Below, in pieces: positions 1 through 64,000 of a DNA stretch of 64,000 nt. Where the stretch lies: assembly GCF_009914755.1 (NCBI RefSeq), contig NC_060941.1. One strand, given 5' to 3'. The position numbers and the translations under genes are program-made. A model generated the notes under the pieces. The model was not told where the DNA came from. It saw only the letters and a list, made by a program, of their open reading frames with translations, and did no database searches. How positions within the stretch are numbered: position 1 is the stretch's first letter; each line of letters starts with the position of its first letter. This stretch comes from the human T2T-CHM13v2.0 reference genome, Homo sapiens.

Positions 1-4030
<4,030 letters not shown>

Positions 4031-4456
4031 AATAATGAAGACACTTGATTATTAATTTGTTCAACAACTGGACTTTTTTGGTCTAGTTTGTAATTCACTT
4101 TATCATTCTCTACCCCACATCTTCAAAGTAATTTTATTTTTCTTTTGCTTTTGAAAATGTTCTTTATTTTTGTATCACAACTGCAAGCAAAAATTTAGTC
4201 TTCAGGGAACAAAAAGGTCTGTGGTATGTTATATGAAATGTCATGTCTGAATGAGTTTGTTACAATGCTTTCAATGATATTTTCAAACAGTCTCCATGAG
4301 AGATCATTTCAATGAATATCAAACTGTTTTTAATGATTAGAGTAGTAGAAATAGTATATACAGAGAAAATCCACAGAGGTATAAAAGCTGGTGTCCAATA
4401 TTATGGTCACTCAGGTTGTTTCAGTTAGGTCTTTGTGATTAAAAAGAGAGGCTTCT

Positions 4457-4780
<324 letters not shown>

Positions 4781-7068
4781 AAAAAGAGAGCCTTTCATAA
4801 GTAGATGAAAATAGGGATGGTGGTTGTTACAACAATCAGTATGGAATCACATGGAAATAATCCAAGAAAATATATTAATATACCATTGAGCATCATTGAA
4901 ATTCAAACTAAATCCAGAAAGTGAAACATGATTTCATTGCACTTCAATCTATGCTTTAGTACTGCTATGATCCCTATTCCCTCTGCTTTTTTATTGTTGT
5001 TTCCTTTAGATGTCTTGTTGCTGCCTCTTTCACCATCTACCAGCTTTGCTGGCCTCTATTCTGTACATGTTTCTCTAAATTCAAGTTCCTGACTACTCAG
5101 GCAGATCTGTTATGATATCCGAGCCAAGTTCCACCCTTGCTGTAGATATTTTCATGTTTATTCCTATTACCAATTACTTCAGTTACTTTATAATTCACAA
5201 TTCAAGTATCCAAAATTGGGAATTCCATCTACCCAATTCATCTTTTGTTACAAGACCGCACCAAAGTTAACAGTTGAGCTTATGAATCGATTGTCTAGTG
5301 ATGAGGTGTGCAAATATTTAAAGCTTCAGGATATGGTCATATAGATAACCTTAGTAAATATATAGGTCAGTGCAACTTTCTTTAAAAGATGCTGTAAACT
5401 GAGCAAACACTGACTTTCACAAGTCTGATACTTACATAGATGAGAAATTAGAGGCCAGAATCAGAAACAATGGACAGAATTTACAAGGAGATAGATTTTG
5501 GAAAAAAGCACTGTTTAATATGTTTTTAAAATTCAAATATGTTATAGGGTGAGACCTTTCTGTTTAACCTTGAAATTTTGGTTTTTATGCATTTCAGATT
5601 ATATGAGAATCATCCTAAATAGTTGCAGTATTATTCAACTTTTATACAAGCAAAAATGCTGGTATTGTAGTATGAATGCTAAAAATAAAAAATGAAAATA
5701 AAAAAAGGACAAGGAATTCCAATAATATATCATTCCTTTCTTTATTATCCATGTTAATTTTTCAGAATGATGAGAGGGCAGGATGAATTAATGCTTGATG
5801 TTTTGCAAAATGCAAAAATTGTCTCAGGATTGTTCTGAAATTTAAATGTGAAGAACTAAATATGTTTCCCCCCGACAGCTTTTCTTGTAACTGGAAAACT
5901 TTCCAGAAATGCATCTGATAACAATTGTCTCCTAGATGTCTCTTATTCACACTTGGTTCTTTAGAAGGAATCATGCTTTCATTAATGACATTTTCTTTTC
6001 ACAGTTAATTGTCAGTCAGTCAACGTCTACCTTTGCCAAATGTCTGAAATAGTAGATAAGGGAAAAAGGTCTCACAAAATAGGACAGTATCTTCCTAAAT
6101 GCATAATATTATCTGTGAGATTAGTCATAAAACGAAATATTTAGACTCTGGTCTAAACTAGATAAACAGAAGAAAATTATTAGACATTTATATCAAAATG
6201 TCCTGGTTGATCATATCACATTTGGCTCTTTTAAAATGTAAAGCTGATACTTAAAGAGTTGTGCAATAGGAAGAAGTGGGAAAATTGCCACACACACACA
6301 CAAAGCCATTACAGAATAAGAATTTCAAAGTAGTCTAATCAAGTGCATCTTCAGGCAAATGTTTGCAAAAGTCTTTTTATAAAGAATGAACCATTAAAAT
6401 AAAAAAAGAGTCTATATAGATGTACCCTACTTCTAGAAGAAGAACAAATGTAATATCTAAGCATTGGCAGGTCATTACATTAAAAGCAATTTTGATAGTT
6501 AACTATGCAGAAACAGAAATATAAATCTGAAACACAGCTGTAATCACTCTATGGAAAAATCTCTGCTATTAAACACTTGGCAAAGTGGACAGCCTAACGA
6601 TGTAGTAAAATCCTTTGCACTAAATTCAGTCTGTTACCCCTGATGGAGATTAGGCATCATTAGATTTTGGTGCATGTTTCTGTTATCTTGCATTAAAGAG
6701 AGAGCTATGAATTTATTTCACAGAATTGATTTCAGTGGTTACAATATTAACTCCGGTTGTTGCTTTAAAAAATTACCTAGTAATTTAATAACTTTCCGTT
6801 GAGCAAAGTAATTGTAAAGACTTTTGTTTTCATCATGAACTTGTTGACTTAAAGATAGCATTATCTTTTTTTTTTTAAACAGGATTTTCCTTTGTGTGGA
6901 TGGGAGAATCCTCCTCTATCAATGCATTAGTTTGCTCACCATTCTTCCTACATTTATTAAAAGATTTTTGAGACAAGCTGCACCACAAACATTTTAAGAT
7001 TAAATGTAAAATAAGATTTGTAAAAGTTCAGTAATAGCTATGAAATATTGCAACGATGTATACGATAA

Positions 7069-7395
<327 letters not shown>

Positions 7396-7618
7396 CCATT
7401 TAATTTTTTTTTTTAATTATACTTTAAGTTCTAGGGTACAAGTGCACAACATGCAGTTTTGATACATAGGTATACATGTGCCATGTTGGTTTGCTGCACC
7501 CATCAACTCATCATTTACATTAGTATTTCTCCTAATGCTATCCCTCCCCCAGGCCCCCACCCCCCGACAGGCCCTGGTGTGTGATGTTCCCCGCCCTGTG
7601 TCCAAGTGATCTCATTGT

Positions 7619-12518
<4,900 letters not shown>

Positions 12519-12581
12519 TATGATGTTAGCTGGTTATTTTGCCCATTAATTGATGCAGTTTCTTCATAGCATCGATGGTCC

Positions 12582-13919
12582 TTACAATTTGGCCTGTTTT
12601 TGCAGGGACTGGTACCGCTTGTTCCTTTTCATGTTTAGTGCTTCCTTCAGGAGCTCTTGTAAGGGAGGTCTGGTGGTGACAAAATCTCTCAGCATTTGCT
12701 TGTTTGTAAAGGATTTTATTTCTCCTTCACTCATGAAGCTTAGTTTGGCTGGATGTGAAATTCTGGGTTAAAAATTCTTTTCTTTAAGAATGTTGAATAT
12801 TGGCCCCCACTCTCTTCTGGCTTGTAGGGTTTCTACTGAGAGATCCACTGCTAGTCTGATGTGCTTCCCTCTGTGGGTAACTCGACCTTTCTCTCTGGCT
12901 TCCCTTTACACTTTTTCCTTCATTTCAACCTTGGTGAATCTGACAATTATATGTCTTGGGTTTGCTCTTCTCGGGGAGTATCTTTGTGGTGTTCTCTGTA
13001 TTTCCTGAATTTGGATGTTGGCCTGCCTTGCTATATTGGGGAAGTTCTCCTGGATAATATCCTGAAGAGTGTTTTCCAACTTGGTTCCATTCTCCCCATC
13101 ACTTTCAGGTGCACCAATCAAACGTAGATTTGGTCTTTTCACATAGTCCCATATTTCTTTTTTTTTTTTTTTTGAGATGGAGTCTCGCTCTTTCACCCAG
13201 GCTGGAGTGCAGTGACGCTATCTCGGCTCACTGCAAGCTCCACTTCCTGGGTTCATGCCATTCTCCTGCCTCCGCCTCTTGAGTAGCTGAGAATACAGGC
13301 ACCTGCCACTGCGCCCAGCTAATTTTTTATATTTTTAGTAGAGACGGGGTTTCACCGTGTTAGCCAGGATGGTCTCGATCTCCTGACCTTGTGATCCACC
13401 AATCTTGGCCTCCCAAAGTGCTGGGATTACAGGCGTGAGCCACTGTGCCCGGCCATAGTCCCATATTTCTTGGAGGTTTGTTCATTTTTTTTTCACTCTT
13501 TTTTCTCTGTCCTTGGTTTCTTGCTTTATTTCATTAATTTGATCTTCAATCACAGATACCCTTTCTTCCACTTGATCGAATTGGCTATTGAAGCTTGTGC
13601 ATGTGTCATTAAGTTCTTGTGTGAGGGTTTTCAGCTCTATCAGGTCATTTAAAGTCTTCTCCACACTGTTTATTCTAGTTAGCCCTTTGTCTAATCTTTT
13701 TTCAAGGTTTCTAGCTTCCTTGTGATGGGTTCGAACATCCTCCTTTAGTTCAGAGAAGTTTGTTATTACCGACCTTCTGATGCCTACTTCTGTCAACTTG
13801 TCAAAGTCATTCTCCATCCAGCTTTGTTCCGTTGCTGGTCAGGATCTGCGATCCTTTGGAAGAGAAGAGGTGTTCTGATTTTTAGAATTTTCAGATTTTC
13901 TGTTCTGGTTTCTTCCCAT
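12582..13919 (-). pseudogene. L1 ORF1, disrupted by AluY
   Basis: MENDFDKLTEVG... and [15 protein letters not shown]... peptides; ATG complement at 13917-13919, stop complement at 12582-12584. Confidence 0.9.
13160..13454 (-). mobile_element. AluY inserted in L1 ORF1
   Basis: AluY diagnostics (caagctcc, gttagccaggatggtctcgatc); perfect 17-bp TSD atagtcccatatttctt at 13143-13159 and 13455-13471. Confidence 0.97.
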
Positions 13920-14945
13920 CTTTGTGGTTTTATCTACCTTTGGTCTTTGATATTGGTGACCTACAGATGGGGTTTTGGTGTAGATGACCTTTTTGTTGAT
14001 GTTGATGCTATTCTTTTCTGTTTGTTAGTTTTTCCTTTTAACAGGTCCCTCAGCTTCAGATCTGTTGGAGTTTGCCGGAGTTCCACTCCAGATCCTCATT
14101 GCCTGGCTATCACCAGCGGAGGCTGCAGAACAGCAAATATTGCTGCCTGATCCTTCCTCTGGAAGCTTTGCCCCAGAGGGTCAGTCGCCTATATGAGGTA
14201 TCAGTCAGCACCTACTGGGAGGTGTCTCACAGTTAGGCTGCATGGGGATCAGGGGCCCACTTGAGGAGGCAGTCTCTCCGTTCTGAGAGTTCAGACGCCA
14301 TGCTGGGAGAACCACTGCTCTCTTCAGAGCTGTCAGACAGGGATGTCTACATCCCTTCAGACTACAAAAGTTGTCTGCTGCCTTTTGTTCAGCTATGCCC
14401 TGCCCACAGAGGTGGAATCTAAAGGCAGTAGGCCTTGTTGTGCTGTGGTGGGCTCTGCCCCGTTCAAGCTTCTCAGAGGCTTTGTTTACCAACTCAAGCC
14501 TCAGCAATGGTGAAGGCCCTCCCCCAGCCAGCCTGCTGTCTCACAGATCGATCTCAGACTGCTGTGCAGGTGGTGAGCAAGGCTCTGTGGACATGGGAGC
14601 CACTGAGCTAGGCACGGGAGAGAATCACCTTGTCTGCCAGTTGCTAAGACTTTGGGAAAAGCACTGTATTTGGGTGGGAGTGTCCCATTTTTCCAGGTAG
14701 TCTGTCATGGCTTCCCTTGGCTAGGAAAGGGAAATCCCTTGACCGCTTGTGCTTCCCAGTTGAGGTGACACCCCGCCCTGCTTTGGCTTGCCCTCCGTGG
14801 GCTGCACCCACTGTCTGACCAGTCCTAATGAGGTGAACCAGGTACCTTAGTTGGAAAGGCAGAAATCACCAGTCTTCTGTGTTGATCACGCTGGGAGCTG
14901 CAGACTGGAGCTGTTTCTATTCAGCCACCTTGGAATGCACCCCCT
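13920..14945. promoter_or_regulatory. L1 5'UTR: internal sense promoter (minus strand) and antisense promoter/ORF0 region (plus strand)
   Basis: GC-richer L1PA 5'UTR; plus-strand frame 14371-14700 encodes PPPASLLSHRSISDCCA...VGVSHFSR, similar to L1 ORF0; activity not shown. Confidence 0.7.
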
Positions 14946-15760
14946 AAATTTTTTAGTGAGAGACATACACTACTTTTTTTCCCAACCTGGAACATTTGCT
15001 TTAAATCTATAACAATTACCATTTCAGTTTATCTCTTTCTTCCCCTTAGGTGGAAACACAGAAGTGGAATCTAGAGGCAGTAGGCCTTGGTGAGCACTTC
15101 TATCATCATCTTAAGCATAATGATGGTTGCTCTTCATTTTCACTCACACCCTCTAACTTGTTCTCATTTTATGTGTGGCACCTAAGAGAGTGCTCCTAAT
15201 ATATAATTTTCTAAAATGTAATAACATACTTCTCATAAAAATATCAAATGAACATATGTTAGTGATATTATTTAACTTGTGAATTAATGAAGCAATGTTA
15301 AAACTGGCTCACATGAGAATTTAAGGTGGTTAGCTATTTACAGAAAATTTAATAAAGCAATGCTAGAATAAGATTTCTGAATGAGATACAACACTAGTTA
15401 ACATCCAATAGGTTAATAAAACATAACCTTTGTGGTTATCTATTCTTCTGGAAAGAAGTGATTTGCATCTCTATCAGAAGTAAATCTACAAGTGAATTTC
15501 TGCCCCTTCCAAGCTGTTAAAGAACCCAGTCAATAAAAAGTCAATCAAGAGGGCAAACACAGAACTGCTTTGAGAGAACACCCAATAATCTCTTTTGTCA
15601 TTTCCATGTTTTCATAATATTTTGACAGTGCCTTGAAAATAACGGACATTTATGAAATATATGTGGAATTGGAGAAGTAGAGACTGAGTGGATCTGAAGT
15701 CCTTTATACCGTGGTTTTGGGATATCACTAGTTAAAAACTTCTGATTAAAGGCCATATGA

Positions 15761-15920
15761 AGCTGGGTGTGGTGGCACATACCTCAGGAAGCTGAGGTGG
15801 GAGAATCACTTGAGCTCAGGAGAACGAGGCTGGAGTGAGCTATAACTGTGCCACTGCACTCCAGCCTGTGCAAGAGTGAGGCCCCATCTCTAAAAACATT
15901 AAAAAAAAAAACTAGATAAA
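15761..15920 (+). mobile_element. Free Alu monomer (FRAM-like) with a small internal deletion
   Basis: Right-monomer sequence with A tail; perfect 14-bp TSD taaaggccatatga at 15747-15760 and 15921-15934. Confidence 0.9.
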
Positions 15921-16225
15921 TAAAGGCCATATGATTATTCTCAAGCAGGCTCCACTAGACAAACAACAAGACCAAGAAGGTCAGGGCACTCAGAAGAGAT
16001 GTGTAACTGCTTTCTGAGCAAAGCTGGATAAATGGTACTGGGAAAATATAAATATTATTGATCCATGATATCTTAAAAGTTTGAAAGAGATAAAGGCATT
16101 TTGCACATTTCTGCAATTAGAATGTACTTTTGGCACATATCTTGATGAGTATACTGCTATATATGAAGCCTCCTACAGATGGGGGCTTCTTTTTAAGTTG
16201 CATGTTGTGAGAGATAATTGATTAA

Positions 16226-16607
<382 letters not shown>

Positions 16608-17249
16608 TCAATTTATTTTATGTTGGTGTCATTTATCTTTTATTTTCTAAAATCTGAATTTTGAAGTTTAGACTCTGAAACCCAATTTATCTTCCTCATT
16701 TGTAAAGGTAAGCTAAATATTAGCTTTTTAAGAAAATAATTATTCAAAAATTAATAAAATTCTACAATTCCTTGAAGACTGTTTGAAACCTTCTTTGTTC
16801 CCTTAAACATACACTGTGAATTATTTTCCTATTATAAATAATAATAATATGATAATCCCTCTTAAAGTTCAATCTTTGTCAACATTTATGATATTTTTCT
16901 TAGGTTAAATTTCTACAAATATTTTTAAAATTCTGTAATATTTTCATAGGCTAAATTTCTGCTATAATTTCTGAGTTAATCTGTTTATGCAATTTTTAAC
17001 CATTTTGAATGTATTGTCCTATTTTCTTCCAGAAAAAAGAAATCTTTTTAATTTACTGTCCCAATAACAATACATAGGAAGGCTTAATTCTCCTTTTGCT
17101 AATACTGTTGGCAATTTGAAGGCTGAAAAGTGGTACTTAGATTTTGGAGGGTTTTTTTTAACGTATTTGATTCCAAAGATAAAACATATATCCAAAGGAT
17201 TATTGGTTGCAATGTTATTTTGGATAATAGATGTTTTTCATTTACCCAT

Positions 17250-17470
17250 CTAGAATCGTTCTTCATCACCTTTACCTGTCTGCTCTGTTGCCCTGTGATG
17301 CTGACGTCTATGGAATGCATCAATATGATCCCTCTTCATCTGTGTGCAGCTTTGCAGCTGTAATTAGCTAATGAGAGCCTCCTGCTGAAGATGGGGTGGT
17401 GGGAGTACTATTAAGCCAATTTTTCCCCAATCCGCTTTCTCTTGCTTATCATGTGTTGGATGTATTTCTC
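17250..17470. mobile_element. Old ERVL LTR fragment (LTR33-like)
   Basis: tgctctgttgccctgtgatgctgacgtctatggaatgcatcaa resembles the LTR33 family; diverged. Confidence 0.45.
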
Positions 17471-17479
17471 TAAGTAGTG

Positions 17480-17913
17480 GTGCTCATAGATGTAGCTCCT
17501 AGATCCCTTTACTGAAATAGTGCATTTGTCTCCAAGTTGCTTTAATTACTGGTTGCTAACAGTTGCCCCTTATCTACAGAATTGTCCTCGGCCAAATGGG
17601 AATTACCTTGCCAGGTAAGTTATGCCGATGTTCACAGGGGTAAGACAATTACTGGCTTACACTGGGATACACAACTCCCCTACCCTTCTTCCTCAAAGTG
17701 GAATCAACTCTGTGGGGCAATTAATACTGCAGAGCTCCCCAAGGGATCAGACTAAAGATTCGGTACAGTTGGAGTCACACAGTTGCTTACCTTTTTCCTC
17801 CTTTGTTCTATCCTGCTTTTCTCACTCACCTTCTCCTAATAGCACTTTCTCAATAAATCAACTGCAAATAATTCCTGTTTCAGGCTCTGCTTCTAAGAAT
17901 TTGACCTAGTACA
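17480..17913 (+). mobile_element. LTR16-family ERVL LTR (5' LTR of the provirus fragment)
   Basis: Ends caataaatc...tcaggctctgcttctaagaatttgacctagtaca, the typical LTR16 3' end. Confidence 0.7.
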
Positions 17914-19920
17914 GTGGATACCAGGACTGATTTTAGGGAGCAGGCTCAAAAGATGAGTTGAATCTCTTGTAATGAGAACTCCATCACTGGTTGTACGTAA
18001 AGTATCGATGGGCCATTGCATGTTATAGCAGTGTGATTTTTAAGACTTCTCTATTGAAAAGGAACTGGATAAAAGTGGAAGGGAATTTACTATCTGGAGA
18101 GTGTCTCTTACATTTAAGAGGAATAAAGAAAAGAGTATAGAAACTATGGCACTGTGTGTCTATTACTAAGTACTATTGATTCATGTAAAGTGCAGATGAC
18201 AAGCTCAGATTTAGTAATCAGCCATGTAAAACAGTGTGAGGGGAAAGGCATCTGTGACTTCCTTATACAGACACCCCGTCTTCTGCAGTTGGAGGACAGA
18301 CAGAACTGAAGACTGAAGGCACAGTGAAGGTACAAGAGATCATTTAAGAGTGGCAGAACCTTAGAGAAGGCTGACTTCTCAGCCTAGGTAAGTCTCCTAC
18401 GCCAAAGTTAGGGCCATGATAAGGAAGGGATGGGACGTTGATGTTTGAATGGAGATGTATGCGTAGATGCACTTAAACCTGAATCCGCTGATTACCCTAA
18501 TATTTCTGTGTTTGCAGAAGTGGCCTACTCCCTTGGAGTATAAAGCCCCATTCTTGCTAAAAGACTGTGCAGAAGCCTCAAATGAGACAGGTGCCTTATA
18601 CCATAATGCTTTCCCTCCTCAGGGTACCCCGAGCTCCCCTCCTGGCTGCCACAATCATAACTAGGGTCAAATCTCAGCATTACTGTCATCTGCTAAGGAA
18701 TAACAATGAATGTAACCATACAAACTTCAGAGCCTGGCTAATACACTGTGAGGAACTAAGAAATTATATTGAATAGTAGATACTAACAATGTTGGATCAA
18801 AACAGTCTATATATGTATATATATTATATATATAATTATATATATCGAATTATATATATAATATATATTATTCCATTTTATGTATATATAAAAATATATA
18901 ACTGAATAAAGAGTTTGTTAATATGGAAGCACTATTGTGATTCAGGATTTAACACCCAGATGAAGATTCTCATATGCTTCCGGAATGGCTCTTGGGAGCC
19001 TGGATAAAAAATAGAAGCACAGGTGCCATAATTGCCATAGTAAATCATGAAGGTAAAGATCAAAGGCCCAGAAAATGGACCTATTGAAATAAATCTACTT
19101 ATATGGTAGACCAAAAATAAATAAATAAATAACCCAAAGCAAAACCACAAAACATCATCTAGTGATATTTCTCAAGAGGGTCCAGAGTACATTTTATACG
19201 ATTTACAAAAGTGATAAAGAATGTATCAAGGAAAAGGAAGCCAGCATCACAGTGTCATTAAGAGACCCAGAGAAGCTGGTCCTTGTGTGCAATGCTATCT
19301 GAAAGAGATGCTGTTACAAACTGGACTCTCTAATAACAATGGGTATGACAGGAACTGAGAAAAAAAGGCCAGGTGGCAGCACTTAACCAACAAAAGCAAG
19401 GTGGGCTATTTCAATGGGTAGGGGTAGGCACAACTACAATTGGCAAGATAAGAATAGCAGCTGTAAGGCCTAATCCATAGCTATCTATGGAGATGATTAA
19501 TAGAATATGTCATTTTAGGAGCAGGATAGATAAACAACTAAAAAGCACATTGTTTATTAGAATCAAAGGAAATCAAGAATAGTTGGGCAGAAAGCTGAGG
19601 TCAGCTGCCCACTACAAAGTCACAAGCCCCTCATATTTCCTAGATATGATTAGTCCTCATACCCAGACCCAAACAGCTGATGAAAGGGCTGCATCTTAAT
19701 TAAGAAAGACTCTACAAAACCAGGGCAAGAGTTTATAGGAATGACTTCCCCACAGACAACCTATGACCTTTTACTCAACTTACCATACACTGAAGAAAGG
19801 GGAATACCAGATCTCTTGAGCGTTGTTGAATACGAGGTTCATGCTGATGCTATTACAGTTACAGTAAGAATCCCGGAGTACCAGGTCAGATAATAAAGTC
19901 CTGGCCTATGACTCATTGGC
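17914..19920 (+). mobile_element. ERVL internal sequence (ERV3-16A3-like), degenerate gag region
   Basis: Directly follows the LTR with gtggataccaggactgattttagggagcaggctc; contains ERVL-type ggccaggtggcagcacttaacc; no intact ORF. Confidence 0.6.
18806..18900. repeat. (TA)n-rich simple repeat
   Basis: Visible TA/TTA run. Confidence 0.85.
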
Positions 19921-19991
19921 AGAATCTTCACATTTGTTTCTTAACTTGTAGGTTTTTGTGTAGTTCTGGACTTGTGCATAGTTTTAAAAAG

Positions 19992-20026
19992 TGTGTGTGT
20001 CTGTGTGTGTGTGTGTGTGTGTGTGT
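19992..20026. repeat. (TG)n microsatellite at an Alu tail
   Basis: About 17 TG units with one interruption. Confidence 0.95.
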
Positions 20027-20028
20027 AA

Positions 20029-20329
20029 TTTTTTTTCAGAGATAGGCTGCTGCTCTGTTGCTCTGGCAGGAGTGCAGTGATGCAGTCATAGCTCACTGAA
20101 GCAGTGAAGTTCTGGGATCAAGTGATCCTCTGCCTCAGCCTCTCAAATACCTGGGATTATGGGCACATGCCACCATGCCTGGCTAATTTTTTTTTAATCT
20201 TAATTTTTTTGTGGAGACAGGTTCTTGCTATGTTGCCCAGGCTGATCTCAGACTCCTGCTCTCAAACAATCCTCTCGCCTCAGCCTCCTAAAGTGCTGGG
20301 ATTATAGGCATAAGCCATGATACCCAGCC
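20029..20329 (-). mobile_element. AluJ
   Basis: Diverged antisense Alu dimer (gtcatagctcactgaagc; ttgctatgttgcccaggctg). Confidence 0.9.
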
Positions 20330-20344
20330 ACTTTTCTAATACAT

Positions 20345-20865
20345 ATATATATAATATACATAGTATATATTATATATATAATATACATAGTATATATTAT
20401 ATATATAATATACATAGTATATATTATATATATAATATACATAGTATATATTATATATATAATATACATAGTATATATTATATATATAATATACATAGTA
20501 TATATTATATATAATATACATAGTATATATTATATATAATATACATAGTATATATTATATATATAATATACATAGTATATATTATATATAATATACATAG
20601 TATATATTATATATATAATATACATAGTATATATTATATATATAATATACATAGTATATAATATATATAATATACATAGTACATATTTATATATAATATA
20701 CATAGTACATATTATATATATAATATACATAGTACATATTATATATAATATATATAGTATATATTATATATAGTATATATAGTATATATTATATATAATA
20801 TATATAGTATATATTATATAATATTATATATAGTATATATTTATATATATATTATATATATATAT
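20345..20865. repeat. AT-rich minisatellite (VNTR), 25-27 bp unit ATATATAATATACATAGTATATATTAT, about 19-20 copies
   Basis: Direct reading; near-identical units at the left that degenerate to the right; explains the repetitive YNIHSIYYI ORFs. Confidence 0.95.
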
Positions 20866-20879
20866 GAGAAAAAATATAC

Positions 20880-21072
20880 AACCTTTGCCTCCTGGGCTGG
20901 GATTACAGGCACCCACCACCATGCCCAGCTAACTTTTTTTTTTTGTATTTTTAGTAGAGATGGGGTTTCACTATCTTGACCAGGCTGGTCTCGAACATCT
21001 GACCTCAAGTGATCTGTCCACCTTGGACTACCAAAGTGCTGGGATTACAGGCATGAGCCACAGCGCCTGGCC
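20880..21072 (-). mobile_element. Partial AluS (left arm intact, right arm largely deleted)
   Basis: gcctcctgggctgggattacaggc deletion junction; ends cgcctggcc; TSD tctaatacat at 20335-20344 and 21073-21082. Confidence 0.85.
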
Positions 21073-21149
21073 TCTAATACATTATATACTGGAAACAAGA
21101 GGAAGAAGTGGGGAGGCACCCATAACAGAATACAAACAGAAAAAAATGA

Positions 21150-21750
21150 CCCTGTATTTAAAAGAATAACTACACTGAAGAAAGCAAGGTAGAGGACCAA
21201 CCCCGTCATTTTGCATTTTGTAATGGACAGGGGGATTCTTGTCTCTCCTGATATGATGCAACAGGAAGGATACAACATTTCTTCTATGGTGTTCCTGTCA
21301 AAAAAATTATTACCCACATCTAATCATTAGGAAAAGTTTGACAACCCAATTGAGGGACATTCTACCAAATAACGACTTCATACATTTAAAAATGTCAAGT
21401 TTATAAAAATGTTGAACTATTCTGTTAAAGGTGACTACAGACACATGACAACTAAATACTGAATGTGATCTGGATTTGATTCTGCACAACAAAAAATAAA
21501 AGAAATTTTTATTTAGGACACTCGTGGGACAATTGGTAAAGTCTAAAGGAAATCTGTGATAATAGCATTCTGTCATTGTTAATTCTTGAATTTGAGAATC
21601 ATACTGTATTTGGAATAAACATATTAGAACACTTTGAAGTGAAGGATAAAGAAATTACCATAAAATATTTGCATAATCTAGATGAAACATATATGGGAGT
21701 TATTTGTATCAATTTTCCAACTTTTCTATAAGCCTGAAATCATTTTATTT
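21150..21750 (+). mobile_element. L1MC-type 3' end fragment
   Basis: acaacccaattgagggacattctaccaaataac and gacatgacaactaaatactgaatgtgatctggatttg motifs. Confidence 0.6.
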
Positions 21751-23759
21751 CAGGCTTTAAATATACATGCAAATTACTTTAAAAATACACGCAAAAGTTG
21801 TAATCCTTTAAAGGAGTATATTTTTAAATTCATAGCAGTACCTGAACTCCAAAGAGGTTTATTTTTTACTTTTCAGTGCTGAACTACTTAGAGGATGGAT
21901 ATATCCGGTAATGTCATAATTATATCACGTCTCTCAAAATCTCTTTCAAATGTGTATTTTCAAATCGCTCTGTATCAAAATGACTTAATATCCCAAAAGG
22001 GTAGAAAAAGCAAAGCATAGTAAACAGGTAGTATAATTTAATTACCTTTGCTTTCTCTCTTTAAGCATGTCTGACACAGTACATACAGGTCAATGAAATA
22101 AATCATTGATATTCCCATGGTTTTCATGGCAGTCTCTAATATCCTTTCTGATTTGATTGTATGACTAGCTTACAACCTCAGCTTCCACTGTGGCTTCATT
22201 TACTATTCCTTGGATTCAATGTTATTGTATTTACTTATTAATTTACTTATTCACCAGCAAATGTTAACCACAAAGTAGGTGCCAAACACTAGAATATTGT
22301 TTTAATACTGTGTATTTGACCTTAATTTTCTTCTAAAAACATTGGCTTTGTAGTTCCCTCTCCTGACTTGTTGCAGTTTGAACTATCTTTAGAAGGATGC
22401 TCTATCTTAATTAACTCTGCAGACCCCAACTCCATCCCATTTACCTACATCCAATGGAATCAGTCCAGTAATCTGCAAAGAGTAGATTTGGATAAAATAA
22501 GATTACACGCATATTTTAAGTGAAATTTCCATCTTCCCACCAATGTGTTTGACATGCTATTCTAATAAGTTTCAATAATCAGAGAAAGCATGTATGTATA
22601 TATAAGTCAAACTACGTTAGTAGGAAACAATTTCATGCTAAAGTTCACACAGATAGTATATTTGAAAATGTAGAATCAAATAGATATATACACTAAGGAA
22701 ATATATAAAAGTAAAAAATTATTTTCAGTTTCATAATATTGTAAACTAATATTGGTAATGTCCCTGGGTTTCCTTTGGGCAATTAGGGGAAAATTTAAGC
22801 AATTTAAGGTTCAGGTGTGTGGTGAACAAAAAGCAATGATTTGATCTGTCTTTTTGATTCAGTTATGATCTCCCCAGGATAGTTTAACTTATCCCTTTGC
22901 CTAAAAGTGAAATATTGATCCCCAAACACTAAAGGTGTTTTTTATACTGTATATTTAGTACAGAAACTTGACTTATCCCAAAATATTTTATTCCATATAC
23001 TTCCTTAAACTGAAGTACAACAAGGTCTTGTAGATAAATTAAAACAATAAAACAAAATTTAGTTTAAAAGGAAGTAATTGCCAGCTTTGAATAATAGTTT
23101 GATTATTGATTAACTCACCCAAGTTAAATGAATCACAGTTATTCCTTTTCCTCCTAAGAATCATAAATTGAAAGCCTTTGAATTAATGCTGAAATAATGA
23201 CAGCAAATTTTACTATAATGAACAGCACCTCATCATTTCTGAAGCATTTGAGACCTAGCAAAGCTCTTATATTATATGAAATAACATGCCTCGATCTTCT
23301 CTCCCTGCTATTTAAATCTGAGAATTTAAAATAATGTCAAATCAATGAGAACTACCTATTCTCACCCCAGATCAACAGCAAGTTATTTTCCCTGTTTCTT
23401 GAGTAAACTACTTCTTTGGCTCTTCTGATGAAAAAGAAAATATGATCTAAATCCTAGGAAATTGGCATTTTTCTGGTGTTTGGGGAGTTGACTACTGCTG
23501 ACTTTGACACATTCATATAACCCTTCCTTTCAGGCAGGATTTACTAACATAAACAATTTGTATTCATCCCACTGATGTTGAATTGAAATGGTTGAGTTGG
23601 AAAGAAACTCTAGCAATGAATTCACATATTATTCTCATAGGGCCAAGCAATTAAATAAGGTCCTCAGGTCAGACTTGGCTCAAAGCTTCCATGCTCTTTT
23701 TCTTGAATTCCAATGCTCTTGTGAAGCTTTCTTTTCCTAGGGTCTTAAATTCTTGTGAA

Positions 23760-24190
23760 CATTTCTTATTCTGACTTTCCGATTTTGCAAAATTTTTGAT
23801 CCCTTAACCTCAGAGTTACTTCAGGGCTCAGTCTTTAGATTTCTTCTTTCTCTATATACACTCCCTTGGGATCTTATACAATCCCAATGCCTTATATACA
23901 ATCCTGTTGTTTTAAATGCTCCCAAATTTATACCTCTATCTCATTACTCTTCTTGAACTCCGGGCTCATTTATTTAATGTCTAGTTGATATATCTACTTA
24001 CATACCTAAGAATTATCTCAAAGTGAAGCATACCCAAGATTCTATTCATAAACTGCTCCCTCAAATCTGCTATAGCCTAATTTTTTCATATCACACAGTG
24101 ATAATTCAAGCCTTCTACTTTTTCAGAACATACATTTTGGATAATTTTCAGTCCTCAATTACTCACACTTTCATTCAATTTAGCAGAAAC
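23760..24190 (+). mobile_element. L2 LINE fragment
   Basis: cagggctcagtctttag...tcccaaatttatacctcta...ttgaactccgggctcatttat, L2-like. Confidence 0.6.
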
Positions 24191-24199
24191 ACATTCATG

Positions 24200-24700
24200 A
24201 CATCACTTCAACGTACAGTATATCTAAGACAAACAATGCAGTCAAAATTGTAGCCAAGAATCACAAATGATGCTAAAATTAATGGGAAACATACGATGTA
24301 AAACTGGATATCTGTGTAACCTCAAATTCTTTCCCCCCAAAATACTTATTAATTGCAAATGGAAAAATAGTTACCTTACAGAAGAGAAATCCCATAGACA
24401 TCACCTTAACCAAGTAAAGAAATTTAACAGCACTAAAAATACTGTCATCATGTACCTCCTGATAGGACGCACTGAGGATATAATATCACTGCTCTTTCAT
24501 TCTTGCCAAAAACACACAACTGAAATTTAACCTGAAGAACAACTGAACAAACTGAAGTTGAAAGACATTTATAAACAGGTAATTCTTCAAATGTATTAAG
24601 GTCATGAAAGACGGGGGAAGACTCAGAAACTTTCCAGACTGAGGAAGATGAAGACGTGACAACTGAGTGCAGTGTAAAATTCTGTTAGCTTCTTAGGCAG
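24200..24700 (+). mobile_element. L1MC-type 3' end fragment
   Basis: aatagttaccttacagaagagaaatcccatagacatcaccttaaccaag motif. Confidence 0.6.
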
Positions 24701-26111
24701 AGAACTTTATCCCTTTTAGTGCTATCTTCGTTCAGATTACGGTTTCAGTGCTATTGTTTCCACAACTGCAAAGGCTGATCAATGTACGTCCTTAATCAAA
24801 GATAGTTCTCTCCCTAAAAGGAATTCTGGTGCAAGCTCTTTAAAATAAGAGACATGCTTTGCTACACAAGTAAAAAATTGTAGTACAAGGAATTCTGGGA
24901 ATGCTTTTGATACCATATTTCTTGGGAGCACCAACAGGGCATGTATAGGTACCTATGTCTAACTTCATCTTCCAAGTGAGTCAAGCTGCCCAAATTACTG
25001 TAAACGCCTCCTTAGAAGATTGTGTCCCTCAAATGTAGCCCTTATCGCACGGACCTTGATAATTAATTATGGTACTCATCTTTGTGAAGAAAGATACCTG
25101 CTTTTAAAAAAAGATATCAACGTATATAGAAAATCACATTTTTAAATTGATGTCACACAAATCTGTGCTGTAAAGTAGTTAACCCCTTTTACACGAAAAA
25201 GTAATTAACTGTTAATCAAAATTAAGTAAGCAAACATCAGGACTGGCTTGTTTTGCTCCAGTTCTAAGAGATTGTTTCCTTTGACAACCTGTAATGGTAT
25301 TTTTTACAATTCTACCTGAGCCACAGGTCAATCTGAGGATTGAGATATAGAAGATTTTCTGAAGACATAATAGACACTTGAAATTACAAATTATTCATTA
25401 TGAGACTCTTCACAGCATGCATTATCTCATTTGAACCATGGTGGGATTGTTCTATTCAGGAAGATCAAATATTTGGATTATACCAAAGAAAGCAATGCTT
25501 AAAATAAAAATAATTTAAAACCATGGCTTTTAAAGCTGTATTCAGAGCTGATAACAAGAGCACACAGCCCCAGAGACCCCAAATTCAAATTAAGAATATT
25601 ACTTTTATTGCACTATGAACTATATTTTCTTGCTCAAGCTGAGACATTCAGCAGCTAACAATATTACTGTTAAGCATATATTAAACAAAAAACTAGGGTA
25701 TGGTATTTCCTTGTGCAGACACCAAAATGGAGACTACAATGTAATCACATTGCATTTCCTAGTGGTATCACAGAGAAATGGACAAAGAGCAAAAATAAGT
25801 GTAGCTAAAACCTGTAGATAAACCATAGAGCTATCTCTAGCATAAACAGAACTTAATATAACACATCTCTGCAACAATCAGCATTGCCTTAGGAGGATAA
25901 CACCACAAGCTGTTTTATCTGCCATAAAGAGAGTACTGCGGAAGTTAATAAATGCAATACAGAATTATTTGCAAGCAAGAAAAAGTAGAAGTTAGTTAAA
26001 TGAACAAGTGATTATATAGTTAGAGAATTGGGTTCAAGAAATAATACTGACTACACAGTGAATAGGTGGTCAGATTTGTTAGAAAACATAAGCTTTTAAA
26101 TACAAGCCCCT

Positions 26112-26210
26112 TGAAGATGACCTGAGCCCAGGATGTCGAGGCTGCAGTGAGCAATGATTGTGTCAATTTACTCCAGCCTGGCTGACACAGTAAGATCCTG
26201 TCTCAAAAAA
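26112..26210 (+). mobile_element. Alu right-arm fragment (AluJ/FRAM)
   Basis: tgagcccaggatgtcgaggctgcagtgagc...cctgtctcaaaaaa. Confidence 0.8.
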
Positions 26211-26574
26211 CTATAGATATAGTCTCTCTAAGATAATATTTCCAACTCATTCATTCATGACACCATTGACCTTATGTCGAATTTCTCATATTCGTGAAGA
26301 GCATTATGTATATTTTCTGTTTGCATTTGTAATTTTTAAAAATACTTCAGAATATATGGTATCATGGTCTATTATGGCTATAAGTTACATAAACATAGAA
26401 TCATCTTCATCATCTATTGGGGGAAGTTTTCTTTGAAATGCAACCAAAGTCTTCCTGGGTTCTATGTCACACATAGATATCTAATTTGGTATGAAGGACT
26501 CTGTTAAAACATCCTTTCGTCTTGCCACTCAGTAGTAATCTAAACTCGTTATTCTGAGGATATAGTTCACTACA

Positions 26575-26795
26575 ATGGGAAGGAGCATATTTACGTACTG
26601 GAGTCAGGCAAATCAGTGTGAATCCTACCTCACCACTTTTGAGCTAAGTTTAATCAGTGTCTTACCCTCACTGATACACACTCCCATCACCATTTCCTCT
26701 ACTGTGAAATGAATAAATTGCCATCCCCCATTCCTGGCTGCCCTGAGAATTAAAAGATAATGTACAAAGGGCCTGGCACATAGAAAGGATTTGGT
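26575..26795 (+). mobile_element. MIR SINE
   Basis: tggagtcaggc...gaatcctacctcaccactt...gagaattaaaagataatgtacaaagggcctggcacatag. Confidence 0.65.
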
Positions 26796-27879
26796 AAATT
26801 TTCTTTCCTTTTCCTTCTCTTGTCCTTAAAAATATACAACATGAAATGAAGTATGATCTAGCCACACTGTTGAATTAAATTTTCTTGCAGCAAATCTTGT
26901 ATGCTTTGCTTTATTTTCTACCTGAGAACTCTGCAAATTAAAAAGCAAGTAAATGACTGACTTGTAAAGAAGACACCAACCAATAACCTTTAAATTTTGT
27001 ATCATCTAGAATAAAAAAGTCACAGTTTATTTTCCAAATATGTAACAAAAAGTAGGATGTTCTGTGATGTTCAAACTTTGTCTGTAGCAATTTAGGAACT
27101 TGTTTATAAATTTGGTGCATGGCTACATCTCCCAAGCTGCTCAGGAAGTCTTGATGATGATGATAGTTTAATATACCTTCTTTCCAAAATATTACTTAAA
27201 ATCAGAAAAAAATACTGGAAAATGAAATTTATTGTATCTTTTTAGCTTAAGAATCACATATCTGATGAAGCCAGGCTCTATTCAAACTAAGTAAAGCAAA
27301 TTTTTTGTGGATGAGTGGGTAGTGGGTCCCATGTTTCTATGTTGTGATTATCCCAAAAGGAGAGTATATCACACAAATGTTATTCATTGAAGGAGTAGCG
27401 AGAGAGAGATAAATGATGATGATCAGTACTTTTATACATCCTCCTTTCTTGTGATCAAATGAATAGGAAAGGTCAGTGTGTGCTTCATTCATATGGGAAC
27501 ATCTTTAAAGTTTGAGTTAACATGATTAAATATAGTTAAATTCAACACCAGCTTAAATAAATATTTCCTCAACACCTACTATGAAACAGCAATATTCTAG
27601 ACACTTTGAATATAGAGCTGATGCGCTATAGTCCTTGTCCTTGGAGAGCTCCAAGTATACGTGAGCAAAAGCTTAAGACAGAAACGTCAAATCATTGTTT
27701 CAATTCTAGCCATGTGATCTAAAGGTTAGTGTCACATTTTTTTAAAAGCTTAGTAATAGATTTTATTATTTTAAATATAAATGTAAGTGAAAAGAGTAAA
27801 TGACAACACAAATGCCAAACACAATTCTATAAAAAAAGCTTTTATTTTCTATCACTTTATCCATAAATTTGGCAATGTG

Positions 27880-29130
27880 TATTTCAAAAGTTAATTACTC
27901 TTTTTTGATAAAACAACCGCAATACCGTTGTCACATTTAATAATATTAACACTTATTTCTTGGCCTCATCCATTGGTTATTCACTGTCATTCTCTTTCAC
28001 AATTTGTTCTTTATAATCAGATTCAAAGTAAAATGCGTATGTTTTGAGTGGTTGGTAGCTCTTCAGTCTACAGATGTCCCCCTTCTTCTCTCTCTCTTTC
28101 TCCTTCTCTGTCATTTATCTGTTAAAGAAACCAAGTTGTTTTGTCTGTTATAGTTTTCCACATTCTGGAATTTTCTTTTTACATCCCTTTGCTGGTGTTT
28201 AACTTTACTGTCTATTCTCTGTATTTAATACTCCATGTAAATTAAATCTAGAAGATTGGTCATATTCATGTTTACTTATTTATTCATTTTTGGCAAAGAG
28301 ATTTCATAGGCAGTGCTGTGTCCCTTTTTCAGAAGCTATACATGCCTGTTTGTTTCCCTTTTTGTGATACTCGCAGTTGTTGATAAATGCCTAGATCCGT
28401 TCATTCATTAGGGCTTTTGTGAAATGATGATATTTTAATTTTATCATTCTTTCTTCCTTTCTTAGCTAGAATATTTCTATAAAGAGAAAATCTCCTAATG
28501 TACCGTTTTGTTTTCCAGTGAATAATACACATAAAAAGCCAGAAAAAATTCTTGACAGTTTCACTTTCTTGCTTATTTTAAAATAATAAGTGAAATAAAT
28601 ATTAATGAATTCCACCTCACCTTCTTTTTATTATCTTTATAGTCTCATGGGGTTTCATACATCAGGTGTGTTTTATCCTTTAGGTTTATTTTATTCATTG
28701 ATGGTCACTTTGTCCCATTGTTGGCCAGTGGAAGCATCCCCAGGGCTCATTAAGTCCTTTTAATACAATAATAGCATATGCACTAGGATAGCCCCTGTGC
28801 ATTCTGGCTGTTACAAAATAATCCAGGCTAACCTTGTACATTTGTTGTGCCAGGCCTCCAATGAGCTCTGGTTCATTTTAGTGGAGAATGATATTTAGAA
28901 ACCATAGTATGTGCACTAGGGTTGCTTATTCTACTTAGTTGATAAGTACTACTAAATAATTTCAGCACATAGAGTTAAGAAATTTGTTTTTCCTCATAAT
29001 CTTAAAATATACTAGGGTTACAGGGTTATACATTCTTGCTGATCCTTTCAAATCAGATTCAGAACTTAACCTCATTTATCAGATTTACATTTCCCTTTTC
29101 TTCTGAGAAATTCTAATTTTTGATATTCCT
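27880..29130 (-). mobile_element. Ancient L1M (MC/ME) 3' end fragment
   Basis: Diverged antisense L1M 3' motifs (ttgtcccattgttggccagtggaagc; gagctctggttcattttagtggagaatgatatttagaaacc). Confidence 0.55.
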
Positions 29131-29192
29131 AAGAATGGAGAAATCCAGACTTATTTTACTCTTGTAAACAACTTTCTACAATGCAATAGTTT

Positions 29193-30703
29193 ATTTTTTT
29201 AACTTTTATTTTAGGTTCAGGGGTACATGTGCAGGTTTCTTATATAAGTAAATTGCATGTCACAGGGGGTTGGTATACAGATTATTTTATCACCCAGGTA
29301 ATAAACCGCCCTCCACCCTCAAGTAGGCACTAGTGTCTGTTGTTCCCTTCTTTGTGTCCATGTGTAAGCAATGGTTAGCTCTGACTTATAAGTCAGAACA
29401 TGTGGCATTTGCTTTTCTGTTCCTGCATTAGTTTGCTTAAGATACTGACCTCCAGCTCCATCCATGTTTCTACAAAGAACATGATTCATGCTTTTTATGG
29501 CTGCATAGTATTCCATGATGTATATGTACCACATATTCTTTACCAAGTCTATTATTGATGGCCGTTTAGGTTGATGCCATGTCTTGGCTATTGTCAATAC
29601 TGCTGCAATAAACATACAAATGCATATATCTTTATGGTAGAACAATTTATATCCCTTTGAGTATGTACTAAATAATAGGATCTCTGTTGAATTTCTGTTT
29701 TCAGTTCTTTGAGAAATTGCCAAATTGCTTTCCTCAATGGCTGAACTAATTTACATTCCCACAAGTAGTGTATAAGCATTCTCTTTCTCTGCAACCTTTC
29801 CAGTAGCTGTTATTTTTTACTTTTTAATAATAGCCATTCAGATGGGTATGAGATGGTATCTCATTGTGGCTTTGATTTACATTTCTCTAATGATTTGTGA
29901 TGTTGAGCATTTCTTCATATGCTTGTTGGCCACTTGTATGCCTTCTTTTGAAAAATGTCTGTTCATGTCTCTTGCCTACCTTTTAATGTGGTTGTTTGTT
30001 TTTTGATTCTTCGTTTGTTTAAGTTCCAGATAGATCCTGGATATTAGACCTTTCTTGGATGTATAGTTGTCACATATTTCTCCATTCTATAGATTGTCTT
30101 TTTACTCTGTTGAGAGTTTCTTTTGCTGTGCAGAAGCTCTTTAGTTTAAATAGGCCCCATTTGTCAATTTTTGTTTTTGATGCATTTGCTTTGGGCATCT
30201 TCATCATGAAATCTTTGTCAGGGCCTGTTTCTAGAATGCTATTCCCAGGTCATCTTCCAGGGTGTTTATAGTTTTAGGTTTTACGTTTAAGTTTTTAATC
30301 CATCTTAAGTTGATTTTTTGTTTATGGTATAAGAAAGGGATCCAGTTTCAATTTTCTGCATATAGCTAGCCAGTTATCCCACTACCATTCATTGAACAGG
30401 GAGTCCTTTTCCCATTGCTTGTTTTTGTCAAATTTGTTGAAGATCAGATGGTTGTAGGTATGCAGATTTATTTCTCAGCTCTATTCTGTTCCATTGGTCT
30501 ATTTGTCTGTTTTTGTGCCAGTATCAGGTTCTTTTGGTTACTGTAGCCTAGTAGAATAGTTTGAAGTCAGGTGATGTCTTCAGCTTTGTTCTTTTTGCTT
30601 AAGATTGCTTTGTCTAGTCCGGCTCTTTTTGTTTCCATATGAATTTTTAAATTTTTTTTCTAATTCTATGATGAATATCATTATAGTTTAATAGGAATAG
30701 CAT
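29193..30703 (-). mobile_element. 5'-truncated L1PA15/16-like element
   Basis: ttttaacttttattttaggttcaggggtacatgtgcagg 3' end; ORF2 C-terminal-like peptides at 29319-29794. Confidence 0.85.
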
Positions 30704-30809
30704 ACACTGCAAGAGTGTCTTATTGCAATTTTAGTGGAACAGAATTTGCATGGCTCTAAATTCTACTATAATGAACAAAAATAATGAATAAACATTTACC
30801 TTGTAATAT

Positions 30810-30960
30810 TATTTAAAATTTACAACAACCCTATGCAAAACAATTATTTTTCTGTTTACAAGTGAAAAAAATTAGAGCTCAGAAAGGTTGAGTAATTTAC
30901 ACAAGGTAACATAGTTTTTAATGGGGATCTTGGTCACTGATTTGTCTGACACAAAAAGCC
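30810..30960 (-). mobile_element. MIR SINE
   Basis: acaacaaccctatg...gagctcagaaaggttgagtaatttacacaaggtaacatag core. Confidence 0.65.
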
Positions 30961-32339
30961 ACAGAATTAACCAACTATTAATGATTATGCTATGGTAACT
31001 GTTTAATTAATAGCACTCACCTTCTGCTATAATTATCAACTGAGCCAAGCTTATTAGCTAGAATCCTGGTGGCAGTTAGAAAAAGTAAATTGTACGTAAA
31101 TGGCTAAGACCCTGTGGTCTATTATTTCACACATGCTATCTAATTATATATGCATGTGTATATAACATGCAGGCCAGACCTGAGTAAAGTCAATAAAATT
31201 TAGCTTGCGGGATCACATCAATTGTTTGACTGTAGGCTCTTTAAGCAATACTAAAAATCCCCCTGATCTGATATGACATCTGGCGTGTCCCTCAGAGGAA
31301 ACATAGTAGTCTCCCAGGCTGTGCTTTTAAAGGCAATTAGTAGGTTTACAAATTCTATTTTTACATTTTGTATTAAAAGTATAGTTTGGATTTTGCATTC
31401 CAGAAATTGTTTGAATACTGCAATGCAGCAGATTTCATTGGTTTTAAAGTTTTAGGGAAGAAACAATAATGTTCACTTTCAATATGATTTTGAAGTGTGT
31501 TTCAGCAGAAATTATAAATGTTCAGGGTACTCTCCTAAAGGTATCACAGTAAGCATTTAAACTGAATAGATGCTATTGGTACCCCTGTAACATAATGAAA
31601 AATGGGCAGCCACCATCTGACCGCAACAGAGAATCTGACTCTTCCCCTTCCATTAGCCTCTGGGAAAAATGGTATGATCGCCTCCAACAGATCAGAGAGG
31701 GTTGGTTATGGTCGTATCTTTAAGAGTGAAATTTTCAACTCCTAAGACAATGAGAGGTCTGACCATGAGTCCTTCTCCACCCTCCAGACGTGGGACCACA
31801 CAAGGACTTCCCTGCTACTGAGGGACAAGTTCCCAGTGGCCGGCCGCTTATTGCACCTATCTCCAGCATTCCTTATGAAAAAATTACTTGTACCAGTCTA
31901 TGAAAATGAATCATAAAGCTAGTGTGACTGCAACTATTAGATACATTCCATTCCATGAATAACACTATTTTATATGAAGGTTTGAGGTTAAAAGGGAAAA
32001 AATAGGCAAGGATTATGAAAATACAACTTTCTGTCATAGATTTCAGCAGGTGTCTTCTTACAATACAGGACATGTTTTTATTACGAAAACAAAGAAAGGG
32101 TGCTGCCATAGTAGAATTCCACTGCAGAGGATGAATATACTGCTGGGTCCATTTGGTTGTATCGTAGTTCAATAACGCTATGTGTATGTGTGTGTGTATG
32201 TGTCTGTTAGGAATTAGGAGAGACAGATTAAGGATCAGTTTTAACGATGCATTTCAGCTTTTTGGTTTAGACAACTTACCATGCTTTTCACTCTAGAAAC
32301 ACTTTAAGGTAGTTACAAGATTTCTCTACTTTACATTTT

Positions 32340-32560
32340 ATATCAGTCTTAATAAATGTGATATGCTTTCACATGCAGTATATTATTTAAGCTTCACAAC
32401 AATTGGTGTGAGGAAAGCATTATTGTAATCCCCAATTTACAGACGGAAAGTTGTGGCTCAGGAAGATTAAGTTAGTTTGCAAAAGTGGCACAGCTAGTAA
32501 GAGTGAGAGCTAAGATTTAAATAAGACATTTTGGTTCTTACAAGCCCATGCACTACTTAA
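32340..32560 (-). mobile_element. MIR SINE
   Basis: ccccaatttacagacggaaagttgtggctcaggaagattaag...cacagctagtaag core. Confidence 0.7.
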
Positions 32561-33699
32561 CCTTCATGCAGAGTAGAGTACAAAGGCTCAGAGAAGATAC
32601 ATCATTTACCTTAAGTCAGTTATAGCAAAGGCTCAATTCCAGATAATTTTGAATCCAAAACCAGTGTTTTTTTCACTATAGCAAGGAGTTCCATAGATAG
32701 CACAGAATAAATATATGAAATAATTTCATTTACAGCACCACTTACATACTTTATATTTACAGCACACTTCGTAACATATAGATTAATACAGCACCAAGTG
32801 ATGACAAAAAACACTAAAATAAGGCAAATTAAATTAAAAATGCAATTTTAATGGGATTAAACAGAGGATGCTTTCAGTAGAAAGGCAGTTTTGACACAAA
32901 ACAGAAGAACAAAGAAAAAGAAGAAAGTGCGTTCTAGATAATATTTTTAATATTACATTCAAGAGCACTGGAGAAGCTGTCCTAAAATGGAGAGGCAGGA
33001 AACTATCTAAAGTATTATGGTAATGTTTCTGGATAGAATATTCAGTGGATCTTGAAGAAATAGAAAATTGCCTTAGAAAAGTTTTCATTTTATTGGAATT
33101 ACAAAATCTCCTATATATAGCTTTACCTAATTTCACTTAAAACTTTTCTAAGTAACAGGAGAACTCTTTAAGATAAAAGGTGTCAGGGTCACCTAACACA
33201 CATTTGCAGTATGCTCTTCTAAGAGGAGGTGTGGTTGTGCTATTCTTATTGCCTCTAAGAAAAATAAGATCTGTACAAGGTTAAATTGAGGTGAGCTCAC
33301 TCTTAAAGAGATTTTAAATTTCACCTGGAAATAGAAATGTTAAATTTTCGAATATGCTCCTACATAGATGACACAAGCTATACCCATTTCAATTAGGAAC
33401 TGGAGAACCAGAGTCTGCAGGCAGTGTATGCTCAGATAAATGATATTGATTCTATGTATATTGGCTACATTTCTTCTTGCTTACATAACTACATGTTTCT
33501 GGCCAACTTGAATGTCAACCTCACTTTTTCCACTTATGACCTATTTCTTGCTAGCAACTCCATTCCCATGCTCCATGATTCTGTCTGTGGCCTTGTATAT
33601 CCCCAGATTTATTCAAATTGCCCATTTTTCATGATTTACACGTTCAGTCCTCTCATCTTGAGCTGCATCTTCCTATACAGCTTCTCGAGAAACATTAGA

Positions 33700-33885
33700 T
33701 TTTTTCTTTCTTCTTTCTTTCTTTTCTTTCTTCTTTTCTTTTCCTTTCCTTTCCTCTCTCTTACCTTCGTTCCTTCCTTCCTTTCCTCTCTCTCTTTCCT
33801 TCCTTTCCTCTCTCTCTTTCCTTCCCTCCCTCCCTCCCTCCTTCCTTCCTTTCTTCCTTCCTTCCTTCTTTCTCTCTCTCTCTCT
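33700..33885. repeat. Polypyrimidine (CTTT/CCTT/CT)n tract
   Basis: About 185 bp almost free of purines, at the tail of an Alu monomer. Confidence 0.9.
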
Positions 33886-34039
33886 AATTTTGAGAAAGGG
33901 TCTTACTCTGTCACCCAGACTGGGGTGCTATGATGCGATTATAACTCACTGCAGCCTTGAACTCCTGGGCCCAAGCAATCCTCCTGCCTCAGCCTCTGAA
34001 AGTGCTGGGATTACAGGTGTAAGCTACTGTATCCAGCTT
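33886..34039 (-). mobile_element. Alu monomer (FAM/FRAM-like)
   Basis: ~150-bp antisense monomer: gggtcttactctgtcaccc...gtgctgggattacaggtgtaagc. Confidence 0.8.
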
Positions 34040-35775
34040 AGGCATCCATTTTTGCCATTCCCCCAGCTTGGTTCTATATTCATTCTTCTCTTTACAAAGC
34101 TGATTACATTGAAAGATTACCAGATACTCCTCCCAGAAAAGTGGAAGAAGGGATCTGTGTGTGTTTTGGATGATAAGGTAGGAAATCCCGAACTGGACTT
34201 GGAAACAAAGGATCCTATGCTAATAAGCAGAGGACCACAAAATAAAAAAGTTTTCAGTGGAAACTGAGGTAATCTAGAAAGGTAATCTAGAAAGAGATAA
34301 TCTAGACACAAAGCCATGTGATGGAAATAAGAAAACAATATTAAATCAAGAGTATCAATCCATTGATCCATCTACTTATTCATTCCACTTATCATGTACA
34401 AGATACTATTCAAGGAATCTTGGAGATTCTTTCTGAAATTCTGACTACTATACCTCACCACCTTGAATAATACCTGGCACCTTGTGGGCACTGTCAGCCA
34501 GATCTTGTTGCTCCATTACCCAAAATCTCAAAGTCTTCCCATTAACCCATAGTCTAGTTTATGACAAAATGATTCAAAGTAAGGACTGGAAAGTATAAAT
34601 GGAAAAATAAAATCTTACTTAAACAAGGCTATCATGTTTAAGTGGCTGTCTAAAGCAGTGATTTTTACAGCTCGTTCCCAGTTGTGGTTTAGGTGCAGAA
34701 ATTGCAACATATAAGGTTCCATGCAAGATGAACAACAGTGACAATGTTTATGTAGAAGCATTTTTTAAATAAAATGCTATACAAGTGGAAGCTATTAACA
34801 TGCAGAACCAGCCAACTCCTTTGTGTCTTATTTTTCTTATCTTTCCCTATTGATAGCATTTATTGTTCACTTTAAAATAAAAATCTGTCACAATGTGACA
34901 GGCTCTATAGGGCAGCTCAGAAAAATATTAGAATGCTGATGGTCATAGTGCAAGCTTTCATTCTAGCTTATATGTCATTCTCTGAATCTCTGTTATGAAC
35001 AGAATTGGAAAATTCAGGACTGAATTTGTTTTTGCTTTTGCTTTTTTCAAATGTTAACAGGGTATCCTTCTCAAGGACCTTGTCAAGTTATTCTCTCAAG
35101 CTTTGGTTTGGATTCTGAATATTGAATTCAGGAAATTAAGTCCTCCTTCTCTTTTTGTTAAGAGATTTAGCCTTGTCAACTTTTCCATTAAGTGGCAACT
35201 CAAGGTTCAGAGATCAGAGAGTGAGCCTTCTCAGCAGGAGGGCTTAATAAGATTAGAAAAAGTAAGACTCTTTCAACACTGGCAAAAGTAGGAAGGTAAT
35301 TATCTCATGAAGTCAATCAGTATACATAATCATTGCAGATTATTTAGACAAAATAGCCTCTCTGTCTTTACATTAGGGATTTTTGCAAGAAATACTAATG
35401 CCGTTTTATTTTATTTGGTCAACATAAGCCCAGTCTCAACAGTAGATATCCAAATGTTTAAAACATCTTGATATTTTAACATTGCATGACACCTGACTTT
35501 GGGTTAGACAGATGTTCCATTAAGACTTCCAGGAGACCAGCAAGTTATTTGAATCCTCAATTATTGTTTAGTTTAGCACACTTATTTCCCTCTCTCCACA
35601 TATTTTTAATAATCTAAGATTGGTTTGGCAGTTTTATTATGTGTATCTTCAGCTTTGCCAGATTCACTTAGAGATAAGCATGAAATATGGTATAAACAAA
35701 TATAATTCTTACACCTTGCATAAATTTCTTGTGTGTGATACCGAAAAGCAGATGTAAGGGAAAAACACGTCTTAA

Positions 35776-36502
35776 AATGCAATCCATAATGGATACCATC
35801 TAACGCTAGTTAGAATGATGATCAATAAAAAGTCAGGAAACAACAGATGCTGGAGAGGATGTGGAGAAATAGGAACGCTATTACACTGTTGGTGGGCACT
35901 TAAATTAGTTTAACCATTGTAGAAGACAGTGTGGCGATTCTTCAAGGATCTAGAACCAGAAATACCATTTGACCCAGCAATCCCATTACTGGGTATATAC
36001 CCAAAGGATTATAAATAATGCTACTATAAAGACACATGCACAAGTATGTTTATTGCAGCACTGTTCACAATAGCAAAGACTTGGAACCAACCCAAATGCC
36101 CATCAGTAATAGACTGGATAAAGAAAATGTGGCACATACACACCATAGAATACTATGCAGCCATAAAAAAGGATGAGATCATGTCCTTTGCAGTTACATG
36201 GATGAAGCTGGAAACCATCATTCTCAGCAAACTTACACAGGAACAGAGAAACAAACACCGCATGTTCTCACTCATAAGTGGGAGTTGAACACTGAGAACA
36301 CAGGGACACAGGGAGAGGGAACATCACACACTGGGGCCTGTCAGGGTGTGGGGAACTATGGGAGGGATAGCATTAGGAGATATACCTAATGTAGATGACG
36401 GGATGATGGGTGCAGCAAATCACCATGGCATGTGTATACCTATATAACAAACCTGCATGTTCTGCACATGTATCCCAAAACTTAAAGTATAATTTAAAAA
36501 AA
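35776..36502 (+). mobile_element. 5'-truncated L1PA (PA8-10-like) 3' end
   Basis: ORF2 C-terminus [19 protein letters not shown]...SGS; 3'UTR ending cttaaagtataatttaaaaaaa. Confidence 0.9.
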
Positions 36503-38359
36503 GGATAACCCAAATATTGCATGGGACATACTTTTCTTAAAAATTTATTGTTTATTAATACAAAACAAAATAAAAAATACAGTCCATAATATTCTAACAA
36601 AAATGTTTCTTAGAATTTTTTTTTTAGGAAATCCTTCTCATGTTCACCATGTTTGGGTCTACCCTTCCAGGCTTCATATTTATACAAAGATGAATATAAG
36701 TGTGAATTCTATTCTTATTGAAGGAATATTGTTCATAATCACAAAGAAAGGAGTTTTCAGGATGGTTAGTCTCTAAATAAACAAAGAAAATGATTTAGCA
36801 GAGTGGATATTTCTAATGTAAAGAATAGTAAAATGAATAAAAGGCATAAAGTTATTTTTTAAAAAAGAAAACACTTTTTAATTGTTCATTGTGTTTAGCA
36901 GATCATAATCTGGTATTATCCACAGTCATTGAGCTTTTGTTTGTTTGGGGTCAGGATTGCATTTACTGTTAACTGATTTGCTCTTATGTACTTTATTTTT
37001 CTGACAACAAAAATTCCCATGCATAGTTTAAGTCTCTTGTATATAAAAACATTTCTCAAAGTTCAAAGGAAAGTTTTAATTTGGAAAAATTCTGTTTAGA
37101 TAATTCTTTCTTGATTTTTCTTGCCAACTTATTCAATGTATTTTTTGATCAATGAATCAATGTTAATCCTTTTACATTATTCTCTACGTCTACATTCTTA
37201 ATGCCTCTTTCCTGATTTCACAACCACTTATCAAAACAAACAGCTTATCCTGTTTCATTGCTCTGAACATCCTTCATAATTGTCTTATGATATTTAAAGT
37301 TGAAGATTTTTTACAGATGAAATACGTTTGTCTTTAAATGTGTCCCATTTCCTCAAATTCTCTGCCTCCAATGAAATCTGAAATCTAATTTAAAACAAAG
37401 TTCAAAATAAGATCTGTACACCATCCTTGTCAGTAGCTTCACTTTGAAGTTTTATGACCCACTACAGCCTAGCTTTTTTAACAGGAATAAAAAAAGTAAA
37501 CATCAGAAAGAGAGTATTCTAGCTCAAAGTAAATTGGGAAGTCATAAGAAATCATCTACCTGCTTTAAGTGACTTCATACATTTCAGTCTTATCAAATTG
37601 CTTTTCAAAATGATGTTGGAATTTAAAGGTTTAATTTCATGGCCACTTCCATTATTATTGGAAATGCTGAAAATAAAAATCACATTATAACCAATGACAG
37701 ATCCATATTTTAGTTTCCAAAATGGAACATTCTGGAAATGTACATCTTTAATAAATTTGAGGATTGATTATTAATGCAATGGACGATAACAATGTAGGAT
37801 GAATAGGGAGGATTATTGAGAACCAACATTTCCTTGGGAGGAAATGATTCAAGTGACATAATGTTCTTTCTCTAATAAGTTTTTAATGTTACTCATCAGC
37901 AAAATACAGCCAATGGGATGTATTGATTTCAGCAAAGTATGATATGATACTTTTGGAATAAAGGTAATAAGTATTTACTGAGTAACGGTAACATTAAGAA
38001 GATTACTTAAGCATAGATTAATAGGTATCTATCTTGTTGAATAAAGCTTATACTATAGCACTGCATTTTTTCTGCCTCTGTTGAGTACCACTTAATCATT
38101 GATTTGATGAGAAAAATAATTTTCAAATCATATACCAACTTTTAATATGAAGTTTGATATCAAAAGCTGGAAATATTTGTTAGAGTGATATTCTAGAAAG
38201 GTTAAAATCAACAGAATCAACCAGAATCAACAAAGGAACTGTTAAAGGTATATAAAAATAATCCAAGAATTCTTACATAGTAGGTTTAAGAAAACTTGTT
38301 TTGGTAGCAGGTTTTACATAAAAAAGATTTAGTGGCTTTATTTATTCACAAATTTGATT

Positions 38360-39600
38360 GATTTATTCATTCATTTAATAAATATCTATCAAAAACATAC
38401 CATGTACTAGGTCCTGAATTCTGGGTACTAGAAATATAGTAGTAAATTAGACAAATAAGGAATCTTCTACAGTTTATGTTCTGGTAGCCTGAGACAGAAA
38501 ATTAATAAGTAAATGAATAAACAAGATAATTTCAATTAGAAATAAGATTCAAAATATGTGAATTAGATGGAGTAGTGTACGGGAACTAATTTAAACTGGT
38601 AGGAAATGAGCACTGAAGAGGTGGTATTTTTGCTCTGCTTTTAAAAGAAGACAGATCTGATATAGGAAAGTCGGGGTTAAAGTTTTAAAGCAGAGAAAAT
38701 ATCAGGTGCAAAAACCCTAAAGGAAAAGATGGGCTTGGTCAAGTCAAAGAATAGAAATAACAATGGTTTCCTAAAGTCAGATAATGTAAAGATATTGTAG
38801 GTATTAATAAAGAAGTTTGATTTCATCCCAAGGGCAACAGGAAGATTTTGGAGCATTTTGAATAGGGAAGTAATATGATTAGATGGGATCTCTTTTGAAT
38901 TTTTAAAAGATTATTCTAGTTACCATCCAGAGAAAGGAATGTAAGAGCCCAAGTGTTGAATTAGAGAAATTTATTGAGTAATCCTGGTGAAAAACAACTG
39001 TGGCTTAGATTAGAAAGGTGTCCATAGAAAACAGGAAAAATGGATGGATTTAGAATAGAATCTGGGGGTGAATCAAACAGAGTGAAAGAGGAGTTAAACA
39101 TGGGGGTATAGAGAAGAGTTAAGGGTAACCCACGGTTATAGGAATTGAAGAACAGGGTATATTGTAGTAGAATTTACTGAAATGAAGGAAGTTTACAGAG
39201 GGAAATATTAAGTTTAAGATACCAACTGGATATTCAAATGTATTTTTTAAGTAGGTCACTCAACATTAACGTACTCAGCACAAATCATGACCAATCATGT
39301 AATGTACTCAGCACAAATGATTTGACCATTGGAATGGTCAAATTTAGGGGCATATTTTGGAGATGTCAGCAAATTGATGATATCTAATGCCATTAAGAAA
39401 ACGTAATGAGAAAGTGTGGAAGTAGAAAAATGAAGGACATAGGACTGAGGCCTGTGATATTTCTATATTTTGAGGTTAAACAAAGCAGTTTCAGAAGGAG
39501 GAATAAGTGAATAAAGCCAAGAGAGTATGATGCTGCAGAGATCAAGAGAAGAGATTGTTCAAAGAATTAAAAAAATGCTCAGCTAAGTAAAATATTGCTG
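38360..39600 (-). mobile_element. L2 LINE, long antisense fragment
   Basis: attcattcatttaataaatat 3' end followed by purine-rich antisense L2 body. Confidence 0.65.
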
Positions 39601-39699
39601 ACAGCTTAAGCAGGATGAAGAAAAACAAGTAATTGTAGGACTCTTTTGGTGATAGAGGGCGAGATAATACATACCAACTTTCCACTAATAATAACTAAA

Positions 39700-41720
39700 A
39701 GTGGTGAGTATAATATTAAAATATCAGAAATATTGATTATCTTGGCACAAATTGCAAAAGATATGCAAGACCTGCACACTGAAAACAACAAAAAAATTCA
39801 TTGAGAGAAATTAAAAGAGACGTGAATAAGCGGAGAGCGGAGCGAGATAATTGTTCAACTTTTGGAAAATTCAGTGTTTTTAAGATTTTTCTCACATTGA
39901 TCCATGCCTTCCCAATTTAAAGTCCAGCAGGCTTTTTTTGTTGTTGTTAAAAATTGAAAAGCCAATTCTAAAAGGCATGTAGAAATGCAAAGGACCTAGA
40001 ACAGCCAAAACAAATTCGACATAGAAGAAGTTGAAAGACTCATATTACCTGACTTCAGGAGTTATTTTAAAGTTTAAATAGATAAAACAATGCAGTGTTG
40101 ACAACAAGAGATAATAGGATTCAAAAAACAGAATGTGGAGTCTGGAAATAATTCCACACATATATGATAAACTGTTTTTCAGCAAAGGTGCAAAAGGGCC
40201 AGGTACGGTGGCTCACACCTGTAATCCCAGCACTTTCGAAAGCCGAGGCAGGTGGATCACTTGAGGTCAGTAGTTTGAGACCAGCCTGGCCAACATAGTG
40301 AAACCCCATCTCTACTAAAAATACAAAAATTAGCCAGGTGTCATAGCAGGCACCTCTAATGCCAGTTACTCGGGAGGCTGAGGCAGGAGAATCACTTGAA
40401 CCCAGCTGTCAAATGTTGTAGTGAGCTGAGATCTCACCCCTGCACTCCCGCCTGGGCAGTGCAAAGGGAAAGCCAACAGAGAAAGAATAGTGTTTTCTAT
40501 AATTACTACTGTAACTATTATAAAACCATATTCCAAAACAAGTGAATTTCAATTCATACATTGCATGATTTAAAAAAATTTACTTAAAGTGTACAATATG
40601 CCTAAATTCAAGAACAAAAACTATCAAATTTCTAAAAGAAAACATAGGACAAAATTGTTCTTAGGTGGTAATTTCTTAGTTATGACATAAAAAGCAAGAT
40701 CTATTTGAAATAAATAAATTGTACTTCATTAAAATTGAGAACATCTGCTCTTCTAAAGACACTTAAGAGAATTAAAATATAAGCCGCAGACTTCAAGAAA
40801 ATATTTAAAATTCCATATCTGAGAAAGGCTTTGTATCAAGGATATATTTGAAAGAGGAAAGCAAACTCAAAACTCAATAATAAGTGTGCAAAACTCAAGA
40901 GAGAGCTGGTCACAAGACATGAATAGCAACTTTACCAAAGATTTGTTGTTGGCAAAAAAATATATGAAAAGTTGCACAATGATATTATTCATCGGAAAAA
41001 TTATAACTCAAACCACCATGAGCTACCACTAAACATCTATTAAAATGTCTAAAATTAAAAAAAATTGACCATATCCCTTGTTAGCAAAGATATGAAGCAA
41101 CTGAAACTGCACCCAATGCTGATGGAGTTGTAACATGGTACAACCACTTTGAAAAAACGTAACACTTTTAAAAAATTATAGATACACCTATCAAATCCAG
41201 CCATTCTACTCTTAGATGTTTACTCATGAGAAATTAAAGCAAACATTTATTTAAAAATGCATACAGGGATGTTTATGTCATCTATATTTTTAATGTCCAA
41301 ACTTATAAACAATGCATATGCCTATCAACAAGTAATTGGGTAAAGAAATTGTGGTGTATTCATATAATGTGATATTACTCAGCAATAGAACAGTAGAAAG
41401 TATTAATGCACACAACAATATGAATGAATCTTAAAATTATTTTAAGTGAAATAAGCCAGATGTAAAAGAAGAGTTTGTATATACTTTTATTTATATAAAA
41501 TTATTTAAAATAAATGCTAATCTGTTGTTACAGAAAGCAGATCAGGGAGGATGCAGGAAGGGGTAGCAGGGAGGAAACACAAAGCTGCTCAAGGAGACTT
41601 TTGGGGGTAATTTACATATGTGTTACCTTAATAGCAGTGCAGTCTTATAGGTGTATGCATATATCAAAACTTGTCAAACTGTGCGGTTTATTATATGTCA
41701 ATTAACTCAATAAAATTATC
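39700..41720 (+). mobile_element. Ancient L1M ORF2/3' end, interrupted by an Alu
   Basis: atgcaagacctgcacactgaaaac; aaatgcaaaggacctagaacagccaaaac; A-rich and degenerate. Confidence 0.75.
40197..40458 (+). mobile_element. AluS lacking its last ~20 nt and poly(A) tail
   Basis: Alu dimer stops at cctgggca; flanked by gtgcaaaag (40188-40196) and gtgcaaagg (40459-40467). Confidence 0.9.
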
Positions 41721-42172
41721 TTTGAAACAAATATAAAATCTTCCTTGGCCTATGGAAATGAGATCTAAGGAGCTTGGAGACAGGAAGATTTTTTAATTGT
41801 CCCCTTTAAAATTTTGGTATTTGAACTGTGTAAATGATTTTCCTCTTCACAGCATAATTAACCAAAATTTTCTGTCCAAGCTCCTGAATATGAGATAGTG
41901 ACCTTGGTATCATCCAACACTCACGTCTCTCTCTCTCTCTTTTTTTTATTCACCTTTCTTTAGTCAATCACAAAATTCTGTCAATTGTGCCTTAGAATCT
42001 TAATATGAATTTGTTCCACCCCTCTCACCGCTGCTTTTGTCCTAGTTCATCGACTTTGGTAAATGTCACCTTCTTGGTGAAGTCTTCTCTGATCTTTCCA
42101 CACAGATGATTGCCTTGGTCTTTGCTGTATATCTTTTGACAGTTTTACTGTGGCAGACTTTGGAATATTTAT

Positions 42173-42558
42173 TGTGCGGCTCTAAGAAGAAAATTTAAAA
42201 ATGGGCTTAGCTGGTAGGAAGAGAAACAGGGGTAAAGGGGAGCAAATGTTCCGAGAAACGGGGTCCACAAAAACAGCTCACTTGCACCCAAACATCCTGT
42301 TACAATCCCTTAGCTCATGGCCCACCTGCACCCAAGCATCCTGTTCGCAAGCAATGAGACCAAGCAGCACAACCTTACAAAACTTCCCTCCACTCCTGCC
42401 TCTTTGCAGACAGCTTTTCATCTGCTGCATTACTCGCTGTTTTCTTGCAACATATCTCCCCCTTTTCTCTAATGAATCTGCCTTTCTAAACTCATTCCTC
42501 TCTTGGTCCATTCTTTTACCACTCACGTGCCAGCCTCAGGCAGTCATTGACCATGACA
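42173..42558 (+). mobile_element. ERVL-class solo LTR (LTR47-like)
   Basis: TG...CA termini; perfect 5-bp TSD tttat (42168-42172 / 42559-42563); degenerate polyA region ttctctaatgaatctgcctttct. Confidence 0.75.
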
Positions 42559-42740
42559 TTTATTTTAACTTTTTGTTTTTATGCACATTTGATTTGACAA
42601 AAATGTCTTTTTAAAAACAATATCTTATTCCTATTTAACAAGTATACGTTATGACAAATGTAAAGAATAGTTAAATGAAAATATTTCTCCTGGAATAATT
42701 TGCAAAGAAGTTACAGCTATTTTTATATATTTGAAAGATA

Positions 42741-43556
42741 ACCTTGAAAGAAAATTAGACGAATGGCTAACTAGAACAACCAATGCAGAGAAGTCCTTAA
42801 AGGACCTGATGGAGCTGAAAACCAAGGCATGAGAACTACGTGACAAATGCATAAGCCTCAGTAGCCCGATTTGATCAACTGGAAGAAAGGGTATCAGTGA
42901 TGGAAGATCAAATGAATGAAATGAAGCGAGAAGAGAAGTTTAGAAAAAAAAGAATAAAAAGAAATGAACAAAGCCTCCAAGAAATATGGGACTATGTAAA
43001 AAGACCAAATCTACGTCTGATTGGTGTACCTGAAATTGACGGGGAGAAGGGAACCAAGTTGGAAAACACTCTGCAGGATATTATACAGGATAACTTCCCC
43101 AATCTAGCAAGGCAGGCCAACATTCAAATTCAGGAAATACAGAGAACGCCACAAAGATACTCCTCAAGAAGAGCAACTCCAATACACATAATTGTCAGAT
43201 TCACCAAAGTTGAAATGAAGGAAAAAATGTTAAGGGCAGCCAGAGAGAAAGGTCAGGTAACCCACAAAGGGAAGCCCATCAGACTAACAGCTGATCTCTC
43301 GGCAGAAACTCTACAAGCCAGAAGAGAGTGGGGGCCAATATTCAACATTCTTAAAGAAAAGAATTTTCAACCCAGAATTTCATATCCAGCCAAACTAAAC
43401 TTCATAAGTGAAGGAGAAATAAAATACTTTACAGACAAGCAAATGCTGAGAGATTTTGTCACCACCAGGCCTGCCCTAAAAGAGCTCCTGAAGGAAGCAC
43501 TAAACATGGAAAGAAACAACCGGTACCAGCCACTGCAAAAACATGCCAAATTGTAA
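42741..43556 (+). pseudogene. L1 ORF1, C-terminal part
   Basis: 219-aa [21 protein letters not shown]...QPLQKHAKL; N-terminus and promoter missing. Confidence 0.9.
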
Positions 43557-43619
43557 AGACCATTGAGGCTAGGAAGAAACTGCATCAACTAATGAGCAAA
43601 ATAACCAGCTAACATCATA

Positions 43620-47438
<3,819 letters not shown>

Positions 47439-47689
47439 ACAGTGAGAACACATGGACACAGGAAGGGGAACATCACACACCGGGGCCTGCTGTGGGGTGG
47501 GGGAAGAGGGGAGGGATAGCATTTGGAGATATATCTAATGTTAAATGATGAGTTACTGGGTGCAGCACACCAACATGGCACATGTGTACATATATAACTA
47601 AACTGCACGTTGTGCACATGTACCCTAAAACTTAAAGTATAATTTAAAAAAAATTAAAAAAAGAAAGCTACCATTTTAAAATTGACATA

Positions 47690-48735
47690 TGCTGGGGATT
47701 AATAAGAAACTCAAACACCTCCACAGGAAAAATTAAATAAGCCAATTAAAAGTGGGCAAAAGATCTAAATGGACATTACCCAAAAGAAGACATACAAATG
47801 GCAAACAGGCATATGAAAAAATCGTCAACATCACTAATCATCAGAGAAATGCAAATTAAAATTATAATGACATATCATATCGCCCCTGTTAAAATGGCTT
47901 TTGTACAAAGACATGCAATAACAAATCTTGATCAGAATATGGAGAAAGGGGAACATGTGTAGACTGTAGGTGGGAATATAAATTAGTACAGTCACTGTGG
48001 AGAATAGTATTAGAGGTTCCTCAAAAAAACAAAAATAAAACTACCATATAATTTAGCAATCCCACTTCTGGGTATATATTCACAAGAAAGAAATTAGTAA
48101 AGCAAAGAGATATGTGGACTCCCATGTTTACTGTGGCACTATTCACAATAGCCAACATATGAAATCAACCTAAGTGTCCATCAGTGGATGAAAGGATAAA
48201 GAAAAGTCGCGACATAGCAAGACTCTGTCTCAAAAAAAAAGAAAGAGAAAAGTCAAACGTATATACAATGAAATGTTATTTAGCTATAAAAAAGAATGAG
48301 ATCCTGTCATTTGCAATAATATGAACAGAGCTGGAAGACATTGTGTTAGGTGAAATAAGCAACATGCAGAAAGACAAATGTTGCATATTCTCACTCATGT
48401 GGGAGTTAAAAATTTTAAAAATTGGACTCACAGAGATAGAAATTAGAATGATGGTCACCAGAGACTGGGAAGGGTAGCAGGGAGAGCAAGGATAAAGTGG
48501 GAATGGTTAATGGGTACAAAAATACAGTTGGAATAAATATTACCTACTATTTGGTAACACAATAGAGTAACTATAGTTAATAATTTATTGTGTATTTTAA
48601 AGTAACTAAAAGAGTAGAATTTGAATGTTCTTAACACAAAGAAATAATAAATGCTTGAGGTGATGGATACCCCAATTACCCTGATTGGATCATTACACAT
48701 TGTGTGCTTCTATCAAGACATTACATGTACCTAAA
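47690..48735 (+). mobile_element. L1MA-type 3' end
   Basis: gaggtgatggataccccaattaccctgattggatcattacacattgt and related L1MA 3'UTR motifs. Confidence 0.8.
48209..48245 (+). mobile_element. Extremely 5'-truncated Alu (23 nt plus A tail)
   Basis: gcgacatagcaagactctgtctc then A9; TSD agaaaagtc at 48200-48208 and 48246-48254. Confidence 0.8.
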
Positions 48736-49303
48736 AGATTAAACGTTTCAGTTAAAACAAAAGTCCCTTTTAAATACTATGCCCAGTCCCTACCCTTATG
48801 TTACATTTGGACAAAGGTAACCAGTGTTGTGTGCTTGATGTATGTCCTCCAGACTGTAAAATAACTTTCTCCACAGCTTAACTTTTCCAAAAATGAAATA
48901 AGCTTCCCCATGCAGTGTGGAAGGGAGTTCCTCCATCATTGTCAAAGATAGGATGTCCAAATGTAGAGTCAGAAAGACTCTAGATGCAATGCTTGTATTA
49001 GTTAGGGATTTGAACTTGGTCACAAGTATTGATTCTGAGTCTATCATTATGTAAGTGCATGTTTCTAAAACTACAAATAGGCATACTTTGACCATGGTAA
49101 CTTTCTTAAACTGGCCCAACTCCTTAGAAACCAATCTTTCAGAACTTTAAATTTTACTTAAGTGATTTTTTAAAAATCCTCAATAAAGCATCAATTTCCA
49201 TTTCTCAGTCTTGTCTTATACTAATTCTTGAGAGTCTCATTCTTTTAAAATCCTGCAAGTGACTAGCCATAGAAGAAAAATAATGTTATAGCATTTCTAA
49301 TAA

Positions 49304-49692
<389 letters not shown>

Positions 49693-51139
49693 AAGTTCTC
49701 TGTAACTGATCTGGTTATAAATAAACAAACATATTCAGTTTAATATGTGACTTTTTCTCATTATGGACACTAATGTCTATAAAACTGTCCTATTCACTGT
49801 GAATGCATAGATGTTTAAAAATATCAGAGATACTGAACAGTTCCAAAGATAGTATTAATACTACCAAAATGAGAACAATCGCTATATATACATCAGCATT
49901 CAATCTGCCACAATAGAATAAAAAATACAATTTCTCCTAGAAAAGGGGAATTTTGCCAACTTTTTGCTCTTTAAGAAACAAGCAGAAATACATGTTCCTA
50001 AAATTCTCATCTGGACTCAAAAAGACTGCTAGATCTTTCACAGGTGTTTTTTAGTTTCATTAGTTACCTGCACCCTGAGAATATCCAATGAATCTAGGGT
50101 ACAGGGACCAAATTATCATGACTGTAGTCTGATGTGAGCAAAGATTGTAATTAAAGTACACTTTGGATATAATTGCAAATGTGCATTTTGGTTTTTACTC
50201 CTTGCCTTCTAATTAGATTCCAATTTGAATCTGTGCTCCTGCATCAGTTATGCTTGTCCCGTATAAAAAAACAATATTATATTTGTATACAAATAATTTT
50301 GTCCAAGCCAGCCACCCTAGATTTTGATGCAAAGTAAAACAACTAAATACAATTTAGGCACTTTAACAGTGAGTTGTTAAAAGAAAAAAAAGCAGAGCTT
50401 TGTAAATTGATCCCATATATTCTTAAATTTAATAAAGTAATAATTTAATAAAATGGAGAATTGTATTTTCTACTTTCTTTGCTTAATAAAGCTTTAGCCC
50501 TCCCCAGTTAAGAATTGTCAATGGCTAGTCAATACCTGCAAGACTGATTTTAAATTCTTAGTATGGCATTCATGACCTTTCCAAGTTTGGCCTCTACTCT
50601 TACTATTTGGCTAAGAATACTATCACTGTTTCCTGAACATAACCTATATCTTCTGACCTTTGTGTTTTGGGATAGTTATCGCTATAACAAAATATTTGAC
50701 AGTATATGCTATGTGCCATGTACTATGCCAGGTGCTAGAAATATTAAAACAAATAGCCATACTTAGTAACTTAAGGAATTGAACAGACAAAAAGCAGATA
50801 AGTGTATTAAGAAAAACACCACATAGTATGGGCAGGTGCTACAATAGGCTTAAGTACAAAGTGTAATAATGGCAACTCAAAATAACAGATAACCTTCCAT
50901 ATCCTTTACTTGAAATATTTGTTTGGTATATCTCTTCTGATTCTTTCAAGAAGGAGCAGATCCATCTCTTTATATTCTCCATAGCACATTGCATATATAT
51001 TCCTCTATTGGGATATTTTTCACATTGTATCCTAATTATCTGTAACGCTATAACTGTTTCCCTGGAAAATATGTCACAATCTCAAAAGCAGGTGGCCTGT
51101 GTTAGACCGTATGCTGCCAGGAAGTAGCAAAGGGAACCA

Positions 51140-51360
51140 ACATCACTGAGTCTTCACTATGTGCTTTTTATGATCATAATATTTTTCATAAATTATTTTA
51201 TTTAATCCTCACAAGAATCTATTGAAAGGGATACTATTATGTCAATATTTTGCATGAGGAAACTCAGACTCAGAAAAGTTGTCACTGGCATCAAATTACA
51301 CATCTACTAATTTTACCATTAAGCTGTATGATATCCAAACCCAAGTCCTTGACACTGCAT
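51140..51360 (-). mobile_element. MIR SINE
   Basis: tttaatcctcacaag...atgaggaaactcagactcagaaaagtt core. Confidence 0.65.
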
Positions 51361-52643
51361 CGAAGTTATGATTTTCCAACCCCTAAAATATTGTTTGACT
51401 CATAGTAGTTGCTAAATAAATACTTCTTGCATGAATAAAAAATTAATAAGACGAATGTATTGATAACTTTGCATGGTATAGTAAATTGAGAAAATAGTGT
51501 TACAATAGGTGTGCTATTAATTAGTTTGGCCTATAGAATATATTTGCACATTTCAAATATATATATACACATATGTATATATATTTCTTCTGTGTCTTCT
51601 GTGTCTCCTTTGACTGTCTGTATATAATGATATACCCATTACTGTATGTACCTTATAGCTAGCCTAACAACAAAATACATAAATAATATATAAATATTTA
51701 TCTGTATATAAATATATATTACATATACGTACAATAATGAGTATGTTATTATATGCAGAGGGTCAAAATGAGACACAGAAGATGGAAGACCTTAAACACA
51801 ATAGTAAATAAGTAATAGAGCTTAGATGCAAACCTGCATAATTAAACCCAAAAGTAACCATTATACTACTTCACCTCAACATAAATAAGAAATATTGTTA
51901 TCACCACTGGCAATACAAAGGGATAACAACTCCTTTTTGTTTTCCTTAATGTACTAAGTAACAGGACAAAAAAGTTTCCATACATAGCATTCAGTTATAA
52001 AAGTAACTCGTTGCTATTAAGTGCAGCAAAAAGATAAATTGTTCACATACATTTAGCATTAGCTTCATGAATAAGAAGCAGCTTTTATCTAGTATGGACT
52101 ATTGGCTCTGAGATTTTTCCTAGAAAAATATACTGCTTTCTGAAAATACACAATATTATTCTGAATTAACAATACAACCCTTCTACTTAGAAAAGGACTT
52201 TATCTAAGAAGCATGTGATACTAGAAGGAGAAACATACTTAGGATTAATTGTATGAGGCACAGGTTGATTATTGTATTGAAAAATGCAGTGTCTGATTAT
52301 CTCCTCCAGGTGAATTTAAGCTTTGAGGCAAAGTACTATGAAGGAGATACACAATGAATTCAAGGTATTTAGTACAAATAATCTGAGAACACAAGACAGA
52401 TTTCTATTTGTGTTACAATCGTTGATCATATGTTGACTTGCACATTGAAATACTCTATCACATAAGAAATATACAGTAGGCTTAATTAAACCGTAACCAA
52501 TAAAGAAAGAAGATTGATAAAATAATGATAAGTGTTGAAGACATAAAGAGTACATGCAGGTTTATTTTTATCTTCTCTCTAGTATTGCATGTTTGAAATT
52601 TTTCATAATAAGTTTTTAAAAAGAAAAATAAATGTTCTCTTGA

Positions 52644-52991
<348 letters not shown>

Positions 52992-54490
52992 ACATTTTCT
53001 AATTTTAAACTTTTTAGTTAAAAAATAATTTTGTAAAGTGAAAAAATTAAAGAGGAAAAAATAGAAATTAAAATACTTTAGTTGCCAGAAAGGTGATTAA
53101 GAAAATGCTCTTCATACACATGAATATAAAAATTTTTTAAAAGTAGTTGCTGACTTACATCTGGTTATATTTATTTATCAAAAAATTACTATTTAAGGGA
53201 AAATTCATAACATAAAACTTTCTACCTAAACCGTTATAATGTTGAGGCTGAACTTTCCTATGTAGTTCATGCCTGAATTGTCTCAACAATGACTGTTGCT
53301 GCCTTCAATAAAATGGTAGCAAATTTAAAAAATGGTAGTTCTAAAAACTTGTCAATCTGAGCAATTGTTTGTGTTAATTTCTTTGTCCCCCCAAAGCTAA
53401 AATTTATTTTCTTAAATATCCCTGTGATTGCTTGCAACTATTGAGATGAAAAAAGAAACAATTTCTTAGATTGAAAATACAGTAGTCAACCCAGTATTTA
53501 TCTCCAGATTTGCTGATTTCTGCTTGACAGTAACATAATAATGGACCATAGAAAAACTAGTTGTGTTTTTAGAACAGACTCTTTTAAACCATGTGATTTT
53601 TTTTTTTTGTCATCAGTAAACAGAATTAATGTTTGGCTCTGCACATTTTAAAGCTAGTTGAAATAACAATACATTGCAGAAAAAATGGGATTTTGGTAAG
53701 GATTAAATATGATTGCTTATGAAAATAATAAGTATAATGTGTTGAGAATCTAATGTATTCCAAGAATTTTACAGAACTTGTCTCTAATTTTTCCAACAAT
53801 TCTCTAGATGAATATTTGCCATCTGGAGAACTCCAATTGCAAATAAAAAACCAAGTTCAGTAGGTTGCCCCAGGTTATATAGTTAATAATTGCTAGACCT
53901 GAAATGAAATTCTTATCTTTGCCCTTCTGACTCTTTCTATTCTGCAACATTGTCTCTAAGGAAATAATGAGGAAATTATCAAAGTACAAATGCATTATAT
54001 TAGCTATAAATTTCTTTATTAAGGGATTAGGGCAGAGACAAAAAAGCATTCATCAGTGGTAACATGCAGTCTCTAATCTTGGTTCCATCACTTCTCTTTT
54101 CCTCTTAAATGATTCATAACAATGCACACTGCTGAGAGAATCTTTTGCTCCGGGAATAAACAACCAGGAGGTATACAATTCCCAGGCCATTTATTATCCC
54201 TATTTTTGCAACATCTATCGTCAATTAAGTCCTATTAAATGATTACAAAGGTAACTATTTAGTTACAATTTTGTTGAATTTGTTAGCAAACTTCTTTGTG
54301 TCATTTGCTTCTCAAATGAAGAGACTGTAGCAACAGTGAAACCATGTGGCAAACTGGCATTGGGCTGCAGTTCATTAGAATCTGAAAGGCAGGAGAACTC
54401 ATCCACATTTAAAATTCTACATTTGAATTTTCGTTGCTTATGCTGACAATCCTTTAAACACAAAGTCATAAATCAGCAGGCAGTGCTAGG

Positions 54491-54504
54491 GAGCCACCTG
54501 CTGG
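54491..54504 (-). promoter_or_regulatory. Candidate CTCF core motif CCAGCAGGTGGCTC
   Basis: Close match to the CTCF consensus CCASYAGRKGGCRS in non-repetitive sequence; motif only. Confidence 0.4.
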
Positions 54505-56549
54505 AATAACTGGCTGAATTTTGCTGCCATGTTTCCACAAAATATAAATTCACTTAATATTAATTCAATTAGAAAGTTGTCAAATTTAGGGTTCCTTTTG
54601 CCCTAAATAGATATCTTTCACAAAAACTTTCAAACTACACTTGGTAATGGTAAAGAGCATTATTATATATATTTTTAAAAAGGTAGGAAGCATGAAATAA
54701 GAAGAAAAAATATTCAGTGAACATTATTATGTAATTGACATGTGAAAATACAAGAGATAGCCAAGAAATTCCAGTGACATTAGTCAGATTTTCAAAAGAA
54801 AGTTACCTATTGCTTCAAGATTGCTGTATCATTCATTTGTCAAGGATATTCACTGTAACAATTTTACCCAGAAATTATACTTAAATAGTAATTTATGTAA
54901 ATGATAATATTTTGTTAATATTAAAATGAATATGTTTTTAAAACCTGCTTGCATTAAAACCACAGGAGGTCTAATTTGGAATCAAGTGATGCAGATTCTT
55001 TTTCTTTTCCAAGCTGTTTAAAATTAACCTCTGTTACAAACTTTTACCTTTAATATTGAGTGGATGATAAATTAAAGTTTTTAGCTAAAAATTGATTAGT
55101 ATAGTATTTTTCTAGACTATGTTGTTCAGAAGTCTGTGCTAAATATAGCCACCCATTTTCCAGCCTTTGCTATAGAGTATGTATAATGAACATGAAAGAA
55201 ATGTTCTTTGATGATGCTTTTATGTTGCCTACGGTTCATCATTCTAAATATGCTCTCCGTGTGCAGCATAGAAAGTAAGTAAAAAAGATAGGAAAGATTG
55301 ATCTGAAATGTCTACTATCTCCAAGACATAGCCTGGAGTTATTTTTCTTACTGGTTCCCTGTTATCAGTTTGCTTTCTTATCACTTTCTTTATCCTCTAA
55401 AGAGTAGCATGCCTAAAGATTCTATTTAATTAAGAGTTTCAGTTCATGAAAACTATGATTTTATTTATAACTAAGTATTCTCAAGATGGTGGGAACCGTA
55501 GGTAATATGGGTAGGTGGGGAGAGTTCTGTAATTCCTGTTCAGCTGACACTATTTGATAAGTCCTTTACCAACTGCAGTTGCTTTATTTCAGATTCCCTT
55601 TGACTCACCATGGTAGATCCTCACTTAAAGCATTTTAGAATATATCAAGTCATTTACCTTAATCTATGTGACACCTAACAACAACCTTGAAAGATGTGAT
55701 TCTTATCTTTACTCTACAGGTGAGGAATGATTTTCAGAGGAGTTAAGCAAATTGTGCCATGTGGCATCCTAGTAAAAGCCTAAGGAGAGATTCAAGAACT
55801 TGCCAAGACCACGCTGAATCCCACTGAAATATCCAAGTTCTTAAAAAGAGCAAACCACTTTTCTGTGTGTTCATTTTGCACCCTTATCTCTGTGCTTACT
55901 ACATTTTAATCACCCATTTTATTTCTCTCCAAAGTCTGTATGCTCCTTCAAACCATAAACTCCTTTTTAAAAATACTCTCAGCAGTTGGCATCAAACCTG
56001 ATATTCATAAAATATGATAAATTAGTGCTTGTTGAAAGTTTGTTGAAGGAGATTTTATTATTTTTAAATAACATACATGAGATCTTATATTTGTTTATTT
56101 TATGTTTCATGGGAGTGTAGTAGTTTAGAATGAGAAAGGACAAGAAAATGATGTTTATTGAGACCCTACTATATGTCAGGTCCTCTGAGAGTACTTAACG
56201 TGCCAGCTCCTATGAAGGTGCCTTAGTCACCTAAGGTACTAATATTATGTATACATTAGAGACATGACACCATACATACATAGAGGCCATAATATACATA
56301 TGTTAGAGACAAAAAAAAAAAAAAACAGAAAGACAAAGTGGTTAGATAACTTACTCTTAAGTTACCCAAAGCATTCTAAATTATTTCTCAACATTTCTTA
56401 TCTTCTTTGAAAATCTCATCCACTTTCGTAATCTCAACCATCAATCACCTGTATGCAAGTGATGGCCAAATTTGCGTCAATCACTCCTCAATACCTCACA
56501 CTCCCAAATTGCAATTGTAAATATCCTGACTATTCTCAAGAAATAACTA

Positions 56550-57230
56550 TCAAATAACCATTTGAATAAATACCTATACTGGCAGACACTGTACTACTAG
56601 GTGCTGTATATCTACAGTGAACCAAACAATCTCTTTCTGCCTTCAGAGATTCAGGCTAATAGAAGAGTTAAGCAATACATATTGTCATGAAATCCATGAA
56701 CAAGCAATCTTCTATGATAGGACAATCGGAGGAGTCCCTAAAGGGTTAAAAATTAACATAAGATCTGAAAGAAGCCAAGGAATCAATCAAGCAAACAGTG
56801 AGAATGAAAGTGTTCCAAAGGAAGGAAAGAATACATTTGAGGGCAGGGAAGACTGCTGAAGATTTGCAGAACTGAAAGTCTGGTTGTTTGCCTGAACATA
56901 AGTGGAAGCTCCTAAAGGGTTTCAAGTAGGGCATTAAAACCATCCATTTTATGATTTTAAAAAATATTATTCTGACAATTATGTGAGGAAGAGATTAGAA
57001 CAGAACAAGAATGGAAGTGGTAAGAATCATTAGGAGACTAGTCCAGGAGTCCAGGCATGTGATTGAGACTAACTGGTGGAAGCACAGATGGAGAAAGGTA
57101 GAAGAATTAAAAACATATCTTATATTTTGATGTAAGCAAAATTTTGAATGCAAGCAAAATAAATTGATGAGTGGAAAAAAGGAGACATACTAGTCTTCTA
57201 AGTTGAGCAAATGATGAGATGGTGGTTTTC
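56550..57230 (-). mobile_element. L2 LINE fragment
   Basis: atttgaataaatacctatactggcagacactgtactactaggtgctg antisense 3' end followed by body. Confidence 0.6.
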
Positions 57231-57857
57231 TTTGGATCCTTTCTGGGAAAGTTTGTTACAAATATACCTAAGTAATATTAGGTATATTGGTTAACGAGGG
57301 GAGCTTAAGTCCAGGGAAAAGTCAAGAGGAAAGTTGGGACATGATAGATTTAGAGATCTGAGTAAAATTTAAAGCAGACTATACACTATTTCCCAGATGT
57401 CTTAACTTGCTTGTCTAAATGTTTAATATTTCATGGTTTCATTCATTAATTTTACCTAGACTTTGAATTGCATCTCAAGTGCTCATGAAGGAAAAGAATG
57501 GTGTGGTCCATTTGCATAATCTCTTCTTACCGTAAATATTCATAAATTGTGTGTGTGCTTCTCTCTTAGTGCTTACCTTATTCTACTGTTAATCTATAAG
57601 ATCTTTAAAGGTATAAATGTATAAAGAGCCAAGACTTACTCTTCTTGGTATCCACAATAGCAGTAGAGGCCCAGTAAACATTTGTTAAATGTATTATAAC
57701 TAAGTTAAATTTATGTCTCAAAAGAGAAAAAATATTCTAACCCTTTTTTTCTGAATAAGAAACTATGTATTTTGTTTAAAAAAAAGTACAGAGATAAGGT
57801 TCCATGAAGACAAGTGGTACATATTACTTGGAATCTTTCCCAAATGTCTCCAGTGCT

Positions 57858-58043
57858 TTGGCATTATCTCAATTCCCATATCTGCTTTAACAAAGCCAAT
57901 CTCTCTTCGGAAATATCCATCCACTAATAGATTGGTCAGCAAACAATCCAAGCTGTGAGCCAAAGTCAGCCCACTATGAGGCCAACTCTGTTTGCACCCA
58001 TTCTTTATAGCTTTTGCACTACAGTGGCAAAGTTAAGTAGTTG
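57858..58043 (+). repeat. Inverted duplication, donor copy (186 bp)
   Basis: Reverse complement of 61225-61410 with 5 substitutions and no gaps. Confidence 0.97.
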
Positions 58044-58100
58044 CAACAGAGACTGTATAACCTGTAAAGCCAAAAACCTCACTGTCTGGACTTTTATAGT
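57929..58100. mobile_element. MER58A (hAT-Charlie) DNA transposon remnant
   Basis: ggtcagcaaac...cactacagtggcaaagttaagtagttgcaacagagactgtataacctgtaaagccaaaaa...tctggacttttatag. Confidence 0.75.
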
Positions 58101-58311
58101 TCCAGACTCTCACACTAGTTGAATACTTTGAAAATCTTCAGGTTCTTTCTGGGAAGTTTGGTAAGACTATCTCTAAGCAGTATTAGATAATTGGAATCTT
58201 ACCATTTAGCACACTTTCATACAAAAAGTGACAGGTAATGGTTGGGATCAGAACAGAACAACATAAAGAGGGAATGGAATACAGAATAAGAAAACTTGCA
58301 GGGTAGGAGTT

Positions 58312-58843
58312 CCCAGCCATCCCATTACTGGGTATATACCCAAAGGATTATAAAACATGCTGCTATAAAGACACATGCACACGTATGTTTATTGCAGCAC
58401 TATTCACAATAGCAAAGACTTGGAACCAACCCAAATGTCCAACAATGATAGACTGGATTAAGAAAGTGTGGCACATATACACCAAGGAATACTATGCAGC
58501 CATAAAAAATGATGAGTTCATGTCCTTTGTAGGGACATGGCTGAAGCTGGAAACCATCATTCTCAGCAAACTGTCGCAAGGACAAAAAACCAAACGCCGC
58601 ATGTTCTCACTCATAGGTGGGAATTGAACAATGAGAACACATGGACACAGGAAGGGGAACATCACACACCAGGGCCTGTTGTGGGGTGGGGGGAGGGGGG
58701 AGGGATAGCATTAGGAGATATACCTATAAATGACGAGTTAATGGGTACAGCACACCAACATGGCACATGTATACATATGCAACTAACCTGCACGTTGTGC
58801 ACATGTACCCTAAAACTTAAAGTATAATTAAAAAAAAAAAAAA
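58312..58843 (+). mobile_element. 5'-truncated L1PA (PA3-5-like) 3' end
   Basis: ORF2 C-terminus ...FSLIGGN, G-rich 3'UTR, A tail; no TSD found. Confidence 0.93.
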
Positions 58844-61224
58844 CATAACGCTAAGAAGCCTTAAAAAAAAAAAAGAATCAATAACATAATTCAAAACAGA
58901 GTTGCTCAGATCAATACAACCTAGTGGAGTCATTAAATTTGTTTTTGGGTTCCTACTTCCCTACTCCACTGTTTTCTTTGAGGCCATCTCCCCAATTCTT
59001 CCCCCACCCCATTTTAAAGAGCTGTTTTCATGTTCTTAAAGGCTCATTTCAAATGCTATCTGCCTGTGAAGCCCTTTTTAATTTATCCACTCAACAAAAC
59101 TAGGTATGATAACCCATACTTGGATTCCTAGAGCATTTTGTTTGTGGAATTTACTGTGTAATGCTTATTTATTCTTCCAAGTAGATTATAAACTCTTTGA
59201 AGAGAGGTATTGCCCCTAGCATTGAAGTAGTTTAACTGAAATTAATTTATATAAGATATGAATCCACCACAATTGCCTGACAAGAATTTAGAATATGTGT
59301 ATGTTGAGAGACTGAATATACAAATGGACAATGACTGAACCACATATAACAACAGACCCACAACATCTTCAGCAACCAGCCCAGGAATAGCCTTTAACTT
59401 GAAACAGCCTCTGTTTTCATTTTCACTGCAGCCGTCTGTCTTCTACTGAAACCACGTGGCTGGTTTGATTCTGCTATTGAATCTTAGTAGAACTACTAGG
59501 CTTAGGATTGACAGGCACAGGTTTCAAAACAGTGTGCCTTGAAGACCAACTAGGAACTTTAGCAGAGCAAGGGAAGTCAAAATTTACCAGTTGTTGTACC
59601 ACAGCAAGGTACAATCCAAGAATAATGGTTTAAACCTGCCCCTGGGCTCTCCCTCATTTCAGCATACTTACTTCTTTGTCAACACTATGGATTTAGACTT
59701 CCCTTTTGCTCAAGAACACTCATCCTGTCATGCACGGCCTTGCTCAGATTTGTCATATCTGACACTTTGATTTAATGTCTGACTATGGCTCAACTCTGAC
59801 TTTGTTTCATGTCATGAATGAGATTTTAGTGCTGCTCTAAAGTCCTTCTGTTACTAACCGGGACTCAAACCCAGAGATCAGATATGCCTCCCCAGTCTCA
59901 GCATGACCTGTCTTTGTGATCCAGTCTTCACATCCATATTCTGAAGACTGAGACAAGGCAAGGACCAGCAGGCATTGAGTTAACAAAAGCAGAGCAGGCA
60001 TATACACTCCGGATCAAAGAATCAAAGTTGGAGAGAACAGCAAACAGCAGAATTCAAATGGCCAGGAAAATACAGAAGAAGCTGCCCTGTACCCATAAAA
60101 GTAGAATAAGCTGCTGATTCATTTGGGGCCTTTGCTGTCTCAGTTTCACATAATTACATCCTCCTGCATCAATCCAATGGCCCATCAGGGAAAAGGTGTT
60201 GTAACTTACTAAAATAAGAGAATTGTTCAAGGTCCCTGTGAGAAGCTAACTGGATTGTGAAACATAAATCAGGGTTCTATTGTAATAATAGATAAACAAT
60301 CTCAAAATTATTTCAGAAGCAACATGTCACATGGGGAAGCCATCACTACTGTCATGTTTGAGGTGTGTATACCCTATCAATCATTTTAATGACATTTTAC
60401 CTCTGCATGGATAGGTAAAGCATGATTAGCCTGCTGAGTTCAGTAGCAGAACCAGCCTAGGGGAAGGAAAAATGTCAAAAAGTAGAGTTACCTTGATAGA
60501 GTCATCTTAAATAACAGGCCAAGAATGCCAGTATTCTCATTTTCCCACATCTTTATTTATTTGGTTTTAGGCTTTATCAAACAATGTATATGTGGGAGGT
60601 ATGGGTGGTTCAGGAGTACATGGGGTGCTTAACCTCTTTACCCTTGAACAATTGAAAATCATCAACATAATATCAAAATACAGATACAATATGGAGATAT
60701 TTTAAAATAGTATTTACTCTGTTGATATGTAGCTTCTAAATCCAGCCAGAGGCTATCATAATAAACAAGTAACACATTCTATCACCTTTAGGAGCCATAA
60801 GTCTGAAAATATATAGGGAAACCTACAAACAGTAAATAATACAAGTTCATATGCTTCCAGTAGTAGAAAGACTGAATGCCTTAGGAAAATGATAGTGCAA
60901 TGTGTGTGTTGATATATAAGCTAGGTTCCTATAATAATTTATCCAAAGTGAACTCATTGATTGAGAGGACTTCAAGCCATACCAAGGAAATACAGAGTTT
61001 TTAAAAGAACACAATTTTTGATTAAGCCAGTTATACTTGGATTATGCTCAAGATGCAGAATATGCTTTCTTTGGTGGGTAGTATGTGACTTGAACAGTAT
61101 GGGAGATCGTCATTACCACACATCATCCTTTCTGCTGCTCTTGACAAAAGGTTTAAAGTTTTACATTCCCTATTAAGTCATTTGTACCTTCAAGAGGGTT
61201 CTACTAAATATATAGACATATGTA

Positions 61225-61410
61225 CAACTACTTAACTTTGCCACTGTAGTGTAAAAGCTATAAAGAACGGGTGCAAACAGAGTTGGCCTCATAGTTGGCT
61301 GACTTTGGCTCACAGCTTGGATTGTTTGCTGACCCATCTATTAGTGGATGGATATTTCCGAAGAGAGATTGGCTTTGTTAAAGAAGATATGGGAATTGAG
61401 ATAATGCCAA
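61225..61410 (-). repeat. Inverted duplication, inserted copy (186 bp)
   Basis: Reverse complement of 57858-58043; followed by a fold-back junction at 61411-61441. Confidence 0.97.
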
Positions 61411-63369
61411 TTATCTCAATTATCTCAATTGAGATAATGCCTAATTTATAATATCGTTTTGAGGACTGATCCTAAAAAATAAAAGTAGAAATGTAAGAAA
61501 ACAAAACAAAATAAACCAAAAACTTTATGATAAAAATATATTAATTAGATTTTTAAAATAATAATGAAAATTGGAGCAATAAAATGTTGTTTTCAGAAGT
61601 TAGTTTTTAAATTATGTTCACATAATGAACTCTTGTGAATCCATTAAAGTATTTTTGAAGACCATTTAATCACAAGATAAAACCCTTCATATAAACTTAA
61701 ATGGAAAAGGAATATTCAAAAATAATATGCAGGATGATCACAACGTATGAAGTATATATGTTTTATATCCTAGTGTGTGTAGTAAAAGAGCTGAAAGCAA
61801 TGACACATAAATGATTATCTTGCTGCAGAGAGATTATAGATAATATAATTTTCTTCATTATTTTATGGATATTCCAATTTTTATAATAAGCATACATTAC
61901 TTTCATATTTTAAAAGAATAGTAATTACACTTAAATAATACTTAAATGAGAATATATATATATATTCTTTCACCCCAGGAAGGGATTATGCCTCTAGCTG
62001 TTATTAATTAACACTTTAGAAACTAGCTAAGCATAGGGACAGGAGGATGGCATAAAGAAAGTGAAGTGAATGTATGGAGGATTCAATTCAATTAAAAAAA
62101 TAGTCCGTCACAAGTTTATAATGTTTTGCCTTTTATAAAGTGCTTTCACATACTTTATTCCATGAAGACTGTCTCAACTTTCTAGTGCACACACACATCC
62201 ACACAGGCAGACACAAAAGATATTATTAGTCATTTTAAGTGCCTAGAAGGACACATCTACCCTATTGCCCCCAAACTGAGCTGTTATAACCAGGTAAATA
62301 GCTTTCAGTGAAAAGTAACATCCATAAAAGACAATCAATGGTGGCATATTATTCTTGTTCACTCTGCTGTCTTTGGTTGCTACATGTCTCCTTGGCTCTC
62401 TATTAGAGACCAAGCTTGCCCGCTTGGAATGCCAAGCAGTATCCACATGGCTGAAGGTAACACCTTCCTTGCCTTGCTTTCAAAGTCCCACCCATAGCTG
62501 AATACATCTCCCTTATCTTGCTTTCCCTTTAATGAAAGAGCAACGTTATTACATGCTTGGATTCACCAGTGAAGGACCTGGTCCATGTTGAATGAGTGTT
62601 TTCCATGCCTACACATAAACAGGTCAGAAAAGTCTAGATCTGGATGTATAGCTTACTATATCATCACACTAGCAAAGCACCAGCTTCTGATTTCCTTTTC
62701 TTGGCTACATGCTGGAGGCCTGGTCCTGGGCCAACGACAGCTGTGCATCAATTATCACAAAGAGAGCAAGACCTTGGGGAAAGCCTGATGATTTAACGAG
62801 TGCTCAGCTGGGACTTTTTCACTTGATGTGTATCTTAGTACTGCATAGCAACTCCCTTTTAGTTCAAAACAATACATCTCCTTTAGTTTATCGGGTGATT
62901 GGCGTAATTATGAAGAAGAACAAAGATCAAATACTGTGTCCAGAAGCAGAGGGACTAGACCACATGGTAAGGCAGCAGCTAGGGAGAATGATGGAAAAGT
63001 ATCCCCTGCTTCTGAATAGCAATCCTTCTAAAAAACACCAATGAATAAATAAAAATCAGGATAGGTGACATACCTTGTTTTAAAGAGTAAGGAATCACCG
63101 TCGAGAGTGGTAAAATAACTTGCCCTAATCTACACACTTGAAGAGATATAACTACTACTTAAATAGTTTGATACTGAGTTCTAAGCTTATTTAAGTCACC
63201 TCCGTTCAGCAAAACTGTTGTATATCATCTATTAAACGTCCACTGTGAACAAGACTCTGTGTGTGTGCACATGCATGTGTGTGGGGGAGAGTAGATGCAC
63301 AGTAATAAAAAAAAGAGCTCTTTTTTTTGTGTCTTATAATGATATACATAAAACGTAATAAACATTACT

Positions 63370-63730
63370 TACTCTGGTTTGAATGTGTCCACGCACAATT
63401 CATATATTGAAATCAAATCACCAGTATGTTCCTATCAGGAGGTGGGACTGTTGGGAGATAATTAGGTCATGAGGGCAGAGCACTCATACATGGGAATAGT
63501 GCCCTTATAAAAGAGGCCGCAGAAATCTGCCTTGCCCCTTCCATCATGTGAGGATTCAGAGAGAAGTTGCCATCTGTGTACCAGGAAACAGGCTCTCACC
63601 AGATATCACATGTGCCAGCAGTTTGATCTTAAACTTCCCAGCCTCCAGAACTGTGAGAAATAAATTATTGTTGTTGATGAGCCCCATAATTAATGGTTTT
63701 TTGTTATAGCAGCCCAAGGACACTAAGACA
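63370..63730 (+). mobile_element. MLT1A (ERVL-MaLR) solo LTR
   Basis: ggtttgaatgtgtcc start; acttcccagcctccagaactgtgagaaataaatt; ends ttgttatagcagccc...ctaagaca. Confidence 0.88.
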
Positions 63731-64000
63731 TTGTATAAGTAAGACAAAATAAAATATGCAAACATATTTTATCATTGTAATGCATGGCAAAAATCTGAAC
63801 TATAATCAAATATACAATATACCGTAAGAAATTGGCCTACTCTACAAATGAAACTTAGAAATGTTTTCCCTGGACAGTTTAAATTTGTGGATTACCACTT
63901 CAAACTCACTCTTGCCATTATCCCCAGTGCACCCGTCCCACTATCATTTGGTACTGTCTTGAGGAGACCTTGAATCTGAGTCCTTCATAGCTGCTGCCTG

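What the first reader, a model, noticed from the sequence alone, without database searches (positions are those of the whole stretch)
57858..61410. Young 186-bp inverted duplication bracketing 3.2 kb
Seen: 57858-58043 and 61225-61410 are reverse complements with 5 substitutions (~97% identity) and no gaps. The unit spans ~70 bp of unique flank plus part of MER58A, so it is not two transposon insertions. MER58A continues only after the left copy, and both novel junctions flank the right copy, so the left copy is the donor. There is no poly(A) or TSD, arguing against retroposition. Inference: a DNA-level template-switch duplication, recent on the primate scale. It could mediate inversion or gene conversion of the 3.2-kb interval (58044-61224), mimic an inversion in paired-end data and, if transcribed, form a 186-bp near-perfect non-Alu dsRNA stem (ADAR substrate, splicing or back-splicing loop).
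Basis: partly seen in the sequence, partly recalled or inferred. Interest (0 to 1): 0.8.

Follow-up and report, generated by a model that had tools for sequence, protein, structure and literature searches.

The report
Small inverted copy-paste duplication, gene desert
A 186-base stretch of human chromosome 17 was copied backwards into a site 3.2 kb away by a DNA copying slip millions of years ago; it is real and its junction is informative, but it is an ordinary kind of mutation scar lying far from any gene.

Summary
Bases 57858-58043 and 61225-61410 are ungapped reverse complements with 5 mismatches in 186. The CHM13 genome search found only these two copies.

The arm is not a transposon insertion. 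A profile of 29 dispersed copies of the transposon family recognises only its last 34 bases. All 29 copies align across the left arm's inner edge, and the right arm stops there.

It is built entirely from forward and reverse re-copies of the arm's first 17 bases, joined through 1-4 base overlaps. None of the other three edges has such filler.

My reading is that the right copy is a roughly 217-base templated insertion made by microhomology-primed polymerase template switching (confidence about 0.7). The main rival is a 3.2-kb inversion formed by staggered breaks (about 0.1). Only an outgroup genome can separate the two.

Divergence of 2.7% suggests about 9-27 million years, with wide error, so "young" is relative.

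No gene lies within 100 kb and there is no Rfam hit. The suggested dsRNA and inversion roles are untested and unlikely to matter. This is a new example of a known kind and of low interest.

The parts
57858..58043 (+). Left arm, the inferred donor copy of the 186-bp unit
   Evidence: Its inner edge lies inside a transposon relic that continues uninterrupted to about 58112. All 29 of 29 family copies align across 58043/58044, and the family profile hits 58010-58135 at E = 5e-29.
61225..61410 (-). Right arm, the inferred inserted copy (reverse complement of the left arm, 5 mismatches)
   Evidence: The family profile matches only 61258-61224 and stops at the arm's inner edge, so the transposon is truncated here.
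61411..61441 (-). 31-nt junction filler made of re-copies of the arm's first 17 bases. Read on the minus strand it is a forward 15-mer (arm positions 3-17), then the reverse-complement 12-mer of arm positions 6-17 twice, with overlaps of 4, 3 and 1-2 nt.
   Evidence: k-mer mapping and palindrome scan: a 20-bp perfect palindrome and a 12-nt stem with a 5-nt loop; 31 of the 40 bases outside this edge are covered by 10-mers reused from the arm start. The other three edges show only isolated, scattered 10-mers.
58010..58112 (+). 3' half of an old non-autonomous DNA transposon relic.
   Evidence: An nhmmer profile built from 29 dispersed copies gives E = 5e-29. One search found 38 other genomic matches among the 40 candidates scored, out of 210.
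57930..58009 (+). Possible, much-decayed 5' half of the same transposon
   Evidence: Not recognised by the profile or by blastn against family copies. The only support is a terminal-repeat-like motif read by eye and TSD-like octamers sharing CACTA at 57922-57929 and 58113-58120.
58044..61224 (.). 3181-bp interval between the arms, 38% GC, holding an L1 fragment at about 58312-58886
   Evidence: direct-repeat families D3, D8, D10 and D14 link 58312-58843 to L1 pieces at 35.8-36.5 kb and 46.9-47.7 kb. Transposon continuity at 58043/58044 means that in this assembly the interval is in the orientation it had when the transposon inserted.
61442..61471 (+). Outer flank of the inferred insertion site, with 61195-61224 as its partner
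   Evidence: Both 300-bp flanks are single copy in the genome search. Both 30-nt flanks are 73% A+T. They share only TA at the junction.

Best explanation
The right-hand copy, about 217 bp (a 186-bp arm plus 31-bp filler, 61225-61441), is a templated insertion. At a broken or stalled DNA end at the site now split as 61224|61442, a 3' end primed on the 57858-58043 segment 3.2 kb away, on the opposite strand. It copied 186 nt and was then rejoined to the original site. The filler records several abortive, microhomology-primed starts or snap-backs confined to the terminal 17 nt of the copied segment. This is the signature of iterative polymerase template switching (FoSTeS/MMBIR-type replication repair, or synthesis at one break end with end-joining capture at the other). 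Shown: two copies only; the transposon is truncated at the right inner edge; the filler is composed of arm-start pieces with 1-4 nt overlaps. Inferred: that the filler is junctional rather than ancestral, the polymerase mechanism, the direction of synthesis (both polarities fit) and the age. The structure most likely has no function. It is a neutral scar, probably fixed long ago, that leaves a weak substrate for inversion or gene conversion and an ambiguity for short-read mapping.
For: (1) The genome-wide search finds the arm, and its 81-bp outer part, only at these two places. (2) All 29 of 29 fetched family copies align across 58043/58044. The family profile covers 58010-58135 on the left but only 61258-61224 on the right. 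So the left inner junction is ancestral and the right inner junction is novel. (3) The 31 nt outside the right arm are fully accounted for by forward and reverse re-copies of arm positions 3-17, with overlaps of AATT, AAT and T/TT. None of the other three edges shows this. Filler of this kind is expected at a newly made junction. (4) There is no poly(A) and no TSD longer than 2 bp. (5) The flanks on both sides of the inferred insertion site are single copy and equally AT-rich, 73% each. (6) Literature, passages read. MMBIR-type templated insertions are defined as inverted copies of nearby templates flanked by microhomology, sometimes with several templates (PMC8421209). [quoted passage not shown] The four-point template-switch model generates inverted repeats in great-ape genomes (PMC7954356).
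Against: No outgroup or second human haplotype could be examined, so the empty site has not been seen. The inner junction (61224/61225) shows 0-1 nt of microhomology, which fits end joining better than a microhomology-primed return switch. The template lies 3.2 kb from the insertion, whereas the tool that defines MMB-TIs searches templates within 100 bp (PMC8421209) and short-range template switches are described over tens to hundreds of nucleotides (PMC7954356). The filler could in principle be an older or later small local event that happens to abut the arm. The genome search skips very common words and scores only the best candidates, so 'only two copies' is a strong statement but not an absolute one.
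Confidence: 0.7

Rival explanations
1. This is an inversion made by staggered single-strand breaks. The ancestral order was A - (interval inverted) - single copy - filler - C. A staggered break 186 nt wide around the single copy, plus a second break at 57857/57858, inverted the 3.2-kb interval and left the 186 bp duplicated in inverted orientation at both ends.
For: Single-copy DNA duplicated in inverted orientation on both sides of a segment is the recognised hallmark of this mechanism in Drosophila (PMC3355041, abstract and passages). Transposon continuity across the left inner junction and truncation at the right inner junction fit this model equally well. No repeat crosses 57857/57858 that would prove that junction ancestral.
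Against: The model puts the 31-nt filler at an ancestral junction. A separate small rearrangement, built only from the arm's first 17 nt, would then have to lie exactly where the later nick fell. The junction this model treats as novel (57857/57858) has no filler. It needs two events where the templated-insertion model needs one.
Confidence: 0.1
2. A free DNA fragment was captured. A fragment of about 186 nt, excised or displaced from the 57858-58043 region (for example a flap or an over-replicated piece), was ligated in inverted orientation into a double-strand break by end joining. The filler was added by an end-joining polymerase.
For: The inner junction has 0-1 nt of microhomology. Capture of extrachromosomal fragments at breaks by NHEJ is one of the proposed routes to templated insertions (PMC11724301, Introduction passage). 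The filler templates all lie within 17 nt of one fragment end, as expected for snap-back synthesis on an end.
Against: The sequence outcome cannot be told apart from template switching. The donor locus is intact, so the piece must have been a copy rather than an excision. The closeness of donor and target (3.2 kb) is more naturally explained by a local switch.
Confidence: 0.1
3. A larger inverted segmental duplication was later trimmed by deletions down to 186 bp.
For: None specific. It cannot be excluded without outgroups.
Against: There is no residual homology beyond either arm end. The edges are sharp and one edge carries templated filler. Several extra events would be needed.
Confidence: 0.04
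4. An RNA-templated (retroposed or RT-mediated) copy of a local transcript was inserted at a break.
For: The insertion is short and its donor is nearby. Nothing else supports it.
Against: There is no poly(A), no TSD longer than 2 bp and no adjoining L1 sequence (the flanks are single copy). According to the annotation supplied, no transcript is annotated within 100 kb.
Confidence: 0.03
5. It is an assembly artefact or an unrecognised dispersed repeat family.
For: The genome search used here skips very common words and scores only the best candidates (notes).
Against: Five substitutions distinguish the copies, and each copy has its own unique flanks. Only two copies of the arm and of its outer part were found. 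The annotation supplied places the window in the T2T-CHM13v2.0 assembly.
Confidence: 0.02

Closest known systems
MMBIR/FoSTeS templated insertions (MMB-TI; PMC8421209, passages read)
   Same: The insertion is an inverted copy of a nearby template. There are short microhomologies at the switch points and several successive switches. No transposon machinery is involved.
   Different: The template is 3.2 kb away rather than within 100 bp. The main copied tract is 186 nt. The event is old and probably fixed, not somatic or de novo. One junction lacks microhomology.
Short-range template-switch mutations of great-ape genomes (four-point model; PMC7954356, passages read)
   Same: A transient switch to the opposite strand creates a new inverted repeat. 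The leave, start, end and return points can be assigned here: about 61442, 57858-57860, 58043 and 61224.
   Different: Those events act over tens to hundreds of nucleotides and usually replace sequence. Here the jump is about 3.4 kb and the result is a net insertion.
Inverted duplications flanking inversions made by staggered breaks (Drosophila; PMC3355041)
   Same: Originally single-copy DNA is present in inverted orientation on both sides of a segment.
   Different: Templated filler sits at the junction that this model requires to be ancestral. The ancestral orientation of the interval is unknown.
Inverted repeats at breakpoints of human polymorphic inversions (PMC13629690; PMC6748972)
   Same: A pair of inverted repeats brackets a few kb. 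Validated human inversions have breakpoint repeats from 140 bp to 134 kb.
   Different: No inversion is known here. In one well-studied set the NAHR-generated inversions had repeats of 654 bp to 24.2 kb. These arms are 186 bp with a longest perfect run of 48 bp.
Dispersed and inverted duplication classes in structural-variant catalogues (PMC12583596, passages read)
   Same: A copy of a segment is inserted elsewhere on the same chromosome. The class is recognised as simple 'templated insertion' or 'dispersed duplication'.
   Different: Catalogue events are de novo and mostly far larger. This one is a small, old event.

Membership tests
Templated insertion by microhomology-mediated template switching (FoSTeS/MMBIR type) | The inserted sequence is a copy of a template elsewhere, usually nearby | tested here: met
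   181 of 186 bases are identical to 57858-58043, 3181 bp away.
Templated insertion by microhomology-mediated template switching (FoSTeS/MMBIR type) | Microhomology at the switch junctions | tested here: inconclusive
   Overlaps of 4, 3 and 1-2 nt occur between the filler pieces and the arm. The inner junction 61224/61225 has only 0-1 nt, and the flank/filler junction matches only imperfectly (TT then a mismatch).
Templated insertion by microhomology-mediated template switching (FoSTeS/MMBIR type) | Several successive switches, giving a complex junction | tested here: met
   The 31-nt filler has three pieces in both orientations, all templated by arm positions 3-17.
Templated insertion by microhomology-mediated template switching (FoSTeS/MMBIR type) | The ancestral allele lacks the insertion (empty site) | not testable with these tools
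   No primate or second human genome is available. The flanks are single copy, so there is no paralogous empty-site proxy.
Dispersed repeat / transposon copy | Many genomic copies share the whole unit, including the outer 72 bp | tested here: not met
   Only two copies of the arm and of 57850-57930 (2 of 2 candidates) were found. Family copies match only from about 57996/58010 onward.
L1-mediated retrocopy | A poly(A) tail and a target-site duplication | tested here: not met
   There is no A or T run at either end, and only TA is shared by the flanks.
Inversion by staggered breaks with breakpoint duplication | Inverted duplicates of single-copy DNA flank the inverted segment | tested here: met
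Inversion by staggered breaks with breakpoint duplication | Each duplicate keeps one ancestral flank. Here that means right outer and left inner are ancestral, while left outer and right inner are novel. | tested here: inconclusive
   Left inner ancestral and right inner novel are shown. The right outer junction carries templated filler, which argues that it is novel, but there is no outgroup to decide.
Inversion by staggered breaks with breakpoint duplication | The interval is inverted relative to the ancestor | not testable with these tools
   No outgroup genome is available.
Inverted-repeat (NAHR) inversion locus | Both orientations of the interval are observed in populations or species | not testable with these tools
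   Only one assembly is available. The main catalogue paper (PMC9563103) is not held, and the supplements of PMC13629690 were not opened (the tool text says papers added after Aug 2026 have none).

The most novel reading that the evidence does not exclude
The 186-bp arms act as a minimal recombination switch. The 3.2-kb interval flips recurrently by non-allelic recombination in humans or apes, and the five arm differences are shuffled by gene conversion. That would make this one of the shortest inverted-repeat-driven recurrent inversions, with an origin that can be traced at the sequence level. A second speculative reading is that the 186-nt tract length reflects synthesis across a single lagging-strand (Okazaki-sized) gap after a leading-strand switch.
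Probability: 0.05. Interest if true: 0.4.

Novelty: new member of a known kind. Interest (0 to 1): 0.2.

Why it matters
This is a clean natural example of how a replication or repair slip creates a new inverted repeat out of mostly unique DNA. Its junction still records the abortive restarts. Such scars are raw material for later inversions and for hairpin-forming RNAs. They can also mislead short-read structural-variant callers. Here, however, the site lies in a gene desert, the arms are short, and the mechanism class is well described. Its value is as a worked case, not as a discovery.

Tried and rejected

2. Empty-site proxy. I searched the genome with the 300 bp on each side of the inferred insertion site, hoping the site lay inside a repeat whose other copies would show the uninterrupted sequence. 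Both flanks are single copy.

3. Repeat crossing 57857/57858. The aim was to prove the left outer junction ancestral and so exclude the staggered-break inversion. None was found. The search cannot see very old repeats.

4. Confirming that 57930-58009 is transposon.

5. Polarising the five differences with family copies. Only 58016 lies in reliably aligned columns: the family has G in 21 of 28 copies and A in 6, so the right copy's A is derived. The counts at 57933, 57972 and 58000 come from poorly aligned columns and I do not use them.

6. Rfam scan of 52000-64000: no family at gathering score.

7. Inversion catalogues. Porubsky et al. 2022 (PMC9563103) is not held. For PMC13629690 the text passages have no chr17 mention. 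I did not ask for its supplements, because the tool text says papers added after Aug 2026 have none held. So I cannot say whether this interval is listed anywhere.

8. Literature search for 'MER58A' with 'inverted duplication': 0 papers.

9. Transposase-mediated origin. Rejected by reasoning: the unit's outer edge is in unique DNA and its inner edge is inside the element, so neither edge is a transposon end.
Full report
**Observation**

The inverted pair is real. The repeat finder finds a single inverted pair in 56500-63000. Its arms are 57858-58043 and 61225-61410, 186 nt each, 97% complementary and 3181 nt apart.

Alignment of the left region with the reverse complement of the right region shows an ungapped block. 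Unrelated sequence begins immediately outside both ends.

The five mismatches (left/right base) are 57884 G/T, 57933 T/G, 57972 C/A, 58000 A/G and 58016 G/A. They break the arm into perfect runs of 26, 48, 38, 27, 15 and 27 nt. The blastn E-value within the window is 1.2e-87.

The longest exact inverted match in the 6.5-kb region is 48 nt, against at most 18 in 50 mononucleotide shuffles. Of the 85 inverted pairs in the whole window, the 25 longest are listed. Among those, this pair has the highest complementarity (97%). The others are L1- and Alu-type pairs at 75-94%.

**Copy number and relation to the transposon**

The window's own assembly can be searched. The 186-bp arm hits only itself, its partner, and one 34-bp family match on another chromosome. 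The outer 81 bp (57850-57930) hit only the two copies (2 of 2 candidates). The refuting condition 'many dispersed copies include the same flank' is therefore not met. One limit applies: this search skips very common words and scores only the best candidates.

A query covering 57925-58125 returned 210 candidates, of which 40 were scored. Two were the local copies and 38 were dispersed family members. These members match query positions from 72-94 to 135-179 (mostly 86 to 152-175), which corresponds to window coordinates of about 57996-58018 to 58059-58103.

I fetched 28 of those 38 members; the other 10 were given no locus and were not examined. Adding the chromosome-14 copy made 29. All 29 of 29 align across the 58043/58044 boundary.

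A profile HMM built from the 29 copies matches the left region at 58010-58135 (E = 5e-29), running through the family's 3' terminus at about 58112. On the right it matches only 61258-61224 (E = 7e-9) and stops exactly at the arm's inner edge. So the left inner junction lies inside an uninterrupted element and is ancestral. The right inner junction cuts the element and is novel.

The same profile finds nothing in 57880-58015, and blastn against the family copies gives only chance-level hits there.

A decayed 5' half starting near 57930 remains plausible. Two weak signs point that way: a terminal-repeat-like motif, and octamers sharing CACTA at 57922-57929 and 58113-58120. Either way, most of the arm is sequence found nowhere else in the genome search.

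Read on the minus strand, the 31 nt between the outer flank and the right arm (61441 down to 61411) are built only from the arm's own first 17 bases:
- a forward 15-mer, GGCATTATCTCAATT (arm positions 3-17);
- the reverse-complement 12-mer AATTGAGATAAT (arm positions 6-17), overlapping the 15-mer by AATT;
- the same 12-mer again, overlapping by AAT;
- the full arm, overlapping by 1-2 nt.

This creates a 20-bp perfect palindrome and a second 12-nt stem.

I tested the 40 nt outside each of the four arm edges for 10-mers reused within 55-64 kb. The results were:
- right outer edge: 31 of 40 bases are covered by 26 reused 10-mers, all from the arm start;
- left inner edge: none;
- left outer edge and right inner edge: two isolated 10-mers each, scattered to unrelated places.

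Templated, bidirectional filler with 1-4 nt overlaps is what iterative polymerase switching or snap-back synthesis leaves at a newly formed junction.

**Which copy is the insertion**

Transposon continuity fixes only the two inner junctions.

Two histories fit those. In the first, A-D-B-C became A-D-B-D'-C by insertion of an inverted copy, so the novel junctions are right inner and right outer. In the second, A-(B inverted)-D'-C became A-D-B-D'-C by an inversion with a staggered break around D', so the novel junctions are left outer and right inner.

The filler discriminates between them. Under insertion it sits at a novel junction, as expected. Under the inversion model it would be ancestral sequence, and an independent small rearrangement made only of the arm's first 17 nt would have to end exactly where the later nick fell.

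I found no repeat spanning 57857/57858 or spanning the insertion site that could settle the matter independently. I put the inversion model at about 0.1 and the templated insertion at about 0.7.

**Mechanism**

A 3' end at the site now split as 61224|61442 used the 57858-58043 segment on the opposite strand as template for 186 nt and was then rejoined. Both polarities fit the sequence.

If synthesis ran from the outer edge inward, the filler records abortive starts at the same template position before a processive run. The inner junction, with 0-1 nt of microhomology, is then the capture or return step.

If synthesis ran from the inner edge outward, the filler records snap-back synthesis on the freshly made end before joining to the other side.

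Either polarity corresponds to described processes:
- MMBIR-type templated insertions, which are inverted copies of nearby templates with microhomology, sometimes multi-template (PMC8421209);
- the hybrid model in which one break end primes synthesis at microhomology and the other captures the product by end joining (PMC11724301, abstract and passages);
- the four-point template-switch model that generates inverted repeats in ape genomes (PMC7954356).

This case differs in scale. The jump is 3.2-3.4 kb rather than 100 bp or less, or tens to hundreds of nt. It also differs in being a net insertion.

Retroposition is rejected: there is no poly(A), no TSD beyond TA and no adjoining L1. A transposase-mediated origin is rejected because neither edge of the unit is an element end.

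**Age**

Five differences in 186 sites give K = 0.027. That corresponds to 13.7 My at 1e-9 per site per year, or 9-27 My for rates of 1.5 to 0.5e-9. The Poisson interval of 1.6-11.7 differences widens this to roughly 3-65 My.

From general knowledge of primate divergences, which I did not test here, 2.7% lies between the human-chimpanzee and human-macaque levels. The event is therefore probably shared by the great apes and fixed. Gene conversion between the arms would make it look younger than it is.

Only the difference at 58016 can be polarised: the family has G in 21 of 28 copies, so the right copy's A is derived.

**Consequences**

In this assembly the interval has the orientation it had when the transposon inserted, because the element is continuous across 58043/58044.

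Inversion by recombination between the arms is conceivable, since validated human inversions have breakpoint repeats from 140 bp to 134 kb (PMC13629690). It is unlikely to be frequent. In a well-studied set the NAHR inversions had repeats of 654 bp to 24.2 kb (PMC6748972), and the longest perfect run here is 48 bp.

If one transcript carried both arms, they would pair strongly: -337 kcal/mol with 181 pairs in a two-strand calculation. However, the annotation supplied lists no gene within 100 kb, and Rfam finds nothing in 52000-64000.

I could not consult inversion catalogues for this site.

**Verdict**

This is a new instance of a well-known class of mutation in a gene desert. The open question, insertion versus staggered-break inversion, can be settled by a simple comparison with other primate assemblies, which these tools do not offer.

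Noticed in passing
window 20285-20750: A minisatellite with a 9-bp period: 42 registered copies of a 156-nt frame at 9-nt spacing. Its two halves (20356-20519 and 20523-20686) are also 77% reverse-complementary to each other, so the array has a palindromic organisation.
   Followed up: no
window 7500-13200 versus 43000-47900: Two L1-type blocks in inverted orientation, collinear over about 4.6 kb in pieces of 164-854 nt at 88-94% complementarity, lying 30-39 kb apart (pairs I1-I6, I8, I10, I11, I14, I19). As a substrate for inversion this pair is far larger than the 186-bp pair under study. They are probably two independent insertions of similar subfamily.
   Followed up: no
window 58312-58886: The L1 fragment inside the interval is 90-97% identical to L1 pieces at 35.8-36.5 kb and 46.9-47.7 kb (families D3, D8, D10, D14). 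If it inserted after the duplication, donor and target were originally about 0.6 kb closer.
   Followed up: no
window 57922-57929 and 58113-58120: The octamers CACTAATA and CACTAGTT flank the presumed ends of the transposon relic. They may be a decayed 8-bp target-site duplication.
   Followed up: partly
window 57124-57160: A small tandem duplication of an 18-bp unit, 2.1 copies at 90% match.
   Followed up: no

What the first reader, a model, noticed from the sequence alone, without database searches (positions are those of the whole stretch)
61394..61441. Junction of the inverted copy records three successive template switches
Seen: the copy ends AATTGAGATAATGCCA, folds back to ATTATCTCAATT (hairpin 61394-61421, loop gcca), repeats ATCTCAATT, then reverses again to GAGATAATGCC, creating the perfect 20-bp palindrome ATTATCTCAATTGAGATAAT (61419-61438). 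All of the junction derives from the end of the duplicated unit, with AATT as the pivot. Established: iterative microhomology-primed synthesis of this kind is the signature of polymerase-theta end joining or MMBIR/FoSTeS. It also places four GATA cores (AGATAA/TTATCT) within 45 bp, a possible de novo GATA-binding cluster (inference).
Basis: partly seen in the sequence, partly recalled or inferred. Interest (0 to 1): 0.7.

Follow-up and report, generated by a model that had tools for sequence, protein, structure and literature searches.

The report
DNA-repair scar from repeated template switching
A 186-base stretch of human chromosome 17 is copied backwards 3 kb away and ends in 31 extra bases made only of repeats of 15 bases from its own end, likely the neutral scar of an old, stuttering DNA-break repair of a kind already catalogued by the hundreds.

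Summary
61225-61410 is an inverted 181/186 copy of 57858-58043, found at only these two places in the genome. A repeat fragment cut short in the copy shows that 57858-58043 is the donor. The 31-nt filler 61411-61441 comes entirely from 15 donor bases and needs at least three template switches (overlaps 1, 3, 4 nt), or four with overlaps of at least 3 nt. This is far beyond chance. Corrections: the number and direction of switches are not fixed by the sequence; the middle switch cannot be told from a later 9-nt slippage; AATT pivots only one of the three; and the signature is not specific to Pol theta or MMBIR. The whole fits the known class of proximal repair-mediated duplications with filler (Pace 2009), though it is not in their table. 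The four GATA cores are real, but follow from copying one donor site four times; nothing here shows function. No outgroup was available, so the empty site is untested. New member of a known kind; interest low.

The parts
57858..58043 (+). Donor segment (186 bp): unique sequence plus the first part of an interspersed-repeat fragment
   Evidence: 181/186 identical to the reverse complement of 61225-61410; only two places in the genome
58010..58099 (+). Interspersed-repeat fragment that runs through the donor's end; its truncation in the copy gives the direction of copying. It looks like a MER58-type hAT transposon end (name recalled, from no call)
   Evidence: 38 other genomic matches among the 40 listed; 18 of 18 fetched copies align across 58043 in the donor; none continues more than 16 nt past 61225 in the acceptor
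57860..57874 (+). The 15 donor bases from which the whole filler is templated; holds the donor's single WGATAR core (57864)
   Evidence: maximal exact matches
61225..61410 (-). Acceptor: inverted copy of the donor, 3,181 nt away, 5 substitutions, no indels
61410..61421 (+). Filler piece 1: 12 nt equal to donor plus strand 57863-57874; 3' arm of the hairpin 61394-61421; overlap with the copy 1 nt
61419..61430 (+). Filler piece 2: the same 12-mer again (9 new nt, overlap 3 nt); part of a period-9 repeat spanning 61408-61430
61427..61441 (-). Filler piece 3: 15 nt equal to donor minus strand 57874-57860 (overlap 4 nt, AATT); direct repeat of 61394-61408; completes the 20-bp palindrome 61419-61438
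61399..61437 (.). Four WGATAA cores (tail-to-tail, tandem and head-to-head pairs) with one CANNTG box at 61426-61431; by-product of the repeats, function untested
61205..61224 (.). Left flank at the outer breakpoint; no filler identifiable, no target-site duplication; weak, non-significant likeness to the donor's continuation
   Evidence: (123 of 1,500 random 20-mers score as well)
61442..61461 (.). Right flank at the outer breakpoint; AT-rich, single-copy, no poly(A)

Best explanation
This is a 217-nt insertion made of an inverted 186-nt copy of DNA 3.2 kb away plus 31 nt of filler repeated from the copy's own end, likely left by one imperfect repair of a germline double-strand break and likely without function. 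Shown: donor and copy, direction of copying, templated origin of every filler base, minimum of three switches, no target-site duplication or poly(A). [quoted passage not shown] The short rounds work like polymerase-theta templated insertion, the single most likely enzyme (about even odds against Pol delta/zeta or NHEJ polymerases); the long tract is better matched by strand invasion. Age: 2.7% divergence (95% interval 0.9-6.3%) suggests an origin in apes, probably before the human-chimpanzee split (inference).
For: Size 186 bp, distance 3.2 kb, single donor, no TSD or poly(A), filler 31 nt: inside the ranges of the 824 proximal repair duplications (mean 162 bp, within 5 kb, filler 1-68 nt); 6 of the 28 chr17 proximal rows of that table have filler of 31 nt or more. 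Filler bases 61409-61410 continue the donor two bases further than the second direct repeat does, so a donor-templated history needs 3 switches while a history using only a simple post-insertion allele needs 4. Overlaps of 3 and 4 nt have chance about 0.02 and 0.005 each. Overlapping multi-round inserts templated from one side, primed by as little as one base, are described for Pol theta in C. elegans (16 of 17 complex cases one-sided); mammalian TINS have rounds rarely over 10 bp, include inverse repeats, and longer ones involve several rounds. Human break insertions of median 120 bp from nearby donors begin by microhomology invasion and end by end joining.
Against: No outgroup sequence was available, so the break, any deletion and the outer microhomologies are unseen. 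The minimum parse needs a 1-nt primer. The 9-nt repeat may be younger than the rest. A 186-nt tract from 3.2 kb away is not a typical Pol theta product (distal templates under 0.1% of repair). Filler AT content (72%) is above the window (64%) but not clearly above the flanks (68% and 81%). Pol-theta-free routes give similar junctions. Neutrality is inferred from lack of annotation, not tested.
Confidence: 0.65

Rival explanations
1. Two switches plus later slippage: the repair event made only the out-and-back inversion (direct-inverted-direct), and the 9-nt unit between two CAATT pentamers was duplicated later by ordinary replication slippage.
For: The period-9 repeat spans 61408-61430 with 5 nt of terminal identity; discounting one unit leaves a two-switch parse with overlaps 1 and 4.
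Against: Needs a second independent mutation within 30 bp of the first; one repair tract that stutters explains both. No substitutions in the filler to separate ages (expected even if coeval, P=0.66).
Confidence: 0.2
2. Replication-fork template switching (FoSTeS/MMBIR) without a two-ended break: the fork jumped 3 kb to the opposite strand, stuttered, and returned.
For: Iterative switches with short microhomology and templated inserts are read as FoSTeS/MMBIR in human rearrangements; inversion is natural for a leading/lagging switch.
Against: No larger copy-number change accompanies it: both flanks are single-copy at the breakpoints. The last switch returns to a point behind the first, which requires the new strand to be free of its template. 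The two models are not cleanly separable from sequence.
Confidence: 0.08
3. Clean insertion first, then a separate short-range four-point template switch that built the repeats from the finished allele.
For: [quoted passage not shown]
Against: With only the simple allele as template, 4 switches are needed (5 if every overlap is 2 nt or more), against 3 (4) with the donor. No chr17 row beginning 541 or 542 in the published event table (the GRCh38 position near 54.19 Mb is my recalled estimate).
Confidence: 0.04
4. Capture of a free DNA fragment by end joining, the palindrome arising from a hairpin-sealed end opened off-centre.
For: A loop-free perfect palindrome is what hairpin opening leaves (own knowledge); capture of free fragments at breaks is a recognised route.
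Against: Explains one of three switches only; does not explain why the donor lies 3 kb away, nor the tandem unit and the 12-bp hairpin.
Confidence: 0.02
5. Function rival, independent of origin: the scar became a GATA-bound regulatory element.
For: Four WGATAA cores in 39 bp; only 2 such four-site clusters in 258.5 kb examined, the other a simple GATA-type repeat. Tandem and head-to-head pairs are configurations GATA1 binds bivalently. On the minus strand a CANNTG box lies 9 bp before core 2, inside the 7-12 bp range for E-box-GATA composites.
Against: The cluster is the automatic result of copying one site four times. GATA1/2 occupy 0.1-1% of about 7 million motifs. The box is CAATTG, not the preferred CAGGTG/CAGATG/CATCTG, and the optimal spacer is 8 bp. 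No gene within 100 kb and no RefSeq functional element (hub annotation). A literature search on this interval listed nothing about the site (listing only).
Confidence: 0.05

Closest known systems
Proximal repair-mediated duplications (Pace et al. 2009, PMC2671141); related to the 'doublets' of Thomas et al. as cited there
   Same: 50-619 bp copy of a single donor within 5 kb, no poly(A), filler of 1-68 nt at a breakpoint, primate age
   Different: Acceptor does not interrupt a recognisable transposon, so their pipeline would not have seen it; it is not among the 28 proximal chr17 rows of Table S1. In the parts I read they did not parse fillers into templated rounds.
Polymerase-theta templated insertions (TINS; PMC7165422, PMC5068794) and SD-MMEJ (PMC5728401)
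   Same: Several short rounds (9-11 nt) of direct and inverse repeats from within 30 bp, one-sided template, primers of 1-4 nt
   Different: Here the template is the end of a captured 186-bp copy rather than the original break flank; Pol theta dependence cannot be read from sequence.
Templated insertions at induced human breaks (Min et al., bioRxiv 10.1101/2022.09.30.509517) and class 2 TSIPs (PMC5110952)
   Same: Insert of about 100-200 bp, donor left intact, no TSD or poly(A), end-joining features
   Different: Those are somatic/experimental or polymorphic and often from distant donors; this one is old (5 substitutions) and local.
Short-range four-point template switches (PMC5453318, PMC7954356)
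   Same: Direct-inverted-direct pattern with the return point behind the exit point
   Different: One out-and-back switch on an existing allele cannot produce this junction; it needs donor bases and at least one more switch.
FoSTeS/MMBIR junctions of complex rearrangements (PMC5120786)
   Same: Iterative switches, short microhomology, short templated inserts from nearby sequence
   Different: No large duplication, triplication or deletion seen here.

Membership tests
Proximal repair-mediated duplication | Insertion of 50 bp or more with one donor copy elsewhere in the genome | tested here: met
   186 bp; 2 matches in the genome for the 701-nt query, self and donor
Proximal repair-mediated duplication | Donor within 5 kb and more than 50 bp away (not tandem) | tested here: met
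   3,181 nt between arms
Proximal repair-mediated duplication | Donor and acceptor distinguishable, donor intact | tested here: met
   Repeat fragment continuous across 58043 in 18 of 18 fetched family copies, truncated in the acceptor
Proximal repair-mediated duplication | No poly(A/T) tail; breakpoints with filler, deletion or microhomology | tested here: met
   No tail, no TSD of 4 nt or more within 6 nt of either end; 31-nt filler
Proximal repair-mediated duplication | Empty orthologous site in an outgroup | not testable with these tools
   No related genome held; flanks have no paralogue spanning the site
Polymerase-theta TINS | Inserted runs of 5 nt or more that are direct or inverse repeats of DNA within about 30 bp | tested here: met
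   12, 12 and 15 nt matches, all within the last 17 nt of the copy; definition
Polymerase-theta TINS | Rounds of synthesis short, rarely over 10 nt; longer inserts made of several rounds | tested here: met
   Extensions 11, 9, 11 or 2, 9, 9, 11 nt; two rounds exceed 10 by one base
Polymerase-theta TINS | Template is the local break flank | tested here: not met
   The main 186-nt tract comes from 3.2 kb away; only the filler is local, and to the copy. The insertion as a whole is therefore not filed as a TINS; the filler works like one.
Polymerase-theta TINS | Insert more AT-rich than its surroundings | tested here: inconclusive
   72% against 68% (left 100 nt), 81% (right 100 nt), 64% (window)
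Polymerase-theta TINS | Genetic dependence on POLQ | not testable with these tools
   Ancient fixed or near-fixed event; needs a reconstruction assay
SD-MMEJ-consistent junction | Final templated run creates microhomology with the other break end | not testable with these tools
   Needs the ancestral right flank; criteria read
FoSTeS/MMBIR | Iterative template switches with short microhomology | tested here: met
FoSTeS/MMBIR | Associated larger copy-number gains or losses | tested here: not met
   Breakpoint flanks single-copy, one 186-bp duplicate only; an ancestral deletion cannot be seen without an outgroup
Four-point short-range template switch | One reverse fragment between two forward fragments of the same ancestral allele | tested here: not met
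   Needs 4 switches on a simple allele
L1-mediated insertion (class 1 TSIP) | Target-site duplication and poly(A) tail | tested here: not met
   definition
E-box-GATA composite enhancer | CANNTG 7-12 bp upstream of WGATAR | tested here: met
   Minus strand: box 61426-61431, 9 bp, core 61411-61416; box sequence non-preferred
E-box-GATA composite enhancer | Occupancy and enhancer activity in cells | not testable with these tools
   No chromatin data on hand; RefSeq lists no functional element in the window

The most novel reading that the evidence does not exclude
[quoted passage not shown] It would show repair filler, not point mutation or transposons, as a source of new homotypic binding-site clusters.
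Probability: 0.04. Interest if true: 0.6.

Novelty: new member of a known kind. Interest (0 to 1): 0.2.

Why it matters
As it stands it is a clean, well-preserved teaching example of a germline repair scar: a long captured tract and short stuttering rounds side by side, consistent with a hand-over from strand invasion to microhomology end joining. It would matter more as one item in a survey: parsing the fillers of the published 824 proximal repair duplications in the same way would test whether germline repair duplications are generally finished by theta-like rounds. It would matter much more only if the GATA cluster proved active, for which there is no evidence.

Tried and rejected
Empty-site reconstruction from paralogues: the right flank has 1 match (itself); the left flank has 2 paralogues at about 72% identity that cover only 60534-60907 and do not reach the breakpoint. 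Homeology at the left breakpoint: 6 of 14 family alignments ran about 15 nt past 61225, but the anchored alignment score is reached by 123 of 1,500 random 20-mers (p 0.08) and the right side shows nothing (p 0.80); not accepted. Error-prone copying: 3 of 5 differences are transversions, not significant (P 0.21). Polarising substitutions: 14 of 18 family copies carry the donor base at 58016 and 2 of 2 at 58000, weakly placing both changes in the copy. RNA gene: no Rfam match at gathering score in 57000-62500. Retrotransposition: no TSD, no tail. Assembly artefact: 5 substitutions separate the copies, so not a mis-duplicated read; read support not checkable. Listing in print: not in Pace Table S1 (all 74 chr17 places read), not in the great-ape template-switch table by my estimated GRCh38 position; that paper's S1 Data file was too large to read and preprint supplements were not seen. 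One paper search returned nothing. The bottom-strand enumeration ran past a substitution and was redone. The greedy tiling started at 61409 and gave 4 pieces for both template sets; the exhaustive parses are the ones used.

Full report
Observation. The stretch 61225-61410 is an ungapped inverted copy of 57858-58043, 181 of 186 identical, with 3,181 nt between the arms. A genome-wide search with 61000-61700 gave 2 matches: itself and the donor. After the copy come 31 nt (61411-61441) before unique flank resumes. Maximal exact matching shows these are three overlapping pieces of donor 57860-57874: a 12-mer on the plus strand (61410-61421), the same 12-mer again (61419-61430), and a 15-mer on the minus strand (61427-61441). 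They create a 12-bp hairpin with a GCCA loop (z -5.8, 0 of 200 shuffles), a period-9 repeat over 61408-61430, a perfect 20-bp palindrome (61419-61438) and four WGATAA cores in 39 bp.

Chance. Of 14 perfect palindromes of 20 bp or more in the window, 12 are TA or A/T runs; the other two are this one and one at 295-322. A palindrome or hairpin of this size alone is expected about 0.15 and 0.25 times per 64 kb (3 and 5 in 1.28 Mb simulated). The compound pattern is not chance: four copies of a 9-mer in both orientations within 60 nt were found once in the window, twice in 194.5 kb of neighbouring DNA (both in one TA-rich minisatellite) and never in 1.5 Mb of simulated sequence. With three copies the counts were 5 in the neighbours (3 in that minisatellite) and 3 in the simulation. 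Tiling 31 nt from the preceding 20 nt took 3 pieces here; 41 of 9,072 sampled positions took 4 or fewer, 40 of them in the TA minisatellite and one inside this junction.

Which copy is new. The donor's end lies inside an interspersed repeat fragment (58010-58099) with 38 other matches among the 40 listed. All 18 other copies that were fetched align across 58043 in the donor. Against the acceptor, 14 of 18 aligned: 7 stop at 61225, 1 at 61232 and 6 run about 15 nt further; none goes on to the rest of the element. So 57858-58043 is the donor and 61225-61441 is a 217-nt insertion. The element looks like a MER58-type transposon end; that name is recalled, not from a call. There is no target-site duplication of 4 nt or more and no poly(A) tail. 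Five differences give 2.7% divergence (95% interval 0.9-6.3%); published human-specific and chimpanzee-specific repair duplications average 0.89% and 1.34%, so an origin before the human-chimpanzee split is more likely than not. This is inference.

How many switches. Exhaustive enumeration with both donor strands as templates gives no parse with two switches, exactly one with three (overlaps 1, 3, 4 nt; extensions 11, 9, 11), and exactly one four-switch parse in which every overlap is at least 3 nt. The mirror result holds for synthesis in the opposite direction, so the order of events is not determined. In left-to-right synthesis the first two switches can be fold-backs on the new strand, in right-to-left synthesis only the middle one; in neither direction can the AATT switch be a fold-back, because a perfect palindrome leaves no loop. 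That switch needs the other donor strand or a second copy. The middle switch sits in a 9-nt tandem repeat bounded by CAATT and could be ordinary slippage of any date; without one unit two switches remain. If the repeats had been built later from a simple finished allele, four switches would be needed, because bases 61409-61410 continue the donor and are absent from such an allele. This ties most of the junction to the moment of copying. Entry to and exit from the target add two more joins whose microhomology cannot be seen without the empty site; the slight likeness of the left flank to the donor's continuation is not significant.

Mechanism. The best reading is one imperfect repair of a germline double-strand break: one end copied 186 nt from a nearby template, and at one side the free 3' end went through several short anneal-extend-release rounds before the join was completed. 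The short rounds work like polymerase-theta templated insertion: rounds rarely over 10 nt, direct and inverse repeats from within 30 bp, several rounds in longer inserts (PMC7165422, passages); overlapping one-sided inserts primed by a single base (PMC5068794, passages). The long tract does not: distal templates were under 0.1% of repair in the first of those studies. Inserts of median 120 bp at induced human breaks were proposed to start by microhomology invasion and finish by end joining (bioRxiv 10.1101/2022.09.30.509517, abstract and passages). [quoted passage not shown] The pathway cannot be named from the sequence.

Known class. Pace et al. 2009 (PMC2671141; parts 1-5 of 8 of the text) found 824 human duplications with a single donor within 5 kb, mean 162 bp, no poly(A), and filler of 1-68 nt in the sampled breakpoints. 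This locus meets every feature that could be tested. It is not among the 28 proximal chr17 rows of their Table S1 (all 74 chr17 places read), as expected since they looked only inside transposons and the flanks here match no repeat family at the breakpoint. Six of those 28 rows have filler of 31 nt or more, so the filler length is ordinary. Their density of 0.62 per Mb of transposon DNA fits finding this one and one further candidate in 258 kb. Class 2 TSIPs are similar but from distant donors (PMC5110952, passages). I found no description of this locus in the two tables searched or the listing; supplements not readable here could hold it.

GATA idea. The donor has one core (57864); the copy and three filler pieces make four. 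In 258.5 kb there were 828 WGATAR sites and two clusters of four within 45 nt, this one and a simple repeat. The pairs include tandem and head-to-head arrangements that GATA1 can bind bivalently, and a CANNTG box lies 9 bp before core 2 on the minus strand, within the 7-12 bp range of E-box-GATA composites (PMC5220053, passages). Against function: the box is a non-preferred one and 8 bp is the optimal spacer; GATA1 and GATA2 occupy only 0.1-1% of about 7 million motifs (PMC3401466, passages); the hub's annotation lists no gene within 100 kb and no functional element. Naked-DNA binding is likely and would prove little. I put activity in cells at about 5%.

Verdict. Real, correctly described, far beyond chance, and explained by known biology: a proximal repair-mediated duplication with a multi-round templated filler. 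A second scar of similar type lies at 271-329 in the same window, which suggests such junctions are not rare. What remains open is the empty site, the age, whether the 9-nt repeat is coeval, and the enzyme. Novelty: new member of a known kind. Interest 0.2.

Noticed in passing
window 271-329: Second templated-looking scar: perfect 28-bp palindrome 295-322, a 10-nt direct repeat (280-289, 320-329) and a 7-8 nt unit present four times in both orientations. It interrupts an old interspersed repeat: other family copies match 211-272 or 313-413 and none of the 39 other listed matches spans the roughly 40 nt between. The palindrome keeps several CpG, which may mean it is young; worth checking for polymorphism.
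   Followed up: partly
L042:1967-2007 (about 52 kb past the window's end): A 10-mer present twice in tandem and once inverted within 41 nt, similar in form to a short templated scar.
   Followed up: no
about 35 kb past the window's end (window-relative 98944-99009 and 100131-100196, loci L041): A 66-bp direct duplicate, 95% identical, 1.1 kb apart, with no other match in the 258 kb compared; a possible second proximal repair duplication.
   Followed up: no
window 60534-60907: Unmasked 374-bp stretch with two paralogues at about 72% identity on contigs C12 (8.2 Mb) and C8 (7.05 Mb); probably an old low-copy repeat.
   Followed up: partly
window 9372-13159 and 42979-46819: Two long repeat copies, about 90% alike, in inverted orientation 30-37 kb apart; both lie in masked stretches and look like L1 elements (family name from own knowledge).
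   Followed up: no
window 20344-20865: AT-rich minisatellite, 27-nt unit, about 20 copies, holding most of the window's perfect palindromes.
   Followed up: no
window 61408-61422: The filler also creates two copies of a homeodomain-type core (61408, 61417, consensus recalled); same caveat as for the GATA cores.
   Followed up: no
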